This document shows positions 1 through 64,000 of a DNA stretch of 64,000 nucleotides, one piece after another. Under the pieces are notes generated by a model that saw only the letters and a list, made by a program, of their open reading frames with translations, searched no databases and was not told the DNA's origin. The DNA is from an uncultured Candidatus Micrarchaeota archaeon. GTDB lineage: Archaea > Micrarchaeota > Micrarchaeia > Micrarchaeales > Micrarchaeaceae. Both the position numbers and the translations under genes were made by a program. How positions within the stretch are numbered: the stretch's first letter is position 1; each line of letters starts with the position of its first letter. Location of the stretch: positions 53,190-117,189 of the forward strand of contig CAVUGN010000004.1 in NCBI GenBank assembly GCA_963741095.1, read 5' to 3'.

Positions 1-139
1 CGTGCTTCCTCGAGCCATCAATCGAGTACTGCTCAGCCATCTTCGCGAAGCTCTCGCCGTTGTTGATCTTCTGCAGCACCTCCTGGGCCACAGACAGCTT
101 CTCCACAAGTATGTGCGCGCACCTTATTTTGTTGGACAT
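1..139 (-). CDS. Parvulin-type peptidyl-prolyl cis-trans isomerase (5' part; runs off window)
   Basis: Not in ORF track. Manual translation from ATG at 139: MSNKIRCAHILVEKLSVAQEVLQKINNGESFAKMAEQYSIDGSRKH; the xAxHILV and GESFxxxAxxYS motifs are typical of PpiC/parvulin. Confidence 0.85.
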   Translation of the reverse strand, partial: MSNKIRCAHILVEKLSVAQEVLQKINNGESFAKMAEQYSIDGSRKH

Positions 140-148
140 AGAATCACA

Positions 149-223
149 TGGTGGGCTCGAGGAGAATCGAACTCCTGGTCTTTACCTTGTGAAGGTAACG
201 TCTTACCACTCGACTACGAGCCC
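149..223 (-). tRNA. tRNA-Val (anticodon CAC) with encoded CCA end
   Basis: Reverse complement folds as a cloverleaf: acceptor GGGCTCG/CGAGCCC, anticodon arm TTACC-TTCACAA-GGTAA, T arm AGGAG-TTCGATT-CTCCT, 3' ACCA. Confidence 0.95.
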
Positions 224-273
224 CTACAATGAAATGTTTATTAAAGATTAATAATGTTATTTAATGGGTTCTT

Positions 274-819
274 ATGGCGTACTACACTGGCGCGGGCGAC
301 TGCGGCTGCACCGGCACTCTGGGAAAAGCCAGGCTGGGAAAGAACGACAGGCTCATAGTCGCGATAGGAGACATCGACGAACTGAACAGCGCCATAGGCA
401 TCGCCATAACCTCGCTCACTGAAAAGCACGTGTCGAACATGCTCATGCACGTGCAGAACAATCTTTTCATTGTAGGGGCGGAGCTTGCCGCTTCGCTCAA
501 TGGCACGGATTCTGCGCTCAAGGAACGCATAAACAAGCAGAAGGTAAAGGGGCTCGAGAAAGCGATAGACGAACTCGGCGCCACCTTCCCGGAACCGAAG
601 AAGTTCGTGCTTCCAGGCGGATCTGACGGCGCGGCTCATCTTCATCTCGCAAGAGCGGTGTGTCGAAGGGCGGAGCGCTCGGTGATCGGCGCAAAATCCG
701 AGGCGAAGATAAACGACGAGCTTTTGAAATACCTCAACAGATTGTCGTCGTTCCTTTTCGTTGCTGCTTTGCACGCGAACAGCAAAGAAGGTGTAGAAGA
801 AAGACATCCAGTGTACTGA
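274..819 (+). CDS. pduO: ATP:cob(I)alamin adenosyltransferase, PduO/MMAB type
   Basis: YTGxGDxGxT N-terminus, GDIDELNSAIG, FVLPGG, LHLARAVCRRAER and YLNRLSS motifs. Confidence 0.92.
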   Translation: MAYYTGAGDCGCTGTLGKARLGKNDRLIVAIGDIDELNSAIGIAITSLTEKHVSNMLMHVQNNLFIVGAELAASLNGTDSALKERINKQKVKGLEKAIDELGATFPEPKKFVLPGGSDGAAHLHLARAVCRRAERSVIGAKSEAKINDELLKYLNRLSSFLFVAALHANSKEGVEERHPVY

Positions 820-1290
820 TCAAAGGTTGAAGTACTCCCTGAATTTCTGCGTTGTCTCAATTTTTTTCGTCCTGCCGACCCTTGTCGCCTTGACGAAATC
901 TTTTTCTGTGAGCTCCTTCACGTGATCGTATATTGAGCTGCCGAAGGCCTTCACCAGCGCGCTCTGCATAACCGGCTCGTTCTTTCCAACATAAGCCAAT
1001 ATCCTGAGCGAGCTCTTCGATATGTCCGGGGCTCCGGCAAGGGTGTTGACCTTGCCTATGTAATCATTCTTGACGCCTAGCAGGTACTTGTCCCCTATCC
1101 TCGATACCACGAGCGCGCAGTTCCTTGCCTCGTAGTCGCTAACCAGCTCGTTCATGACCGTTTTGACATAACCCACTCCCGCAAGGCCCATGATGCCGCC
1201 GAGCTCCTCGGCGCTCATCGCCCTGCCTGAGGTGAAGAGCGCGGCTTCCGCTATCCTTTTGTACTCCTCGCTCCTCTTCTCATCTGCCAC
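820..1290 (-). CDS. scpB: Segregation and condensation protein B
   Basis: IAEAALF, LRILAYV..NEPV.QS and TTQKFREYF motifs; overlaps scpA. GTG start at 1290 chosen (track start 1305). Confidence 0.85.
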   Translation of the reverse strand: MADEKRSEEYKRIAEAALFTSGRAMSAEELGGIMGLAGVGYVKTVMNELVSDYEARNCALVVSRIGDKYLLGVKNDYIGKVNTLAGAPDISKSSLRILAYVGKNEPVMQSALVKAFGSSIYDHVKELTEKDFVKATRVGRTKKIETTQKFREYFNL

Positions 1291-2032
1291 TACCCTCACT
1301 CTCAAGCTTTATGAATATCTCGTTGAAGAACTCCTCCTGCATAAGCATGACCTTCTTCATGTGCGCAAGGAACAGCAGCGGCACGAAAAGGTCGAGCAGC
1401 ATGCTCTCCATGTTGCCGAAGCCGCTTGAGACTCGCGCGAAGGTGGTCACCCCCTCGCGATCCGCGCTCTTCTTCACCAGTCCAAAAGCGGCGTCAATCT
1501 TCTCGTCTATGTCATCCTTGCTAAGTACCAGCCTGTCCATGAGTGGCACGAATCTTTCATGCTCTATCGTCTCGCGCTTGCTGCTTGTCTTTATCGCATC
1601 GTCAAGCGCAGCCATAAGCTCGTTGAGCGATATCTTCCTGCCCGGCTGCATCCTCATCCTTGGCAGCAGCTCAGGCACCTCCGGAGTTATTCTGCCCTGA
1701 ACCATCTCCGGTACTTCCTCAACAACAGGTTCGGCGAAAATGCCCATGTTCTCGCTCTTCATTCTAAGCAGTATGGAAGCGGCAAGCATTATGTTCGAAG
1801 GAACGTGCAGGTCCATGACCCGCATCTCCTTGACTATCGCCATGTAGCTGTCAACGACCTTCGAGAGGTCTATGTCCCAGGGATCCAGCCTGTTGGTCTC
1901 GACAAGCTCTATGAGCAGTTCGCGCCAAGTGGCGTTGCTGACAAGGGACTCCAGGTCTATGCCCTTCTCGGTTCCCTGCCTGTAGGTGCTGATGCTGGCT
2001 TCTACTAGTGATGCCATTGGCACACTTTCCAT
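1280..2032 (-). CDS. scpA: Segregation and condensation protein A (kleisin)
   Basis: LDPWDIDL, AASILLRMKS and FVPLLFL...QEEFF kleisin motifs. Confidence 0.9.
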   Translation of the reverse strand: MESVPMASLVEASISTYRQGTEKGIDLESLVSNATWRELLIELVETNRLDPWDIDLSKVVDSYMAIVKEMRVMDLHVPSNIMLAASILLRMKSENMGIFAEPVVEEVPEMVQGRITPEVPELLPRMRMQPGRKISLNELMAALDDAIKTSSKRETIEHERFVPLMDRLVLSKDDIDEKIDAAFGLVKKSADREGVTTFARVSSGFGNMESMLLDLFVPLLFLAHMKKVMLMQEEFFNEIFIKLESEGSGR

Positions 2033-2074
2033 GAAGATGGTCGTTAAACAGTGTAAGGCAAAATATTTATTCCT

Positions 2075-2977
2075 TCAGTACATCTTCTCGAGTATCGCTA
2101 TCCTTTCATCGATCGGCGGGTGAGTCGAGAAAAGCCCCATCACGCTCTGCTTTGTGAACGGGTTCGCGAAATACATCGACGCGGTGACCTCGTTCGCGTG
2201 CCTCACGCTCTGCGCGTTAGGGTTCGCAGAATAGGCCTTCAGCTTCCTTAGCGCGCTCGCAAGCGCTCCAGGATCCCTTGTAATCCTTGCGCCGTTCGCG
2301 TCGGCCATGTACTCTCTCTTCCTTGATATCGCGAGCCTTATCAGCAGCGCGAAGAACGGGGCCAGCAGCCCAACCACAAACGCAAGCAGCAGTATTATTG
2401 CGGATCCCTCGTTCTTTCTGCCTCCCCCAAGATTGCCGCCGAAAAGGAGCATGTTGCGCATCAGAACGGCCACAAGACCGATAACTCCGGCAAACGCAAT
2501 CGCTATAGTCATGACCTGCACGTCGTTGTCCGCGACGTGCGATATCTCGTGGGCTATCACGCCCTGCAGCTCCTGCTTGTTCATCATTTGCAACAGGCCG
2601 CTTGTGACTGCCACGCACGGCGCGCTGTGCTTGCCCGTCGCAAAAGCGTTCGGATTAGGATCGTCTATTATGTAGATCTTCGGCATCTTTATCTGCGTCG
2701 CGAGCGCCAGCCCCTCCACGACAGAATAGAGCGTGGGGTACTGCTTCTGATCCGCTTCCTTTGCCCTTGACACTGCCAAAACGACCTTGCTGCCGAACTG
2801 GTAAGTCAACAACGCGTATATCGCCACGAGCACCAGCCCGAAGGCGAAGGCAAAAAGGCCGCCGCCGAACAGGACGACGACCGCGTATATGACTAAAGCG
2901 AACAGCATGCCGAACAGTAGCATCAGAATCAGGGACTTTACCTGGTTCTTGGCTATCTCGTCAAAGAAGCTTGCCAT
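2075..2977 (-). CDS. htpX: M48 zinc metalloprotease HtpX
   Basis: PNAFATG, HEISH, REYMAD and FSTHPPIDERI motifs; TM helices; follows lemA. Confidence 0.93.
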   Translation of the reverse strand: MASFFDEIAKNQVKSLILMLLFGMLFALVIYAVVVLFGGGLFAFAFGLVLVAIYALLTYQFGSKVVLAVSRAKEADQKQYPTLYSVVEGLALATQIKMPKIYIIDDPNPNAFATGKHSAPCVAVTSGLLQMMNKQELQGVIAHEISHVADNDVQVMTIAIAFAGVIGLVAVLMRNMLLFGGNLGGGRKNEGSAIILLLAFVVGLLAPFFALLIRLAISRKREYMADANGARITRDPGALASALRKLKAYSANPNAQSVRHANEVTASMYFANPFTKQSVMGLFSTHPPIDERIAILEKMY

Positions 2978-2983
2978 TGCAGT

Positions 2984-3613
2984 TCACTTCTTGCTGGCCT
3001 TTGGCGCGGCCTTCTTCGGCGCACTTGGTGCGCTGCCGGTGGCATCGTCGCTGGTCAGGTCGACTTTCACCGGTTCAGCCGCCTCTTCCGGAGCCTTGAA
3101 GAAGTCCGTAGCCTTGAAGCCGAACATGTTTGCGAAGATGTTGCCTGGGAACTGCTGTATGGCATTGTTGTAATCCAAGACGTAATCGTTGTACGAGGTC
3201 CTGACGAACGATATCTTGTCCTCAGTGTTCGACAGCTCGTCCTCCAGATTCTTGTAAGTATCAGATGCCTTCAGGTCCGGATAGTTCTCCGCTACCGCGA
3301 AGATGCTCTTCAGTGCTGCGCTGAGCTGGTTGTTCGCAGCAGCCTTGTCCTGCACCGATCCTGTCACTATCGAGCTCCTAAGCTGTGTTATCTGCGTTAG
3401 AGTGCTCTTCTCGTACTTCATGTAGCCCTTGACCGTCTCGACCAGGTTGGGTATCAGGTCGTATCTCCTCTTCAATTGAACGTCGATTTGCGCCAGCGCG
3501 TCCTGGACCCTGTTCCTCTTCGATATCAGCCCGTTGTACGTCCCGTAGACGATTATTCCGAGCACTATGATGATCGCTCCAATCCAAAGCCCTATGCTAT
3601 CAAGTACGGACAT
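2984..3613 (-). CDS. lemA: LemA family protein
   Basis: N-terminal TM, QIDVQLKRRYDLIPNLV, AENYPDLKA, FPGNIFA. Confidence 0.93.
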   Translation of the reverse strand: MSVLDSIGLWIGAIIIVLGIIVYGTYNGLISKRNRVQDALAQIDVQLKRRYDLIPNLVETVKGYMKYEKSTLTQITQLRSSIVTGSVQDKAAANNQLSAALKSIFAVAENYPDLKASDTYKNLEDELSNTEDKISFVRTSYNDYVLDYNNAIQQFPGNIFANMFGFKATDFFKAPEEAAEPVKVDLTSDDATGSAPSAPKKAAPKASKK

Positions 3614-3670
3614 GTTATCGCTTACAATTTAGGCAATATAAGTATAAATTGGTAACTATACTCATCGCTT

Positions 3671-4720
3671 TTATTTCCCACCAATTTTCTCAATTCCGAA
3701 GTCGATCACAACCTCAACGTCCTTGGCCGAGTATGGTCTCACAATCCTATGACCAAGCATTCTGGTTCTGTATCCTTTGGCTTTTGCATGGTCCTTGATC
3801 ATGCCCCACGAATCCGCAAGAACGCTATCCGTCTTGCCGAAGACGTACAAGTGTATCACAGACTTTCTCTTCGCCATTGCGATAACCGGATCGAGAAACT
3901 TCAGGCTTACGGTGGGCATTGGCACGATTATCCGGTCAGCATAACTGGCGTACTCTCCGAAAACTTTCCTGACGTCCCCCAATTTCGCCTTGGCGTTCTG
4001 CGTCTTGTTGGATTTTATGTTGTACTTCATCGCGTCGTACGCGTGCCTGTTCGGCTCGATTCCGACAACGCTTGCACCAGGATGCTTTTTCGCAATCTCT
4101 ATCACGAACGGGCCCACGCCTGCACCCACCACTATCACATGTTCCCTATCGTGCACCAGAGAAGCCATCCTGGACCGCTCGAAAGAAAGTTTGCTTGAGA
4201 AGAAGACCTTACGGACATCGAATCTGAACACGCAACCGTTCTCTTTGTAATCTGCAATGTAACTACTCGCGCCTGCGATGTGCCTAAACCGCCTCTTCCT
4301 GTAGATCCCGTAGACTCCTCCGACCTTTGCCAGGACCGTCCTGACTCTCGGGTTCGCCGCGATGAGCGCCTTCGCAATAACCTTTTCCTTCTTCTTCAAT
4401 TCGTCCGACATCTCAATAATGGCTATGTTCCCCAGAAGCTCGTACCCTCTTGAAAGCTGTTCCTTCTCCTTGCGGCCCAGAATCCTATCCAGCGCCTCTT
4501 GGTAATCAACCCTGGCAGATATTTTCGCGCCCCTCATCTCGACCAGCTCTATTCCGGACCTAGAGATAAGCTTTTTAGCTTTTGCATCAGTATCTATAAC
4601 TGGAAAATAGACATAGCTGCGGCTATGCACGGTCTCCCTCGACCTGTCGAAAACACCAAGGCCTGACAGAAGCCTTCTTGCATCCTCGGCATGCCTCTCT
4701 GAGATCTTCGCATACCTCAT
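3671..4720 (-). CDS. tRNA G37 methyltransferase Trm5/Met10-like (Trm5/TYW2 family)
   Basis: GNIAII, YKENGCVFRFDVRKVFFS..L..ER, AGVGPF SAM-binding motif, ADRIIVPMP. Confidence 0.8.
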   Translation of the reverse strand: MRYAKISERHAEDARRLLSGLGVFDRSRETVHSRSYVYFPVIDTDAKAKKLISRSGIELVEMRGAKISARVDYQEALDRILGRKEKEQLSRGYELLGNIAIIEMSDELKKKEKVIAKALIAANPRVRTVLAKVGGVYGIYRKRRFRHIAGASSYIADYKENGCVFRFDVRKVFFSSKLSFERSRMASLVHDREHVIVVGAGVGPFVIEIAKKHPGASVVGIEPNRHAYDAMKYNIKSNKTQNAKAKLGDVRKVFGEYASYADRIIVPMPTVSLKFLDPVIAMAKRKSVIHLYVFGKTDSVLADSWGMIKDHAKAKGYRTRMLGHRIVRPYSAKDVEVVIDFGIEKIGGK

Positions 4721-4780
4721 AAATTCATCTTGAGCAAGGAAAGATTTAATACTTTCAAGAACTCATGTTTAAGTGATATT

Positions 4781-5227
4781 GTGTATTTCGTCGTAAAAGT
4801 GACTGCCGGCCAGGAGCGCATCGCAGCGAACATGCTGCAGAACAAGATAACGCCTCAGGAATCCCCGATATATTCAATTCTTGTCGTGGAGGGCTTCCGC
4901 GGCTACATAATAGTCGAGGCGGAGAGCGAGCTCTCGATAAGGCAGTTCATAACCAAGGGAAGGAACATACGCGGCGTGCTGCCGAAGCCGCTCAGCGAGG
5001 AGGAGCTGGGCAAGCTGATAGCGGTCAGGGGCAAGGCCGCCGGAATAGAGAAGGGTGACATAGTCGAGTTCACCAGCGGGCCCTTCAAGGGCTACAAGGC
5101 CAAGGCGCTGAAGGTGGACGAGATGAAGGATGAGGTCACTGTCGAACTTATGGACGTTGTAGTGCCGATACCGATAACGACGAAGATGAACACGGCGAAG
5201 GTAATACAAAGAGCAAACAAGATGTAG
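4781..5227 (+). CDS. spt5: Transcription elongation factor Spt5 (NusG)
   Basis: VKVTAGQE, GYIIVEAE, KOW motif GDIVEFTSGPFKG. GTG start at 4781 chosen. Confidence 0.92.
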   Translation: MYFVVKVTAGQERIAANMLQNKITPQESPIYSILVVEGFRGYIIVEAESELSIRQFITKGRNIRGVLPKPLSEEELGKLIAVRGKAAGIEKGDIVEFTSGPFKGYKAKALKVDEMKDEVTVELMDVVVPIPITTKMNTAKVIQRANKM

Positions 5228-5234
5228 TGATTGT

Positions 5235-5702
5235 ATGAGCGAAACGATAATATCCGGGCTAGTTGAAGGGGGCAAGGCAACCGGCGGTCCGCCGTTCGGC
5301 CCCGCACTGGGTCCTTTGGGCGTCAACATCAACGGGATAGTCGCCGAGATAAACGAGAAGACCAAGCCATTCGCTGGCATAAAGGTGCCGGTGAAGGTCA
5401 TTGTCGACACGACCACGAAGACCTTCAAGATAGAGGTCGGAGCGCCACCAACGAGCGCGATGATAATGAAGGAACTTGGCATATCCACTGGCGCGAAGGT
5501 GAAGGACGAGATTGTAGGCAACCTGACACTAGACCAGTTGAAGAACGTAGTCAAGTCAAAGGAGGCAAAGCTCTACGGGAAGAGCACCGCCGAGCGCGCG
5601 AAGCAGGTCCTCGGGACATGCAAGAGCATGGGCGTCAAGTGCGAGAACGAGGACCCCCGGGAGATAATAAAGAAGATAAACAGCGGGGAAATCAAGCTGT
5701 GA
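5235..5702 (+). CDS. rpl11: 50S ribosomal protein uL11
   Basis: GGKATGGPPFGPALGPLG, VPVKV and GTCKSMGV motifs. Confidence 0.96.
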   Translation: MSETIISGLVEGGKATGGPPFGPALGPLGVNINGIVAEINEKTKPFAGIKVPVKVIVDTTTKTFKIEVGAPPTSAMIMKELGISTGAKVKDEIVGNLTLDQLKNVVKSKEAKLYGKSTAERAKQVLGTCKSMGVKCENEDPREIIKKINSGEIKL

Positions 5703-5706
5703 GCCC

Positions 5707-6372
5707 ATGGAGGGCGCGAACCCGTCCCTGATCTACAAAAAGCTTAGGTCGAGGTTCGGCTTCCTGGACTGGTGGCCCGGCGACACGAAGTTCGAGATAT
5801 TCGTCGGGGCCATACTCACACAGCAGACCTCCTGGAAGAACGTGGAAAAGGCCATAGATAACCTGAAGAGCGCAGGCTGCCTCGATTTCGACAAGATATC
5901 AACGATGAGAGTGGCAACTCTCGAATCCTTGATAAAGCCGAGCGGTTTCTACAGGCAGAAGGCAAGAAGGCTCATCGGAATATGCCGATCCATAAAAAGG
6001 GATTACGGCTCATTGAAAAGGCTATTCAGCTTGGAAGAGAGCGAGCTCAGGAAAGTACTTTTATCCTACAACGGCATAGGCAACGAGACCGCGGATTCGA
6101 TAATCCTATACGCCGCAGAGAAGCCGATCTTCGTGATAGACGCATACACGAAGAGGGCGATGCACAGGATAGACCCCAGAATAAAGGAAGAGATAAGTTA
6201 CGACCAGCTGCAGAGCTATTTCGAAAGCAGGCTGGAAAAGAACCTGGAGCTGTACGGCGACATGCACGCGCAGTTCGTCGAGCTGGGGAAGCGTTATTGC
6301 AGGACGAAGCCCGCCTGCGCAGAATGCCCGCTGAACGATTTGTGCGAGCACGGCATCCGTGCGGTGGCATAA
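5707..6372 (+). CDS. Endonuclease III-like HhH-GPD DNA glycosylase with 4Fe-4S cluster
   Basis: WWP..FEI.VGAILTQQTSW, HhH GIGNETAD, VIDAY, CX5CX2CX5C cluster motif. Confidence 0.88.
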   Translation: MEGANPSLIYKKLRSRFGFLDWWPGDTKFEIFVGAILTQQTSWKNVEKAIDNLKSAGCLDFDKISTMRVATLESLIKPSGFYRQKARRLIGICRSIKRDYGSLKRLFSLEESELRKVLLSYNGIGNETADSIILYAAEKPIFVIDAYTKRAMHRIDPRIKEEISYDQLQSYFESRLEKNLELYGDMHAQFVELGKRYCRTKPACAECPLNDLCEHGIRAVA

Positions 6373-6438
6373 GGACGTCAAACGTCCAACCACTATAAAA
6401 AGGGCTAAATATCTGATAAGGCGCTATAATCACTGTAA

Positions 6439-7806
6439 ATGGTTGATGCTATGGCAAGCAAAACAACGGTTATAGACGGCGCTGCTCCAGTGTCCACTTC
6501 AATGCCAATTAACATATCCGATGCAAGAAAAACCTCTGGCGACGAACAGAAAAACGCAACTGCCACGGTGAAGAGGCTTGTGGACGAGGTGCTAAGGATA
6601 CAGGGCGCATTCAAGGGCTACGACCTCTCGACCATAACGAACGAGAAGCTCAAGGCAATATTAGAACTAGACGTGAAGAAGGCGGTAAAAGATTGGCTGG
6701 AGGAGGGGGACACGAACGTTCTAAACGGGAAGACGACCCCGTTAACTCACGAAAAGCAGAGCGTAACCAAAATGAAGGAGACATGGGACGAACAATGGAA
6801 TGCAAAGTATGCCACGCTGGATCCCACACTATCCACTGTCATCAAGGAAGTGAAGGTCGACAGTCCAACCGAGTTACACAACGAGCTTTATGCGTTGATG
6901 AAATCGAGCAAAAAAGAGGCAGACTTCCTCATGACGGGCAGGAATCCGTCCATGCTATCCGAGATATGGTCCACACCGTTCACGGATCTACGCTATGATT
7001 CTTACGAAATGCGGCAATACCTAAGCAAGGTAAGCCACTCCGGCTCTCCATCGCAATTCACCCGCGCTGTCTACAAAACCGGACAGCTGCTGTCGGCAAA
7101 GAGCCTTGACGAGCAGATGAGAAAAATCCTGGAAACGCTGCCTGACGTTAACAGGCTACATGATGGCGTGGTCCGCTTGGAAGAGTCAATAGTCCAGCTC
7201 AGGCTGCCGGACGTGGCATTCGACAAGAGGGCACCGGACGACAAGCGGGTCCTGACCCCTGCTGAAATGCGGGAGTTCATCAAGGGTGAAATGGATGCAG
7301 GCATGGACAACATAGGCGTCATACGGAAGTACGGCGTACTGTTCGGGGAAGAGAAGGGAGCCACGGCGGCCGGCACCGCAAAGTCCGGAAGCGCAAACGG
7401 GACTTACAATTCCAGCATCCAGGCCTGGGGAATGGCTATGGGCGCATGGTGGACGTCTGCACAGACTCGTCTGGCAACGCCAACCAAAGAAGAAATGGAC
7501 GCCATCAACCAGAGACTCAATATTCTAGCCGCGGCGAACAAAGAGGGAAAAGAGAAAGCCGCCATAGAACTGTGGGGCGAGCTGAACAAATTCTGGCTCA
7601 TGCACACCAAAACGATAGCCGAAGCAGACCGGGCGCGTGTGGTGGCTGAGACCGCGCCCGTCAAAACAATGGAGGACGTGGAAAAAATGTGGCGGCGCAG
7701 CATGGACATCTACGAATCGTTCATGAAGAATCAGCAGGCGAACCCACCGCCAAAATCAAAAAGAGACGATGAGAACGGTTACCAGGAGCCGCCACCTAAA
7801 CCTTAA
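6439..7806 (+). CDS. Hypothetical alpha-helical protein (455 aa)
   Basis: Long uninterrupted ORF with upstream TATA-like element; no family recognised. Confidence 0.75.
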   Translation: MVDAMASKTTVIDGAAPVSTSMPINISDARKTSGDEQKNATATVKRLVDEVLRIQGAFKGYDLSTITNEKLKAILELDVKKAVKDWLEEGDTNVLNGKTTPLTHEKQSVTKMKETWDEQWNAKYATLDPTLSTVIKEVKVDSPTELHNELYALMKSSKKEADFLMTGRNPSMLSEIWSTPFTDLRYDSYEMRQYLSKVSHSGSPSQFTRAVYKTGQLLSAKSLDEQMRKILETLPDVNRLHDGVVRLEESIVQLRLPDVAFDKRAPDDKRVLTPAEMREFIKGEMDAGMDNIGVIRKYGVLFGEEKGATAAGTAKSGSANGTYNSSIQAWGMAMGAWWTSAQTRLATPTKEEMDAINQRLNILAAANKEGKEKAAIELWGELNKFWLMHTKTIAEADRARVVAETAPVKTMEDVEKMWRRSMDIYESFMKNQQANPPPKSKRDDENGYQEPPPKP

Positions 7807-7876
7807 ACAACCTGACGGCTCTTCAGTAATCGGACTGTTCTACTTCGCCGGCAGCGCGTTCTGAAGAATTGCTAGT

Positions 7877-8284
7877 TCATTTCCTAAGTACGGCCTTTAT
7901 CTCGCTTGTGAGCCTGTGGATTTTTTCCACTTCCTCCTTCTCCTGCGCGGTTTCCTCGCCGCCGTGGTTGGCTATGTTGTCTTCTATGGCCTCAAGCATC
8001 TCCAACCATTCCTCCGCTTCTTCTTTCATCAGCTCCACTACCGCCCTGTCCGTGGAGAAAAGATCGAGGAGCTTCAGCAGCTTCTGCTTGTCGGTTATCT
8101 CCTCGCTGCCCTGAAGCCTTTCCTTTATGTGCTCCCTGAGCGTCTTTATATCCTCAAGTGTCAGGTCCTTGTTCTCGGCTATCAGGCTGTCCAGGCTCTT
8201 CACGAAATTGAGCATCGCCTCGTGCAGGCTGCCGAAAAGGTTGCTCAGCGTGACATTCTTTATGCCGTCCATCAGCCCTGCCAT
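7877..8284 (-). CDS. Hypothetical acidic coiled-coil protein
   Basis: 135-aa ORF with genome-typical codon usage; upstream TATA-like element (~8320). Confidence 0.7.
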   Translation of the reverse strand: MAGLMDGIKNVTLSNLFGSLHEAMLNFVKSLDSLIAENKDLTLEDIKTLREHIKERLQGSEEITDKQKLLKLLDLFSTDRAVVELMKEEAEEWLEMLEAIEDNIANHGGEETAQEKEEVEKIHRLTSEIKAVLRK

Positions 8285-8350
8285 TGCATCATCTACATCT
8301 ACGCTTCGTTTAAAAAGTATTTATAACCCAATCATTTTATTGCACACGCG

Positions 8351-8364
8351 GTATTGCGCAATAC
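8351..8364. promoter_or_regulatory. 14-bp perfect palindrome next to TATA box of the DHS-like gene
   Basis: GTATTGCGCAATAC directly followed by TTATTTAAG; GGAGGTGA RBS before ATG 8407. Confidence 0.4.
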
Positions 8365-8406
8365 TTATTTAAGATTTCGTTGCAATCATAATACGGAGGT
8401 GATAGC

Positions 8407-9453
8407 ATGGCAAACAAGAACGACAAGGGCAAATACTTGAACGAGAAGCTGAGGCACATAAGCATAGAGACGAAGACGATAAAGGACCTGGTGGACTCCT
8501 ATTCATACATGGCGTTCCAGTCCAAGAACCTCGCCAACGCGGCGAACATATACGAGCGTATGCTCGAGGACAAGGACTGCTCTGTGATACTCTGCCTTGC
8601 CGGCTCGATATTCAGCGCCGGCCTTAAGAACATAGTGCACAGGATGGTGAAGGACAACATGGTCGACGCGATAGTCTCGACCGGCGCGATAATGGTCGAC
8701 CAGGACTTCTTCGAGGCCCTGGGATTCAGCCACTACCTCGGCACGCCGATGGTTGATGACGAAGAGCTCAGGTCGCTTGCGATAGACAGGATATACGACA
8801 CGTTCATAGACGAAGATCAACTGCGGGTCTGCGACGAAACGGTCGGGAAGATAGCGGATTCGCTCAAGCCCATACCTTACTCCTCAAGGGAATTCCTGGT
8901 GGAGATGGGCAGGTATCTCGACAAGGACAAGAACAACAAGGCAAAGGAACAGTCCGTGGTCTACGAGTGCTACCGAAAGGGAGTGCCGATATTCGTGCCC
9001 TCGTTCTCGGACTGCAGCGCCGGCTTCGGTCTGCTGAAGCACCAGTGGGATCACCCGCAGAGCCACGTCTCCATAGACACGGCGAAGGACTTCCTTGAAT
9101 TGACGAAGGTGAAGATTGCGTCCAAAGAAACGGGACTGTTGATGATCAGCGGCGGCGTGCCGAAGAACTTCGCACAGGATGTTGTGGTCGCGACAGACGT
9201 ACTCGGATTCGAAAAGCCGATGCACAAGTACGCCATACAGATAACCGTGGCGGACGAGCGTGATGGCGGCCTTTCAGGCTCAACTCTCAAGGAGGCCCAT
9301 TCATGGGGTAAGGTCAACCTGAGCAACACGCAGATGGTCTACTCGGAAGCGACATTGGCGCTGCCGATCATTGCCTCATACGTGCACGAAAAGGGCGCAT
9401 GGAAGAACAGGAAGGACAAGAACTACAACGCGGTTCTTGCGAAGCAGAGCTGA
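8407..9453 (+). CDS. Deoxyhypusine synthase family protein
   Basis: VDAIVSTGA, IDRIYD, GGVPKNFAQD and DGGLSGSTLKEAHSWGK motifs, with the catalytic Lys in SWGK. Confidence 0.92.
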   Translation: MANKNDKGKYLNEKLRHISIETKTIKDLVDSYSYMAFQSKNLANAANIYERMLEDKDCSVILCLAGSIFSAGLKNIVHRMVKDNMVDAIVSTGAIMVDQDFFEALGFSHYLGTPMVDDEELRSLAIDRIYDTFIDEDQLRVCDETVGKIADSLKPIPYSSREFLVEMGRYLDKDKNNKAKEQSVVYECYRKGVPIFVPSFSDCSAGFGLLKHQWDHPQSHVSIDTAKDFLELTKVKIASKETGLLMISGGVPKNFAQDVVVATDVLGFEKPMHKYAIQITVADERDGGLSGSTLKEAHSWGKVNLSNTQMVYSEATLALPIIASYVHEKGAWKNRKDKNYNAVLAKQS

Positions 9454-9529
9454 TCGGCAGACCTGATTGCGTTGCAATACGCGGTCAGCCGGAGGCCTGT
9501 TGCAGCAACCCGGTCATCACGAGAGCAGA

Positions 9530-10798
9530 TCATCTGATCTCGGCTTCGGGGAAGTCCAGGGTTGCAAAATAATCTTCCGGGGTTTCTGCGCGCCTGATCA
9601 ACTTTGCTTTTCCTGTACTCTGCATCAGAATCTCTGCACTGCGAAGCTTGCCATTATAATTGAAGCCCATCGCATGGCCATGCGCTCCGGCATTGTGTAT
9701 CGCAAGTATGTCGCCCATCTTTATCTCCGGAAGCATACGGTCGACGGCAAACTTGTCGTTGTTTTCGCACAGCGATCCGACGACGTCGTATTTGTGGTCT
9801 CGCGGCGCGCCCTCCTTCCCTAGAATCGTGATGTGGTGATAAGCGCCGTACATCGCGGGGCGCATCAGGTTGGCCATGCACGCATCGACGCCTATGTACT
9901 CCTTGTAGATGTGCTTCTCGTGGATCGCGGTCGTTACCAGGTAGCCGAAGGGCCCGGTCATCATCCTGCCGTTCTCCATGAATATCTTAAGCGGCGCGAA
10001 CCCGTTCTTCTCTATCTTTTCCGCATAAGCCGCGCGAATTCCGTCTGAAACCACCTGCAGGTCCACTGGCTTCTGCTCGGGCTTGTACGGTATCCCTATG
10101 CCCCCGCCCAGATTCACAAACTCGAATCTTATCCCCAGTTTGCGCGAGAGTTCGACCACCAGGTCGAAGAGCATGTTGGCCGTTTCTATGAACGCCTGCG
10201 GGTCCAGCTCGTTCGAGGCTATCATCGTGTGCAGGCCGAAACGCTTCACTCCCTTGGCCTTCATTGCCGCATAGGCTTCGAAGAGCTGCGGCCTCGTAAG
10301 CCCGTACTTCGCCTGCTCCGGATTTCCGATCACGTTGCCCGCCGCGGTTTTTCTCAAAGGGCCGGGGTTGTACCTGAAGCATATTATGCCCGGTATGCCG
10401 GCGTGCTCTTCCAAGAAAGGGATGTGCGTTATATCGTCAAGGTTGATTATCGCGCCAAGCTCCATGGCCTTCTTGTACTCCCCCGCGGGGGTGTCGTTCG
10501 ACGTGAACATTATGCTCTCTCCCTTTATTCCGACCTTCTCGGCAAGCAGCAGCTCTGGCAGAGAGCTGCAATCTGCGCCGCATCCCTCCTTTTTCAAGAT
10601 CTCGACCAAATAGGGATTCGGGCAGGCCTTTACCGCGAAATAGTTCTTGAACCCCTGTGCCCATGCGAAGGTCTTGTACAATTTCCTTGCATTATCCCTG
10701 ATGCTTTTCTCATCGTAGATGTGGAAGGGAGTGGGATTCGTCTCCATTATCTTCCGGATCTGCGCCTCGCTGAAAAACAGGTCCTTGTCGTTGTTCAT
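9530..10798 (-). CDS. lysA: Diaminopimelate decarboxylase
   Basis: TPFHIYDE, YFAVKAC (PLP Lys), NLGGGIG, ENGR, GSLCENND, HGHAMGFNYN. ATG 10798 after GGTGG chosen (track start 10825). Confidence 0.93.
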   Translation of the reverse strand: MNNDKDLFFSEAQIRKIMETNPTPFHIYDEKSIRDNARKLYKTFAWAQGFKNYFAVKACPNPYLVEILKKEGCGADCSSLPELLLAEKVGIKGESIMFTSNDTPAGEYKKAMELGAIINLDDITHIPFLEEHAGIPGIICFRYNPGPLRKTAAGNVIGNPEQAKYGLTRPQLFEAYAAMKAKGVKRFGLHTMIASNELDPQAFIETANMLFDLVVELSRKLGIRFEFVNLGGGIGIPYKPEQKPVDLQVVSDGIRAAYAEKIEKNGFAPLKIFMENGRMMTGPFGYLVTTAIHEKHIYKEYIGVDACMANLMRPAMYGAYHHITILGKEGAPRDHKYDVVGSLCENNDKFAVDRMLPEIKMGDILAIHNAGAHGHAMGFNYNGKLRSAEILMQSTGKAKLIRRAETPEDYFATLDFPEAEIR

Positions 10799-10821
10799 CG
10801 GATCCACCAAACACAGCGTGT

Positions 10822-12045
10822 TCATACCTTAAGATTTCTCTTTATGCTGCCCACCGCCTTGACAACATTCTCGCGATGCCCGAAAGCGCTCACCCTGAAG
10901 TATCCTTCACCCGAAGGGCCGAAGCCTGCGCCCGGGGTTATGACGACATGCGCCTCGGAGAGCATCTTGTCGAAAAACTGCCACGAACCCATGCCGTTTG
11001 GCGTCTTGGCCCAGATGTAAGGCGCGTTTGTGCCACCAAAAATCCTGAACCCCCTGTCGCGCAGCCCTTCGCCGATTATGCGCGCGTTTTCCATGTAGTA
11101 GTCTATGGTCTGCTGGTTCTCTTTCAGGCCCTGTTCGGAAATGGCGGCCAGCCCGCCCTCCTGCGCTATGTTTGAGGCGCCGTTGAACATCGTGGTCTGC
11201 CTCCGGTTCCAGAGGGCGTTAACCTTCCCCGCAGCCGCATCCTCAGTCACAAGCGCCTTGGGCACCACGCTCCAACCCAGACGCACGCCCGTGAACCCCG
11301 AACTCTTCGAAAAACTGTTTATCTCTATTGCGCATTCCTTTGCGCCGTCGACTTCGTATATGCTTCTCGGCAGTTCCGGGTCCGAGATGAAGGAGTGGTA
11401 TGCGGCATCGAATATGATCACGGCCTTATTTTTGCGGGCGTAATCCACAAACACTTTCAACTGCGCTTTTGTTGCGACCGCGCCAGTGGGGTTGTTCGGA
11501 CTGCAGAGGTAGATCATATCGACCTTCTGCTTCGGGACTTCCGGGAAGAACCCGTTCTCTTCCGTGCAGGGCATGTACACCAGCCCCTCATAGGTTGTGC
11601 CGTTGGCCCTTCCAGTCCTTCCGGCAATAACGTTGCTGTCGACGTACACCGGGTATGCCGGATCCTGCACGGCGACGACGTCGCTCATGCCGAAAATCGA
11701 CTGTATGTTCGCGGAATCTGGTTTTGCCCCGTCGCTCACGAACACCTCATCGACCTCAAGTTTTACGCCGCGCCGCGCGTAGAATCCTGCGAGCGCCTTC
11801 CTCAGTGCAGCGTTTCCCTGTTCATCCCCGTAGCCGGTGTAAGTCTTGACATCCTTTAATTTTTCGACTCCTGAGCGAAGCCCATCTATCACGCAGGGAA
11901 GCAGGGGTTCTGTCGTGTTCCCGATGCCGAGGCGGAGAATCTCCACGCCGGGATGCACCGCGATGAACTCGTTTGTCCTTTTTGCCACTTCCGGGAACAG
12001 ATATCCCGCGCCCAGCTTATCATAATTCTGGTTTATTGTAGCCAT
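10822..12045 (-). CDS. dapL: LL-diaminopimelate aminotransferase
   Basis: GYLFPE, LGIGNTTEP, VSDGAK, CSPNNPTG, SFSKSSGFTGVRLGW, TPGAGFGPSGEGY. Confidence 0.95.
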   Translation of the reverse strand: MATINQNYDKLGAGYLFPEVAKRTNEFIAVHPGVEILRLGIGNTTEPLLPCVIDGLRSGVEKLKDVKTYTGYGDEQGNAALRKALAGFYARRGVKLEVDEVFVSDGAKPDSANIQSIFGMSDVVAVQDPAYPVYVDSNVIAGRTGRANGTTYEGLVYMPCTEENGFFPEVPKQKVDMIYLCSPNNPTGAVATKAQLKVFVDYARKNKAVIIFDAAYHSFISDPELPRSIYEVDGAKECAIEINSFSKSSGFTGVRLGWSVVPKALVTEDAAAGKVNALWNRRQTTMFNGASNIAQEGGLAAISEQGLKENQQTIDYYMENARIIGEGLRDRGFRIFGGTNAPYIWAKTPNGMGSWQFFDKMLSEAHVVITPGAGFGPSGEGYFRVSAFGHRENVVKAVGSIKRNLKV

Positions 12046-12168
12046 CGACCCACCGAATTACGCTTGGCAATCAAAAATATATAAGGCTTGCCCAAAGCGT
12101 GCTGCGTCGGATGATCATGCCTGCCCAAGACTTTTAAAATTAGCATAAAGCTCCGGAAAGACCTGTCA

Positions 12169-13803
12169 TCAGCCTTTCTTCGAAAGGCATGCTGCCACGA
12201 ACCCGATGAAGACGGGACTCGGCCTCTCAAGCCTTGAGTTGAACTCAGGATGGAACTGGGTGCCCAGATAGAATCTCTTGCCCTTCAGCTCGGCAATCTC
12301 CATTATCTTACCGCTCGCCGAGGCGCCTGAAAATATCAAACCGTTCTTCTCAAGCTCGTTAACGTAATTGAGGTTTATCTCGTACCTGTGCCTGAATCTC
12401 TCCATCGCCATGTCCTTGCCATAAAGCTTGCGGGCGAACGTGCCATCCTTTATCGCTATCTCGCGCAGTCCCAGCCTGTTGGTCGCGCCCATCATCTCGG
12501 TGAACTTCTGCTCTGGCATCAGGTCCACAACGGGGTGCGTCGTCTTCGGATCCGCCTCGGTCGAATTCGCATCATTCATCCCGCAGACGTTCCTCGCGAA
12601 CTCCACGACCATGTACTGCATCCCGAAGCACAATCCCAGGTAAGGCAGGTCGTTCTCCCTCGCGTACCTTGCGCATTCCACCTTGCCTTCGGTGCCCCGC
12701 GGCCCGTAGCCGCCCGGCACGATAATGCCGTCGCAGCCCTTCAGCGCCTCTGCCGCGCTCTTGCTGTCCACTATGTCCGTTGTCTCGACCCATCTCAGGT
12801 CGACCTCGCAGTCCGCGCTCGCGCCCGCATGCACCAGCGCCTCCTTTATGCTGACATAAGCGTCCTTCAATGCGGTGTACTTGCCCGTTATCGCAACCGT
12901 AACCTTCTTCTTCGGATTCTCTATCCTTGCAACAAGCTCGTTCCAGTTCTTGAGGTTGCTCTCTTCCCCCTTCAGGCCCAACTTGTCGAGTATCAATCTG
13001 CTCAGGTTCTGGCTCTCGAACAATTGGGGCACGCCGTATATCGTCTTGGAATCGTAATCGTCTATGACCGCTTCTGGCTGCACGTTGCAGAACATCGCTA
13101 TCTTCCTTCTGGCGTCTGCGGACAGCCTCGCCCCGCTCCTGCACAGTATTATGTCCGGCTGCACGCCCATGCCCTGAAGCGCCCTTGTCGCATGCTGCGT
13201 GGGCTTTGTCTTCTGCTCGCCCACCGCATCCATAACTGGAACGTACGTTACCTGCACTATCGCGACATTCCCTCTTTCCTCCAACGTGAGCTGCCTCATG
13301 GCCTCTATGAAGTATGCGTTCTCCAAATCTCCGACAGTGCCTCCGACCTCTATGAGCACCACATCGGCCTTGTAGTTGCTGCCAACCCTCTTTATCCACT
13401 TCTTGATCTCGTTGGTCAGGTGCGGTACTATCTGGACGTCATCGCCGAGATAGACCCCCTTTCTCTCATTGTCGATCACGTACTTGAGTATCTTGCCCCC
13501 GGTTATGTTGTTGTCGCCGCTGAGGTCGATGTTGAGGAATCTTTCATAGGTGCCGAGGTCCATGTCGCACTCGCAGCCGTCGTCGAGCACGAAGACCTCC
13601 CCATGCTTGTAGGGGTTGATCGTTCCGCAATCGGTGTTGAGGTAGCCGTCGAATTTTATCGGCACCACGCTGAAGCCCCTCGCCTGCAGCTGCCTTCCTA
13701 TCGAAGCGGTTGCTATGCCCTTGCCAAGGCCGCTCATCAGAGAGCCAAGGATTACAACATACTTCCTCTTCGCAGCTCCAGAAACTCCAACGTCACCCTG
13801 CAC
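12169..13803 (-). CDS. pyrG: CTP synthase
   Basis: SGLGKG, HGEVFV, KTKPTQH, GLCFGMQ, RHRYE, TQFHPEF. GTG start at 13803 after GAGGGGGT. Confidence 0.96.
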
Positions 13804-14021
13804 GATACCCCCTCTCTTAGCATTTACCCACAAGCCTTTTTAAGGATTTATGAAAAAAATCGCACCTGTAGCAACCAATAGATATCTTGGCATGGACAAA
13901 AGAATAGATACTTTGGCTTCGTATAGCCCGTAAAAGAAGAATGAGGGTAAAAATGCGCCCGTGTCACTCGGATTCGGGGGAAATTCGGCATAGTCGGCAG
14001 TTCCAGAATCAGTGATTTATT

Positions 14022-14894
14022 TTGTCAGACCAAAAACACCTCATAAAGGGCATCGTCTTCAGGCTGGTCAAGAAGCACATCGCCGGCTCGACGACCCAGT
14101 CGGTTCTCGAGGCGGTCAGGAGGCTCAACACGTTGGGCATGCATGCAACTGTTACATTGCTGAACGACCACATAGAGCAGCCGCAGCAGGCACGCTACAA
14201 CGCGAACGCCTACGTGCAGCTGATAAAGCAGACCTCAAGGCTGAACCTCAATTCAGACGTATCGCTTAGGCTGACCCAATTGGGCTACGGCCTGGACAGC
14301 TCGCTCATGGGCAAGAATCTCAACGAGGTCATCGACGCGGCCGTGGAAAACAAGCAGAAGGTCTGGCTGGAGAGCGAGAGCAGCATAGACACGGCAGACA
14401 TGCTATCTCTCTACCACGAGTTCAAAGACGGCCACAACTGCTTGGGCATGGAGGTGATACCGAGCAACGAGGAGAAGAGCAGCGTGCTCGGATCGATAAG
14501 GTCGAAAGACTTGATCAAGGTCAAGTGCCACCTGCACGGCAAGGAATCCGGCAACAGGAAGGAGAGCTTCGACGCGCTGAAGCTGTACAGGAGCTACATA
14601 GACGGGCTCAGGGCCGCAAAGGCGAACGTGACAATCCTCGACCACAACGCCGGCCTGATAGGCAAGATAGCCGCGCTGAGCAAGGACTACAAGGACGAGG
14701 TGACCTTCGAGGCGCCGATGGGCTACGGGGGCAAAAAACTAAAAAACCTATCAGAGAAGAAGTTCAATATGAGCGTTTACGTGCCCTACGGAAAGGACTG
14801 GGTTCCATACATGATAAACCGCCTTGCCGAGGGTAGGATAAGAAACATCGCCATAGCGCTGCTGAACGGCGAGAATGGTCATGAGCATGGCTGA
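14022..14894 (+). CDS. Proline dehydrogenase-like TIM-barrel protein (divergent)
   Basis: HIAG, SLRLTQLG and YVPYGKDWVPYMINRLAE match monofunctional ProDH; several active-site motifs altered. Confidence 0.65.
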   Translation: MSDQKHLIKGIVFRLVKKHIAGSTTQSVLEAVRRLNTLGMHATVTLLNDHIEQPQQARYNANAYVQLIKQTSRLNLNSDVSLRLTQLGYGLDSSLMGKNLNEVIDAAVENKQKVWLESESSIDTADMLSLYHEFKDGHNCLGMEVIPSNEEKSSVLGSIRSKDLIKVKCHLHGKESGNRKESFDALKLYRSYIDGLRAAKANVTILDHNAGLIGKIAALSKDYKDEVTFEAPMGYGGKKLKNLSEKKFNMSVYVPYGKDWVPYMINRLAEGRIRNIAIALLNGENGHEHG

Positions 14895-15906
14895 TACTGA
14901 CAAGCAGAAGACTCCGACGATCGATGTCGTCACCGGGGCGACCTCGAGCCTCGGCATCCGCCTTGTGAGGGAGCTTTTGAAGAGGGGCGACGAGGTGCGG
15001 GTCATAGTGAAGGAAAAACCGACCGTGGCCGAGGACTGGAGGACCCTGCCCGCGGGATGCATACCCTACATCGCTGACATAACCCTGAAGGAGGAGGGCG
15101 ACAAGGACGTGATAGCGAGCGCCTGCGTGGGGGCTAACAACATCTTCCACCTTGCGGCCGCGACCTACAACTACAAATACAGGTACCAGGAGATGATAGA
15201 CACCAACGTGATAGGCACGGAGAACGTGATACGGGCGTACCTCGAAGCGAACGCGAACAAGAGCACGGTCGTGCAATTGATATACACGAGCAGCGTCACG
15301 GTCTACGGCTACCACCGCCTCGGCGAAGAGCTGACGGAAGACTCGGAGACGAGGCCCACGGAGGGCTATTCGGAGACTAAGCTGATGGGCGAGAAGGTGA
15401 TACAGTCCTTCGCGACCGCAGATCCGCGGATAAGGTACACCATATTCAGGCTCGGAACGATGTACGGCGAGGGCTACGAGTCGGAGTTCTACAAGATATT
15501 CAAGATGCTCAAGAGCAAGGACGCAAAGTACATAGGGAACGCGCGCAACCACCTGACTCTTGTCAACGTCAGCGATGCGGCGAAGGCGCTGGTGCTCGCG
15601 TCAGGCAATGACAAAAGCATAAACAAGGTCTACAACATCACCGACGGGGTGCCCTACACGCAGAAGGACCTCTTCGACCAGGCGGCGCAGTTCCTGGGGG
15701 TAAAGCCCCCATCAAGCGGTCTTCACCCGCTGATAGCGAAGATAGGCGCGAGGATGTCCGGGCTGAACTACGACGAGTTCGAGTTCCTGGTGAGCGACAG
15801 GGTAATAAAGATAGACAAAGCAAAGAAAGAGCTGGGGTACAAGCCATTGTGCAGCATGGACGTCGAGGGCAAGCAGATGGCAAAGAACTTCATGAAAAAA
15901 GGTTGA
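14887..15906 (+). CDS. NAD-dependent epimerase/dehydratase (extended SDR)
   Basis: VTGATSSLG, IFHLAA, TSSVTVYG, YSETK (YxxxK). Confidence 0.9.
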   Translation: MADTDKQKTPTIDVVTGATSSLGIRLVRELLKRGDEVRVIVKEKPTVAEDWRTLPAGCIPYIADITLKEEGDKDVIASACVGANNIFHLAAATYNYKYRYQEMIDTNVIGTENVIRAYLEANANKSTVVQLIYTSSVTVYGYHRLGEELTEDSETRPTEGYSETKLMGEKVIQSFATADPRIRYTIFRLGTMYGEGYESEFYKIFKMLKSKDAKYIGNARNHLTLVNVSDAAKALVLASGNDKSINKVYNITDGVPYTQKDLFDQAAQFLGVKPPSSGLHPLIAKIGARMSGLNYDEFEFLVSDRVIKIDKAKKELGYKPLCSMDVEGKQMAKNFMKKG

Positions 15907-15910
15907 TAAA

Positions 15911-16696
15911 ATGAAAGAGGGGAAGGTAGAACTATACATCAAAGAGATGCTGCAGACGAAGGGCGCGATGCTCTTCACGCTGATAGACCCCGTTGACTAT
16001 GATTCGGTTGACGATGCAGTCAAGACCGCGAAGAGGTGCGCGGACGCCTGCGCTGACATGATAGTGATAGGCGGCAGCACAGAAGTCCAGGGCGAGATAC
16101 TTGACGACACGGCGAAGCGGATAAAAGAGGAGGTGGACGTGCCGATCGTGCTCTTCCCGGGCAACATCTCCACCGTCACAAAGTACGCGGACGCGATATA
16201 CTTCATGTCGATGCTCAACGCGAGGAACCCATACTGGATAACGCAGGCGCAGATGCTGTCGGCTCCGGCGATAAAGAAGTTCAACCTGGAACCATTGCCG
16301 CTGGGCTACATAATCATCTCTCCGGGCGGCACTGCCGGCTGGGTCGGAGACGCCAACTTCGTGCCGAGGGAGAAGCCGAAGATAGCCGCTTCGTTGGCTC
16401 TTGCGGGCGAGTACCTGGGCAACAGGTTCATCATAACCGATACCGGGTCGAATCCAAGGCTGCAGAATTCCGGACCCGTGCCAAAGGAGATGATAAGGGC
16501 AGTCAGGGCAACAATATCCGTTCCCTACATAGTGGCAGGCGGCATAATGTCGGAGAAGGAGCTCAGCGATGCTTATTCTGCAGGTGCGGACATAGTCCAG
16601 ATCGGCACGGCACTGGAAAGCTCCAGCGCATCGTACCGCAAGATAGAATCCTTCTGCAGGGTAGTGAAGGAGGAGGGCAGGAAGAAGCTCAGGTAA
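15911..16696 (+). CDS. Geranylgeranylglyceryl phosphate synthase family protein
   Basis: TLIDP, IGGST, PIVLFPG, ADAIYFMSMLN.RNPYWI, AGGI and GADIVQIG motifs. Confidence 0.88.
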   Translation: MKEGKVELYIKEMLQTKGAMLFTLIDPVDYDSVDDAVKTAKRCADACADMIVIGGSTEVQGEILDDTAKRIKEEVDVPIVLFPGNISTVTKYADAIYFMSMLNARNPYWITQAQMLSAPAIKKFNLEPLPLGYIIISPGGTAGWVGDANFVPREKPKIAASLALAGEYLGNRFIITDTGSNPRLQNSGPVPKEMIRAVRATISVPYIVAGGIMSEKELSDAYSAGADIVQIGTALESSSASYRKIESFCRVVKEEGRKKLR

Positions 16697-16700
16697 TCCT

Positions 16701-17807
16701 TTGCGACAGCTCTACACCATCGAGCTCATCTCGCTTGTGAAGGAGTTGCAGGCGCTGGTGGGCTTCCATGTCGACAAGTTCTACGAGAGCGAAGAGAGCA
16801 CCTTCAGGCTGAGCCTTAGCAAAAAGGGAGAGAAGGCTGACGTTCGATGCGCGTTGCCGTACGCGATAGGGAAGACCGAGTACATAGAGCAGGCGGAGGA
16901 GCCGACGAATTTCGCGGTCGCGGTAAGGAAGAAGATCTCCGGGTTCGTGATAGATGCGATAGAGCAGTACAACAACGACCGCATAATACTCATAAGGATG
17001 AAGAAGGGCGAGGAAAGCGTCAGCATGATACTGGAGATGTTCGGGCAGGGAAATCTCATAATAGCGGACAACGAAATGAAGGCACTGCTGGTCTACAAGC
17101 CGCACACATTCAAGGACAGGACCGTGCAGACAAACTCGAAGTACACGCCTCCGAGCAGCAACAACATCGACCTTCTTGACGCGAAAGCCGTGGAAGAGCG
17201 GATAAAAAATGTCGGAGAGGACAAGAGCGAATCAATCATGGAATCCGTTTCGAAAAATGTCGGAATGGGCAAGCTGTACCTAGAAGATGCCATGGTGAAA
17301 GCGGGCATTGACCCCAAATCAAAATCCGGAACCATCAAAGAAAGATTGACCGATCTCTCGAAGTGCATAAACCAGGAGATAAAAGACTGCACGGGCGGCA
17401 AAACAATAAACGTCTACAAAAAGGACGGGGAGATGGCCGATTTTTCCCTGGGAGACATCCGCAAGTATTCCAAATTCGAGTGCGTGAAATGCGGCTCGTT
17501 GCAGGAAGCGTTGGATCTTGCATACCAAAACAGGGCGCAGCATGCGACCACAAAGAACGAGGAAGTGGAAGGCCTCAAAATAAGCATAAGCAGACAGAAG
17601 GCGACGTTGGCGGAAATAGACCAGCAGATTGCGGACAACAAAAATATCGGGGACATGATACTGAACAACATGCTGCAGATAAACGATCTCATAAAGAAAT
17701 CGAACGAGAACAGGCACATCACGAAAGAGGAATTGCAGAGGCTCTCAAAAGGCATAAAGATATTGGATATAAATCTAAAAGACAAGACTGTAACCATTGA
17801 GCTGTAG
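16701..17807 (+). CDS. NFACT/Rqc2 (RqcH-like) N-terminal domain protein, short form
   Basis: F...VRKKISG, IEQYNNDRI and ILEMFGQGNLII NFACT-N motifs, HhH region GMGKLYLE; 368 aa. Confidence 0.8.
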   Translation: MRQLYTIELISLVKELQALVGFHVDKFYESEESTFRLSLSKKGEKADVRCALPYAIGKTEYIEQAEEPTNFAVAVRKKISGFVIDAIEQYNNDRIILIRMKKGEESVSMILEMFGQGNLIIADNEMKALLVYKPHTFKDRTVQTNSKYTPPSSNNIDLLDAKAVEERIKNVGEDKSESIMESVSKNVGMGKLYLEDAMVKAGIDPKSKSGTIKERLTDLSKCINQEIKDCTGGKTINVYKKDGEMADFSLGDIRKYSKFECVKCGSLQEALDLAYQNRAQHATTKNEEVEGLKISISRQKATLAEIDQQIADNKNIGDMILNNMLQINDLIKKSNENRHITKEELQRLSKGIKILDINLKDKTVTIEL

Positions 17808-17814
17808 TGTTCGC

Positions 17815-18705
17815 ATGATAAAGGTAACGTTCCTGGGAACTTCGGGCTCCGCTCCCACAATTGAGAGGAACCTCCCTAGCGTGGCCTTGGAATACAACGG
17901 CGACGTCTTCCTGTTCGACTGCGGCGAGGGCACCCAGCGTCAGGTTCTCAAATACTCGGTGAACCTTTCGAAGACAAAGGCGATATTCCTCAGCCACATG
18001 CACGGCGACCACTCAATAGGCGTTGCTGGCGTGGTCAGGACACTGGCACTGAACAGGAGGTCCGCGCCTCTGCAGATATTCGTGCCGAAAGGAGAAGAAA
18101 AAGCGATAAAGCCGCTGCTTGAATTCGACAAGGCGGTGATGAGCTACGACATACTGATCAAGCCGATAACGGCCGGGACCATCTACGATGGCCACGGCTT
18201 CAAGATAACCGCGTTCAAGCTCTCGCACTCTGTGCGCGCGTACGGCTTCGTTTTCAAGGAAGACGACAAACTGCATTTCATAAAGGACAAGGCGAAAGAG
18301 GCGGGGCTGAAAGGGCCAATGTTCTCAAAACTAGTGAAGAGCGGAAGGATCACGATAGACGGGAAGAAGATAAGGCTCAAGGACATGACAACAAAAGAGC
18401 CTGGCAAGACCGTTGTCTATTCGACCGATACAAGGCCGTCGAAGGAGATAATCACCGCATCAAAAGGAGCGGACCTGTTGATATACGAATCGACCTACGC
18501 GAACTCGGAGGGCAAGCTGGCGATTGAGCGCAAGCATTCTACTGCCGAGGAGGGTGCTGAATTGGCAAAGAAGGCGAAGGTAAAGAAACTGGTGTTAACG
18601 CATATAAGCACAAGGTACAAAAATGCTTCAATACTATTAAATGAAGCAAGGAAAAAGTTCACAAACGTTGAGCTTGCAAAGGATGGACTTGCTTTAACGA
18701 TATAA
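17815..18705 (+). CDS. rnz: Ribonuclease Z
   Basis: FLGTSGSAPTIERN, FDCGEGTQRQ, HMHGDH, DTRP, HST and LTHISTRY motifs. Confidence 0.95.
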   Translation: MIKVTFLGTSGSAPTIERNLPSVALEYNGDVFLFDCGEGTQRQVLKYSVNLSKTKAIFLSHMHGDHSIGVAGVVRTLALNRRSAPLQIFVPKGEEKAIKPLLEFDKAVMSYDILIKPITAGTIYDGHGFKITAFKLSHSVRAYGFVFKEDDKLHFIKDKAKEAGLKGPMFSKLVKSGRITIDGKKIRLKDMTTKEPGKTVVYSTDTRPSKEIITASKGADLLIYESTYANSEGKLAIERKHSTAEEGAELAKKAKVKKLVLTHISTRYKNASILLNEARKKFTNVELAKDGLALTI

Positions 18706-18708
18706 AAT

Positions 18709-18780
18709 GAGCCCGTAGTCGAATGGTAAGACGTCACGTTGACAACGTGGAGATCAGGAGTTCGATTCTCCTCGGGCTCA
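18709..18780 (+). tRNA. tRNA-Val (anticodon GAC), no encoded CCA
   Basis: Acceptor GAGCCCG/CGGGCTC+A, anticodon arm TCACG-TTGACAA-CGTGG, T arm AGGAG-TTCGATT-CTCCT. Confidence 0.95.
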
Positions 18781-18808
18781 TATCGATTAAGAAAAGAACC
18801 GTGCTGGT

Positions 18809-19489
18809 TTATCTCGCCAAAGGCACTATGGCATTGATGTCAGGGTCATCGTAAGCACACAAGTACTGCCGTTCCCACCCATCCTCCGAATTTATCATGT
18901 AATCTATGTATTTCAGCGTCACCGGCCGTCCTTCTTTGGCTGCCTTCAGGGCACTTTTTTTGACGTACACTACATCTTTGCCGTCATAGCGGTCTGCATA
19001 TTTGTTCACCGCTTCACCTCCGGATATGCGTTTGAAAGTTGCTTTCCCACCGTTACGAATGATTTGATGCCATCTAGTCTCCTTTGGCATACCCGTGGAA
19101 TCCACCGCTAATACATCTCCATCCTTCTTCATCTTCTCTATTGTCTTCAAATCACCGACAACCTCATCAAAGGCGGCAAGAGTACCGCCTAATGATATTG
19201 CGGTATCCCGTGCATCCTTAACCAGTGAACGTTGGCTCTGAAATGTATAAGATTTTTGTTTCGGCGCCTTTACTGTTTTGGCATGCTTCTCGCCATTTTT
19301 ATCCGGCAATTGCACTTTTGCGCCACCGACCTTGTCTAGCGCCGAAGCAGACGGGCTTTTCACCTCTTCCTCCCTGATGAACTCCTTTAGCGCTTCCACC
19401 GTTTCCAGAGTCATCCTTCCGCTCGTCGCTGTGTTGCCGTTCAACTCAGCAGAAGCATTCGATTTCGTCACGCTTTTACTTGAATCCAT
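18809..19489 (-). CDS. Hypothetical protein carrying shared N-terminal motif
   Basis: 226-aa ORF; motif GRMTLETVEALKEFIR at residues 24-39. Confidence 0.75.
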   Translation of the reverse strand: MDSSKSVTKSNASAELNGNTATSGRMTLETVEALKEFIREEEVKSPSASALDKVGGAKVQLPDKNGEKHAKTVKAPKQKSYTFQSQRSLVKDARDTAISLGGTLAAFDEVVGDLKTIEKMKKDGDVLAVDSTGMPKETRWHQIIRNGGKATFKRISGGEAVNKYADRYDGKDVVYVKKSALKAAKEGRPVTLKYIDYMINSEDGWERQYLCAYDDPDINAIVPLAR

Positions 19490-19512
19490 CCAAACACACG
19501 ACCGTTACCTGT

Positions 19513-19995
19513 TCAAACATCCCTCAAAATCACCATGGGTGCTTTTGCTTTGAAATCAGAATCATCAACTTCAACGCCGATAAACTCTGCTTCAGTATAA
19601 GCAAAGAAAGGCGTATCCCCATTCTCGGGTCTGAGGTGCGCCCACTCCCCCCGCTTCACTGCCTTGGAAAGAACGGCAAACGACTTCCCATCATATATCA
19701 ATCTCCTCACATCTTTAGCGGTGAGCAACTCCTTTCCCTCGATGCTGGCTATCTCTTCCGTGCGCTTAACATTCACTCCTTTGCCCTTTTCGAATCTCAG
19801 GATCTCGTATGTCTCGTCCCCGATCTTGATGGATGTCCTACTGGCCACCCCGGGCAGCTCGGTTTTTGCATCGTTAACCGTATGAATCTGCACTGAAGCC
19901 GATATCCTTTCCGCATCCTCGCTCCTTACGAATGCCCTTATCACCTCTATCCTCTCAAGAGTCATCAGTCCGTCATTTTTTGCGTTGGTTTCCAT
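19513..19995 (-). CDS. Hypothetical protein carrying shared N-terminal motif
   Basis: 160-aa ORF; motif GLMTLERIEVIRAFVR at residues 9-24. Confidence 0.75.
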   Translation of the reverse strand: METNAKNDGLMTLERIEVIRAFVRSEDAERISASVQIHTVNDAKTELPGVASRTSIKIGDETYEILRFEKGKGVNVKRTEEIASIEGKELLTAKDVRRLIYDGKSFAVLSKAVKRGEWAHLRPENGDTPFFAYTEAEFIGVEVDDSDFKAKAPMVILRDV

Positions 19996-20034
19996 TTCAT
20001 ACCTTTTTTGCTGCGTCCTTGAGCTTTTCCCAGC

Positions 20035-21450
20035 TCAATCCCCGCTCCAGTCCATCCATGTCTCTTTCCTTAATGCGTCCTTGAGCAGCTTTTTCATTTC
20101 TTTGTCATGGGTGTAGTGCATCACATTCTTACCCGAATTATCCTTCCAACTCACCTTTGCCCCCGCTTGTATCAGCATCTCGGCCATCTTTCTATTGCCG
20201 TGAAATACGGCATGCGTCAGCGCTGTCCGGCCTTCGCTTTCAACCACGAGATTCGCACCGCCGTCTATCAAATTTCTTACCATGTCCAAGTCCGGATTGT
20301 CTTTGCTGACTTCATCAAGCAGCGTTGTCCCCCGCTCTGTTGCTGTGTCTTCCAGCAGCTTTTTTATATCCTTGTCTTTGGTTACTTCCATAGCCCTCTG
20401 GATTGAGTTCGAGCCGCTGGATATCAAAGTTTCAACCGCTTCCTTATGGCCCTCTTTCGAAGCCCACATCAGTGCGGTCCAACCGTGTTCATCTCTCGCA
20501 TTCACTTCCGCTCCGTCGTTCAGCAGTACTTTGACCATTTCATTACAACCATACATCGAGGCTTGCATCAACGGTGTCGTACCATCATGGCTCTTTACAT
20601 TTACATCAGCCCCGTGGCGTATCAATGTCTCGGCAATTTCGAGCGTATCCCCATATGAAGCGTATATCAGCGCTGTGCGACCAGAATTGTTGCTGGCGTC
20701 CACCTCGGCGCCGCTGCTCAGCAAAACGTCAACTACTCCTTTATGCTCTTCTTGTGAAGCCCACATCAGGGCTGTGCTACCTGTGCTGGACTGCAGATTC
20801 ACATCTGCCCCGTTTTTCAGCAGGATTTTGATAATATCCTCATAACCCTCCTTCGAAGCCTCCATCAGCGCCGTCCGGTTTCCCTTGTTCTCCAAAGTAG
20901 AATCGGCGCCTTTATTCAGCAGTATACCAACCGTTTCATCATAGCCGTTAATCGAAGCCAAAATCAGCGCCGTGTTTTCGTAATTGCCCGTCATGTTTAC
21001 GTCTGCCTTGCCGTCCAGCAGCATCCTGACAACATCATTGTGGCCGCAATACGAAGCCCACATAAGCGCGGTCCAGCCGTCCTCATCACTCAGGTTCACA
21101 TCAGCCTTGCGGTCCAGCAATGCCTCAACCGCCTCGCTGTAGCCGGACATCGAAGCGTACATAAGCGCAGTCATACCTTTATGATCCTTTAGATTCACGT
21201 CCGCCCCTTTCTGTAAAAGCTCTTTAATTCCTTCAATATTTCCCGCCTTTACCTCCTTGAACAGCGCATTTCCCAGCTCCTTTGCTCTATCTACGCAAAC
21301 AACAGGCTCATTTGTAGCCCCTCTATGCAACATGGCCGCATTGTTGGCTGCTATGTTGGTTTGTTCATCCGTCTGTCTGACGAATGCCTTTATCGAGTCC
21401 AACCTTTCGGGGGTTATCCTTCCGTCCTTGTTCGAGCTGTTTTCCATCAA
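20035..21450 (-). CDS. Ankyrin repeat protein (about 11-12 repeats)
   Basis: Repeated G.TAL..A...G....V..LL..GADVN units of 33 aa; N-terminal motif GRITPERLDSIKAFVR. Confidence 0.93.
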   Translation of the reverse strand: MMENSSNKDGRITPERLDSIKAFVRQTDEQTNIAANNAAMLHRGATNEPVVCVDRAKELGNALFKEVKAGNIEGIKELLQKGADVNLKDHKGMTALMYASMSGYSEAVEALLDRKADVNLSDEDGWTALMWASYCGHNDVVRMLLDGKADVNMTGNYENTALILASINGYDETVGILLNKGADSTLENKGNRTALMEASKEGYEDIIKILLKNGADVNLQSSTGSTALMWASQEEHKGVVDVLLSSGAEVDASNNSGRTALIYASYGDTLEIAETLIRHGADVNVKSHDGTTPLMQASMYGCNEMVKVLLNDGAEVNARDEHGWTALMWASKEGHKEAVETLISSGSNSIQRAMEVTKDKDIKKLLEDTATERGTTLLDEVSKDNPDLDMVRNLIDGGANLVVESEGRTALTHAVFHGNRKMAEMLIQAGAKVSWKDNSGKNVMHYTHDKEMKKLLKDALRKETWMDWSGD

Positions 21451-21551
21451 AAAAGCCTCGTTACAAGTGCGATTTGGAGATACTTATGCCTTGCAACGAC
21501 CTTCGTCAATCGTAGAAGTCGGCACTCCACAAGAATATTTATTACTTCAAA

Positions 21552-22439
21552 ATGGAGTATACTGCGATGAGAAACAGTTCTGAAAACAGGTTCTGGGCGT
21601 ATCTGGTCCCGCTGCTGATCATTGCGATGATGGCGGCATCAAGCCTGTTTTATGCGATCTTTCTGCCCAAACAGGAGAGTGTGTTGGGGGGATTTTTCGG
21701 GATATACACCAGCATTTTCAACGGGTACACTGAAGTTTCGGGGCAATTCTTGGTGGCAGCCCTGAACGCCCTGACTGCAATGATGTTGGTGGCATTTTCC
21801 GCAGTCTGCATCGACAAACTGCTGCACCTCAGGAAGCACATAAACTTCATCTTCCTGATGATGCTGGCATCGCAATTCCTGTTCGTAGGCCTGGTTGGTT
21901 TCAACACCCCTGGATTTGCCGGTGGCGTCTCATTGTTCGACACGGACTGCATGGTGGTAATCATAGCGGCATTCCTGATGGGCATTGCCACCCTTCTTTC
22001 GAAGTCCGTCAGAACCGGCCGGCGAGCAATCGACAGGATGGGCCCGGGGTTCTTCGTGTTCTCCGGAGTATGCCCTGCGATGCTGGTTGCGCTTCTCTCC
22101 GCCGCTGACAACAATTATGCCTACATCTACTACGCGCCCATGCTGGTCCTGCTTTCCCTGTTCTATTACTACCTCTACAGCTGGAAGAAGCTGGAATCCG
22201 AATCGACAAGGCTGCTGGGCATCTGGCTGTTAATCGTGATGCTGCTTCTATCAATGGAACTGTACCTGATGTACATAATCGTAGCGCCGCATCTTGTTGG
22301 CCTGCTGCTTTATTCGGGCATGCTTGTTTTTGCATACTGCGTTTATGCAATCTACCTGATACGCACCGGAAAAATCTTCGGCACCGGCAAAAAGAAGACA
22401 AGAGCAAAAACGCCAAGACGTAGAATCCGCAATGCCTGA
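21552..22439 (+). CDS. Hypothetical multi-pass membrane protein
   Basis: About 8 hydrophobic segments and a basic C-terminal tail. Confidence 0.7.
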   Translation: MEYTAMRNSSENRFWAYLVPLLIIAMMAASSLFYAIFLPKQESVLGGFFGIYTSIFNGYTEVSGQFLVAALNALTAMMLVAFSAVCIDKLLHLRKHINFIFLMMLASQFLFVGLVGFNTPGFAGGVSLFDTDCMVVIIAAFLMGIATLLSKSVRTGRRAIDRMGPGFFVFSGVCPAMLVALLSAADNNYAYIYYAPMLVLLSLFYYYLYSWKKLESESTRLLGIWLLIVMLLLSMELYLMYIIVAPHLVGLLLYSGMLVFAYCVYAIYLIRTGKIFGTGKKKTRAKTPRRRIRNA

Positions 22440-22502
22440 GCAACGCAGAACAATATTCATATCTTATGGTGCATAAACTATCATAACATCAAGATGCTTG
22501 TA

Positions 22503-24401
22503 ATGACGAAGAACAATGTCACCATAGGGCTCATCCAGACTGCCGTTTCTGAAGACCTGGAGGCCAACCTGAAAAAGACCGTTGCCAAGATAGCCGAAGC
22601 CGCGAAAAAGGGCGCGCAGATAATCTGCCTGCAGGAGCTTTACCGCACAAGGTACTTCCCGCAGCACGAAAAGAAGGATGCAAGCGCCCTGGCGGAGACC
22701 GTGCCAGGCGAATCGACTTCGGTCCTGTCCGATCTGGCGAAGAAGCTTTCCGTTGTGATAATAGTACCCATATTCGAAAAGGATCCCAGCGGCAAATACT
22801 ACAATTCCGCGATCGTGATCGATGCTGACGGGAAGTTGATGGGCACCTACCGCAAGATGCACATACCCCATGACCCGTTCTTCTACGAGAAAAGCTATTT
22901 CACCGCAGGTGACCTCGGCTACCGGGTCTTCAAGACGCGCTACGCCTCGATTGCGGTGCTGATATGCTACGACCAATGGTTTCCCGAAGCGGCGAGGATA
23001 TGCACGCTGAAAGGAGCCGACATAATCTTCTATCCTACCGCGATCGGCTACCCTGACGGTTACCAATCGCCTGACGAGGATTGGCAGGAGGCATGGGAAG
23101 TCATACAGCGTTCGCATTCCATCGCCAACGGCGTGCACGTCGCGGCAGTGAACCGCGTCGGCAGGGAGGGCAGCATAACCTTCTGGGGAGGATCGTTTGT
23201 CAGCGACGCTTTCGGGAAAGTCCTCAAGAGGGCCGGCAAGGAAGAGGAGGTGCTTATGGTCAAGATAGACACCAGTCAGAACAAGATGCTTCAAGACGCC
23301 TGGGGCTTCCACAAGAACCGCAGGCCGGAAACATACGCACCGATAATCTCCCAAGATACACCTGCTCATCTTGGATACCATATGCCTGCAGAATGGGAAA
23401 AACACAAGGCCACGTGGCTGTCATGGCCGCATGATCCGCTGACCTTTCCCAACGGCGTGGAGAAGGCGGAAAAGACGTACCTTGAGATAATAGGCGCGCT
23501 GCAAAAAAGTGAGGATGTCAATCTCTTTGTTACTGATAACGATGCAAAAGCGAGAGTTTCAGGCCTGCTGAAGTCAAGCGGCATAGATCAAAAGAGAGTG
23601 AAATTCCACGTCTGGGACTATGCGGACGTCTGGATGCGCGACTACGGCCCGATATTCCTTGTCAACAAGAACACAAAGAAACTTGCAATGGTGCATTGGA
23701 TATTCGATGCATGGGGCGGCAAATATGCCGAGCTCATGAAGGACACTGGAATGCCGGATTTCATAAACCAGGAATTGAAAATAGAGTGCTTCACTCCGGG
23801 CATCGTACTGGAAGGCGGATCGATAGACGTGAATGGCAGCGGCACGCTCATGACAACCGAGCAGTGCCTCCTGAACAAGAACCGGAATCCCAGCCTCTCA
23901 AGGAAGGACATTGAGAGATACCTCATGGACTACCTCGGAGTGAGAAACATCATCTGGATAAAGGGCGGGATCGAGGGCGACGACACCGACGGGCATGTCG
24001 ATGACATCGCGCGCTTCGTCAATTCCAACACCGTTGTCTGCGCCTATGAAGAGGACGAAAGGGACGAGAACCATTCGATACTGAAGGAGAATTACGAGAT
24101 GCTGCTAAAAGCAAAGGATCAGGATGGGAACAGACTGAACGTGATACGCCTGCCCATGCCGCCTCGGCTTGATGACAAATTCACCGACGGGGGCAAAAGA
24201 CTGCCCGCAAGCTACCTGAATTTCTACATCGGCAGCGAGGTTGTGCTCGTGCCTGTGTTTGGGCATAAGAATGATGCCATCGCGCTGAAAATCATCCAGG
24301 AGGCGTTCCAGAACAGAAAAGTGGTCGGCATCAACTGCTCGGATCTCGTTTATGGCCTGGGCGCAATCCACTGCATCACGCAGCAGCAGCCCGAGATATG
24401 A
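22503..24401 (+). CDS. N-carbamoylputrescine amidase (nitrilase fold) fused to agmatine deiminase
   Basis: N half: CLQELY, YRKMHIP, ICYDQWFPE (E-K-C triad). C half: MPAEWE, WMRDYGP, LEGGSID, DDTDGHVDD, GAIHCITQQQP. Confidence 0.92.
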   Translation: MTKNNVTIGLIQTAVSEDLEANLKKTVAKIAEAAKKGAQIICLQELYRTRYFPQHEKKDASALAETVPGESTSVLSDLAKKLSVVIIVPIFEKDPSGKYYNSAIVIDADGKLMGTYRKMHIPHDPFFYEKSYFTAGDLGYRVFKTRYASIAVLICYDQWFPEAARICTLKGADIIFYPTAIGYPDGYQSPDEDWQEAWEVIQRSHSIANGVHVAAVNRVGREGSITFWGGSFVSDAFGKVLKRAGKEEEVLMVKIDTSQNKMLQDAWGFHKNRRPETYAPIISQDTPAHLGYHMPAEWEKHKATWLSWPHDPLTFPNGVEKAEKTYLEIIGALQKSEDVNLFVTDNDAKARVSGLLKSSGIDQKRVKFHVWDYADVWMRDYGPIFLVNKNTKKLAMVHWIFDAWGGKYAELMKDTGMPDFINQELKIECFTPGIVLEGGSIDVNGSGTLMTTEQCLLNKNRNPSLSRKDIERYLMDYLGVRNIIWIKGGIEGDDTDGHVDDIARFVNSNTVVCAYEEDERDENHSILKENYEMLLKAKDQDGNRLNVIRLPMPPRLDDKFTDGGKRLPASYLNFYIGSEVVLVPVFGHKNDAIALKIIQEAFQNRKVVGINCSDLVYGLGAIHCITQQQPEI

Positions 24402-25520
24402 TCACATATCCTCGAACAGGCTGGAATAGAACTTATCGATGTTCGAGATTGCGAAGGCATCCATCCCCTTCGCGTTGCTTATGTACCTGGATTTGTCGCC
24501 GCTCTTAAGCATCTGGACAATCCTGCCGGGTATCCTGCTCTCCTTTTCAACGACGCACATCTTCCTCACCTCCTTCGGCACCGGGGAATAATCTGGGAGC
24601 ACAACGGGCGTGCCCAGTGCAAGGCTCTCCAGGACTACCAGGCTCAGGCCTTCTCTCTCCGACATCTGTAGCAGCAACTGAGAACCCTTCACCCTGCCAA
24701 AGAGCAGTTTCTTGTCCCTCTCGCGGTAGAAGCCCCTCATCTCGACCGTCTTGTTCAGCCCAAGCTGGCTTATCATGTCCTTTATGCTGTCTCTCTCCGG
24801 TCCCTCTCCTACCAACAGTACCTTCAGCCCCCTGATCCTCGTGCTTACCTTCTTGACAATTGTAAGCCATTTATCCAGTCTTTTCTCTTTTATCATGCGG
24901 CCGTAGAAGACTATCTGGCTGTTGCCCACTGGCTTTATCCCGCCCATGAGCCTGTCATCTATGACCGGAGTGAAAACGTGTATCTTCTTCCTGTTGACTC
25001 CGCATTCTTCGAGCCTCTCCGCGGTCACGCTGGAGTTCGCTATGTACGCGTCTGCGACTCTTATGAACGCGGATGCGTAAGCGTTCGCGATGCTGCCGAA
25101 AAAGCTCCCGAGGTAGCTCGTCCAATAGTCCCTGTCCCAGACCTCGTGCACATCCAGTATCAATTTGCAGTTGTAGAGCTTGCAGTACAGCTTCAGCGTA
25201 AAGATGTGGAGCACCGGAAACTCGTTCGCCTGTATGTAATCGAACCTGTACCTGAAAAGCCTGAACATGTCTATCGAGAAGACGATCGCCTCCCTTATCG
25301 ATCTTCTGCCATGCCGGTAGAACTTGTCCTTGGTGATGTTGTGCTTGGTGTGGAAAATGACGCCGTCGCGCTTGAACTCCCCTTCCATGCCCGGCCATCG
25401 GAACGAGAAGAAGTGCACCTCGTGCTTCTTCGCGAGCTCCCTTGACTCGGTGCCCTCAAGAGTCTCAATTCCCCCGATGTTCCACGGGTAAACCGCATCT
25501 GACACGAACGCAATTTTCAT
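24402..25520 (-). CDS. Glycosyltransferase family 4 (GT-B)
   Basis: MKIAFVSD...GG.E, GRMIKEKR, SEREGLSLVVLESLALGTPVV. Confidence 0.9.
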   Translation of the reverse strand: MKIAFVSDAVYPWNIGGIETLEGTESRELAKKHEVHFFSFRWPGMEGEFKRDGVIFHTKHNITKDKFYRHGRRSIREAIVFSIDMFRLFRYRFDYIQANEFPVLHIFTLKLYCKLYNCKLILDVHEVWDRDYWTSYLGSFFGSIANAYASAFIRVADAYIANSSVTAERLEECGVNRKKIHVFTPVIDDRLMGGIKPVGNSQIVFYGRMIKEKRLDKWLTIVKKVSTRIRGLKVLLVGEGPERDSIKDMISQLGLNKTVEMRGFYRERDKKLLFGRVKGSQLLLQMSEREGLSLVVLESLALGTPVVLPDYSPVPKEVRKMCVVEKESRIPGRIVQMLKSGDKSRYISNAKGMDAFAISNIDKFYSSLFEDM

Positions 25521-25595
25521 CTCTTCACGTAAAAACTTATAAACAGCACCATTTAATATTGATGTTGTGAATTTAATCCCTTTGATTGTGATGCG

Positions 25596-28127
25596 ATGAG
25601 AGAGGAACCCCACAAGACCCTGGGCAGGAACGTAATACCTGGAAACTACAAGCTAACAATAGATTCGGACATCAAGACATTCAAGTTCAAGGGCAACGTC
25701 GCAATAAGCGTTGACATAAAGAAGCCGACAAGGCAGGTCGTGCTCAACGCCAAGGAGTTGAAAATAAATCTGGCAAGCATCACCTCAAACGGCAAGGAAT
25801 ACGCCGCAGAAGCGAAGGTCGACAAAAAGGAGAACACGGTCACGTTATCATTCGGCAAGCCGATCAAGGGCAAGGCGCTCATAACGATCGATTACTCCGG
25901 AAAGAACAACGACGAGATGTACGGCCTTTACCGCAGCAGATACTCGTACAAGGGCAAGAACGGGTACATACTCTCAACGCAGTTCGAGTCAACCGATGCA
26001 AGGTGCGCATTCCCCTGTTTCGACGAGCCGGAATTCAAGGCCACCTTCGACCTTTCGCTGGTGATAGACAACGACCTGAAGGCCCTGTCGAACATGCCGA
26101 TAAAGAGCGAGGGCAAGTTTGGCAAAAAGAAGAAGGTAACATTCAACACCACTCCGAGGATGTCGACCTACCTGCTCTACATCGGGATAGGCAAATTCGA
26201 GTTCCTGGAAGGCAAGCTCGGAAGCAGATCAATAAGAATAGTGACCACTCCCGGCAAGATCGAATATGCCAAGATGGCGCTGGACTTCACAAAGAAGTTC
26301 CTCTCATACTACGAGGGATATTTCGGCGTGAAGTACCCACTGCCGAAGCTTGACATGATAGCCGTTCCGGACTTCGCCGCGGGGGCGATGGAGAACTGGG
26401 GCGCGATAGCCTTCAGGGAGATCGAGATAATCGGCAACGAGAAGATAACCTCTGTTGCAATAAAGAGGCGGATAGCCGAGGTCATCGCGCACGAGCTCGC
26501 CCACCAGTGGTTCGGCGACCTGGTCACGATGGCGTGGTGGGACGATCTCTGGCTGAACGAGAGCTTTGCTACCTTCATGGCCTACAAGGCGGTCGACCAC
26601 GTCTTTCCAGAGTGGCAGATGGGAACGCAGTACTTCATAGACACGGTCGGGACCGCACTCTCCATGGACCAATTGAAGACGACGCACCCGATAAGCGTGC
26701 ACGTCAACGAGCCCAGCGAGATCAACGAGATATTCGACGGCATAAGCTACGAGAAGGGGGGCAGCATACTCTCCATGCTTGAGGATTACGTCGGCGAGGA
26801 GACCTTCAGGAAGGGCCTCAACGTCTACCTAAGGAAGCACGAGTACGGCAATGCCACCAAATACGACCTGTGGGGCGCGATACAGCAGGTCGCAAAGTCA
26901 ACAGGCAAGAACGTCTCCAAGGTTGCAAGCTACTGGATCGACAATCCGGGCTATCCGATGGTCGACGTCAAGCTCGGCGGCAATGGAGTCCTATTGGAAC
27001 AGAACAGGTTCCTTCTCTCGGACGGCAAGGGCGCCGGCGTATGGCCGATACCTCTGCACTACAAAACCGAGACCGGGCAGGGATACATGCTCATGAGCGG
27101 CAAGAACGATTCGATAAGCCTTGAAAAAGGCTCTTACGTGAAGCTGAACTACCTTCAGAAAGGCCTGTACAGGGTCAGATATCCGGACAGAATACTGAAT
27201 TTGCTGGGCGAACTGGTCAGGGCGAAGAAGCTGAGCGCCCTGGATGCCTGGGGCATAGAGAACGACCTCTACGCGCTCGTAAGATCCTGCAGGGCGCCAT
27301 TGAAGACCTATCTCGATTTCATAGAACGCTACTGCTTCGATAGCGGCTATCCGCTCAATTTCAGCGTGTCGGGGCACCTGTACGGATTGTCCGTGCTGCT
27401 GCATGGCACAAGCCAGGAATCCAGGATAACAAGGCTGATAATCTCGTACCACAAGCGCATACTAGGCAAGACTGGGTGGCAGACGCGCAGCTCCGATGAC
27501 GATGTAACCATTATGCTCCGGAGCATGGCGATAAGGAACCTCGGCATGGCCGGCGACTCCGACACGATGGACAAGGCAAGGACAATGTTCAAGGACTACA
27601 TAGAGAAGGGCAAGCAGATAGAGACCAACATACGCGGCGCGGTCTATGGCACAAACGCATGGAACGGCGACGACCTGACGTTCAACAGGTTCATGGAGCT
27701 CTACAAGAAGGTCGAGCTGCCGGAAGAGCGCGCAAAACTGCTGGGCGCACTGGGAAGTTTCGGCAAGCCCGAACTTGCAAGAAAGGGGCTCGAATTCACG
27801 CTTTCGAAATACGTCAGGCTGCAGGACGCGCCGAGCATACCCGCCTACGCATCATCCAACTACGTGGGGAAGGATTTCGTGTGGGCATGGACGAAGGCTA
27901 ACTGGAAGACATTGTCCTACAGGTGCAGGGCGCAGCTCATGCTGAGCTCGTTCGTGGGCGACCTCAGCATAGTCAGCGACCAGAAGACCAGAGACGAGAT
28001 AAAGAGCTTCTTCGCCAACCCCAAGAACATGAAAAAGGAGATAAAAAGGGAGCTCGCCCAGACTCTCGAACGCATAGACGCCAACATAAGGTTCGAGAAG
28101 CTGCAGACCCACGATCGGAAGGAATGA
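25596..28127 (+). CDS. M1 family zinc aminopeptidase (PepN/tricorn-interacting factor type)
   Basis: GAMENWG, HELAH(18)E, SYEKG and an ERAP1-like C-terminal region. Confidence 0.95.
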   Translation: MREEPHKTLGRNVIPGNYKLTIDSDIKTFKFKGNVAISVDIKKPTRQVVLNAKELKINLASITSNGKEYAAEAKVDKKENTVTLSFGKPIKGKALITIDYSGKNNDEMYGLYRSRYSYKGKNGYILSTQFESTDARCAFPCFDEPEFKATFDLSLVIDNDLKALSNMPIKSEGKFGKKKKVTFNTTPRMSTYLLYIGIGKFEFLEGKLGSRSIRIVTTPGKIEYAKMALDFTKKFLSYYEGYFGVKYPLPKLDMIAVPDFAAGAMENWGAIAFREIEIIGNEKITSVAIKRRIAEVIAHELAHQWFGDLVTMAWWDDLWLNESFATFMAYKAVDHVFPEWQMGTQYFIDTVGTALSMDQLKTTHPISVHVNEPSEINEIFDGISYEKGGSILSMLEDYVGEETFRKGLNVYLRKHEYGNATKYDLWGAIQQVAKSTGKNVSKVASYWIDNPGYPMVDVKLGGNGVLLEQNRFLLSDGKGAGVWPIPLHYKTETGQGYMLMSGKNDSISLEKGSYVKLNYLQKGLYRVRYPDRILNLLGELVRAKKLSALDAWGIENDLYALVRSCRAPLKTYLDFIERYCFDSGYPLNFSVSGHLYGLSVLLHGTSQESRITRLIISYHKRILGKTGWQTRSSDDDVTIMLRSMAIRNLGMAGDSDTMDKARTMFKDYIEKGKQIETNIRGAVYGTNAWNGDDLTFNRFMELYKKVELPEERAKLLGALGSFGKPELARKGLEFTLSKYVRLQDAPSIPAYASSNYVGKDFVWAWTKANWKTLSYRCRAQLMLSSFVGDLSIVSDQKTRDEIKSFFANPKNMKKEIKRELAQTLERIDANIRFEKLQTHDRKE

Positions 28128-29302
28128 TGGTCATCATGCCCGGCAACACCGAAACGGAAATCATCAAGACGATGAAGGAAATCATCCGGATAAAAGCCAT
28201 CTCGCCCTATTCTGGCGGAGAGGGAGAATCGAAAAGGGCAGATTATCTTGAGAAGCTGCTGAAAGGGTGGGGCCTCAAACCAGTCAGATACGACTACATC
28301 GACGGAATGAAGGTAAAACGGTCAAATCTTGTGGTGAAGTACGGCAACAAGAAAAAAACCGTCTGGGTGCTCGCGCACATAGACACCGTGACCGAAGGCG
28401 AAAAAAGCCTGTGGGAAACGCCGCCCTTCGAGGCCGTACTGAAAGACGGGAAGATCTACGGCAGGGGCACCGAAGATGACGGCGAAGGTATAATACCCGG
28501 ATTGTATGCGTTGAAATCCTTGATCGGAAAAGACACAAAATACAATTTCGGCCTTGTTCTGGCTGCGGACGAGGAGCTCGGGAACACCTACGGGATAGCA
28601 AAACTGATGAAAGAGCGCCTGTTCAAAAAAGAGGACATGTTCATCGTTCCGGACTGGGGCGTGCCGAAGGGCGACCAGATAGAGATAGCGGAGAAAGGCA
28701 TGCTCTGGCTGAAGATAACCGTCACCGGGAAGCAGGTGCATGCGGCCCATCTCGGTAAGGGGCTGAACACCTTCAGGGAGTCCGCAAGGTTCATGCTCGA
28801 AGCTGACGCATACCTGCACCGGAAATACACCAAGAAGACGAAGCTCATGCCCGACGGTTCAACCTTCGAGATGACAAAGCATGAGGCGAACGTGGGCAGC
28901 GTAAACATAATACCCGGCAAGGACGTCTTCTACATCGATGCCAGGATACTGCCCTGCTACAGCGCAGGCGAGATAATCAAGGACCTTAACCGGATAAAAA
29001 AGAGATTCAAGGTAAAGATAGCCGTGGAAGTGATAGGATCGGAAGGCGTCAGGTCCGAGCCGACCGATGCGAACGCGGAGGTCATAGGGATCCTCAGCGA
29101 GGCGATAAAAATGGAACTGGGGAAGACGCCCAAACTGGTTGCCATAGGCGGCGGCACCATAGCCAAGTTCCTGAGAAATGCCGGATTCGATGCGGCAGTG
29201 TGGGGCATAGAGAACGGCATGGCGCACCAGCCAAACGAGTACACAAGGATAGACAACCTGAAGAAAATAATGAGGGTATTGATCAGAATAGTCTCCCCAT
29301 AA
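28124..29302 (+). CDS. M20 family metallohydrolase (DapE/ArgE-like)
   Basis: AHIDTV, GRGTEDD, DEE, EKG, AHQPNE; start overlaps the M1 peptidase stop. Confidence 0.88.
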   Translation: MMVIMPGNTETEIIKTMKEIIRIKAISPYSGGEGESKRADYLEKLLKGWGLKPVRYDYIDGMKVKRSNLVVKYGNKKKTVWVLAHIDTVTEGEKSLWETPPFEAVLKDGKIYGRGTEDDGEGIIPGLYALKSLIGKDTKYNFGLVLAADEELGNTYGIAKLMKERLFKKEDMFIVPDWGVPKGDQIEIAEKGMLWLKITVTGKQVHAAHLGKGLNTFRESARFMLEADAYLHRKYTKKTKLMPDGSTFEMTKHEANVGSVNIIPGKDVFYIDARILPCYSAGEIIKDLNRIKKRFKVKIAVEVIGSEGVRSEPTDANAEVIGILSEAIKMELGKTPKLVAIGGGTIAKFLRNAGFDAAVWGIENGMAHQPNEYTRIDNLKKIMRVLIRIVSP

Positions 29303-29555
29303 CTCCCCTTTCAGATCCCTTTTCCGTGCAAAAGACGTAGCCCATACATACCTTTATAATTGTTGATATCACTATAGTATTGTCAAAATAGTCATACAGA
29401 ATAGAGGTATCAAGATGGCGCGTTTCTATAAGATTTTAAGAAAGGTTTGCTCATTATCTGTAATACGTGAAGAGTTAAGTCTGTAATCAGTAGCATCAAC
29501 GCGCTTCTCTATCCTTATGGCTAGGTTGACACTAGAAAAAAAAACAGGTGTCAAA

Positions 29556-31079
29556 ATGGCAAAAACGTACATAGACGTTGTAAAATACATGGTAAATGCG
29601 AAGTTCGAAATCTCCGGACTGGTGGAAAAGCCGGACATAATTGGGGCAGTTTTCGGCCAGACCGAAGGCCTTCTTGGCGGCGGTCTTGACCTGAGGGAGC
29701 TGCAGAAGAACGGCAAGATCGGAAGAATAGAGATCGACGTTCAAACTTCAAACAATAAAACTTTAGGAAAGCTCTTCCTTCCTTCATCTTTGGGCAGGGT
29801 AGAGACGTGCATACTTGCGGCCGCGGTAGAATCCGTTGACCGTGTGGGGCCGTTCGAGACTGCGTTCAAAGTCGAAAAGATAGAAGACACGAGAAACGAG
29901 AAGAGAAGGAAGATAATCGCAAGGGCGAAGGATCTGCTCAAGACGCTGCTCACGACCGAGATACCGGACAGCAAGGAGATCAGCGAGGTCGTGGAATCGG
30001 ATGTCAAGTCAAGCGTTGTGACGACCTACGGCACGGACAACCTGCCGGCAGGGCCGGACATAAACGGCAACGAGGAGCTTATTCTTGTAGAAGGCAGGGC
30101 TGACGTGGTCAACTTGCTGAAGAACGACATAGACAACTGCATAGCCATAGGCGGCGCGATCGGCAACATACCGAAGACGATAATCGACCTGTCGAAGTCC
30201 AAGGAGACGACCCTGTTCGTTGACGGAGACCGCGGCGGAGAGATGATAATAAGAGGGGTCGTGAACGTGGCCGAGATAGACTACGTTGCCAAGGCTCCTG
30301 ACGGCAAGGAGGTCGAGGAGCTGACAAGAAAGGACATAATAAAGTCACTTCGGTCAAGGATCCCGATAGAGCAGGTGCTGCCGACCATAAAGGGCGACAA
30401 CGCCGAGCAGGCCAGAAGGCAGGACCAGTTCGACAACCGCCAGAAGTTCCAGAAGCAGACATCGAGGTTCAGCGAGCAGCCTGCGCCTTCACAGTCCCAG
30501 CAGATGGCTCCGGCGCCGATGCAGAGCCAGCCGCAGCAGTACAGGCCGCAGAGCATGGCACAGCCAAGCGCTCCGCAACCAAAGGTGCTGAGCCCGAACG
30601 AGATCTCCAACAGGATGACCGGCAAGCCGGAGCAGAGGGGTCCGGAACTCCACACCTACGGGCTGAGGGACGTGTCCCAACAGAGCAGCAGGCCATCAGG
30701 AATAGACTCAATACCCACTATAGGAAGGCAATCGGCGCCCGCCGCTCCGCAGATGGAGCAGAAGGCGGCCGAAAAGCCGTCAATTCCTCCAGACCCAAAG
30801 CTGATCACGGCTCTGGATGAACTGCACAACACGCTGCGTGGAAGGCTCTACGACCTGAGCGGCGCATTGATATCGGAGGTCCCGATAAGGGAGCTGATAC
30901 AGACCGTGCAGGACGGGACCGGCGTGAGCGCGATAGTGTTCGATGGCATAATAACCCAGAGGCTGGTCGAGCTCGCGAACAAGCAGGGCATCAAGTCGGT
31001 GTACGGCGTCAGGGCCGGACAGCTCTCAAGAGTGTTCGACAACATGCTGCTCTACACGAAGGAGCAGGGCAAGCTGTAG
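29556..31079 (+). CDS. dnaG: Archaeal DnaG (Toprim; exosome-associated)
   Basis: GAVFGQTEGLLG, VEGRADV, FVDGDRGG, KEVEEL, VFDGIITQRL; AGGTG RBS before ATG 29556. Confidence 0.93.
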   Translation: MAKTYIDVVKYMVNAKFEISGLVEKPDIIGAVFGQTEGLLGGGLDLRELQKNGKIGRIEIDVQTSNNKTLGKLFLPSSLGRVETCILAAAVESVDRVGPFETAFKVEKIEDTRNEKRRKIIARAKDLLKTLLTTEIPDSKEISEVVESDVKSSVVTTYGTDNLPAGPDINGNEELILVEGRADVVNLLKNDIDNCIAIGGAIGNIPKTIIDLSKSKETTLFVDGDRGGEMIIRGVVNVAEIDYVAKAPDGKEVEELTRKDIIKSLRSRIPIEQVLPTIKGDNAEQARRQDQFDNRQKFQKQTSRFSEQPAPSQSQQMAPAPMQSQPQQYRPQSMAQPSAPQPKVLSPNEISNRMTGKPEQRGPELHTYGLRDVSQQSSRPSGIDSIPTIGRQSAPAAPQMEQKAAEKPSIPPDPKLITALDELHNTLRGRLYDLSGALISEVPIRELIQTVQDGTGVSAIVFDGIITQRLVELANKQGIKSVYGVRAGQLSRVFDNMLLYTKEQGKL

Positions 31080-31080
31080 G

Positions 31081-31097
31081 CTTCTTTTATTTTTTTG
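31081..31097 (+). terminator. Oligo-T terminator after dnaG
   Basis: CTTCTTTTATTTTTTTG just after the stop. Confidence 0.5.
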
Positions 31098-31237
31098 ATG
31101 CAACACTAGCGTGAGCCATGCGCCAGACGAAGCCGGCAAAATCCTAAATCCGTTGACCGAAGTAACCCCCAATCTTAGATAACTATAAATATTATACTGG
31201 AAGCAAATAATCTCGGCATAAGGATAGAGGGGTTAAA

Positions 31238-31954
31238 ATGGTCCTAAACTCACAACCTAACCAGTCTAGTATAGGATTGTCCAGAATGGATCTGGCGAGC
31301 ATGTTGAGGGAGACTCTTCCTGCGGACACCACGCCAAAAGGCCCCATCGATATTCTTAAAATGGATCCTGCTGCATTCCTGTCAAGATTAGACAAGATCA
31401 AATATCTCGAACCCGCTAGCCTGGAATCAAAAGAGAATCTGGATCTCTTCCGCGCCGAAACACTGGCCGGGGCCAAGGCAAAGGCAACAGATGCCGCTGG
31501 CGGAATCCAACAGATAAAAGATGCGAGAACTCTGGAATGGAAGAACACGCATAACGCAGCGCTATCCTCGCCAAATTACGAAGGAACCGAGGGGCTAAGA
31601 AACAGACTGAGCGAATCCGGCACCAGGTCGTTCTCTGCCGTAATCCGTATCATACACAACAAAATCGGGACAATTGCGAACGACATGCGAAACGATGCCG
31701 CCGAAGACGCCACCATGGCCATGCGATTGATACTGCTGAAGGATCTGGAATTCAATGACAAAGAAAAGCTCGTGCAGATCTACAACGCGAAGATGAACGC
31801 CTGGGATGCTGGGATATGCGTCGCGGCATGCGTGGGCGAGAAAGTCATCGGCTATTACCCGCACACTCTTGCCATACGGCAAGATGCCGCTCCTGCCCGA
31901 TCCTCCATCCGAATTGCGATGGGTTTAAATACCTTTAGTTTAAAACTAATATAG
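31238..31954 (+). CDS. Hypothetical protein
   Basis: 238-aa ORF with upstream TATAAATA and GAGGGG RBS; no family recognised. Confidence 0.65.
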   Translation: MVLNSQPNQSSIGLSRMDLASMLRETLPADTTPKGPIDILKMDPAAFLSRLDKIKYLEPASLESKENLDLFRAETLAGAKAKATDAAGGIQQIKDARTLEWKNTHNAALSSPNYEGTEGLRNRLSESGTRSFSAVIRIIHNKIGTIANDMRNDAAEDATMAMRLILLKDLEFNDKEKLVQIYNAKMNAWDAGICVAACVGEKVIGYYPHTLAIRQDAAPARSSIRIAMGLNTFSLKLI

Positions 31955-31970
31955 TTTAAATTTAAACTAT
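31935..31970. promoter_or_regulatory. Tandem palindromic operator candidate upstream of padR
   Basis: TTAGTTT-A-AAACTAA (31935-31949) and perfect 20-bp ATAGTTTAAATTTAAACTAT (31951-31970), between TATA TTTAAATA (31924) and the padR start. Confidence 0.65.
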
Positions 31971-31980
31971 TCGGTATTTG

Positions 31981-32346
31981 ATGGCGACCAAAAAGCTAGT
32001 GGATCAGAACCGCTACATGAGCAAGGACATGCGGCACATAGTGCTTAAGCTGCTGATACTCAAGAGCATAAAGAACGGAAAAACCTACTCCTACGCGCTG
32101 GTGAAGAAGTTCAGCAACGCCCACATATCGGGCCTGCTGCAGAAGGAAGACGGGAATGTTAAGAACGACATCTACAACACGATAAACGCGCTCGAAAAGT
32201 CGGGGTACATCAGAGTCAAGGCGGGCTCAAACAACGCACGGTCCAAGAAGTATTACACCCTGACCGGGAGCGGCAAAGCGACGCTTGAGCAGACAAAAAA
32301 GATATTCCTCAGCTCGATGAAGAGCTTGATGGAGATAATGAGGTAG
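31981..32346 (+). CDS. PadR family transcriptional regulator
   Basis: LLIL......YSYAL, IYNTINALEKSGYI, KKYYTLTGSG winged-helix signature. Confidence 0.88.
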   Translation: MATKKLVDQNRYMSKDMRHIVLKLLILKSIKNGKTYSYALVKKFSNAHISGLLQKEDGNVKNDIYNTINALEKSGYIRVKAGSNNARSKKYYTLTGSGKATLEQTKKIFLSSMKSLMEIMR

Positions 32347-32351
32347 TTCGA

Positions 32352-33338
32352 TTGGAGAACATGATAGAGGTTAAGAACCTGGTCAAGAAGTTCGGCGACT
32401 TCACCGCAGTCAACGGCATAACGCTTGAGATAAAGAAGGGCGAGATATTCGGGCTTCTCGGCCCCAACGGCGCCGGCAAGAGCACCACCATAAACATGCT
32501 GCTGGGCCTCATGAAGCCGACATCCGGATCCGTCTACGTCAACGGCGTGGACATGCAGAAGAACCCGAACAAAGGGAAGGAGAAGCTTGGAGTTGTAACT
32601 CAGGAAACGGTCGTCGAGCCAGAGCTAACGGCCGAGCAGAACCTGGAAATATTCGGCAGGCTGTACCATGTCCCCAAGGACAAGCTTGACAAGAAAATAG
32701 GCTTCCTGCTTGATCTCGCCGACCTGAAGGCATTTGCCAAATCCTACGCTGGCACCTTTTCGGGAGGAATGAAGAGAAGATTAGAGACAGTCAAGGCGCT
32801 GGTGCACGATCCGGACATACTGTTCCTCGACGAGCCGACAACGGGCTTGGACATACAGAACAGGACAAAGGTTTGGGCATTGCTCAGGCAGATAAACAGG
32901 GAGAGGAACGTCACGATACTCATGACGACTCAATACCTGGAAGAGGCGGACCAGATGTGCAACCGCATAGGGATCATAGACCACGGCAAGCTGATAGCCC
33001 TGGGTACCCCGGCCGAGCTCAGGCAGAAGACTGGACTCAACACCATACTGGAAGTTTCCGCAGACAGGGATGATTTGGCAAAGATAGCGCAGGTCTTCAA
33101 GAAAATGGGCCTTGATCCCGAGATAGCGAGCAACAAGGTGGTGGCATCAGTGAAGACCGACCCGGTGGGCACAATGGAAAAACTTATCAAGGCCATAAAC
33201 GTCACCAAAATAAAGATACAGAGCGTGAGCATGCACGAGCCAACAATAGACGACGTCTTCCTGAAACTGACCGGATCCGAGGTGAGGGACGAAACGGGCT
33301 CGTACGCCGGAAGGCCAATGGTAATGGGCAGGAGATAG
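32352..33338 (+). CDS. ABC exporter ATP-binding subunit (DrrA-like)
   Basis: GPNGAGKS, FSGGMKRR, LFLDEPT, PTIDDVFL. Confidence 0.93.
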   Translation: MENMIEVKNLVKKFGDFTAVNGITLEIKKGEIFGLLGPNGAGKSTTINMLLGLMKPTSGSVYVNGVDMQKNPNKGKEKLGVVTQETVVEPELTAEQNLEIFGRLYHVPKDKLDKKIGFLLDLADLKAFAKSYAGTFSGGMKRRLETVKALVHDPDILFLDEPTTGLDIQNRTKVWALLRQINRERNVTILMTTQYLEEADQMCNRIGIIDHGKLIALGTPAELRQKTGLNTILEVSADRDDLAKIAQVFKKMGLDPEIASNKVVASVKTDPVGTMEKLIKAINVTKIKIQSVSMHEPTIDDVFLKLTGSEVRDETGSYAGRPMVMGRR

Positions 33339-33339
33339 A

Positions 33340-34446
33340 ATGAGCATAACCTCTGACACAATAACCCTTTTCACAAGGGAATTGCTGATATACAAGAAGA
33401 ACCTCGTGCCGAGCATAGCGAGGGCAGTGATATTCCCCCTGATATTCATCCTCCTTCTGGGAAGCATAGGCAACATACCGAAGAACGTGCCCGTAACGGT
33501 CGTCAACTACGACAACGGCGCCGGATCGATGAGCTTCATAAACCTCCTCGAATCGGGAGGGTCGCTGAGCCTGACTAGCGTGACGAACCAGCAGCAGGCC
33601 ATGAGCATGCTTGCACAGGGAAGCACCACCGCGGTCATAGTGATTCCAGGGGGCTTTTCAGATTCCACCTCCTCACAGATATTCGTTTATATTGATCAGT
33701 CATCATCCGCTTCGGCAGCGGTTGCGGGCAGCGTCATAGGCGCGGCCGCGGCAAAATTCAATGCGAGGCTTGCTGCAGGAAATCCACAGGCGGGCGGCGT
33801 GTCCGTGGTCACCAATCCGGTCTACGGCGCAACCAGCAACAACATCAGCTTCACCGTGGCCGGCATACTCGTTCTCGTCGCCACTTCAGGCGCGATATTC
33901 GGCGGCGGATTCACCGTGCTGTCAGACCGTGAGCTGGGAAACCTCAAGGCATTCCTCATAACTCCGATAAACAAGCTCTCCCTGATGATGAGCAAAATAT
34001 TCTACGGGACGATGCAGTCCGTGTTCAGCGCCTACGCCGCACTGGCGATAGGGCTGCTCTACGGGGCCAGCATCTACTCCGGCGTGTTTGGCACGCTTGA
34101 AATAGCATGGTTCATACTCTTGGCTGGCTTCAGCTTCAGCTGCATAGCCATCACGATGGCGGTAAGAATGAAGTCAACGCAGACCTACGCGCTCGTTGCG
34201 CAGACGCTCACCCTGCCCATGTCGTTCCTGGCCGGTGCACTGGTGCCGGTGTCGTCGCTGCCATCATTTCTCCGGCCTCTTTCTGTCTTCAATCCACTGA
34301 CCTATGCGGTTAATGCCGTGAGAGACATAATGCTCAAGGGCCTGCTGCCGTTCGGGACATTCATGGTAGACTCGGTGATACTCATAGTGTTCTCGCTGGT
34401 CATGCTGGTCATATGCGCGCTTCTGTTTAAAGGAATGAATGAATAA
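33340..34446 (+). CDS. ABC-2 type permease
   Basis: Six TM segments, DRELGNLKAFLITP, NPLTYAVNAVR. Confidence 0.9.
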   Translation: MSITSDTITLFTRELLIYKKNLVPSIARAVIFPLIFILLLGSIGNIPKNVPVTVVNYDNGAGSMSFINLLESGGSLSLTSVTNQQQAMSMLAQGSTTAVIVIPGGFSDSTSSQIFVYIDQSSSASAAVAGSVIGAAAAKFNARLAAGNPQAGGVSVVTNPVYGATSNNISFTVAGILVLVATSGAIFGGGFTVLSDRELGNLKAFLITPINKLSLMMSKIFYGTMQSVFSAYAALAIGLLYGASIYSGVFGTLEIAWFILLAGFSFSCIAITMAVRMKSTQTYALVAQTLTLPMSFLAGALVPVSSLPSFLRPLSVFNPLTYAVNAVRDIMLKGLLPFGTFMVDSVILIVFSLVMLVICALLFKGMNE

Positions 34447-34454
34447 GTGATATC

Positions 34455-36068
34455 ATGGGAAAAAATGAATTTTTGGGCAAGAGTTTTGCGTTGGCTGTGC
34501 TGCTGCTGTTCGCCGTGTACCCTGTCGTGGCCGCGGGAGTGTCCGCCGGGGACGGCGCATTGTCGATAATAAATCTGCAGGTTCTGCCACAGCCTGTGAT
34601 GGCTGGCAGCAACATAACGATAACCTTCCAGCTGTACAACGCATACTCTTCGGCTCTGCAGAACGTCAACCTGCAGATGACCGCATCGAATCCGATCATA
34701 ACCGTTTCGCCATCCAGCACCTACCTGACCAGCGCGATAGGCTCCGGCATATACGACGGCTACACAAACCAGCAGGTTTACGACATACACGTGCCTTCGA
34801 CCATCGCAACGGGCGAGTACACGCTCGATGTGATTGCCAACTATGAGACTTCGCAGCCGGGCGCCACTGGGGGCACGGTGGAGCTGCCTTCGGTATCGGT
34901 GATGCCCATAAGCATGTACATCTACGGCGCACCCAACGTGACCGTCGGAATAAACAACGTTCAGATCGTGTCAAGCAAGCAGCTGCGCGTCAGCACCCAG
35001 ATATCGAACATCGGCTACACCCAGGCGAGCAACGTCCACGTGACGTTCCTGAACTCCAACACCCTGTCTGTCTCCGGGCTGTCATCAATCAACACCTCAA
35101 CGCTCGACGCAGGCTCATCGCTCAGCGCATCGGTGAACTACAACGTTACCGGCAACGCGACGATAGGCGAGGGCGCCTACCCGATGCCTGTGCTGGTCTC
35201 GTACACCTCTAACTACAACATAAGCTACAGCAAGCGGCTCAACCTGACGTCAAGCATAGTGATAAACCAGCCGGACGTGATAGTGCAGCTCGCCAACCCG
35301 CAGCCGCAGTCGCTCTACCGCGGAAAGAACCAGAGCGCCTCTCTCCAGATAGAGAACATAGGCACCGGCGCCGCGAAGAACCTGACCGTGACGCTGCACT
35401 CCGGCAGCGGGATAAACCTGCTCAGCTCCATAAGCAGCTTCTTCATCAACAATCTCGCGCCCAACCAGACGGTGTCCGAGCCCATACTCATAGGCGCGAA
35501 CGGCACCTCGGGCTCAAGCCTGTTGGTGGGTTTGCAGTACTATCCTGCCAGCTACCAGAACCTGATATCGAAGACGCAGGTGCTGAGCCTGTCGATTGCA
35601 CCATCGGCGCAGTTCCTCGTTACGGCTCAGAGCCCGACGTCGCTCGCCCCGGGCGCAACCGCAGTGCCAGTGAAATTCACGGTGGAGAACATCGGCACAG
35701 TCGAAGCTGACCAGGTCCAGTTCAACCTGCAGACCACCTACCCGATAACGCCGATCGCCGGCACTTCGTACGTCAACAGCCTCGAGCCCGGCGCCTCGAC
35801 GAACGTCACCTTTGTGGTGAACGTCGATTCCCAGGGCGTGGTCGGGGACTACCCGATCACGATGTTCGAGAACTGGAAGCAGCCCAACGGGGCATCCAAC
35901 CAGCAGTTCTCCGGCTCGAACGTCTACTTCATGAGCATCGCGAGCTCAGGATCCAGCAGCACGCTGCTCATCATAGGCGTCGTTGTCGTGGCCGCGGTCG
36001 CAGTGGTCGCGTACAGGCGCTTCAAGGCGCCAAAGCAGGCGTCGAAGAAGAAGACGGCCTCATCATAA
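34455..36068 (+). CDS. S-layer domain protein (COG1361/CARDB-like beta-sandwich repeats) with signal peptide and C-terminal anchor
   Basis: Signal peptide, repeated I.N.G...A..V units, many NxS/T sequons, C-terminal TM plus basic tail. Confidence 0.8.
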   Translation: MGKNEFLGKSFALAVLLLFAVYPVVAAGVSAGDGALSIINLQVLPQPVMAGSNITITFQLYNAYSSALQNVNLQMTASNPIITVSPSSTYLTSAIGSGIYDGYTNQQVYDIHVPSTIATGEYTLDVIANYETSQPGATGGTVELPSVSVMPISMYIYGAPNVTVGINNVQIVSSKQLRVSTQISNIGYTQASNVHVTFLNSNTLSVSGLSSINTSTLDAGSSLSASVNYNVTGNATIGEGAYPMPVLVSYTSNYNISYSKRLNLTSSIVINQPDVIVQLANPQPQSLYRGKNQSASLQIENIGTGAAKNLTVTLHSGSGINLLSSISSFFINNLAPNQTVSEPILIGANGTSGSSLLVGLQYYPASYQNLISKTQVLSLSIAPSAQFLVTAQSPTSLAPGATAVPVKFTVENIGTVEADQVQFNLQTTYPITPIAGTSYVNSLEPGASTNVTFVVNVDSQGVVGDYPITMFENWKQPNGASNQQFSGSNVYFMSIASSGSSSTLLIIGVVVVAAVAVVAYRRFKAPKQASKKKTASS

Positions 36069-36080
36069 GAGGCAGTTGCC

Positions 36081-36120
36081 TGGCATCTGCAGCCGCAGCG
36101 TTGCGGTACTGCAGATGTCA
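36081..36120. repeat. GC-rich inverted repeat (strong hairpin)
   Basis: TGGCATCTGCAG/CTGCAGATGTCA outer stem plus CCGCA/TGCGG inner stem. Confidence 0.6.
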
Positions 36121-36182
36121 TTAAGGCATCTCCTATTCCTAATCCAAAAATATAAATATTAGGGCGCAATGACAATACCCTA

Positions 36183-37496
36183 ATGGCAATAGAGTCGAGT
36201 CTGGGGGGTCGCTATCTTGTCAACAGGTCCGAGTTGCCCCAGCTTTTGAAATCGATAGGAGAGATGGCCATCGAAGTGCATTACAACGGGAATTGGAACA
36301 ACACCATCTACTTCAACAACACCGATCACGAACTGTATTTCGGGCAGACCGTCAGGGCGAGGAGGTACTCCACCCCCGCTCCAGATGCAAATTTACAAAT
36401 AGCGCAAAAAGACAAATGGGCGCTGGAGCAGAAGAGCGTGCTGTACTCCAAGAATGAAGTGCTCAAACACATACAAAGCGACAACTACGTCATATCGCAA
36501 ATAAACGACCTGCTAAGGTTCGAGCGCAAGCTGGATGGCGTGAAGCTGTCCGAAGCCCTCAGGCCCTTCATAGCCGTGAGCTCCCTGAGGTCAAGTTTCC
36601 TGGCAAAGAGCGACGCCAGATTCAAGATAACCGTGGACGACCAGACGAAATACTACGCCTTCATGAACAACTATGTTGCAAGGCAGATAGGCCGGGAGGA
36701 CTTCGCAAGGGTGGAGCTGAGGCTGAGCGAGGCAGTTGTTTCCAGCGGTCGCGTGCTGGAGCAGTTCCAAGAGCTGATGCACTCCGTCTGCGCAGTGCCC
36801 GTTATCTCAAAGAAGGACGCCGGCTACAACATGCTTGGCACGAACCTGAAGCTCAAGTACGGCTGGCAGCCTGGGCAGACCGATACAGAAATAGAGTCAA
36901 AGCTCTCCCTCAGCGTGTCCCATCAAAATCTGTTCAACATTATCCTGAACGACTTTGCCACTGACGGGGTGAAGGGATTCGCGCCGTTGGAAAAGTTTCC
37001 CTGCATGCTGGAAGGCGGAAAGATAATCACCTACATGATAACCAAAGACAATCGGTACGTCCGCCTCAATTCCAAAGGCGACCAGCACTTTACTACGACA
37101 AAGGAGGGCAAGGAGATAATGAACGACCCTTACGGTCTGGGCTGCATACTGAAGAGGAATGAGATCGAAACCGAGGTGTCATCTTCGATTCCGAAAGTCA
37201 ACGGTAAAGAGATAGTGCTTTACAAAAAATTCAAGCAATTCTGGGTGTATGGCAAAGAAAGCGGCAATCACTACCACCTCTCGATGGACGGGTGCTACCC
37301 GATAAACGGTAACCAGTCAAGCCTCAACCAGATCGAGGTGGAGAGCACAATGCTGCGCCCCTCAAAAGAGCAGGTGTCGGTTGCGACGAAGGAGATAGCC
37401 GACATCACCAAGCAGCTGATTGATATGCACGACAAACTGAAGCCCACCACGCTCACAAAGCGGGAATGGATATCGGAATTGATACGGTCGGAGTAA
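36183..37496 (+). CDS. Tandem triphosphate-tunnel metalloenzyme (VTC-like + CYTH-like) protein
   Basis: N half NTIYF..T, RARRY, LEQK, KITVD, RVELR (VTC-like); C half TEIESKL, YVRL, RNEIET, QIEVE (CYTH ExExK-like). Confidence 0.65.
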   Translation: MAIESSLGGRYLVNRSELPQLLKSIGEMAIEVHYNGNWNNTIYFNNTDHELYFGQTVRARRYSTPAPDANLQIAQKDKWALEQKSVLYSKNEVLKHIQSDNYVISQINDLLRFERKLDGVKLSEALRPFIAVSSLRSSFLAKSDARFKITVDDQTKYYAFMNNYVARQIGREDFARVELRLSEAVVSSGRVLEQFQELMHSVCAVPVISKKDAGYNMLGTNLKLKYGWQPGQTDTEIESKLSLSVSHQNLFNIILNDFATDGVKGFAPLEKFPCMLEGGKIITYMITKDNRYVRLNSKGDQHFTTTKEGKEIMNDPYGLGCILKRNEIETEVSSSIPKVNGKEIVLYKKFKQFWVYGKESGNHYHLSMDGCYPINGNQSSLNQIEVESTMLRPSKEQVSVATKEIADITKQLIDMHDKLKPTTLTKREWISELIRSE

Positions 37497-37566
37497 GCCC
37501 ACGCAAATCGAATCCTTCTGCTCGAAACAGAAAGCACTTTAATTCTTATCACCTCAGTCTCATCAG

Positions 37567-37827
37567 ATGTTGGTGGGTGCGATGGCAAACAAGAGCATTG
37601 CTTCGGCGTTGGGTCCGACCCTGGCGGTTCTGGGCCTTATCGTGGTCGTAATCGCCGGCGTCGGCGGCATAATATCCAACTGCCCGTCAATATACCTGAG
37701 CTGCGCACACAGCCCGCTGATACTCATCCTGGAAGTGGGCCTGGTCCTCATACTGATAGGGACCTTCGGTCTGGTGTACTACAAGCACGTCATGCTCATC
37801 AGGAAGATAAAGAAGGGCGGCCGCTAG
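37567..37827 (+). CDS. Small two-TM membrane protein
   Basis: Two hydrophobic helices flanking CPSIYLSC; basic tail. Confidence 0.6.
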   Translation: MLVGAMANKSIASALGPTLAVLGLIVVVIAGVGGIISNCPSIYLSCAHSPLILILEVGLVLILIGTFGLVYYKHVMLIRKIKKGGR

Positions 37828-37873
37828 AGAACCTAATAAATACCACGAAATCACAATAATTACGGTGTAGAAC

Positions 37874-38758
37874 TTGAGTTCGCTGATAGACAAGCTTGTT
37901 GATCCTATTCTGGAGCGCTACGGCGTGCCCGCATGGGTGAAGCCTTACGTGATAAAGTACGTCAAGAAAAATCCTGCAAACACGGTCAAGTTTGCTGCGA
38001 GCTTCATAGACGTCAAGCGGAAGAAGGGAGAGATAACCAGCGAGTACATCAGGCTGCCAAACGGCCTTAAATTCAGGAAGGACCACATACTGCACCTGCT
38101 AAACATCGTTTTCTACGCCGAGGAGAGCATGTCCCGCATAGCCGAGATGTGGTCTAGCAAGGGCGCCGACAACGGCCACAATTACACTGCGCATTTCAAG
38201 GAGATGCAGGCAAAGGATTCAAGCCACGCTAGGGCGATAAAGAATCTCATAGAAGGCCTCGGGAGGAAGCCTGAGAAGCCGCAGCAGGAGATAGTCGAGG
38301 TGTTCAACTATGTAGCAAACCTCGATTCCTGGTACGATCGCATACTCGCCACGGAACTGATACTGAGGGATTCTTACGCAAGGACCTTCGGCCTGATATT
38401 CTACAAGGTCTTCTACCCGGTCTCGCCGGAATTCATGCGTTCGTTCGGCAAGACCTTCTCTGTCGCAGAACTGGAATCATTATGGGGCATGTCAGAAGCA
38501 AGAAAGATAATAGAGACGCAGCTGGTTTCCGATGAGCACATCGTGGAGCTTACGCGCGAGATACTCATAAGGATACAGAAGTCAGTCGATGCGAACATGC
38601 GGCTTGCAAAGGCCTCTGGAATAGAGAACGAGGCGAGGCTGCTCTCGGACATAGCGATAGCCTATCCATTGCAGGCTCTCTCAAAGATGGGCGTCAAGGT
38701 GAACGTGGGCAAGGAGATAAACCGCATCAAGAAGGGCGCAGCGAAGCTGAAGTACTGA
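37874..38758 (+). CDS. Ferritin-like helical protein (divergent)
   Basis: YAEE...DSSHARAI..LI..LG pattern resembles a ferritin-like four-helix bundle; TTG start. Confidence 0.5.
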   Translation: MSSLIDKLVDPILERYGVPAWVKPYVIKYVKKNPANTVKFAASFIDVKRKKGEITSEYIRLPNGLKFRKDHILHLLNIVFYAEESMSRIAEMWSSKGADNGHNYTAHFKEMQAKDSSHARAIKNLIEGLGRKPEKPQQEIVEVFNYVANLDSWYDRILATELILRDSYARTFGLIFYKVFYPVSPEFMRSFGKTFSVAELESLWGMSEARKIIETQLVSDEHIVELTREILIRIQKSVDANMRLAKASGIENEARLLSDIAIAYPLQALSKMGVKVNVGKEINRIKKGAAKLKY

Positions 38759-38842
38759 GACTGCGATAGGTATATAATCTTTGATTCACAAATTATACTT
38801 TAGCAGGAGCCGCAATAGTGCTTGAAGGGAATCAGTGATACA

Positions 38843-39145
38843 ATGGACAATGATGGAGTCGCAAGGACAGAAAGGCCGGAGAACGTGGTGTACATAGGCA
38901 AGAAGCCGACCATGAACTACGTGCTGGCGGTAGTCACTCAGTTCAACAGCGGCATGCAAGAAGTTACGATAAAAGCGAGAGGCAACGCCATATCCCGGGC
39001 GGTCGACGTAAAGGAGATAGTCCTGAACAGGTTCATGCCCAATCTGAAGGAGCGAAGCATGACGACCTCTTCGGAAGAGATGACGAACGAGGACGGGTCC
39101 AAATCGAAAGTAAGCGCGATGCAGATAGTCCTTTACAAACCATAA
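38843..39145 (+). CDS. albA: DNA/RNA-binding protein Alba
   Basis: [39 protein letters not shown]. Confidence 0.96.
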
Positions 39146-39194
39146 ACTGATCCTGAAAATTTTCTGAAGAATTAGCAATGCTTAGTCGTTGCAA

Positions 39195-40412
39195 TCAGGC
39201 GACCTGTCCGAAACCAGTAAGCCTCCACCTGTGCGCGAGGCTTCTCATGACTGCTATTTTCGCGCCCTTGTCAACGCATATCGGGTGCTTCAATTCCACT
39301 TCAAGCGTGTCCCTCTTCACCTTTTTGATGTAGCCCAGCACGGTTGCTGTGCCTGCTCCCAGTATGAGTGGCTCGTTCTCAACGAACTGCTGCTTAGGTA
39401 TGTCGTTCCTGTCGAGCTTGTGATACTCCATCTTGAGGTCACTCGTGACCGGCGGCAGTTTACCAACGTGTCCTATCAAATTTCCGACAAGCCCGTCCGC
39501 CTTCGTGAAAGTTGGATCCAGCTCCGTTGACACTCCGACAAGCCCTCCCGGCTGCGCCTCCTCAAGCTTGTAAGAGCCATTGCTCATCTCCTTTATCACA
39601 GTGACAACGTGCTCGTAAACATCCTTCTTCGCCTTTGTGCCTATCTTTATGCCCGGCCTCACCTCCACCTGATCGCCGGTCTTGAATATCCCCTTCACTA
39701 CCGCACCTCCTAGCACTCCGCCGACTATCTTCGTGCCGTCTATTCCCGGTTTGTTGACGTCGAAAGACCTCACGACGTACATCAAAGGATCAGAAGCAAG
39801 GTCGCGCTGCGGCCTCGGCATGTTCGCTATCTTCTCGAGTATGACATTGACGTTTATGCCCAGGTTGGGCATGACCGGCACTATCGGAGCGTTCTCTATG
39901 GTGCTGCCCTTCACGAAGTCGCGTATCTGCTGTGCGTGCTTCAACGCCGCCTCTTTTCCAACTATATCAACCTTTGTCTGTGCAATTATGACATTCTTGA
40001 TGCCGAGTATGTTGATTATCATCAGGTGCTCTTTCGTCTGCTGCATCGGGCACGGCTCGTTCGCCGCTATGACGAAAAGAATCCCGTCTATGACGCTTGA
40101 ACCTGCTATAGCGGTGGCCATGAGGGTCTCGTGGCCCGGCGCGTCAAGCAGCGATATGCGCATCAATGGCTTCGGAACGCCTCCGCAGCCCTCGCACTTG
40201 TCACCCGTGGTGTAGGCCTTCGCGCCCTCGCATTTCTCGCACTTCTTTATTACCGCGTCGGCGTAGCCGAGCTTTATCGTCATATTGCGCTTTATGCTCT
40301 CGCTGTGCCTGTCGGTCCAGGTGCCCGTTATCGCCCTGGTGAGCGAGGTCTTGCCGTGGTCTATGTGCCCGAGCGTGCCTATGTTCAGCACGCTCTGCTT
40401 GGTTTCATCCAT
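39195..40412 (-). CDS. eif2g: Translation initiation factor 2 gamma subunit
   Basis: GHIDHGKT, TIKLGYA, CxxC zinc knuckle, DAPGHE, RSFDVNKPG, WRLTGFG. Confidence 0.96.
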   Translation of the reverse strand: MDETKQSVLNIGTLGHIDHGKTSLTRAITGTWTDRHSESIKRNMTIKLGYADAVIKKCEKCEGAKAYTTGDKCEGCGGVPKPLMRISLLDAPGHETLMATAIAGSSVIDGILFVIAANEPCPMQQTKEHLMIINILGIKNVIIAQTKVDIVGKEAALKHAQQIRDFVKGSTIENAPIVPVMPNLGINVNVILEKIANMPRPQRDLASDPLMYVVRSFDVNKPGIDGTKIVGGVLGGAVVKGIFKTGDQVEVRPGIKIGTKAKKDVYEHVVTVIKEMSNGSYKLEEAQPGGLVGVSTELDPTFTKADGLVGNLIGHVGKLPPVTSDLKMEYHKLDRNDIPKQQFVENEPLILGAGTATVLGYIKKVKRDTLEVELKHPICVDKGAKIAVMRSLAHRWRLTGFGQVA

Positions 40413-40421
40413 GATAAACAT

Positions 40422-40820
40422 TTATTTTGCGGCTTCCGCTGCTGCCTCCTTCTTCTTCTCCGGGAACAGCTCGCTGACCGGCGTGGATCCGTACTCGACT
40501 ATCATGGTGTTGACCTGCACCGTGTCGCTGCTTATGGTCGAGCCCCGCACGGTGAGCCTTTCGTGCATGCCGTTATTCCTGCCCGAAGTGGCGACCTTCC
40601 TCAGCACGCTTGTCTTTATCGCGCCGCCTATGCCCTTCATCAAGGGAAAACCGCTGTTGTCGCTGCCTCCTGTTATCTTGAGCTTGTAGCCCGGCAGGCC
40701 GATAGTGTCCCCTTCTATGATATCATTTATCTTGCTGTTCAGCAATGCCACTGCCTTGTCTCCTTCCACAACGAGCTGCGCGCTCTTTCCAGTCTTCGGG
40801 TCTGAATAAACTATTTTCAT
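40422..40820 (-). CDS. rps6e: 30S ribosomal protein eS6
   Basis: SDPKTGK, GLPGYKLKITGGSDNSGFP, VRG; conserved position before eif2g. Confidence 0.95.
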   Translation of the reverse strand: MKIVYSDPKTGKSAQLVVEGDKAVALLNSKINDIIEGDTIGLPGYKLKITGGSDNSGFPLMKGIGGAIKTSVLRKVATSGRNNGMHERLTVRGSTISSDTVQVNTMIVEYGSTPVSELFPEKKKEAAAEAAK

Positions 40821-40829
40821 CGTTTCACC

Positions 40830-42989
40830 TCATCTGTACATGTTCTCCGGCTCGTCCTTGAACCTCCTTATCCTGTCTGCAAGTTCCTGCGGTATCGCCG
40901 GCTTCACCTCTACAAGTGCAAAATTGAAATCCTTCTTCGTGACCTCGGTCCTGCTCTCCCTTATCGCGCACATCCCCGCCTCCCTTATCACGTTCTCTAT
41001 CTCCGCGCCCGTGTATCCTTCCGTCTCCTTCGCGAGCTCGTCTATGCTGACGTCCTTCGCGAGAGGCATGCGCTTCGTGTGCACCTTGAATATCGCATTC
41101 CTCGTCTCCTCGTCCGGTATCGGTATCTCTATTATCTTGTCGAACCTGCCCGGCCGCATCAACGCGGGATCTATCATGTCCGGCCTGTTCGTCGCCGCGA
41201 GCACAATCACGTTCTTCATCTCCTGGAGGCCGTCCATCTCCGTCAGCAGCGTGTCCACGACGCGCTCTATGGCCATCGAGTCTCCGGTGTAATCGCTGTC
41301 CCTCGTAGAGGCCATCGCGTCTATCTCGTCTATGAATATTATGCACGGCGCGGCCATCTTCGCCTTCCTGAATATCTCCCTCACCGACTTCTCGCTCTCG
41401 CCGACGTACTTGCTTATCAGCTCCGGCCCCTTTATCGATATGAAGTTCGATTCCCTCTCTGTCGCGACCGCCTTCGCGAGCATGGTCTTGCCCGTGCCCG
41501 GAGCCCCGACAAGAAGGATTCCCCTGACCGGCCTTATGCCTATCCTCTCGAACGCCTCCGGATTCTTTATCGGCATCTCCACGGCCTCTTTCAATTGGGC
41601 CTTGACCCCTTCAAGGCCGCCGACATCCTCCCAGTGTATGTTCGGCCTTTCGACGAAGACCTCCCTCAGCGCGCTCGGCTGTATCGATGCCAGCGCTTCC
41701 AGGAAATCGGCTCTTGAAACATTAAGGCTCAGCAGTATCTCGTTCGGCACGGACCTCTTGTCCACGATTTTCGGCAGTATGTGCCTGAGCTCCGCCATCG
41801 CCGCCTCCCTAGCGAGCGCGGCTATGTCCGCTCCTGTGTATCCGTGCGTCAAGTCGGCAAGCTCATCCATCTTGACGTCCTTCGCCAAGGGCATGTTCCT
41901 GCTGTGTATCTGCAATATCTCCTTTCTCGAGTTCCTGTCCGGCACTCCTATCTCGATCTCGCGGTCGAACCTTCCCGGCCTCCTGAGCGCGGGGTCTATC
42001 GCGTTGGGCCTGTTGGTCGCGCCTATTATTATGACCTGGCCCCTGGAGGCCATGCCGTCCATGAGCGTCAGCAACTGCGATACCATCCTCCGCTCGACCT
42101 CGTTCGTCGCCTCCTCGCGCTTTGGCGCTATCGCGTCTATCTCATCCATGAATATTATCGTAGGGGCCTTCTCCTTCGCCTCGTTGAATATCTCCCTCAG
42201 TTTTTCCTCGCTCTCGCCGACGAACTTGCTCACCAGTTCCGGCCCGGATATGTCTATGAAATGCGCGTCGCTTTCGTTCGCCACTGCCTTCGCGAGCAAC
42301 GTCTTTCCGGTTCCCGGAGCGCCGAAGAGGAGCACGCCTTTCGGCGGATCTATCCCCAATCTCTCGAAAAGCTCCGGATACCTTATCGGAAGCTCCACCA
42401 TCTCCCTTATCTTCTGTATCTCGGTCTTGAGGCCGCCTATGTCCTCGTAGTGGACCTCCCCTATCTTGACGAGCGATTCCGAGGCCGGCTCGGTCTTGAC
42501 CACGACCTCGGTGGTCTTTGCGACCTTGACGATCCCGTGCGGGACCACCTGCACTACCACGAAATTGAATGCGTAGCCGAACATGGCTATCGGGACGACG
42601 TCGCCCTTCTCGAGCGGTTTGTCCTCCAGTCTGCTCTTAGCGTAATTGGAGAAATCCGGAGACAACGGGGCTCTCTGGTTGGGTGGTGGAGCGAGTATGA
42701 CCTTCTCGGCGATTTTGACGTCAGCCTTCGAGACAAAGACCCTGTCGCCTATGCCCACCCCTATGTTCTGCCTGATATAACCGTCTATCCTGACGAAATC
42801 GAGGCCCTCGTCGTCCTGCTTTGCCTGCAGCACTATCGCGGCGGTCGACTTCCTCTTGCCCTTTATCTCTATGACGTCCCCCGATATGACGTTCAGCATC
42901 TTCCTTGCCTTCGAGTCGACCCTGGCGATGCCTCTGCCGTCGTCTGTGACGAGCGCACCCGCAACCGTCAATTCTATACCATCAGGCAA
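40830..42989 (-). CDS. cdc48: Cdc48/VAT AAA+ ATPase
   Basis: N domain plus two AAA modules (GAPGTGKT twice, DEID twice, RPGRFD twice) and a C-terminal MYR HbYX-like motif; TTG start. Confidence 0.96.
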
Positions 42990-43120
42990 TCAAATCACAC
43001 CAGAACTTAGCTTGTGCTGAGCAATCGACAGCACAAATAATGTATTAGTATTAGTGTTATCAGCGATTATATACCTTTCCATCTCTAGCCTAGGAGAAGC
43101 AGGAAGGACGAGCCCGGAGC

Positions 43121-43237
43121 TCATTCCTCCATGTCTTCGTCATCGTCGAGATCATCGTCTTCGTCGTCCTCATCCTCGTCTTCGTCTGTGTCGTCCTCGG
43201 CTATGGTCTTTATCTTCAGTTCATCTATGTTGGTCAT
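43121..43237 (-). CDS. 38-aa hyperacidic microprotein
   Basis: Below the ORF-track cutoff: MTNIDELKIKTIAEDDTDEDEDEDDEDDDLDDDEDMEE; GTGA RBS-like site and TATA-like element upstream; mixed GAC/GAT/GAA/GAG codons. Confidence 0.65.
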   Translation of the reverse strand: MTNIDELKIKTIAEDDTDEDEDEDDEDDDLDDDEDMEE

Positions 43238-43432
43238 TGCTTTCACGATTAAGTCCTGTTTGCCATTCCGGCAATTGAACATCTAACGATTTATACCAGT
43301 CCTATTTAAATAACTTTCCGTCGCAGCACCAGAACGGTTATATATTACCTAGAATAGAGGTACTGCAACCGAACATGCGCCAGCCCGAAGTCCAAGTTCG
43401 GCGCGGGCGAATGACGATCAAACGTGTATAAA

Positions 43433-43882
43433 ATGATCTCTCAAAAAGGACCTGCCGAAAAAGGGCCTGTTGACCGGGTTGTGTTCGTGGAACCTTCCTA
43501 TACGCCAAAAGGCCTGGCATTGCGGGCCGATGAGAAGTCGTTGCAGCAAGGCATCGTGGTGCGGCGAATCGAAGCCGAGGCGATGAGGGACCTGAAAGCG
43601 GCTAGACTGGCCGCGATGAAAGAGCACAGCATCGACACCAAAGCGCTTCTGGACGGCGACGCCGAGGAGTACAGGAAAGACAGGGAGTTCATCAATCCGT
43701 TAATGATGCGGTACAACAAGATTTGGCTGCACGCCGCCATGAGGCGAGTTGTCGTGAACCACAATCTGCACGCGCCGTTCGTCAAATTCAGGGATAACGT
43801 GGCGCACGAGTACGGGACCATACTGGAGACGAACCAGGTCAAGCTTTATTGGGGAAAATCGTTAGGCAGTGTCGAGCTGTGA
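43433..43882 (+). CDS. Hypothetical protein
   Basis: ~149-aa ORF after a TTATATA promoter-like element; no family recognised. Confidence 0.65.
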   Translation: MISQKGPAEKGPVDRVVFVEPSYTPKGLALRADEKSLQQGIVVRRIEAEAMRDLKAARLAAMKEHSIDTKALLDGDAEEYRKDREFINPLMMRYNKIWLHAAMRRVVVNHNLHAPFVKFRDNVAHEYGTILETNQVKLYWGKSLGSVEL

Positions 43883-44067
43883 CCGGATTCGGGTCCGTGC
43901 TCGCCAAAACCTGCACCGCCGACAGCAAAGACGGCTCATCAAGGCATAGTTTTTTATACCTTGAACATCATAAAACTAGAGAGTACAATTCAGGTTGTCG
44001 CCTTTTAAGCACAGCAGGAATAGCTCTTGTTAAGCATAGTCATATTTAAACAAAAACAGTGAAATCC

Positions 44068-45339
44068 ATGGCAGAAAAACCACACCTGAATTTGATCATC
44101 ATAGGTCACGTTGACAACGGAAAGTCAACAACGGTAGGCAGGCTGCTCTACGCGACGGGCGTATTGACGGACAGGGATATGGCAAGGTACAAAGAGCTTA
44201 CCGCTCAGTACAACCGACCCACGTTCGAGTTCGCATTCGTCATGGACCAGCTCAAGGAAGAGAGGGAGCGCGGTATAACCATAGACATAATGCACAAGGA
44301 GTTCCAGACGCCGAAGTACTACTTCACAATCATAGACGCGCCAGGTCATAGGGACTTCGTCAAGAACATGATAACCGGAGCAAGCCAGGCAGACGCAGCG
44401 GTGCTCGTAGTGGCTACGGACGAAGGGATAAAGCCGCAGACGAGGGAGCACGCGATACTGGCCAGCGTTTTGGGGATAAAGCAGATGATCGTCGGGATCA
44501 ACAAGATAGACAAGGTCGAATACAACCAGGCAAAGTTCGAAGCCCTGAAGAAGGAGGTGTCGGACTTCCTGAAGACCCTGGGCTTCAAGACCGATTCGAT
44601 GCTGTTCATACCGTACTCGGCGCTTTACGGCGACAACGTCTCCGCGAAGTCCGACAAGATGCCGTGGTACACCGGAATGACGCTTCTGGAATCGCTGGAT
44701 TCGCTCACAGTGCCGATAAAGCCGACAGACAAGGCATTGAGGCTTCCGGTGCAGGACGTCTTCAGCATCTCCGGATTCGGCACAGTGCCGGTAGGGAGAG
44801 TCGAGACCGGAATCCTGAAGGTCGGAGAGACCGTGATCGTGATGCCGAGCGGCGTCAAGGCCGAAGTCAAGAGCATCGAGATGCACCACCAGGCTATGCA
44901 GAAAGCAGAACCTGGAGACAACATAGGCTTCAACATAAAGGGCATAGACAGGAAGGACATCAAGAGGGGAGACGTGATCGGCCCGACCAACAATCCGCCG
45001 ACAGTCGCCGAGGACTTCACCGCCCAGGTCATAGTGCTAAAGCACCCGAACGTGATAACAAAGGGCTACACGCCTGTGTTCCACATACACACCGCGCAGA
45101 TCGCCTGCACGTTCGCCGAGCTTCTTGAGAAGAAGGATCCGAAGACCGGAGCCACTCTCGAGAAGAACCCGGAGACCATAAAGACGGGGGACATAGCGAT
45201 AGTGAAGATAAAGCCTACGAAGCCGATAGCCCTGGAGAAGTTCAGCGACTTCCCGCAACTGGGGAGGTTCGCGATAAGGGATATGGGCGAGACCATAGGC
45301 GCAGGCGTGATCCTGGACGTGACCCCGAGGAAGCAGTGA
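44068..45339 (+). CDS. tuf: Elongation factor 1-alpha
   Basis: [38 protein letters not shown]. Confidence 0.98.
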
Positions 45340-45343
45340 TGTC

Positions 45344-45652
45344 TTGACATCCGCTGTTATAAAGCTCGAGGGGGTCGCTGCCGGTGACATCGACAGCATC
45401 GCCAAGCAGATAAAGTCGATAGCAACCACGATAAACATAAAGTCCCGTGGTCCTATCCCTCTTCCTACCCACAGGATATCGCAGACCACGAGGAAGGCAC
45501 CGGGCGGGGACGGCAGCAAGACCTACGAGAAGTGGGAGCTCCGGATCCACAAGAGGCTCATGGTCATAGAGGGTAGCGAGCAGGCGCTCAGGCAGATAAT
45601 GCGCATACCCGTCCCTGACACAGTGCAGATCGAGATAAGCCTCGTCGGTTAA
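45344..45652 (+). CDS. rpsJ: 30S ribosomal protein uS10
   Basis: GPIPLPT, RKAPGGDG, WELRIHKRL; follows tuf; TTG start. Confidence 0.95.
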   Translation: MTSAVIKLEGVAAGDIDSIAKQIKSIATTINIKSRGPIPLPTHRISQTTRKAPGGDGSKTYEKWELRIHKRLMVIEGSEQALRQIMRIPVPDTVQIEISLVG

Positions 45653-45662
45653 GCTTCACAGT

Positions 45663-45679
45663 CTTTTTCTTTTCTTTTT
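45663..45679 (+). terminator. Oligo-T terminator after tuf-rpsJ
   Basis: CTTTTTCTTTTCTTTTT tract shortly after the stop. Confidence 0.55.
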
Positions 45680-45790
45680 CCTCTGCTCAGCGCAGCGTCT
45701 GAAATGCCGAATTTACCTCGATACGACAATCGTCCATGCCACACCAAAAACCATATATATCTGGTGAAGGTCACTACATGGCGTGATTGA

Positions 45791-46576
45791 ATGACGACTA
45801 CTGATAAAACGGGTGCGGCATCGGCTAATACGAACATGCTGGGTTCGAGCATGGTCGGTACAAGTTCGGTCAGGAACTATTCGGATGCCAAAATCCTGGT
45901 CATAGGTCCGGGCCATGCGGTGTACGTGGGAAAAGAGGCTTCACAATCAAATTCGGATGAATATTAGAAAGGCGGGTTCAAGGGAGAAGCGCCTTACTAC
46001 ACCCAGCACGCTCTTGCGGCAATAGAGGAGGCTGGCAAAGGGCAGCATTTCCTTCTAGTGTTCTCTGGCGGACAGACCAGGGAAGCGGCCGGAGCGATGT
46101 CCGAAGCACAGAGCTACTGGTTTTTGGGCCAGCAATACAACTGGAACAACAAAGTGGGCATGGAGAAAATCGCAACGGTTGACGATTTCGCAAGGGATTC
46201 CTTCGAGAACGTGGCTTTCAGCGTAGGAAAATTTGCGATGGCTACGGGGAAGATGCCACTGGAAATAGTGATATGCGGTTGGGGGTTCAAGGAAGAGCGG
46301 TACAGGATGCATGCGGATGCTCTTGGGATAAGACAAGACCAACTGCACTACATAAACGTGAACAACCCTGAGGGCAGTGCCGCTGATGTTTCAAGCCCGT
46401 TGGGCGGTGCATTGAAAGGGGAGAAGAAAACCATAGCTGATTTCGTTGCAACGCCGTTCGGCAATAGCGGGATACTGCTGCAAAAGAAACTGCAGAGGGA
46501 CCCGTACATAAGGGGCGATGCTGCATACCGCTACTACAACCTAAACGAGCTGTTCCCGCTTCTGAGGCAGCAGTAG
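45791..46576 (+). pseudogene. DUF218-like protein interrupted by one in-frame TAG at 45965-45967
   Basis: ATG 45791 reads ...ILVIGPGHAVYVG...SDEY*KGGFKGE...LLVFSGGQT...SEAQSY...DFARDSFENV in a single frame; the track lists only the 3' part (46058-46576). Confidence 0.7.
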
Positions 46577-46598
46577 ATTAGCTCGCACCAGGGCAGAT

Positions 46599-47234
46599 TC
46601 AGATCAGGCCGAACCTGGTCTTTATCCCCCGCATAAGTCTCCTGTCGAGCGACTTGTCGTAGATGGTGTTTATCTCCAGCATCGTCGGGATCTCCTGGCC
46701 GATCGCGGCTTCGATCTTCGTCCGCATGCCGAACGGCTTGACTTTCACGTTGCCGTACTTCAGGCCCTTGACGATCTCACTGCCGATCATCTCTGTCGTG
46801 TAGCCCTTTGAATAGTACGTCTGCCCATAGTCGACGAAATACTGTTCTATCCGCACCTTGCTCAGGCCGAACCAGTAATGGAGTATGAACCACATGACCT
46901 TCGGGGGTCTTACGTTGTCGCAGAAGACCGTCACCGCGTCGCCGCCTTTCAGGTTTATGAACTTCTTGCAGAACTCTATGTTCTGCTTCGTGGTCAGGGA
47001 TTTCTCCTCGAGGATGACCCCCACATCCTTCTTCAGCAAAGGTTGCAGGTAATCGAATACCGACTCCGCTTCCGAGACCTTCGGATGCCTCTTGTCCGTG
47101 TAGCCCCCCGCGAGTATTATCGTGTCAACAGCGTTCTTGTTGACGAACGAGGCAAAATTATCCACATAGCTTTTGTAGGGCTTGTTGGAGCTGTCGAACC
47201 TCCCATAACCGAGCAAGATCGCGTATTTCGTCAT
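46599..47234 (-). CDS. DUF218 (YdcF/ElyC/SanA) family protein
   Basis: AILLGYG, IILAGG, SEAE, LEEKSLTTKQNI; ATG at 47234. Confidence 0.8.
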   Translation of the reverse strand: MTKYAILLGYGRFDSSNKPYKSYVDNFASFVNKNAVDTIILAGGYTDKRHPKVSEAESVFDYLQPLLKKDVGVILEEKSLTTKQNIEFCKKFINLKGGDAVTVFCDNVRPPKVMWFILHYWFGLSKVRIEQYFVDYGQTYYSKGYTTEMIGSEIVKGLKYGNVKVKPFGMRTKIEAAIGQEIPTMLEINTIYDKSLDRRLMRGIKTRFGLI

Positions 47235-47269
47235 CCTATCCCGGTCATGGGCTTCGTGTCCTTCGGCTA

Positions 47270-48466
47270 TCAGAACATCTTGTACTTGCCGCTGGTGAGC
47301 TCCCTGGTTATCGTGGATATGTTGCTGAGCCTCTCCTGCGCGATGTCCTTCACCTTGGAGTTTATTGCAGCCAGCTTCTGGCCCTTCTCCATTATGACAT
47401 CTATGGAAAGGTTCTTCGGGTCGTCTATCCTCCTGCCTATCTGCGAGACGATCGCGACGTTGCACTCCCTTATCGATGGGTACTGCTTGACTATGTCCTT
47501 CGCTATCTCGGTCGAGAGTATGCTGTATATCTTGCCGACGTGGTTGATCGGGTTCTTGCCCGCAGCAGCCTCGAGGGACATGTGCCTGAACGGCGTTATC
47601 AGCCCGTTCGTCCTGTTGCCCCTGCCGACCGATCCATCGTCTCCGGCCTCGCAGCTCAATCCAGTCTTTGTCAGATAGACATCCTCGTCCTCGTGCGAAT
47701 CGCCGGTGTTTATCGCCACCTCGATGTTCTTCTTCGTGTACTTCTTCGCCAACTGCTTGACGTCCTTCGCTACCGTCTCCTTTGCCTTGATGTACTCGTC
47801 TATGTTCTTGACGAGGTGCGATACGAACGCTATGGCTATCGTGAGCATTATGCCGTCGTGTTCCCTGACTCCCATGACCTTTATGTCCTCTCCGACCATG
47901 GGCATCTTCTTCTTGTACTCGCTGCTGTTCAGGAACGTCTCGGTCTCGAGCGTGAGCCTCTCGGTCTCAGTGAACGGCGCGAAGCCTATTCCGAACGACG
48001 TGTCGTTCGCGAGCGGCACTCCGTCGCCTCTAGAGAATATGCCGTTCAGGTCGCTGGACCCGCTGATTATCTTCGAAACTATCTTGACCTCCTTGTCCAC
48101 ATCGAGGAATCTCGTGTGCTTCCTGAGGTAAGAATCGGCAGTCCTTATCGCGATATCGTCGACCGGTATCTTCAGGTTCTTGTAATCGGTTGTCGCCCTT
48201 CCTGTGAGTATCACCTCTATCGGCCTCGTTATCTTTGCGGTCCCGAAGTTCGCCTCAGAGGCGCCCCCTATTATCAGCCCCTTGTCGACGTTGTGGTGCA
48301 GTATCTGCCCCGCAGATTCCATGTACGCCTTGCACAGCTCTAGGCTTATGCTCTCCACTATTCCGTCTATGAGGCTGTCGGGATGTCCGACGCCCTTCCT
48401 CTCGACGAACTCGATCGGCCGCTCAGCTACTGGTATAATGTCCCTCTCTTCAATTTCAATGCTCAT
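47270..48466 (-). CDS. mat: Archaeal-type S-adenosylmethionine synthetase
   Basis: VERKGVGHPD, HHNVDK, ANDTS, GEDIKVM, GDDGSVGRGNR, GKNPINHVGKIY. Confidence 0.96.
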   Translation of the reverse strand: MSIEIEERDIIPVAERPIEFVERKGVGHPDSLIDGIVESISLELCKAYMESAGQILHHNVDKGLIIGGASEANFGTAKITRPIEVILTGRATTDYKNLKIPVDDIAIRTADSYLRKHTRFLDVDKEVKIVSKIISGSSDLNGIFSRGDGVPLANDTSFGIGFAPFTETERLTLETETFLNSSEYKKKMPMVGEDIKVMGVREHDGIMLTIAIAFVSHLVKNIDEYIKAKETVAKDVKQLAKKYTKKNIEVAINTGDSHEDEDVYLTKTGLSCEAGDDGSVGRGNRTNGLITPFRHMSLEAAAGKNPINHVGKIYSILSTEIAKDIVKQYPSIRECNVAIVSQIGRRIDDPKNLSIDVIMEKGQKLAAINSKVKDIAQERLSNISTITRELTSGKYKMF

Positions 48467-48551
48467 GTCTGCACCCAATTATTATAAAAATGATGATTCT
48501 GAAGGTCTAAATTCATGCCTGCTGCAAAGATTTACCGGATTAAAATCTTTG

Positions 48552-50312
48552 TCAGACCTTTTTATACCTTGCATTCTGCTTTATCTCCATTATCCTTTCA
48601 AGGAGCTTGGCTTCCTCCTCGCTTATCAAGTAGGCGAACTCCTTCAAGAGAAGGCTGAAATCCTCGTCCCCGACGTTGGTGTACAGTATCTGCCCCTCCC
48701 TCACCTGCCTGCCGAATGTGGGCTCGCTCATCGAGATGGCAAGGTGCTCGCCCTTCTTCGCCTCCTTCAGCGTTTCTTTCTCACTCTGCATCTCCTTTAT
48801 CTTACCTATCACCTCCCCGGTGTTGCTGATCAGCTGGTAGCCCGGCACTATCCTGCCTGCCACGACCGATACGCCGAAAACGGCGGGATGCGATACCCTG
48901 AAACAGGAGTTCGGAAGCACCTCAATCTCTCCAGGAAGTACTATCCTGTCCTCTATCTTCTGCGCAGCGGTCTTCTTCTTCTCGTCCGTGAAGGCCTTGT
49001 AATCGTCTATGAGCTTGTAGATTATGTCGCTGCTTATGATCTTGACGCCGCTGGCCTGCGATGCCTCCTGCGCGTCGTCCTCTATGCCGACGTTGAACGC
49101 CAGTATAACCGCGCTCAAAGGATCGGTCGCGTACATCGAGAATGCGTCGGTGACGTCCCTTTTTGTGACCTTGCCTATGCCCTTCTTGCTGATGCCGAAT
49201 CCGACCGCGTTCATCAGCTTCGATATCGCCTCTAGGCTGCCTATCGAATCCGCTTTCAGTATCAATCCGCGGCTGTCGGTCTTGAAGACCTCGCCCATCT
49301 CCGCCTTTATCTCGTTGGCGTAGTCCCCGCCCGTGACCTGCATCACCGGCGATCCCGGCATCGCGTCGTCGAGCCCGTTGCCGCTTATCTTTATCCCGCT
49401 CGCGGCGCTGACGCTGTCGACGTAGATGAACTTGCTGGCGGAGTCGCCCACCTGGTGCATCGGCTTCGGCTTGAGGAGAGCCTTTATCTTCGCAGTTGCG
49501 ACCGAATTGCTCGTTGCAAAGGCAATCGTATCGTTCACCTTCAGGGTCCCGTCGTAGAGTATCACGTCTATGGTGGTACCAAGGCCCCGTATCTCATTCT
49601 TCTCGAGTATGCTGCCCTTTCCGGGCCCCTTTATCTCGATGTTCAGCTTCATCTCGAGGTACCTCTGCGCAAGACCCGTTGCCACTACGAGCAGTTCGGC
49701 TATGCCTTCCCCCGTCTTCGCGCTTATCGGCACGATCGCTATCTCCTTCTGGAAGTCCTTTATCCTGTCGAAACGCTCGCTGTTGAGTCCGAACTCGCTT
49801 AGCCTGCCTATCATCTCGTAAATCCTGCTGTCCAACTCGGTCACGACGCCCTCGCTCTGCTTCTTCAACGAAGCGAGCACGCTGTTGAGTTTCGAGTCGC
49901 GCCATCCGGTTATCAGGTCGACCTTGTTCGCTGCGACTATGAACGGGGTCCTGTACTCCTTGAGTATGTCTATAGCCTCTATGGTCTGCGGCTCAAATCC
50001 CTTCGTCACGTCAACTACAAGTATCGCTATGTCGGCAACGCTGCTGCCTCTCCTCCTCAGGTTCGTGAAGGCCTCGTGTCCCGGCGTATCTATAAAAAGC
50101 AATCCCGGTATGGTTATCTTTATGTTGGACGCTCTTAGAAGGGGTCCGCATATGCTGTCAATCGCGTCTATCGGCACCTCGCTGGCGCGGATGTGCTGCG
50201 TTATGCCCCCCGCTTCCTTCGCTGCGATCGTCGAACTTCTTATTTTATCCAATAAGGACGTCTTTCCATGGTCGACATGACCCATCACGCAAATTATTGG
50301 TTGCCTTATCAA
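48552..50312 (-). CDS. infB: Translation initiation factor aIF5B (IF-2)
   Basis: RQPI..MGHVDHGKT, DTPGHE, NKVD, ADSIGSLEA; TTG start at 50312 after GGGGTG. Confidence 0.96.
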   Translation of the reverse strand: MIRQPIICVMGHVDHGKTSLLDKIRSSTIAAKEAGGITQHIRASEVPIDAIDSICGPLLRASNIKITIPGLLFIDTPGHEAFTNLRRRGSSVADIAILVVDVTKGFEPQTIEAIDILKEYRTPFIVAANKVDLITGWRDSKLNSVLASLKKQSEGVVTELDSRIYEMIGRLSEFGLNSERFDRIKDFQKEIAIVPISAKTGEGIAELLVVATGLAQRYLEMKLNIEIKGPGKGSILEKNEIRGLGTTIDVILYDGTLKVNDTIAFATSNSVATAKIKALLKPKPMHQVGDSASKFIYVDSVSAASGIKISGNGLDDAMPGSPVMQVTGGDYANEIKAEMGEVFKTDSRGLILKADSIGSLEAISKLMNAVGFGISKKGIGKVTKRDVTDAFSMYATDPLSAVILAFNVGIEDDAQEASQASGVKIISSDIIYKLIDDYKAFTDEKKKTAAQKIEDRIVLPGEIEVLPNSCFRVSHPAVFGVSVVAGRIVPGYQLISNTGEVIGKIKEMQSEKETLKEAKKGEHLAISMSEPTFGRQVREGQILYTNVGDEDFSLLLKEFAYLISEEEAKLLERIMEIKQNARYKKV

Positions 50313-50460
50313 GACAAACACCCCGGTCCGCTGCAGAAGGATTGAGCATAGAACATATGCACTCGAACAATTATATCTCTTTCTGAATGAAGGTGACGTA
50401 GGCGCACGGAACTTATAAATAGCACATAGGTGTTTGGGTATAGCAAGAGAAAGTGGGAAA

Positions 50461-50892
50461 ATGGCGACCACCGAACTTGCAGGGGCAAAGGGTAATTCGT
50501 ACGCGGTCAACATCGAGCGCATAATTGAATTGCGCGACGATGTGAGAAGTTTAAATGCCGCAAGGCATCTGTTTCATAAAGACTTTTTCGATTCTGCATG
50601 CGCGAAAAATTTCCTGACGGCGATGACGCTAAAGAATTATTTGCGCACTGCGGACCGCTATCATGCGCAGGGCAAAGAACGGCAATGCGCTTTGACTTTG
50701 GATGTCGCAGCAAAGCACCAAAAGAATCTGTGGTATGATTTCAAAGACGACCAAACAAAGTCGTCAATGATTCCGAAGATATGCATACCAGTCAGGTCAA
50801 TGCTAACAAACCTGTTGGAGAAACCGGTGCCAGACACTGGCGGCCAATTGGTTGACATGCCAAAGGTCATCGCGCTGAGAGAACGAGCATAA
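50461..50892 (+). CDS. Hypothetical protein
   Basis: 143-aa ORF after TTATAAATA; no family recognised. Confidence 0.6.
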   Translation: MATTELAGAKGNSYAVNIERIIELRDDVRSLNAARHLFHKDFFDSACAKNFLTAMTLKNYLRTADRYHAQGKERQCALTLDVAAKHQKNLWYDFKDDQTKSSMIPKICIPVRSMLTNLLEKPVPDTGGQLVDMPKVIALRERA

Positions 50893-50899
50893 TCCCCGA

Positions 50900-51448
50900 C
50901 TAAACTTTGGCAGAGTCGATAGCGCGTTTCAGCTTCAGCGCCGCCTTTGCCCTCATCGATACGGCATTCTTCTGCGACATGCTCATCTCGCCGAACGTTT
51001 TCGCGTAACCCCTCGGCTGGAATATCGGATCATAACCCCAGCCTTCGTGGCCCCTGGGCTTCTTGACAATCTCGCCATAGCCTCTCCCCGAGAAGACCAT
51101 ACTCCTCTTCCCATCGTAGAAACAGATGCACGTCTCGCTGTACGCGCTCCTGTCCTTGAAGTTTTTGAGCATCCTGCACAGCCTCTCGTTCCCCACCGTG
51201 TCGAAAAACCATCTTGCGAACGCGCCGGGGAATCCGTTAAGCGATCTGACGTATAGGCCGGTGTCCTCCACGATCAGCGGCTTCTTCAATATCCCGTAAG
51301 CCCTTCTCGCCTTGTCCTCCACCACGTCCTTCACCTCCATCGCCTGTATCTCCGGAACATCGAGCTTCTTCATGACCAGTCCCGGGCCGAGCACGCGCTC
51401 GACCTCCCTGAACTTGAACGTGTTCGATGTGACGAAATAGATCCTCAT
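50900..51448 (-). CDS. Non-canonical purine NTP pyrophosphatase (Ham1/RdgB)
   Basis: FVTSN..K, EIQ, EDTGL, GFPG, GWGYDPIF, KNAVS.R. Confidence 0.92.
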   Translation of the reverse strand: MRIYFVTSNTFKFREVERVLGPGLVMKKLDVPEIQAMEVKDVVEDKARRAYGILKKPLIVEDTGLYVRSLNGFPGAFARWFFDTVGNERLCRMLKNFKDRSAYSETCICFYDGKRSMVFSGRGYGEIVKKPRGHEGWGYDPIFQPRGYAKTFGEMSMSQKNAVSMRAKAALKLKRAIDSAKV

Positions 51449-51535
51449 GGTATGGCCTGCAAATGCTGGTATAATAGAGTCCCAGCAAGGCTTTTAAAGT
51501 AGCGCGCGATAATGTGTAAAATACAAAGTGAGCCT

Positions 51536-52078
51536 ATGCAAAGCAGAGAACTGATATTCCTGAAACCGGACGCGATAGAGGGCAAAGTTGTCGGAAAGAT
51601 AATCTCGAGATTCGAGGAGGCGGGCTTCAAGCTAGTGCGGGTCAAGAAAAACACGATATCGAAAGAATTGGCGCTGCTGCTCTACCCGGATTCGCAGGAG
51701 CAATTGACAGGCATGGGCAACAAGACGCTCACGGCAATGTCGCAGAAAGGGGGCATGGAGATGGTGACAAAGCTATTCAACACGACCGATCCGTTCGGGA
51801 TAGGCAAGCAGCTCAACGAATGGAACAGGAAATACGCCTCATCGACGGAAGTCATAGCCTGCATACTCGAAGGCGATGATGCCGCAAACAGGGCGAGGGC
51901 GCTGATAGGGAAGACGGACCCCGCGATAGCGGACAAGGGCACGATACGCGGAGATTTCTCAAAGGATTCGATCTACCAAGGAAACATGGAGAGGAGGGCA
52001 TGCAGGAACCTTGTCCACGCATCTGACGCGGAACGGGCGCCCGTAGAGATAGGGTACTTTGAGAAGTACTTCTTCTAA
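51536..52078 (+). CDS. ndk: Nucleoside diphosphate kinase
   Basis: LKPDA, G.TDP...GTIRGDF, RNLVHASD (catalytic His). Confidence 0.92.
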   Translation: MQSRELIFLKPDAIEGKVVGKIISRFEEAGFKLVRVKKNTISKELALLLYPDSQEQLTGMGNKTLTAMSQKGGMEMVTKLFNTTDPFGIGKQLNEWNRKYASSTEVIACILEGDDAANRARALIGKTDPAIADKGTIRGDFSKDSIYQGNMERRACRNLVHASDAERAPVEIGYFEKYFF

Positions 52079-52106
52079 ATTTTTTGCCTTGCCGATAACC
52101 TTTAGC

Positions 52107-52451
52107 TTAGGTAGAAGTGTTTTTCACGACGCCGCCGCAGTCGATCTGCACGTTGCTCATGCTGTAATAAGCGCCGTTGCAGTTGTACCCGGTAAGATTG
52201 GCCTCTTTCATGCAATCGGAGACCAACCGCATGTTGTTCGCCGCAGGAATGCACAGGCCGCCACCACCCACCCAAACAATCTCATTGGTGGTATCGTTTA
52301 TCACGGCAAATATGCCCGTGTTATGATCCGGGGCAACCCCTCTATTCATGAACGACCATGCAAGGACAAAAGCAAAAACGACTATCGCGGCCATTACGAT
52401 CATCACGGGCACCCTGTTGCCGCACTCCTTTGATTTGGACGTCTTGACCAT
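52107..52451 (-). CDS. Small membrane-anchored hypothetical protein
   Basis: One N-terminal TM followed by a Cys-containing domain. Confidence 0.55.
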   Translation of the reverse strand: MVKTSKSKECGNRVPVMIVMAAIVVFAFVLAWSFMNRGVAPDHNTGIFAVINDTTNEIVWVGGGGLCIPAANNMRLVSDCMKEANLTGYNCNGAYYSMSNVQIDCGGVVKNTST

Positions 52452-52493
52452 GATCCTACACGCACAAACAGCTGCGAATCCTTCAACGGTCTT

Positions 52494-52787
52494 TTACCTC
52501 TTGAATCGGAGCTCCTCGCTCATCATGTCGGGGTTCCACGGCGGATCCCAGACAAGATCGAGGTTGACCTTCTTGACTTCAGGCAGAGCCTCGAGCCGCA
52601 GCTTCGCGTCGGCCATTATCATGCTCGTCAGGGGGCACATCGGCGATGTCATGGTGATCTTCACATTAACCTCATTTCCATTCTTCACGCCGACCTCATA
52701 GATAAGCCCGATGTCGACTATGCTGGCTCCGAGTTCCGGGTCCAGACACTCGCGCAATACGTCCACTACCTCCTTCACATTCACCAT
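52494..52787 (-). CDS. DUF59/SufT-like Fe-S cluster assembly protein
   Basis: DPELGASIVDIGLI, TMTSPMCP, VWDPPW..DMMS. Confidence 0.92.
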   Translation of the reverse strand: MVNVKEVVDVLRECLDPELGASIVDIGLIYEVGVKNGNEVNVKITMTSPMCPLTSMIMADAKLRLEALPEVKKVNLDLVWDPPWNPDMMSEELRFKR

Positions 52788-53024
52788 GTTATACCTCTGG
52801 ATAAAAAAATTCTTAATTGTTCGTAAAAATGCCTTTTTATGGCGTATAAATGCGGAAATGTGAACTAAATTATACGTGATGCGGGATTAACTCTTTAAGC
52901 TTATTGTATGATAATATATCACATAACAGATGATTTACGGATGTTCAAAGTACACGACCCTGCGGCCTAGTGACAGAAAATGAATTACTCGTTCTATCTA
53001 GAATCTAGTTTAAAAGTGTTGTAA

Positions 53025-53585
53025 ATGGCTATAGAGCATTTGGTAGCGAAGAAGATGTTCTTCACAAAGGGTGTGGGGCATTCGAAGGCAAAGCTGGGCG
53101 CGTTCGAAGACGCGCTGCGTGACGCAGGGATACAGAAGGAAAACCTGGTGCACGTTTCGAGCATCATACCCCCTAACTGCGAGATAATAAAGAAGGAAGA
53201 TGGCATAGCGCTCCTGCAGCCCGGTGCGGTGACGTTCCTGGTGCTTGCGAGAATAGAGACCAATGAGCAGAACAGGCTCATGGCGGCAAGCGTAGGGCTC
53301 GCAGTGCCGAAGGACAGCAACCAGTACGGGTATCTCAGCGAATACGAGGCCTACGGAGAGACGGACGAGGTCGCCGGCGAAAAGTCCGAAGAGCTCGCGG
53401 CTACAATGCTTGCGTCGACCCTCGGCGTCGAGTTCGACGTGGACCAGGGCTGGGACGAAAAAGAGCAGGTCTTCAAGCTCAGCGGCAAGATCGTAAAGAC
53501 CTCAAACATGACGCAATCGACCGTGGCCGTGAAGGACGGCATATGGACCTGCGCTATTGCAGCCGCTGTCTTCATAATCCAATGA
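53025..53585 (+). CDS. pdaD: Pyruvoyl-dependent arginine decarboxylase
   Basis: FEDALRDAGI, NLVHVSSIIPP (Ser-Ser cleavage site), GYLSE, WTCAIAAAVF. Confidence 0.92.
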   Translation: MAIEHLVAKKMFFTKGVGHSKAKLGAFEDALRDAGIQKENLVHVSSIIPPNCEIIKKEDGIALLQPGAVTFLVLARIETNEQNRLMAASVGLAVPKDSNQYGYLSEYEAYGETDEVAGEKSEELAATMLASTLGVEFDVDQGWDEKEQVFKLSGKIVKTSNMTQSTVAVKDGIWTCAIAAAVFIIQ

Positions 53586-53906
53586 TCTAAAAGGCTTTTT
53601 CTTATTTTTGTCTTATGACCTCAGCCATCGGCATCCAGCAAAGCTGCCGATTAAGCGTATGCCACAAGCGGATTATGCCATACCCAAAGACCTAAATATC
53701 TTATTAAATCCATGCAATAGCGTGATGAAAAGGCGTTTGGAACTGCCACAAAGGCAACCACGAGCGTCATCACAGAAATTACGGGATGCATTGACAAACT
53801 TAATGCTAGTTTGCCTCAATTTGAGGCTACATACGGCATAAAGTGTCAATAGAGAAGTAATAAGTACGTGTGGCAGCGGTATATAGCAAACCTAAATGGA
53901 GTTTTT

Positions 53907-54974
53907 ATGGAAAAATCCGTCTTTGTGGTGGGCGCGACTGGAAACGTCGGCAGGACCTTTGTGTCGCAGGTGTTGGACGAGGGCAATTCCACGCAGTCGC
54001 CCACAAAGATCGTCGGTCTTGCGTCGAGCACCACATTCATCTATAACCCCTCTGGACTGGAAAAGGAACAGGCAATGGGCTTCGCTCAAAAGAACGCATT
54101 GGGCTCCAGATACGATGGCCTCAAAGAACTTCTGGGCGTGCTCAGGGGCATCGAAACGCCGCTCAATGTGATAGACGTCACCGCATCGCCCGCCATGCTG
54201 AGCTTCCATCTTTCAATACTGGGCCAAACCAACCACTCGATGGTCACTGCAAACAAGCAGCCTTTGATACTGAGCAGCTCAGACGAGTTCAAGGCGCTGA
54301 CGAAAGACGACAGGCGGTACGAGTACGGCTGTTCGGTCATGGCTGGGGCCGACGCGGTGCACTTCATACGGGACCAGAAGCGCCTCGGCGAGATACCGGC
54401 CGGAATCATCGGCTGCTTTTCCGGCACGCTCGGCTACGTGACATCGGAGCTCGAGAAAGGGAGAAACTTCTCCGAGATAATACGCGAGGCCAAGGAGCGC
54501 GGCTACACAGAGCCGAATCCGACGGTCGACCTGAGCGGCAAGGACGTGGCGTACAAGATACTGATACTCGCAAGGACCGCGGGATTCGACGTGAGCGTGG
54601 GCGACATAAAACTGAGCCCGTTCATACCTCTTGATAACATCCCGTGCGACAATGTCGACCTTCTTCTCGAGGGACTGAAGACGATGGACGAAAAACTGAA
54701 AAACGACATGAACTCCGCAAAGGCAAACGGGAAGACCCTCAGGTACATCGCCCGGACCGCGACCAAGAAAGGCGTGCTGACCATATCGGTCGGTCTGGAG
54801 AACGTGGACAAGAGGTATTCACTTGGGCAGCTTTCCGGCACCGCCAACAAGATAGTCATCAAGACAGGTCCGTACGGCTCCAATGGCAACGGGGATTATT
54901 CCATCGAGGCCCCGGGTGCTGGCGTGGACATCACTGCCCGTAACGTAAGGAGAGGCCTGTTGAGAGTGAATTGA
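53907..54974 (+). CDS. hom: Homoserine dehydrogenase (stand-alone)
   Basis: GATGNVG, VTANK, FSGTLGY, GYTEPNP..DLSGKDVAYKILILAR, GAG..ITA. Confidence 0.9.
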   Translation: MEKSVFVVGATGNVGRTFVSQVLDEGNSTQSPTKIVGLASSTTFIYNPSGLEKEQAMGFAQKNALGSRYDGLKELLGVLRGIETPLNVIDVTASPAMLSFHLSILGQTNHSMVTANKQPLILSSSDEFKALTKDDRRYEYGCSVMAGADAVHFIRDQKRLGEIPAGIIGCFSGTLGYVTSELEKGRNFSEIIREAKERGYTEPNPTVDLSGKDVAYKILILARTAGFDVSVGDIKLSPFIPLDNIPCDNVDLLLEGLKTMDEKLKNDMNSAKANGKTLRYIARTATKKGVLTISVGLENVDKRYSLGQLSGTANKIVIKTGPYGSNGNGDYSIEAPGAGVDITARNVRRGLLRVN

Positions 54975-54992
54975 CCCTGCTTTTTGAACTCT

Positions 54993-55757
54993 TCAGTGGG
55001 TGCTGAAGACCACATAGATGCTCTTCTGTGCGGACGCAGTGCCTCCGAAGAATGCGGTGCTGTTCAATGCCCTACCGGCAGAGCCGGAAGCGACTCCCGG
55101 CGCGTACGGATAATACACATAGCCGGATTGCACCGTGACGTTCTCCACCACCACCCTCTTGTTGCCTGCAAGCGCGATCGCCTGTGAAGTGGCGTTGGTT
55201 AGTGCCTTCGACAGGGCTTCCTGGTTCAGCGCGGCCTTCTGGTCGTCCGACAGGACCGCCTGCACGCTCTGCAGCTGCAGGTGCGGTATGCCCAGCATCT
55301 GCGAAGTGGCGCTCGAGACGTTCCTGATGCTCGGTATCGTCACCATGAAGCTCTCGGTCGCGACGTAATAATCAAGTTTCTTGTACACGCAGTAATTGTA
55401 ACTCGCGTTCACGTACGTGCAGTTCGAAGGCTGGTAGACCTGATAAGACACCGTCTGTATCCTTGAAACGTTCCCGTTCAGGAACGGGAGCATCGTCGTG
55501 TTGAATTCGCCGACCAAAACGCTAAGATTCCCGTTGGCGCTCGCCGCCGTGCTGCCCGTTGCATTTATCGTTGCATACACCGTTGCCATCGCCGGGCTCG
55601 CCGAGGCGGTGCCAGTCGCGGTGACCGTTATGAGGTGCTGGCGCTCGAATCCCTTCCCCGACAGTGTCGCTCCAACGACTATCACCGAAACGAGGACCAC
55701 GAGCAAGGAGATAATCAGAGGCAGCCTGTAACCGTAATCATTGGTCTTGGCGGGCAT
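54993..55757 (-). CDS. SIMPL (DUF541) domain protein
   Basis: N-terminal TM, ITVTATG.....P..A, QTVSY, AL..A...A..QA..LA. Confidence 0.8.
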   Translation of the reverse strand: MPAKTNDYGYRLPLIISLLVVLVSVIVVGATLSGKGFERQHLITVTATGTASASPAMATVYATINATGSTAASANGNLSVLVGEFNTTMLPFLNGNVSRIQTVSYQVYQPSNCTYVNASYNYCVYKKLDYYVATESFMVTIPSIRNVSSATSQMLGIPHLQLQSVQAVLSDDQKAALNQEALSKALTNATSQAIALAGNKRVVVENVTVQSGYVYYPYAPGVASGSAGRALNSTAFFGGTASAQKSIYVVFSTH

Positions 55758-55874
55758 TCCATTCACTAGGCTATGATACGAATGCAACATCTAAAAAGCG
55801 TTTGTTATGTTTCGATTTTGTGCACTGGCCGCCCCGATTCCGCGGCGGCAGTGCGCATAAAACCGAACCACGGC

Positions 55875-56015
55875 TTACTTTCCTCCGATCTTGAACATCT
55901 TTGTGCCGCAAACCGGGCAGGTTCCCGAATTCGCAGTCTTGCCATTCTTCATGGTGACCTCTTTCGGGTCCTTCATCTCTCTCTTTTGTTTGCATTTCAT
56001 GCAGTAGGCTTCCAT
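55875..56015 (-). CDS. Small zinc-ribbon protein (DUF5679-like)
   Basis: MEAYCMKCK...KNG....GTCPVCGTKMFKI with two CxxC pairs. Confidence 0.8.
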   Translation of the reverse strand: MEAYCMKCKQKREMKDPKEVTMKNGKTANSGTCPVCGTKMFKIGGK

Positions 56016-56132
56016 ATAATCATCAATCATATCTCTCCACAGAAACCTATTAATAGGTACCACAAACGCACCGGATTAACGGCACAATCAAAAGGCTTAT
56101 ATAAACTCAAGATTAGATTCATCGGGGTTGGA

Positions 56133-56261
56133 ATGGAAGCACGAAAAGCAGCACCCGCGCAAATCGAAGTCCCAAGGGAAATAAAGCCGAACATAGATCC
56201 GGTTGCAAATCCTTTGAAGGAGACAAGCTACATGATGAGGCGCTTCATGAAACGGTGCTAG
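56133..56261 (+). CDS. Putative 42-aa small protein
   Basis: TTATATAAA promoter (~56097) and GGGGT RBS upstream of ATG 56133; MEARKAAPAQIEVPREIKP... Confidence 0.4.
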   Translation: MEARKAAPAQIEVPREIKPNIDPVANPLKETSYMMRRFMKRC

Positions 56262-56293
56262 GCAAACATCTCGCTATCGAGTTCCAACAAAAC

Positions 56294-56689
56294 TCATTTC
56301 AAGACGTAGACCTTGCTGCCCCTGTTCACCTTGATGTCGGTCTCTATGCCGACGTCGTCGCCATCTCCGGCCTCTTCGACGTTGACCCTGTCTATCTGCA
56401 TGCTCGAGACCTTCAGCTTCACTATCTCATTGCCTTCTTCTATCTCTATCGTGTCGCCGACCTTCACGCTTCCGGTGAGCGTTATCGCCATGACGTTCAG
56501 CTTGTCGTAGAAATGCTCCACGGCGCCCACAAAGACCTTCCTCTGCACCTGGCCGCTCCCGAGCCCGCTGACTTCGCTCCCCTGCTCGTCGTTCAGCACG
56601 GCGATCTCCTCGCTCCTCTGCGGCCGGTTGGAGGCAGGGCCCCTCTCCCGCTCCTCGAAGTCCCCCATCATGTCGTCTATGTTGTCCAT
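56294..56689 (-). CDS. Translation-factor-like beta-barrel protein with acidic N-terminus
   Basis: VGAVEHFYDKLNV, VKVGDTI, VSSMQID, GDDVGI (EF-Tu domain II-like). Confidence 0.75.
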   Translation of the reverse strand: MDNIDDMMGDFEERERGPASNRPQRSEEIAVLNDEQGSEVSGLGSGQVQRKVFVGAVEHFYDKLNVMAITLTGSVKVGDTIEIEEGNEIVKLKVSSMQIDRVNVEEAGDGDDVGIETDIKVNRGSKVYVLK

Positions 56690-56736
56690 GGAAACGCCTA
56701 GAGCTATTACGAAAGAACTTTATAATAAAGTGCGGT

Positions 56737-57876
56737 CTAACCGATACTCTCGATTATCTCTCCGAAGAGCTTTGTCAGGTCCATCACGCTGCTGTACGAG
56801 ACCCATTCGTCCTTCGAATGCGCTCCGCTGCTCTTCGGTCCTATCCTCATGACCGGCACCTTCAAGCAATTCGAGATGACGTTCTCGTCGGATACCGATC
56901 GATCGTAGCCCGCGGTGTAGCTGCCGTAGTGGCTTTGCAGGACCTCCAGAACCTTGAGGACCTCCTTGTTCTTCAGGTCGGTGATGTACGGTTCAAGATA
57001 GGGCGTCTCCCTGACCTTCACCTGGACATCGACCTCGGTCCTTTCATCCAGCACCTTGGTGCTCCTGAGCTCCTTTATCAACGAGCGTATCCTTGCCACA
57101 GCGTCGCTCGCAGTGCTCGGCGGAACCAGCCTCATGTCCATCTCGAAGTGCGCCTCCTCGGGTATGGAAAGGCCTTTCGACGAACCCTCGACCATGCGCA
57201 CAAAAATCTCCTCGCTGCCGAGCTTGTCGTGCTTTCTAAGTTCCATGCTCCTGATGTTGGCTATTATCTTTCCCATCTCCTCTATGGCGTTCAATCCCTG
57301 CTCCGAACGGGCCTGGTGCGCCGACTTGCCATGGACCCTAGCCTCAATCACAACCCTTCCGCCGCTGCCTACGGTTATGACGCTTTCGCCCTCCGCGTAA
57401 CCGCCATTATCGAGTATAGGCTCCGGCGAGATGACGAGCGAGATCCCTTCGAACCACTCGCGCCGTTCCTTGACTGCCTTCCAAGCGCCCTTGGATATGT
57501 TCTCCTCATCGACGCACAACAAGAGCTTGACGCTGCCCGTGCTGCTCTCGATGCTCTTGATCGCAGCCGAGATGCCGCCCTTCATGTCGCAGCAGCCCAG
57601 GCCGTAGAGCTTGTCGCCCACCCTGCGGATCACGCACGGGTCGCCATTCCAGTTTGCGGCTGCGGGTACCGTGTCGATGTGCCCCAAGAACAGCACGCGG
57701 GCCCTGCCCGTCCCTCTCTGCGCGAAGATGTTTATCCTGCCATCCTCGACCTTCTGCGTCTCAACCTTCAATCCCATCTCACCCAGGTATCCCGAAAGAA
57801 AAGCGCAAAGCCTGCCCTCTTCGGGGAACGTCGAGTCGATGCCGACCATGCTCTCCAGAAGTCCGTATTGATCCGT
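56737..57876 (-). CDS. M20 family peptidase/deacylase (ArgE-like)
   Basis: GHIDTV, GLGCCDMKGG, DEE, GKSAH, AHSKDE. Start is ATG 57849 or, more likely, ACG 57876. Confidence 0.85.
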   Translation of the reverse strand, partial: TDQYGLLESMVGIDSTFPEEGRLCAFLSGYLGEMGLKVETQKVEDGRINIFAQRGTGRARVLFLGHIDTVPAAANWNGDPCVIRRVGDKLYGLGCCDMKGGISAAIKSIESSTGSVKLLLCVDEENISKGAWKAVKERREWFEGISLVISPEPILDNGGYAEGESVITVGSGGRVVIEARVHGKSAHQARSEQGLNAIEEMGKIIANIRSMELRKHDKLGSEEIFVRMVEGSSKGLSIPEEAHFEMDMRLVPPSTASDAVARIRSLIKELRSTKVLDERTEVDVQVKVRETPYLEPYITDLKNKEVLKVLEVLQSHYGSYTAGYDRSVSDENVISNCLKVPVMRIGPKSSGAHSKDEWVSYSSVMDLTKLFGEIIESIG

Positions 57877-57877
57877 A

Positions 57878-58963
57878 TCAACACCTAAGCAGTTCAGTGC
57901 ACTCGCTGACCTTCAAGAGAGCGTCGTCGCTTATGTCCATGACTGCGAGACTCCTGATGTCCTTCTCTATCTTTGCATGATACGGGAGAATCCCGCGGAA
58001 GTTCCAGCCCAGCGTGGTGACCGATTCCAGCACGCTGGTCTTCATGAAATTGCCCTCAAGGAACAGGACATCATAATCGTTCATGTTCATCCTCACGTGA
58101 TAGTCCAGGAGCTCGGCGGTGATCGCCAGGAAGAGCGCTCTCGCCCTGCCTCCTCTGTAATCCTCGCGCACCACGAAGTCGGTGAGCTCCGCAAGCTTTA
58201 TGTGTCCACTCTCAAACGGGACCCGCGAAGTCTCTATTATGCCCATGGCTATGGCCTCCTGCCCTCCGCGTTCCGTTGCCACCGAAAGCAAAGTGTTGCT
58301 GTCTGTCAGCAGGCGCATGGCGCTCATCTCATCATAGCCGAATGTCTTTGTCATGAGCCTGATCAGAGAGTTCGTGTGTATCCCGGCATAGCTCTCGAGA
58401 TACAGCACTCGCTCCCCGTCAAAGGCCCTTATTTCGTATCCTTCCCTCCTTACCTCACCCAATCTGTCACCCAGCCTGCGTTGCATTTCAGCATGATCTT
58501 CTGCCTGTACCATGACCTCCCCCATCCTTCTCGAGTAGGTGCGGCTTTCCTCCGCGCTTGGACTTCTGGTGCTGCTGTTAAATCCTATGTAAGCGATCGA
58601 GTCGTTGTGGTTCCTTCCGTGCATCGGCAGCGTGGCCTCAACGTTCGCGCCGATCCCCGATATTCCCGCGCGCAGCGAATTTATGTACTTGTTGTTCACG
58701 ACGAGCCTGATGCTGAGCCTGCTTGCCTCGCCGAATCCGCACCGGACGCACTCGTCGTTCTCGATCATCTGCTTTCCGTACTGCGTGATCCTGATGGCGC
58801 TCCGCACCTTTTCCGCAGAGTCAACCCTGATGTCTATGAAGCCCTTCAGCCTCTCGGATCCGCCGGGCCCGATGTAGCCCACCGGGCCGATGCTGTCCGA
58901 GGCTTCCCTCGGCGCGTAGAATGCCGCAGCGGTCCTGTCTATGTTTTGCATATGTTGTACCAT
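57878..58963 (-). CDS. Hypothetical protein with GNAT-like C-terminal domain
   Basis: AELTDFVVREDYRGG resembles the GNAT acetyl-CoA-binding motif A; overlaps/abuts the downstream M20 gene. Confidence 0.55.
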   Translation of the reverse strand: MVQHMQNIDRTAAAFYAPREASDSIGPVGYIGPGGSERLKGFIDIRVDSAEKVRSAIRITQYGKQMIENDECVRCGFGEASRLSIRLVVNNKYINSLRAGISGIGANVEATLPMHGRNHNDSIAYIGFNSSTRSPSAEESRTYSRRMGEVMVQAEDHAEMQRRLGDRLGEVRREGYEIRAFDGERVLYLESYAGIHTNSLIRLMTKTFGYDEMSAMRLLTDSNTLLSVATERGGQEAIAMGIIETSRVPFESGHIKLAELTDFVVREDYRGGRARALFLAITAELLDYHVRMNMNDYDVLFLEGNFMKTSVLESVTTLGWNFRGILPYHAKIEKDIRSLAVMDISDDALLKVSECTELLRC

Positions 58964-59085
58964 GATCTCACAAAGTGCCCCATCGCTAGGGGTGAAACAC
59001 ATAGTATTATATGAACTCCCAAGTATATTAACTTAGTGTTATCTAAATAACAAAATAATAATGATTTGTTACAAATGGGGATAAA

Positions 59086-59745
59086 ATGGTCACCGTGGCG
59101 CATCTGGTCGAGAAAATCATCGAAAGGAGGCCGTTTTTGGAGGAGGCGGTTGCAAGGGGCATAGTCAACTACGCGGCTCTGGCCGAGGAGCTCAAGCCGG
59201 AGATAGACAAGGAGATGAAGAAGGACACCAAGCCCTCGGCGATAATGATGGCGATAAGGCGTCTGTCTGAGAAGCTGCACGACAGCTTCGTCGGCCAGGC
59301 TCCGATCAAGTTCAAGGAATCCGACATAACCATACGCTCCGACCTCCTGGAGGTAACGTTCGTCAAATCACCGAACGCGGTCGAGATAATAAGGGAGCTC
59401 TACGGGCTTGTTGATTTCAGGCGCGGGGATTTCCTGACCATAACGCAAGGTGTCTATGAAATAACCGCCATAGCGAGCAAGAAGTACAAGGGCGAGATAA
59501 TGCGGGTGCTGAAGTACGAGTCGGTGATAAAGGAGATAGACAAGCTGTCGTCGCTTACGATAAAGATACCGATCAGCGCCATCGACACCGTCGGCGTTTT
59601 CTACGTCGTGACCAAGGCGCTGAACTGGGAGAACATCAGCATAATCGAGGTGGTCTCCACGCTGACCGAAATGACCTTCGTGCTCAGGGAGCGGGACATA
59701 TCGCTGGCGTTCAACACGGTCAAGGAATTGATAGACGCGCAGTGA
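59086..59745 (+). CDS. ACT-domain regulatory protein
   Basis: N-terminal GIVNYAALA..L helical region; C-terminal ACT-like GVFYVV..L...NISIIEVVST.TE. Confidence 0.8.
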   Translation: MVTVAHLVEKIIERRPFLEEAVARGIVNYAALAEELKPEIDKEMKKDTKPSAIMMAIRRLSEKLHDSFVGQAPIKFKESDITIRSDLLEVTFVKSPNAVEIIRELYGLVDFRRGDFLTITQGVYEITAIASKKYKGEIMRVLKYESVIKEIDKLSSLTIKIPISAIDTVGVFYVVTKALNWENISIIEVVSTLTEMTFVLRERDISLAFNTVKELIDAQ

Positions 59746-59746
59746 T

Positions 59747-61495
59747 TCAAACGATGCCGGAGATGCACTTCGCCACCGGCAGCGCGCTGCCGGCAATGAT
59801 CACGAGTATGTAGGGCGCGACGATCGCTATGAAGCTGCCCACGACGCCCCCAATGACCATGCCCATGCCGTAGCCCTGGAACTGTCCCTTGTGGGTGCCC
59901 GGCATTATGGGGCCCAGGGTGTAAACGATGGCGCCCAGTATGACCAGAAGTATGCTCAGCAGGAACACTATGCTGTGCACCTCGCTGTAGATGTTGCAGA
60001 GCACGTTGACAAGCCAGTCTGGGGAATTGTAGGGCGTGGCCGCGACGGCGAGCGTGATCGTGTTGCTCGTGCCATGGTAGCTGGAGGTTACCGTGTAGGT
60101 CCCGTTCGTCAGGGCGCCGGCGCTTCCAAGGCTTACGCCTGTGCTGAAAGCGCCAGTATTGGATATCGGGGCATCGGCAGTGCTCACCGAACCGTGCGGG
60201 CCCGCTACGGAGATCACCACGTCATTCTTTCCCGATTTCGGCGCGGGCGACACGACTCCCGATACCTGTATGACATCGTTTCCCGAGTTCGAGTTGGTTA
60301 CGGAGTTTGCGGTCACGTTGCGGAACTGCGTCGTCGGCACGTTAAGGATGAATGTTGTCTTGCCGCCGCTGCCATAATAATTCGAATCAACGGTGTACGT
60401 ACCGTTCGAGAGATTGTTCTCCCTTCCCAGCGTTATGCTGATGTTGAAAGCCCCGGAAGTCAGCACGGGGGTGTCTCTCGTGGCCACGGGCGCGCCATGC
60501 GGTCCGAATATGGAGAGTATGACTATCGAGTTGGCTGATTTCGGCGGAGGCGAAACGCTGCCTGACACGTGCACTATGCTGTTGCCCGAGCTTGAATTGG
60601 TCACCGCATTCGCCGTGAAGTTGTGGAACTGCGCGGCAGCGGGCACGACGGCATTGATGCTCACGTGATGCCACAGAAATGCGACAAGCAGGTACAGCAC
60701 TGCGCATATCAGCAGCGCGATAAGGAAGGATCTCAGTTTGTGGTCCTCCTCCATGACCTTTCGTTCCTCGGTTGGGTTGGTGCTCAGCGCCCTGGTGTCC
60801 ATGACCGTTTCTCCGGTGTTCGGATCAAAATTTGGGGTGGCCGAAGCCTCGTTCGGCTCCTCCTTCCCATTATCAAAAGCATTCGCTGGTGCTGGCTCGG
60901 GCTGATTCTGCTCGTCGAATTTCCATCCGGGCTCCAACGTCTCCTGATTCTCTTTGGGCGGTTCGGATTTCTGCTCGGAAGAAGGTTCCTCGCCCTTTTC
61001 TGGAACATCCTCTGGTGCCGGCATCCCAGCGCCCTCGGCCGGTGTCCCGCTTTCCGCGTGCGGAGGTTCCGCATGTTCCTCGTATTGGCCATAAGTGGGC
61101 GACGGCTCCTCGCTCTTCGGGGTTTCCGGCGCGCTTGCGACCGCTTCGCCCATCGTCAGCGGCTCTTCGGCCGCCTTCACGGGTTCGCGATACGGCTCTG
61201 CGCCCTGTTCCGTCTTCGGCTTTGCGGCGCGCTTCTTTTTTATCTTAATCCCAGGCGCCTGCACCTGCGAACTCTCCGTTGGCTTCTGCTCTGGCGAAGC
61301 TGCCACATCGACTCCTGGCTGTTCAGGTGAAGATTGCTGCCCTCCTGCATTCTGACCGCCTGGCGAGCCTGCCGATGTTGCCAGATCGTCCGGTCCTGAA
61401 GCCGTCCTTGGGGTGCGCTGCCGTTTCGCCCTGCCTTCAGGCTCCTGCGCGGGTCCTACGCCGACCTGCCCCTCAGCCAAATCATCATCCGCCAA
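59747..61495 (-). CDS. Membrane protein: acidic disordered N-region, TM, two Ig-like repeats, C-terminal pilin-like hydrophobic hairpin
   Basis: ~250 aa rich in E/P/Q/A, TM (FLIALLICAVLYLLVAFLW), 101-aa tandem duplication, then LCNIY...2 TM segments; TTG start. Confidence 0.75.
   Translation of the reverse strand: MADDDLAEGQVGVGPAQEPEGRAKRQRTPRTASGPDDLATSAGSPGGQNAGGQQSSPEQPGVDVAASPEQKPTESSQVQAPGIKIKKKRAAKPKTEQGAEPYREPVKAAEEPLTMGEAVASAPETPKSEEPSPTYGQYEEHAEPPHAESGTPAEGAGMPAPEDVPEKGEEPSSEQKSEPPKENQETLEPGWKFDEQNQPEPAPANAFDNGKEEPNEASATPNFDPNTGETVMDTRALSTNPTEERKVMEEDHKLRSFLIALLICAVLYLLVAFLWHHVSINAVVPAAAQFHNFTANAVTNSSSGNSIVHVSGSVSPPPKSANSIVILSIFGPHGAPVATRDTPVLTSGAFNISITLGRENNLSNGTYTVDSNYYGSGGKTTFILNVPTTQFRNVTANSVTNSNSGNDVIQVSGVVSPAPKSGKNDVVISVAGPHGSVSTADAPISNTGAFSTGVSLGSAGALTNGTYTVTSSYHGTSNTITLAVAATPYNSPDWLVNVLCNIYSEVHSIVFLLSILLVILGAIVYTLGPIMPGTHKGQFQGYGMGMVIGGVVGSFIAIVAPYILVIIAGSALPVAKCISGIV
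60040..60631 (-). repeat. Intragenic tandem duplication, 303-nt period
   Basis: QFHNFTANAVTNSSSGN...GPHG...NGTYTV (from 60631) versus QFRNVTANSVTNSNSGN...GPHG...NGTYTV (from 60328). Confidence 0.85.
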
Positions 61496-61587
61496 CGCAT
61501 CGCCTCGAACAATAACAATCGTATTGTGATATATTTAATTTTTGCTATTGGGATTGCCCGCTTTGGGCATAATCCACTGCGATACCC

Positions 61588-61594
61588 TTATAAG
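61588..61594 (+). promoter_or_regulatory. Archaeal TATA box for the riboswitch-led transcript
   Basis: TTATAAG lies about 25 nt upstream of the 5' end of the predicted aptamer. Confidence 0.6.
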
Positions 61595-61612
61595 TCTTGT
61601 TCAAGATATCTA

Positions 61613-61729
61613 ACCAACGAACGGTTGGGTTCAGATCCAGCCTGTGTCGGGGGAAAGTGGTGAGATTCCACTGCTGTGCCGCAACTGTAATCCCATAAGG
61701 ATGGGTGAGCCAGTCTGCCCGGGTTCGGT
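61613..61729 (+). promoter_or_regulatory. Cobalamin (B12) riboswitch
   Basis: GGGAA, AGTGG-TGAGATT-CCACT T-loop hairpin, GCTGTGCCGCAACTGTAA, CCCAT/ATGGG hairpin, B12-box GAGCCAG.CTGCC, closing CGAAC/GTTCG; directly precedes a B12-binding-domain gene. Confidence 0.85.
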
Positions 61730-61741
61730 AAAGCCACGAGC

Positions 61742-64000
61742 ATGGTAAAAATGGGCAAAACTATCTCTTCGGTCCCGCAGGACAATTCAAAAAGCCAAGG
61801 CGCAGACGCCAGTAGGATCAAGGAAATACAGATGCGCATGGACACTGCTGGCTGCCTCGGCGAGCTCAGAGTCCAAAAGGATCTGCCCGTCGACTCCAAG
61901 GCGCGCAAGGACCACGAGAAACTGGTGGACAAAGTCTCCTGGTTCGTGAGCGACTTCGCGGGCAGCATAATAAAGAACGCTGCGCATGTAACCGAGACAA
62001 GAATCAGCGAGATAAAAGACATGCTTGCAGGACTCGATCCCTTTATCGCAGGCGAGATCCTTCTCTCAATTGAGAAGACCTCCGATGTAGCCGCGCTGAC
62101 AAACAAGGCTTTCATCGATTCTCTGGGCCGCTTTGATGTGGACATAGCCTGTGCGCTGCTGTACGAGATACGGTTAACGGGCAACACAGCCGCACTCACG
62201 CAAGAAGGCCTTTTCACCGACTACGCGGTCAATTTTCTCAACAGACTGGGCGCCGAGGCCGCAAGCGAATGGATGAACTCGATAGGCATGACGGGCATTC
62301 CGGGAAGTTTCGGCGTGCTCACTAGCGAAAAGGCCATGGGCGGCAACGTGATTGACGCGATAGGCGGCAGTGCGAAGATAGCCAGCGAGTTGTCCTACGC
62401 AATAGGGGTAACCGGAAAGGTTGACGAACTGACCGATTCCGGTTTCCTGGACTCTTTGAAGGGGCTGAAACGGGACGCGGCAGCTTCACTGTTGTCCAGA
62501 ATTTGGTACAAGGGAAGCATTGACGGGCTCACAAACATCAAGACAATTGGAAAGATAGGCCGGGGTGAACTCGACGTGTGGGACGACGCGGCAACAATCA
62601 ATAACAATCGCGGCACGGCGCTGCCTCCTGTCATAATCGCGAAGCTAGGTGCCGACCACCACGACCGAGGCGCGAAGCTTAAAGCGCAGCTAATGGCCGA
62701 CTCTGGCTTGAGGGTCGTGTACATCTCCGCGAAGAGCTCCGGCGAGGTTATGGACGCTGCGAGGAGGGTGGGCGCCGGCGCCATAGGATTCAGCATGATG
62801 GACGATTCGCAAAAGAGCATCGTCGCAGAAACCGTGGAGCGGATCAAATCGCAGAGCATCTCCGGAATAAAAATATTCGGCGGAGGCGCAATCACGCAGG
62901 ACACGGTCAAGGATCTGCAGCGGCTTGGAGTGAACATGTTCGGGCAGGGCATAACCAACGATGCCGCGCTGCTCACGTTCCTCGGCACTACCATGCCTAA
63001 CGCGCAAAAATCCGCGAACCCGAGCGTAACCCAAATTCCATGGGTCGGGATTGCTGCGAGCAACACATACGCCAACGCTGGCTACACCTTTGCTGCATTG
63101 GGCGTATCATACGCCATGCCGCTCGGCGTTCAGATTGTTGCAAGCACGAATTCGCGCCAGGCACTGGATCTTGCAACACCCATCCACTACGATTCGGACG
63201 AGGATTCAAAAAGAAAGAAGAAACTAGAGATTTCCAATATGCACACTAATCCACAAAAAGCAGACAACATCAAGGAAGAATATCTCAACATCGCATCCAA
63301 CAACCCTCCGCAATCATCGTCCAAAATCGATGCGGCCGGATTGCAGTACGCTGCGACGGCTGTCAAAACGCCAATAAAAACGTTAGAATATAATGTCACG
63401 TCGACCTTGTTGAAAGGCGTTCAGTACACAAACATTGCTACATCAACAGTTTCGGTCCTCAGCCAACCCTCCCTCAATATGCGCGCACACGTCGAACCAG
63501 GTTTCACCTTCGGAGTCAGCATCCATCATCATGACGGCATCGAGAAAAAGCGGGGATTTGAGAACACCAGCGCCGTCCCTGCAGAAATCAAAACAAGCAT
63601 GAACAAAGAAGAAAAGCCCCTTGAAATTCCCGCATTCTACACAAAGCCGCAGCAAATGTCCAAACCGAGCATGACCATATTGCAATCTGCCTCTGAAAAA
63701 GCGCCAATTCGGATGGCGGTCATCGCATCGGTCGGCTCGAGGGGCACGCAGTACGATCAGATTGCTGCATATCCTTCAGTGGAAACCAGCAAAGACGCCT
63801 CAAACACATGGCGGACTGCCGAACTAAGTTTTGTCGCTGCAACCTATTCGGATTTGGGAGAATACGCAAAGAAAAAGCGGACATTGCCAAACTCCACTAT
63901 GGATTTTGATTCTAAATCGAACGACCCCCAAAAAGATTTGCCACAAGCTCCAGTGTTCCACGATCGTCTCCAGGTCGCGCCTGAATCTGATGTGACGAAA
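61742..64000 (+). CDS. Large cobalamin-binding-domain protein with helical repeats (partial, >753 aa)
   Basis: Not in ORF track (no stop before the window end). Manual translation is open from ATG 61742 and contains VIIAKLGADHHDRGAK...GFSMM...IFGGGAI, a methylmalonyl-CoA mutase C-terminal-like B12 domain at 62624-62983. Confidence 0.85.
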   Translation, partial: MVKMGKTISSVPQDNSKSQGADASRIKEIQMRMDTAGCLGELRVQKDLPVDSKARKDHEKLVDKVSWFVSDFAGSIIKNAAHVTETRISEIKDMLAGLDPFIAGEILLSIEKTSDVAALTNKAFIDSLGRFDVDIACALLYEIRLTGNTAALTQEGLFTDYAVNFLNRLGAEAASEWMNSIGMTGIPGSFGVLTSEKAMGGNVIDAIGGSAKIASELSYAIGVTGKVDELTDSGFLDSLKGLKRDAAASLLSRIWYKGSIDGLTNIKTIGKIGRGELDVWDDAATINNNRGTALPPVIIAKLGADHHDRGAKLKAQLMADSGLRVVYISAKSSGEVMDAARRVGAGAIGFSMMDDSQKSIVAETVERIKSQSISGIKIFGGGAITQDTVKDLQRLGVNMFGQGITNDAALLTFLGTTMPNAQKSANPSVTQIPWVGIAASNTYANAGYTFAALGVSYAMPLGVQIVASTNSRQALDLATPIHYDSDEDSKRKKKLEISNMHTNPQKADNIKEEYLNIASNNPPQSSSKIDAAGLQYAATAVKTPIKTLEYNVTSTLLKGVQYTNIATSTVSVLSQPSLNMRAHVEPGFTFGVSIHHHDGIEKKRGFENTSAVPAEIKTSMNKEEKPLEIPAFYTKPQQMSKPSMTILQSASEKAPIRMAVIASVGSRGTQYDQIAAYPSVETSKDASNTWRTAELSFVAATYSDLGEYAKKKRTLPNSTMDFDSKSNDPQKDLPQAPVFHDRLQVAPESDVTK

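What the first reader, a model, noticed from the sequence alone, without database searches (positions are those of the whole stretch)
61588..61744. Cobalamin riboswitch wired to an archaeal promoter
Seen, in the canonical order: closing stem CGAAC/GTTCG (61618-22/61723-27); hairpin GGTTGGGT-TCAG-ATCCAGCC; CGGG/CCCG; GGGAA (61651-55); T-loop arm AGTGG-TGAGATT-CCACT; GCTGTGCCGCAACTGTAA (61673-90); CCCAT-AAGG-ATGGG; B12-box GAGCCAGTCTGCC (61707-19). A TATA box sits ~25 nt upstream, the ATG 12 nt downstream, and there is no U-tract. Established: these are the conserved elements of cobalamin riboswitches, which are overwhelmingly bacterial; to my knowledge few archaeal riboswitches are documented. 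The downstream protein independently has a B12-binding motif. Inference: a compact, probably translation-controlling B12 switch in an archaeon. I could not identify a convincing P13 kissing loop, so the expression platform may be atypical.
Basis: partly seen in the sequence, partly recalled or inferred. Interest (0 to 1): 0.9.

Follow-up and report, generated by a model that had tools for sequence, protein, structure and literature searches.

The report
Cobalamin riboswitch in a Micrarchaeota archaeon
A real vitamin-B12-sensing RNA switch, a kind described so far almost only in bacteria, sits behind an archaeal promoter in a tiny B12-dependent archaeon and appears to shut off translation of B12-capture genes when B12 is plentiful.

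Summary
Window 61603-61737 (+) matches Rfam Cobalamin RF00174 above its gathering score (36.0 vs 31.5 bits). The genome is archaeal (SSU 1314 vs 984 bits) and Micrarchaeota-like. A second copy lies on another contig. Copies occur in 13 of 151 sampled genomes of the order, two of them single-contig genomes. In a phylum sample, none was found in 80 genomes of 18 other families.

The helices covary: 15 of 32 pairs change on both sides. All 16 archaeal copies have a TATA box 23-31 nt before P1. They also share a 12-mer, CCACGAGCAUGG (15 of 16), 4-7 nt before the start codon.

Its loop, CGAGCA, pairs with L5, UGCCG, with one bulged A. Its 3' strand holds the weak GGU Shine-Dalgarno.

CPR-bacterial relatives keep the same loops but have a compensated stem (UCC/GGA), a GGAG and a terminator.

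Targets are a B12-binding protein, an ECF-S-like membrane protein and a BtuF-like protein. The host looks like a B12 auxotroph.

Most likely mechanism: a translational OFF switch. No held paper describing an archaeal cobalamin riboswitch turned up in my searches.

The parts
61588..61593 (+). TATA box (TTATAA) of the inferred archaeal promoter
   Evidence: All 16 archaeal copies have a TATA-like box starting 23-31 nt before P1; 0 of 7 CPR-bacterial copies do. In 10 of 28 tRNA genes of this genome a TATA-like box starts 24-38 nt before the mature 5' end. Promoter function is inferred, not shown.
61603..61737 (+). Rfam RF00174 Cobalamin riboswitch aptamer match
   Evidence: 36.0 bits against gathering score 31.5. 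Lineage model R1 gives 142.1 bits.
61618..61727 (+). Aptamer proper, closed by P1 (61618-22 / 61723-27). Contains P2 61623-30/61635-42, P3 61648-51/61718-21, P4 61656-60/61668-72, P5 61675-76/61682-83, lower P6 61685-87/61711-13 and upper P6 61692-96/61701-05.
   Evidence: Pair counts on 14 and 23 copies. P1, P2, P3, P4 and upper P6 all have compensatory changes. Helix names follow my reading of the Rfam consensus and recalled nomenclature.
61677..61681 (+). L5 loop UGCCG, proposed kissing-loop partner
   Evidence: Invariant in 23 of 23 copies. Changes to UCGCG in a third group, whose downstream hairpin loop changes with it.
61707..61719 (+). B12 box GAGCCAGTCTGCC
   Evidence: Aligned to the Rfam consensus. 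AGCCAG is invariant in 14 of 14.
61728..61733 (+). J1/13 linker (GUAAAG, 6 nt)
   Evidence: 5-9 nt in the 16 archaeal copies. In the env8 riboswitch, linkers of 0-4 nt gave no regulation and the wild type has 7 nt (PMC5028336, passages read).
61734..61745 (+). P13/L13 hairpin CCA-CGAGCA-UGG: expression platform. Stem 61734-36/61743-45, loop 61737-42. Proposed L13-L5 pairs are A42-U77, C41-G78, G40-C79, (A39 bulged), G38-C80, C37-G81.
   Evidence: The 12-mer is invariant in 14 of 14 genome copies and 15 of 16 with the metagenome copies; the sixteenth has a U-G wobble. It occurs only at the two riboswitches in the 1.08 Mb genome (2 found, about 0.13 expected). The P13 stem is compensated in CPR copies. 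Only 19 of 4096 random 6-mers would pair this well with L5.
61744..61746 (+). GGU, weak Shine-Dalgarno inside the 3' strand of P13
   Evidence: The 16S 3' end reads GATCACCTT, without CCTCC. GGT(GAT) peaks at -9 to -11 before ORF starts: 55 of 797 at -9. Here it sits at -7. Inferred.
61751..64000 (+). Regulated gene: lineage-specific cobalamin-binding protein. It runs off the end of the contig. The alternative in-frame ATG is at 61742.
   Evidence: PF02310 at aa 297-403. Orthologues follow the riboswitch in G022, G050, G071 and G111. Only 8 relatives in the 5.8-billion-protein search. DxHxxG is conserved.

Best explanation
This is a genuine cobalamin (B12/cobamide) riboswitch of the short form without a P6 extension. 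It is transcribed from an archaeal TATA promoter that places the transcript start at or a few nucleotides before P1. It works as a translational OFF switch. When cobalamin binds the four-way-junction aptamer, loop L5 (UGCCG) docks onto loop L13 (CGAGCA, one A bulged out) of the small hairpin CCA-CGAGCA-UGG, which lies 6 nt after P1. Docking stabilises this otherwise marginal 3-bp hairpin. The hairpin's 3' strand carries the only Shine-Dalgarno-like bases (GGU) and ends 5 nt before the start codon, so the small ribosomal subunit cannot load. Without cobalamin the hairpin is open and the gene is translated. The regulon is B12 acquisition in a B12 auxotroph: a cytoplasmic B12-binding protein (this copy), an ECF-S-component-like membrane protein (second copy) and, in relatives, a BtuF-type binding protein. 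Shown: family membership, covariation, conservation, archaeal host and gene context. Inferred: ligand binding, promoter use, the kissing loop, the direction of regulation and the level at which it acts.
For: Membership and structure: RF00174 at 36.0 bits against 31.5, and a second copy at 40 bits. On 14 copies, 15 of 32 pairs change on both sides, 90.6% of cells pair against 26-48% in slid controls, and 0 of 500 shuffles reach the score. On 23 copies, 24 of 39 pairs change on both sides and 91.2% pair against 33-43% (that alignment is fitted to the model).

Archaeal host and no chimera: SSU scores 1314 bits on the archaeal model and 984 on the bacterial one. The title of record L023, and the source names on several DUF6580 homologues, say Micrarchaeota or Micrarchaeales. 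Copies occur in 13 of 151 genomes of the order, including single-contig G050 and G071. In G022 the same divergent upstream gene and the same target gene flank the element.

Promoter: 16 of 16 copies have a TATA-like box 23-31 nt before P1, the same spacing seen before tRNA genes.

Platform: the 12-mer is invariant, occurs only at the two riboswitches in this genome, and is followed by ATG after 4-7 nt. L13 and L5 form 5 Watson-Crick pairs plus one bulge in 23 of 23 copies. P13 alone folds at -0.1 kcal/mol. The P13 stem changes from CCA/UGG to UCC/GGA in CPR bacteria, so 2 of 3 pairs are compensated. In a group with L5 = UCGCG, all 4 distinct loci carry GCC-CGCGU[U/C]A-GGC downstream. Published rule: the L5-L13 kissing loop always has at least one unpaired nucleotide, and in env8 L13 holds the RBS (PMC5028336, passages).

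Physiology: class II RNR at 555 bits; three B12-radical-SAM enzymes; PduO adenosyltransferase; no CobS, CbiC or EcfT found in a 94%-complete genome.

Targets: 5 of 14 copies precede the B12-binding protein, 5 of 14 DUF6580 and 1 of 14 Peripla_BP_2; 3 of 14 are unknown. The DUF6580 model has pLDDT 91.8, and its 15 best PDB matches are all ECF S components.
Against: The Rfam score is only 4.5 bits above threshold. L5 and L13 never vary within the archaeal and CPR set, so the kissing loop rests on complementarity plus one between-group co-change, seen in more distant bacterial relatives whose platform is spaced differently. An alternative continuous 9-bp pairing of 61737-46 with 61673-81 (-10.3 kcal/mol) would replace P5 and P13; it would sequester GGU equally. 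The SD is weak: 3 nt, at -7, against the genomic peak at -9 to -11. The P13 covariation amounts to one evolutionary event (archaea against CPR), and it was counted on a model-fitted alignment. In the C2 copy, a 42-codon uORF and a T8 tract lie between the switch and the DUF6580 gene, so that copy may work differently. MFE folding of the region is no better than shuffles (z = 0.00). Three of 14 targets have no recognisable link to B12.
Confidence: 0.72

Rival explanations
1. The aptamer is real but acts mainly on transcript abundance rather than on ribosome loading, through premature termination at oligo-T, RNase access or mRNA decay.
For: The C2 copy has GGCC followed by T8 about 30 nt after the 12-mer, ahead of its DUF6580 gene; oligo-T tracts terminate archaeal transcription (established knowledge, recalled). 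The CPR relatives use a hairpin plus U-tract terminator after the same L13. In env8, mRNA abundance contributes to the response (PMC5028336, passages).
Against: In the window copy, and in 13 of 14 copies overall, a long ORF or the first ATG starts 4-7 nt after P13 with no T-tract in between. That leaves no room for a terminator before the coding sequence.
Confidence: 0.12
2. It is an ON switch: B12 activates expression of a B12-using or B12-storing protein.
For: The target binds B12 rather than making it, and activating corrinoid riboswitches have been reported in bacteria (title and abstract of PMC10327014 in the listing).
Against: In the only conserved structure, the bound-state element (P13 and the kissing loop) covers the SD. 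No conserved alternative that masks the SD in the free state was found. The pairing of the P1 3' strand with CGAGC is perfect only in the window copy; most others have a C-A mismatch. The co-regulated genes are uptake-type.
Confidence: 0.05
3. It is a relic of transferred bacterial DNA that no longer regulates anything.
For: Patchy distribution: 4 of 74 and 8 of 75 genomes in the two families. One degraded copy exists, in G093 (29.5 bits on R1, no B12 box, no Rfam hit).
Against: The core and platform are near-invariant while the stems carry compensatory changes across two families. Promoter spacing is fixed in 16 of 16 copies. There are two copies per genome before different B12-related genes.
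Confidence: 0.03
4. It is bacterial contamination or a chimeric join at the contig end.
For: The element lies 2.3-2.4 kb from the end of contig C4. Its nearest platform relatives are in CPR bacteria.
Against: The second copy lies inside a 265 kb contig. Orthologous loci sit deep inside single-contig genomes of the same family and order (G050 at 1.14 of 1.21 Mb; G071). The flanks are syntenic in G022. GC content is even along the window. The archaeal copies have a TATA box and the CPR copies do not.
Confidence: 0.01

Closest known systems
Rfam RF00174 Cobalamin riboswitch (bacterial B12 element)
   Same: Scores above the gathering threshold. Has the same core (GGGAA, GCCGCAAC-GUAA, B12 box AGCCAG), the same helices, and the same kind of targets: B12 transport and binding.
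   Different: The host is an archaeon. The transcript starts at an archaeal TATA promoter that abuts P1. P6 is a bare 5-bp hairpin: 57 model positions are replaced by 4 nt. RF00174 hit 7 of 14 control genomes, all bacteria, and 0 of the 4 archaeal controls.
env8 hydroxocobalamin riboswitch (short 'AdoCbl-variant' form; Johnson 2012 as cited in, and Polaski 2016 = PMC5028336, passages read)
   Same: Short aptamer, short single-stranded J1/13 linker, a small P13 hairpin whose loop kisses L5 with unpaired purine(s), and translational control through the RBS.
   Different: The Rfam model for that form (RF01689, AdoCbl-II) scores 26.5 and 29.4 bits, below its 36.5 cut-off. Here one A is bulged rather than two purines, and the SD lies in the P13 stem rather than in the loop. 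Ligand selectivity is unknown.
Cobalamin riboswitches of CPR bacteria (Paceibacterota / Nomurabacteria) next to ECF-S-component genes, found here (L103, L105, L109, L118, L119, L121, L123)
   Same: Identical L5 (UGCCG) and L13 loop (CGAGCA), similar J1/13 length, and a neighbouring gene homologous to the archaeal DUF6580 gene at 34-44% identity.
   Different: The P13 stem is UCC/GGA and reads into GGAG. A hairpin plus U-tract terminator follows. No TATA box is present. The switch lies downstream of the S-component gene, ahead of small secreted proteins. The B12 box reads AGUCCG.
Fluoride riboswitch of Thermococcus kodakarensis
   Same: A natural riboswitch in an archaeon, presumed to act on translation (PMC8241225, passage read).
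   Different: Different ligand and fold. PMC8241225 (2021) calls it the only natural archaeal riboswitch determined by experiment. The element here has no experimental support.
ECF-transporter S components (FolT, ThiT, RibU, BioY), for the second target gene
   Same: The AlphaFold model of the DUF6580 protein (pLDDT 91.8) has S components as its 15 best PDB matches, with TM-scores 0.46-0.72. Distant relatives carry PF07155.
   Different: Foldseek E-values are weak (0.02-0.5) and identity is 10-23%. No EcfT was found in the genome, so the protein would have to work alone. That solitary B12 S components (BtuM) exist is recalled, not tested.

Membership tests
Cobalamin riboswitch (Rfam RF00174, clan CL00101) | Covariance-model score at or above the curated gathering score | tested here: met
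   36.0 bits against 31.5 for the window copy, and 40 bits for the C2 copy.
Cobalamin riboswitch (Rfam RF00174, clan CL00101) | Conserved core: GGGAA junction, GCCGCAAC-GUAA strand, B12 box AGCCAG | tested here: met
   Aligned to the consensus and invariant in 14 of 14 copies.
Cobalamin riboswitch (Rfam RF00174, clan CL00101) | Helices P1-P6 supported by compensatory changes | tested here: met
   15 of 32 pairs change on both sides, and 0 of 500 shuffles reach the score. P5 and lower P6 never vary, so they say nothing either way.
Cobalamin riboswitch (Rfam RF00174, clan CL00101) | L5-L13 kissing loop with at least one unpaired nucleotide, linking aptamer to platform | tested here: met
   5 Watson-Crick pairs plus a bulged A in 23 of 23 copies. 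The P13 stem is compensated in 2 of 3 pairs. L5 and L13 change together in 4 of 4 loci of the UCGCG group. This is complementarity and comparison only; there is no probing.
Cobalamin riboswitch (Rfam RF00174, clan CL00101) | Binds cobalamin or a cobamide | not testable with these tools
   Needs in-line probing or ITC.
Cobalamin riboswitch (Rfam RF00174, clan CL00101) | Lies in the 5' leader of B12 transport, binding or metabolism genes | tested here: met
   11 of 14 copies precede a B12-binding-domain protein, an S-component-like protein or a BtuF-like protein.
AdoCbl-II / AdoCbl-variant (Rfam RF01689) | Score at or above the gathering score of 36.5 bits | tested here: not met
   26.5 bits (window copy) and 29.4 bits (C2 copy). 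So I do not file it under this Rfam family, although it shares the missing P6 extension.
AdoCbl (Rfam RF01482) | Score at or above the gathering score of 50 bits | tested here: not met
   23.5 and 32.6 bits, partial matches.
Archaeal promoter-driven transcript | TATA box about 25-30 nt upstream of the transcript start | tested here: inconclusive
   The box is present and its spacing is conserved in 16 of 16 copies, and it matches the tRNA promoters of this genome. The transcript start itself was not observed.

The most novel reading that the evidence does not exclude
A riboswitch-plus-transporter cassette moved between CPR bacteria and DPANN archaea and was then re-wired for archaeal gene expression. 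The bacterial terminator was lost, a TATA promoter was set directly against P1, and the P13 stem was rewritten from UCC/GGA (SD GGAG) to CCA/UGG (SD GGU). The new SD fits a 16S rRNA 3' end that lacks CCUCC, and the ligand-sensing L5-L13 kiss stayed untouched. If so, this would be the first cobalamin riboswitch class, and the first kissing-loop translational riboswitch, described in Archaea.
Probability: 0.45. Interest if true: 0.8.

Novelty: new variant of a known kind. Interest (0 to 1): 0.68.

Why it matters
Natural riboswitches are rare in Archaea. McCown et al. 2017 list only TPP, fluoride, FMN, Mg2+-I and guanidine-II there (PMC5473149, passages). Only a fluoride switch has been shown by experiment (PMC8241225, passage).

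Cobalamin riboswitches are among the best understood in bacteria. A conserved archaeal lineage of them gives a ready-made test of how a bacterial-type translational switch works with archaeal promoters, ribosomes and weak SD sequences. It also points to vitamin B12 scavenging as a regulated trait of ultra-small DPANN symbionts, and to RNA-level gene exchange with CPR bacteria that share their habitats.

It also assigns a likely role, B12 uptake or handling, to two uncharacterised protein families: DUF6580 and a Micrarchaeota-specific B12-binding protein.

Tried and rejected
1. MFE folding of 61612-61790: z-score 0.00. Not informative for a tertiary-structure RNA, so I did not use it as evidence.

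2. The ATG inside the 12-mer as the conserved start codon. Rejected: it is in frame with the long ORF only when the gap to the next ATG is 5 nt, and the gaps range over 4-7 nt.

3. The 12-mer as a general translation signal of this genome. Rejected: it occurs only at the two riboswitches.

4. The 12-mer's CCAC as an alternative partner of the P4 5' strand, or its CAUGG as an alternative to the P6 3' strand. Rejected: P4 and P6 covary while the 12-mer stays fixed.

5. An anti-P1 hairpin (P1 3' strand with CGAGC), which appears in the MFE. It is perfect only in the window copy; most copies have GUCCG, which gives a C-A mismatch. Not conserved.

6. Lineage model R1 over 151 genomes of the order, to find more divergent archaeal copies. 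It found only the same 14 copies plus one degraded copy in G093. So the archaeal set holds no variation in L5 or L13.

7. Sequence search of the DUF6580 protein against PDB chains: nothing below E = 1. The fold search was needed.

8. Domain of life of the low-GC metagenome contigs through the genome search handles: the records are not held. I used the source names of close protein homologues instead.

9. Literature. Gupta & Swati 2019, 'Riboswitches in archaea', is not held, so I saw only how two papers cite it. Its own tables may list weak cobalamin hits. Supplements were not consulted (closed); McCown 2017 and the acid-mine-drainage preprint (10.1101/538918) have tables that could bear on the claim. 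Searches behind 'not in print'. No held paper has both 'riboswitch' and 'Micrarchaeota', and none has both 'cobalamin riboswitch' and 'archaeal riboswitch'. 'DUF6580' appears in no held paper. Automatic genome annotation may already flag these elements; I could not check that.

10. I did not fold the large B12-binding protein and did not use complex prediction or the protein-atlas search. The question was the RNA.
Full report
WHAT IS THERE. Window 61603-61737 (+) is the only non-tRNA match at Rfam gathering level in the 64 kb window. It matches RF00174 Cobalamin at 36.0 bits against a gathering score of 31.5 (E 1.7e-5). The 57 model positions of the P6 extension are replaced by 4 nt, so this is the short form of the aptamer. 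The sister Rfam models fall below their cut-offs: RF01689 AdoCbl-II scores 26.5 against 36.5, and RF01482 scores 23.5 against 50.

WHOSE DNA. The window is C4:53190-117189 of a 1.08 Mb, 11-contig genome that is 94% complete, and it ends at the contig end. The single SSU gene scores 1314 bits on the archaeal model and 984 on the bacterial one. A related locus, L023, has a record title naming Candidatus Micrarchaeota, and several homologues of one target carry source names of Micrarchaeota or Micrarchaeales. GC content is even along the window.

NOT A CHIMERA.
- A second copy scores 40 bits inside the 265 kb contig C2.
- RF00174 hits occur in 4 of 61 sampled genomes of the family.
- They occur in 13 of 151 genomes of the order (f1 4/74, f2 0/1, f3 8/75, without G000). 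These include the single-contig genomes G050, where the copy lies at 1.14 of 1.21 Mb, and G071.
- In G022 (same genus), both the divergent upstream gene and the target gene are orthologous.
- In a phylum-wide sample the only hits were again in f1 and f3, with none found in 80 genomes of 18 other families.
- The same search hit 7 of 14 control genomes, all bacterial, and none of the 4 archaeal controls.

STRUCTURE IS UNDER SELECTION. I imposed the seven helices P1-P6 on a MAFFT alignment of the 14 copies. 90.6% of cells pair, against 26-48% when the partners are slid. 15 of 32 pairs change on both sides, and 0 of 500 shuffles reach the covariation score. Even the two copies within this one genome differ by compensatory changes in P1, P2 and P3.

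PROMOTER. All 16 archaeal-type copies (14 from genomes, 2 from metagenomes) carry a TATA-like box whose first T lies 23-31 nt before the first P1 pair. In the window that distance is 30 nt (61588 to 61618). None of the 7 CPR-bacterial relatives has such a box. In this genome, 10 of 28 tRNA genes have a TATA-like box 24-38 nt before the mature 5' end. So the transcript should start at P1 or a few nucleotides before it. This is inferred; no 5' ends were seen.

THE EXPRESSION PLATFORM. Six nucleotides after P1 lies CCACGAGCAUGG (61734-45).
- It is invariant in 14 of 14 genome copies. With the metagenome copies it is 15 of 16, and the sixteenth starts with U, giving a U-G wobble.
- It is more conserved than most of the aptamer.
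- In the 1.08 Mb genome it occurs only at the two riboswitches (2 found, about 0.13 expected).
- By the first-ATG rule, an ATG follows after 4-7 nt in 13 of 14 copies, and in 11 of these it opens a long ORF. In G050 the first ATG opens only 5 codons, and the next one, 5 nt after the motif, opens the long ORF.
- The ATG inside the motif is in frame only when the gap is 5 nt, so it is not the conserved start.

I read the 12-mer as the hairpin P13 (CCA/UGG) with loop L13 (CGAGCA). L13 is complementary to the invariant aptamer loop L5 (UGCCG, 61677-81). The pairs are A42-U77, C41-G78, G40-C79, G38-C80 and C37-G81, with A39 bulged out. Only 19 of 4096 random 6-mers would pair this well, and P13 alone is marginal at -0.1 kcal/mol.

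This fits what Polaski et al. 2016 report (PMC5028336, passages read):
- The regulatory L5-L13 kissing loop always contains at least one unpaired nucleotide.
- L13 must be presented as a stem-loop.
- In env8, L13 holds the RBS.
- The linker from P1 to P13 is short: 7 nt in env8, with no regulation at 0-4 nt. Here it is 5-9 nt.

INDEPENDENT SUPPORT FROM RELATIVES. A metagenome scan with an alignment of the DUF6580 target gave 80 loci. Model R1 matched in 17 of them.
- Two are Micrarchaeota-type: TATA box, the 12-mer, and a position upstream of DUF6580.
- Nine matches (seven distinct full-length copies, a duplicate, L111, of one of them, and a copy, L107, cut off by the contig end) come from low-GC contigs. 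Close homologues of their S-component gene carry source names of Paceibacterota, Nomurabacteria and similar, which are CPR bacteria. These keep L5 = UGCCG and L13 = CGAGCA exactly, but their P13 stem is UCC/GGA. It reads on into GGAG and is followed by a hairpin plus U-tract terminator.
- On the joint 23-copy alignment, P13 pairs in 98.6% of cells, and 2 of its 3 pairs change on both sides. The 5 kissing pairs hold in 23 of 23 copies but never vary. That alignment is fitted to the model, and the split counts as one evolutionary event.
- A third group has L5 = UCGCG. All 4 distinct loci have a downstream hairpin GCC-CGCGU[U/C]A-GGC, whose loop matches the changed L5.

SHINE-DALGARNO ADAPTATION (inference). 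The 16S 3' end of this archaeon reads GATCACCTT and lacks CCTCC. Its ORFs show a GGTGAT signal peaking at -9 to -11, with GGT at -9 in 55 of 797 ORFs. The 3' strand of the archaeal P13 supplies GGU at -6 to -9, where the CPR version supplies GGAG. In both cases the 5' strand of the stem is complementary to it.

WHAT IS REGULATED, AND WHY. The downstream genes of the 14 copies are:
- In 5 copies, a protein with helical repeats plus a PF02310 B12-binding domain. This is the window's gene. DxHxxG is conserved, and only 8 relatives turned up in the 5.8-billion-protein search.
- In 5 copies, a DUF6580 membrane protein.
- In 1 copy, a secreted Ig-like plus Peripla_BP_2 (BtuF-type) protein.
- In 3 copies, unknown proteins.

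The DUF6580 model has pLDDT 91.8, and its 15 best PDB matches are all ECF S components. No EcfT was found in the genome.

The genome encodes an AdoCbl-dependent class II RNR (555 bits), three B12-binding radical SAM enzymes and a PduO adenosyltransferase at window 283-774. No CobS or CbiC was found (the genome is 94% complete). This describes a B12 auxotroph whose B12-capture genes would sensibly be repressed when B12 is sufficient.

MECHANISM AND CONFIDENCE. I am confident that this is a functional cobalamin-class aptamer in an archaeon (about 0.9). I am moderately confident that it is a translational OFF switch working through the L5-L13 kiss (about 0.7). The rivals are control of mRNA level, an ON switch, a relic and a chimera; they are weighed in their own sections.

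NOVELTY. McCown et al. 2017 list TPP, fluoride, FMN, Mg2+-I and guanidine-II for archaea (PMC5473149, passages). [quoted passage not shown] An acid-mine-drainage preprint mapped reads to four ARMAN genomes and found the cobalamin riboswitch only in a Leptospirillum (10.1101/538918, passages). No held paper combines 'riboswitch' with 'Micrarchaeota'. One paper calls the class widely distributed 'in bacteria and archaea' without detail (PMC9600662, passage). The aptamer itself is an ordinary family member that any Rfam-based annotation would flag. What is new is the host domain, the archaeal wiring and the link to CPR bacteria. I therefore rate it a new variant of a known kind, with interest 0.68.

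Noticed in passing
L001:1386-1500 (- strand), = G000:C2, downstream of the second riboswitch copy: Here the riboswitch-controlled ATG opens a 42-codon uORF that runs past the ATG of the DUF6580 gene. A GGCC followed by T8 lies inside the uORF. The other four DUF6580 copies have the gene start directly after the 12-mer. This may be a leader-peptide or termination variant of the platform.
   Followed up: partly
G000:C1:98605-100598 (L003): The SSU rRNA match spans 1994 nt for a 1478-position model, so the gene probably carries an insertion of about 500 nt (an intron?).
   Followed up: no
G000:C1, around 100590-100600: The 16S 3' end reads GATCACCTT, without the CCTCC anti-SD core. ORF starts show a GGTGAT signal at -9 to -11 in only a minority of genes.
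   Followed up: partly
window 283-774 (+): A PduO-type cob(I)alamin adenosyltransferase (PF01923, 174 bits) lies in the same window, 61 kb upstream of the riboswitch.
   Followed up: no
L038:1501-1612 (-), = G093:C60: A degraded riboswitch-like element: P1-P4 are recognisable, but the GCCGCAAC strand and the B12 box are missing. R1 gives 29.5 bits and there is no Rfam hit.
   Followed up: partly
L105, L119 (metagenome loci, CPR-type): The gene order is: an ORF that looks to me (by eye; no search was run) like an adenosylcobalamin-dependent ribonucleotide reductase, then the S-component gene, then the riboswitch with its terminator, then two small secreted proteins. So in CPR bacteria the switch controls the genes after the transporter, not the transporter itself.
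   Followed up: partly
L010:286-1491 (-), G099; L014:1647-2177 (+), G145; L015, G142: Three riboswitch copies precede proteins with no Pfam match (402 aa, 177 aa) or only a 39-codon ORF. These are candidates for unknown B12-related functions, or for miscalled starts.
   Followed up: partly
window 59747-61495 (-): The divergently transcribed neighbour is a 582-aa low-complexity protein (Pro/Glu/Ala-rich N-terminus, repeated Ser/Asn-rich domains, C-terminal TM segments) with no real Pfam match. It is conserved next to the riboswitch in G022.
   Followed up: no

Follow-up and report, generated by a model that had tools for sequence, protein, structure and literature searches.

Intracellular trafficking of vitamin B12 is understood in few systems, CblC/CblD, ATR and MeaB with the mutases, and MeaB/MMAA together with ATR act on mutases. 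In bacteria, BtuB/BtuF, BtuG and BtuM/CbrT are riboswitch-controlled B12 acquisition proteins located at the surface, in the periplasm or in the membrane. For another cofactor, HscB/HscA form a J-protein/Hsp70 pair that drives the hand-over of Fe-S clusters from IscU. We analyzed a stretch of 64,000 nt (hereafter the window) from contig C4 of a Candidatus Micrarchaeota genome (G000), which encodes a large, predicted B12-binding protein of previously undescribed design. Its link to an Hsp70 co-chaperone (J) module points to a new capture or hand-over route. HscB/HscA-IscU and MeaB/MMAA have in common with this locus the idea of a nucleotide-driven chaperone coupled to a cofactor holder. A specialised J protein is here genetically tied to the predicted B12 holder by fusion, fission and co-occurrence; cofactor and fold differ, however, the sequences are unrelated, and the coupling is here a presumed one. 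As for the Btu-type proteins, the gene stands behind a cobalamin riboswitch alongside uptake-type genes. Those bacterial proteins have other folds, whereas the archaeal protein carries a predicted intracellular His-on Rossmann domain and shows no detectable signal peptide or transmembrane segment.

The gene product is best read as a cytoplasmic, non-enzymatic cobalamin-handling protein. In the collections searched, its family occurs only in Ca. Micrarchaeota (40 of the 401 genomes of the phylum sample; 100 proteins among 1.84 billion representatives). A literature search, supplementary files excepted, found no description of the family or of a fusion between a B12-binding and a J domain, in agreement with the initial annotation, which had proposed a candidate undescribed B12 system.

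The same annotation had pointed to a hidden ORF running off the window. This ORF is real (Table 1), and it is open at its 3′ end because the end of the window is the end of contig C4. A 1001-aa protein (P0001) is 100% identical to it across all 753 aa. The first ATG (61742) falls within the invariant 3′ element of the riboswitch, and in a sister genome (L002) a 1-nt difference puts it out of frame, so that the ORF there begins at the ATG equivalent to window position 61751. Because of this shift in the sister genome, translation probably starts at ATG 61751 and not at ATG 61742. In the N-terminal helix, the position of Cys38 is occupied by Cys in 19 of 22 N-domains.

Table 1. Features of the locus, with positions in the window
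Feature	Position	Strand	Basis or remark
Cobalamin riboswitch aptamer RF00174	61603..61737	+	36 bits vs gathering score 31.5
Riboswitch 3′ extension CCACGAGCATGGTA	61734..61747	+	Invariant; past the end of the Rfam model
ORF, 753 aa, cut at contig end	61742..64000	+	N-terminal three quarters of the protein
Probable true start codon	61751..61753	+	M4 of the listed ORF; comparison with L002
Cys38, best-conserved residue of the N-terminal helix	61853..61855	+	Alignment A5
Five helical repeats, 33–40 aa each (aa 98–274)	62033..62563	+	Repeat HMM and AF2 model
B12-binding Rossmann domain	62630..62950	+	Pfam PF02310 aa 297–403; model strands/helices aa 297–413
D-x-H-x-x-G motif, D-H-H-D-R-G, aa 305–310	62654..62671	+	Motif position and family conservation
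His307, predicted lower axial ligand of cobalt	62660–62662	+	Conserved in 27/27 members
Long, poorly conserved low-complexity linker, start (aa 416 onward)	62987..64000	+	Composition; alignment A1

The Rossmann B12 domain with D-H-H-D-R-G, S-M-M and GGG motifs that had been read from the sequence was recovered by PF02310 (E 8.7e-12; 45.4 bits against a gathering cutoff of 32.1), which also matched 7 of 7 first relatives. Besides PF02310, Pfam at E ≤ 1 gave just a weak QRPTase_C match on the ORF. S351-M-M and G380-G-G are present with canonical spacing. Across 27 family members, the ligand His and the GG at 381–382 are kept in all, the position of Ser351 is mostly S and sometimes G, and the Asp two residues ahead of the His is variable (D in 9/27, otherwise E, G, A, S, R, H or N). 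From these motifs and from the fold, the protein is predicted to bind cobalamin via a base-off/His-on site.

This domain is nearest to the small subunits of acyl-CoA mutases (Aeropyrum pernix MCM 2yxb, HcmB 4r3u, and the B12 domains of MMUT and IcmF), with which it has in common the Rossmann fold, the H-D-R-G-A-K stretch and the spacing of His, Ser and GG. Sequence matches to this group reached E 1.9e-10 (2yxb_A) and 3.5e-9. By structure, 2yxb gave a TMt of 0.78, and a VIA search gave Z 17.4 for 4r3u_D (rmsd 2.3 over 124 aa) and Z 16.5 for 4xc6_A. The top family profiles are likewise mutase C-terminal domains (TIGR00640, 49.6 bits; NF006944, 47.7 bits), and one source labels a relative ‘methylmalonyl-CoA mutase C-terminal domain/subunit’. 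These matches, with 2yxb and 4r3u as the closest solved relatives, would suit an orphan small subunit of an adenosylcobalamin-dependent isomerase whose catalytic partner is of a new kind or unassembled. We consider this very improbable, as the TIGR00640 (acid_CoA_mut_C) score is below its cutoff of 57.45 and the partners are missing. The PF01642 mutase barrel has 0 matches in the source genome (94% complete); among 151 genomes of the order it is present in 4, not one of which carries the full family gene, and the best PF03308 (MeaB) match in the source genome (19.5 bits) is under the cutoff of 23.1. The mutase-subunit reading was rejected on this absence of barrel and MeaB. Full-length relatives contain no mutase, methyltransferase, radical-SAM, MeaB or MerR domain, which bears out the annotated lack of a mutase domain. 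Nor do the 26 family loci offer a partner: no neighbour is conserved and none recurs in more than 3 of them. Finally, unlike in any mutase subunit, a 290-aa solenoid precedes the B12 domain, and a 500-aa linker with a J module follows it.

Other B12-binding Rossmann proteins are less near. CarH, AerR and photocobilin sensors also place a non-enzymatic B12-binding Rossmann domain behind a helical domain, but their Z scores (11.8–13.6) overlap those of unrelated receiver domains in the same list. Moreover, Pfam detected neither the four-helix cap family nor a DNA-binding domain in our protein, and its helical part is a five-repeat solenoid. Structural matches to 1y80_A (Z 15.4), 2i2x_B (Z 14.5) and CarH chains could suggest a corrinoid methyl-carrier of the MtaC type or a light receptor of the CarH type. 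These matches are, however, restricted to the Rossmann part, Pfam at E ≤ 1 detects neither a B12-binding_2 cap nor a MerR domain, and the MtgC profile (NF047995) reaches 15.3 bits where its cutoff is 310, making either function extremely unlikely.

The five repeats of about 33–40 aa noticed at the outset form the core of an alpha-solenoid N-domain (about aa 20–290). An HMM built from them matched every one of 20 other N-domains of the family, with 2–5 copies each at i-E ≤ 0.01, and none of 20 shuffled copies. The AF2 model of the N-domain consists entirely of helices (pLDDT 91.3, pTM 0.88), and the two-domain model of solenoid and B12 domain reached pLDDT 83.8 and pTM 0.78. The best structural match of the N-domain was a designed repeat protein, 8v2d_J (Z 10.0, rmsd 3.9, 198 aa). 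Below this top row, the matches of a wide VIA search were confined to designed repeat proteins and generic ARM/HEAT-like rows at Z < 7; Foldseek against the PDB gave nothing at E ≤ 0.001 and the ESM Atlas no usable match. On the predicted model, the N-domain is thus an alpha-solenoid without a natural structural relative in the structures searched.

Behind the B12 domain comes the long low-complexity tail that the initial annotation had described. In the 1001-aa form it covers aa 416–925, is rich in S/A/I/P/T/K, weakly conserved and devoid of TM-like windows, and alignment A1 has hardly any conserved columns there. We read it best as a flexible, fast-evolving linker of about 500 aa.

Retrieval of the C-terminus succeeded only indirectly, through P0001 and through the J-module end that opens contig C10. 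In family relatives, a DnaJ domain and a conserved module of about 150 aa, best read as helical, form the C-terminus or are encoded by a separate gene. The C-terminus brings no mutase or MeaB partner. PF00226 is fused in P0003, P0004 and P0018, and the J module in proteins of G047, G393 and G223; P0003, from a sister genus, scores 59.2 bits against 27.8 and has the HPD motif. Stand-alone J proteins (P0105 type) begin precisely at the fusion junction of the fused forms. In the source genome, C10:2-469, at the very start of contig C10, encodes the end of a J domain and the C-terminal module; the product corresponds to the last 156 aa of the module and is 66% identical to P0003. Most likely one gene spans both contigs, with the J module on the far side of an assembly gap of roughly 1 kb that separates C4 from C10; the HPD part of the J domain would fall in this gap. 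P0001, the sole full-length call, ends ahead of the J domain in an apparently shifted frame. Because tblastn of its aa 754–1001 gave no match in G000 and a 5.8-billion set yielded no identical protein for the C10 module at ‘near’ or ‘longer’ lengths, we infer the full-length form in this genome. The ESM Atlas had no usable match for the C10 module, and a metagenome scan with P0106, which like P0005 is recorded on a contig of 7041 nt, returned just one 1211-nt fragment.

Most family members have no fused J module. Among the 401 genomes, 23 have the full family gene, 17 of them together with the module and 6 without it, and 7 have the module only; about 1.4 shared genomes would be expected by chance, although related genomes are not independent. 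Three of the 6 (of 23) full-family genomes without any J module are less than 90% complete. Separate family and J genes show no linkage (in G243 some 600 kb lie between them), and 0 of 9 separate J loci have the riboswitch. In other members a tail anchor, amphipathic helix or Cys-rich motif forms the C-terminal end instead, and DnaK is therefore not the general partner. The source genome encodes an Hsp70 (PF00012 at C9:22395-24125, E 1.2e-213), and DnaK was found in 5 of 5 genomes tested (the source and 4 others).

Such modular C-terminal outputs on one constant head, together with the J link, could also fit a B12 sensor or regulator. Occupancy of the head would then alter the output of the J or other C-terminal module, for example by sending DnaK to particular clients or membrane sites, and the protein would report B12 status rather than carry the cofactor. 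CarH and AerR do use B12-binding domains as sensors, and such folds are among the matches (7te2_A, Z 12.7; CarH chains). However, the domain resembles mutase small subunits more closely than it does CarH or AerR, Pfam found no DNA-binding or signalling domain, and the design would be odd for a sensor made only when its ligand is scarce. We therefore regard sensing as rather unlikely.

The cobalamin riboswitch expected at the locus lies directly ahead of the ORF. In an alignment of 14 copies from Micrarchaeota, compensatory double changes are seen at 10 of the 36 predicted pairs. The sequence CCACGAGCATGG is identical in 14/14 copies, and in most of them the start codon lies 6–18 nt past the end of the aptamer. 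The invariant 3′ extension is the probable expression platform and would act in translation control. Cobalamin riboswitches as a rule turn genes off when B12 is abundant, and this switch would likewise be off with B12.

The 14 riboswitches, from 151 genomes of the order, stand ahead of this B12-binding family (6), a DUF6580 membrane protein (5), a secreted Ig + Peripla_BP_2 (BtuF-type) protein (1) and uncharacterised genes (2). DUF6580 occurs in only 7 of the 151 genomes, 5 of these copies being behind the riboswitch; it had no PDB sequence relative, no NCBIfam match and no paper in the literature search, and we nominate it as a candidate archaeal B12 transporter. The non-family genes behind the riboswitch look like uptake genes. 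DPANN archaea are thus documented to have a coherent regulon under cobalamin riboswitches. The initial annotation had proposed to test the co-occurrence of homologues with the riboswitch. Across the phylum it held in part: of the 23 full-family genomes, 8 have the switch ahead of the gene and 15 have none there. Expression at low B12, as suggested there, would be consistent with this link and with the uptake-like genes behind the same riboswitch. Outside of supplementary tables, our literature search found no paper on cobalamin riboswitches in Micrarchaeota or DPANN. In review-type passages of two papers, no cobalamin riboswitch is listed for archaea and fluoride is the only experimentally shown archaeal riboswitch (PMC8241225, PMC8281238).

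The organism is unable to make B12, CbiB and CobS not being found in its genome (94% complete). It nonetheless encodes NrdJ, the AdoCbl-dependent and only ribonucleotide reductase detected (555.5 bits, cutoff 399.95), three B12-radical-SAM proteins and PduO (165 bits). The initial annotation had invoked PduO together with the riboswitch; its gene, however, is at window positions 283–774, some 61 kb upstream of the family gene and thus outside the locus, and the two adjoin in one relative only (G310). A complex prediction of a PduO trimer with the head (aa 40–418), run with no controls, scored 0.00 and is no evidence either way.

Lack of B12 synthesis, a B12 site predicted with high confidence and no catalytic domain might also suit a store or buffer that keeps and protects a cofactor reserve, a role raised in the initial annotation. 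We find it quite improbable: one site per protein of about 1000–1200 aa is costly, and a store would be made at the wrong time, because cobalamin riboswitches as a rule shut off at abundant B12. Storage is thus a poor match for a gene expected to be silent at plentiful B12.

We tentatively favor, at slightly short of an even chance, a protein without enzymatic function that is induced when B12 is scarce and captures the vitamin or hands it over. Its predicted head is the five-repeat alpha-solenoid packed on the mutase-type base-off/His-on Rossmann domain. In a cell that needs adenosylcobalamin for its reductase and B12 for three radical-SAM enzymes and makes none, the riboswitch would permit translation when free cobalamin is scarce. 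The head may then take up incoming cobalamin, serving as a sink of high affinity downstream of the uptake proteins controlled by the same riboswitch type. The J module could recruit DnaK, and the ATP cycle of this chaperone would open the head, so that the cofactor is released or passed to PduO or client enzymes. This DnaK-driven release, proposed by analogy with HscB/HscA-IscU or MeaB-mutases, we hold to be a doubtful step. If the J link is functional, it would offer a testable new mechanism of cofactor capture or delivery and, if release by DnaK is true, the first use of an Hsp70 system in vitamin B12 trafficking. Equally speculative, and on balance unlikely, is a novel cobalamin economy in which a bacterial-type cobalamin riboswitch regulon in an archaeal lineage, a solenoid-capped His-on catcher on a flexible linker and Hsp70-powered release via a dedicated J protein act together, perhaps adapted to taking cofactor from a host cell, an idea already raised in the initial annotation. 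A B12 auxotroph of symbiotic type with a 1-Mb genome here devotes a gene of about 3.5 kb to a non-enzymatic predicted B12-binding protein. For DPANN biology, the locus suggests that dependence on a vitamin may be a concrete currency between host and symbiont.

PduO is present in 127 of the 151 order genomes. Two unpublished genomes, G202 and G034, are both among these, and no other claim rests on either; G034 is a listed no-match genome in the phylum and order samples, and G202 may be an unlisted one. Downstream of the C10 module lie two uncharacterised genes, a LeuA-like synthase and a HAD hydrolase.

The initial annotation had placed at the edge of the window an open frame with five helical repeats and the motifs of a His-on cobalamin-binding domain, and our analysis recovered all of these elements. 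The frame spans 753 aa and runs off the window because contig C4 terminates exactly there; it is the only family gene in the source genome (11 contigs, 1.08 Mb, GC around 52%, completeness 94%). Its sole Pfam domain is PF02310 (B12-binding, aa 297–403, E 8.7e-12), with D305-H-H307-D-R-G at window 62654–62671, S351-M-M and G380-G-G. Of the family members compared, 27/27 retain both the His ligand and the GG motif, while the Asp two residues ahead of the His varies among them. An HMM made from the five repeat segments (aa 98–274) detected 2–5 copies of the repeat in 20/20 other family N-domains and none in 20 shuffled controls.

In a two-domain AF2 model (aa 1–418, 8 sequences; pLDDT 83.8, pTM 0.78), an all-helical part (aa 21–289) precedes a Rossmann part (aa 297–413), whose best structural matches are mutase small subunits (4r3u_D, Z 17.4, rmsd 2.3, 124 aa). 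IcmF gave a Z of 16.5, and 2yxb matched both by structure (TMt 0.78) and by sequence (2yxb_A, E 1.9e-10). Although the fold is like that of these acyl-CoA mutase small subunits, the B12 domain scores under the cutoff of the NCBIfam mutase small-subunit family. The N-domain modeled alone (22 sequences; pLDDT 91.3, pTM 0.88) gave no significant Foldseek match, and VIA matched it best to a repeat protein of computational design (Z 10.0). From the model, we read it as a generic alpha-solenoid without known natural relative.

A role as a mutase subunit, in keeping with this fold, is less likely. As had been noted for the part visible in the window, no mutase domain accompanies the protein: the genome has no PF01642 barrel and no MeaB above cutoff, and no neighbor of the family gene is conserved across 26 loci, which together speak against an enzyme role. 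Among the 151 genomes sampled from the order, the barrel occurs in 4, none of which carries a full family gene (solenoid and B12 domain). The proposed association of PduO with the locus did not hold, PduO being a divergent neighbor of the family gene in one relative only (G310).

The missing C-terminus was partly retrieved. P0001, a relative of 1001 aa, matches all 753 aa of the window frame with full identity and contains no further Pfam domain. However, its last residues resemble a +1-frame reading of homologous DNA at L002, a sister-genus locus, with the same stop included, and it therefore looks like a gene call shortened by a frame shift, either real or from the assembly, just ahead of a DnaJ domain. 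P0003, P0004, and P0018 end with PF00226 (DnaJ) and then a conserved helical module of around 150 aa, and family proteins of G047, G393, and G223 carry the same J module C-terminally by sequence match to P0003. Bases 2–469 of contig C10 encode the last 156 aa of this module (66% identity to P0003), stop-terminated and without internal stops; no protein identical to it is on record. Thus, the J-module end lies at the opening of C10, while around 1 kb between the end of C4 and the start of C10 is absent from the assembly. Several assemblies have the family gene at a contig end (window 64000, L002, L006, and L007), so assembly seems to break off at the low-complexity linker. P0001 and similar gene calls may carry a truncation or a frame shift.

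The same J domain and module also exist as stand-alone proteins of 268–272 aa, whose first residue falls exactly at the junction of the fused forms. Among the 401 genomes of the phylum sample, 24 have the J module (E <= 1e-8) and 23 the full family gene. Both occur in 17 genomes, against around 1.4 expected by chance, a comparison short of a formal test since relatedness makes the genomes non-independent. The family gene stands without the module in 6 genomes, and the module without the family gene in 7, of which 5 are weak matches. Separate family and J genes are unlinked: G243, a genome of one contig, has around 600 kb between them. DnaK, the candidate Hsp70 partner, is present in 5/5 genomes examined. 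Other family members end with a TM-like tail anchor (12/57 rows, around 7–8 distinct proteins), a basic amphipathic helix, or a C[YFH]CSCH motif (L058, L061, P0041, and P0045). What stays constant is the B12 head with its long, variable linker, and the far end is modular.

Upstream of the gene, Rfam detects a cobalamin riboswitch (36 bits vs. a gathering score of 31.5) that ends 4 nt before the first ATG. The element CCACGAGCATGG extends past the 3' end of the Rfam model, is invariant in the 14/14 riboswitch copies of alignment A6, and is probably a lineage-specific expression platform. Since the first ATG sits within this element and its equivalent is out of frame in L002, the true start is probably at 61751, as judged from sequence comparison. 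The Micrarchaeota aptamers are short (122–140 nt), show compensatory changes in 10/36 pairs of their shared structure, and mostly have the start codon 6–18 nt from the aptamer end. Such spacing suggests that translation initiation is what the riboswitch controls. According to PMC8241225, the Thermococcus kodakarensis fluoride riboswitch is the sole natural riboswitch of archaea to have been determined by experiment; the passage does not list cobalamin.

The 14 copies belong to 13/151 order genomes; 6 precede this family, 5 a membrane protein (DUF6580, around 185 aa), 1 a secreted Ig and Peripla_BP_2 protein, and 2 unknown genes. Counting loci scanned separately, 8/23 full-family genomes carry the riboswitch ahead of the family gene, all J-fused forms among them, compared with 0/9 stand-alone J-gene loci. 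DUF6580 occurs in just 7/151 order genomes and is a candidate archaeal B12 transporter, because 5 of the 7 genes lie directly behind a cobalamin riboswitch; we found no paper on it. Searches of G000, the source genome (94% complete), did not detect CbiB or CobS of late cobalamin synthesis, while PduO, three B12-binding radical-SAM proteins, and a single ribonucleotide reductase passing the TIGR02504 adenosylcobalamin-dependent equivalog cutoff (555.5 vs. 399.95 bits) are present; hence the cell depends on B12 import. PduO itself is found in 127/151 order genomes, two genomes in this tally being flagged unpublished.

Coordinates of the features at the family gene and at related loci
Feature	Location	Strand	Remark
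Family gene, open frame	window 61742-64000	+	continues past window edge
Cobalamin riboswitch RF00174	window 61603-61737	+	Rfam
CCACGAGCATGG	window 61734-61747		
PduO-type adenosyltransferase	window 283-774		profile match
582-aa protein	window 59747-61495	-	divergent, upstream
374-aa ORF	window 57878-59002	-	no Pfam match
162-aa and 148-aa ORFs	window 55773-56701	+	no Pfam match
Second cobalamin riboswitch	C2:245732-245869 = L009:1501-1638	-	G000; precedes DUF6580 gene
DUF6580, 188 aa, multi-pass membrane	L009:820-1386	-	behind second G000 riboswitch
Secreted Ig + Peripla_BP_2 (BtuF-type)	L069:2-1489	-	G104; behind riboswitch
405-aa protein, no family	L072:286-1500	-	G190; behind riboswitch
177-aa protein, no family	L076/L011:1647-2180	+	behind riboswitch; next gene 233 aa, unknown
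PduO beside family gene	L008:6856-7401	-	G310
Repeat-only protein, 1051 aa	L064:5190-8345	-	G021
Repeat-only protein, 1242 aa	L066:4675-8403	-	G260
Repeat-only protein, 782 aa	L065		
130-aa ORF	L003:10701-11093	+	G295

The reading with the most support is that the gene product handles cobalamin without being an enzyme, is made at B12 scarcity, and works with DnaK and a J protein dedicated to it. By analogy, the protein would trap cobalamin, and J protein and DnaK would drive its release. The main rival is a sensor; we consider a store, a methyl carrier, or a photoreceptor less probable. A literature search, covering listings and short passages, returned no paper on this family.

Sequence search among 5.8 billion clusters returned only 7 relatives. 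The N-domain profile matched 100 proteins at E <= 0.001 among 1.84 billion representatives, 42 of them at E <= 1e-30. In the phylum sample, 40 genomes match, from three families (f1, 10/93; f2, 27/83; f7, 2/9); the 23 at E <= 1e-30 each have solenoid and B12 domain by local profile or motif check, and the weaker matches retrieved are proteins of the repeat alone. The helical repeat is used more widely as a building block in Micrarchaeota: three large proteins (L064, L066, and L065) are made of 3–8 copies, with no B12 domain and no Pfam match. For 7/7 related loci confirmed in the collection of genomes, the title names Candidatus Micrarchaeota, and nearby genes, among them those for pyruvoyl arginine decarboxylase and DUF7523, are of archaeal type.

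The 582-aa neighbor looks like a surface protein: its N-half is acidic, Pro-rich and of low complexity, and it also has a TM segment, two Ser/Thr/Asn-rich domains similar to each other, and a membrane region at the C-terminus. Neither Pfam nor NCBIfam gives a match. Further upstream, the 374-aa gene call is uncertain because a 345-aa ORF on the opposite strand overlaps it. In G295, the family gene is directly followed by an ORF with a Cas12f1-like TNB domain, a fragment of TnpB/IS200-605 type.
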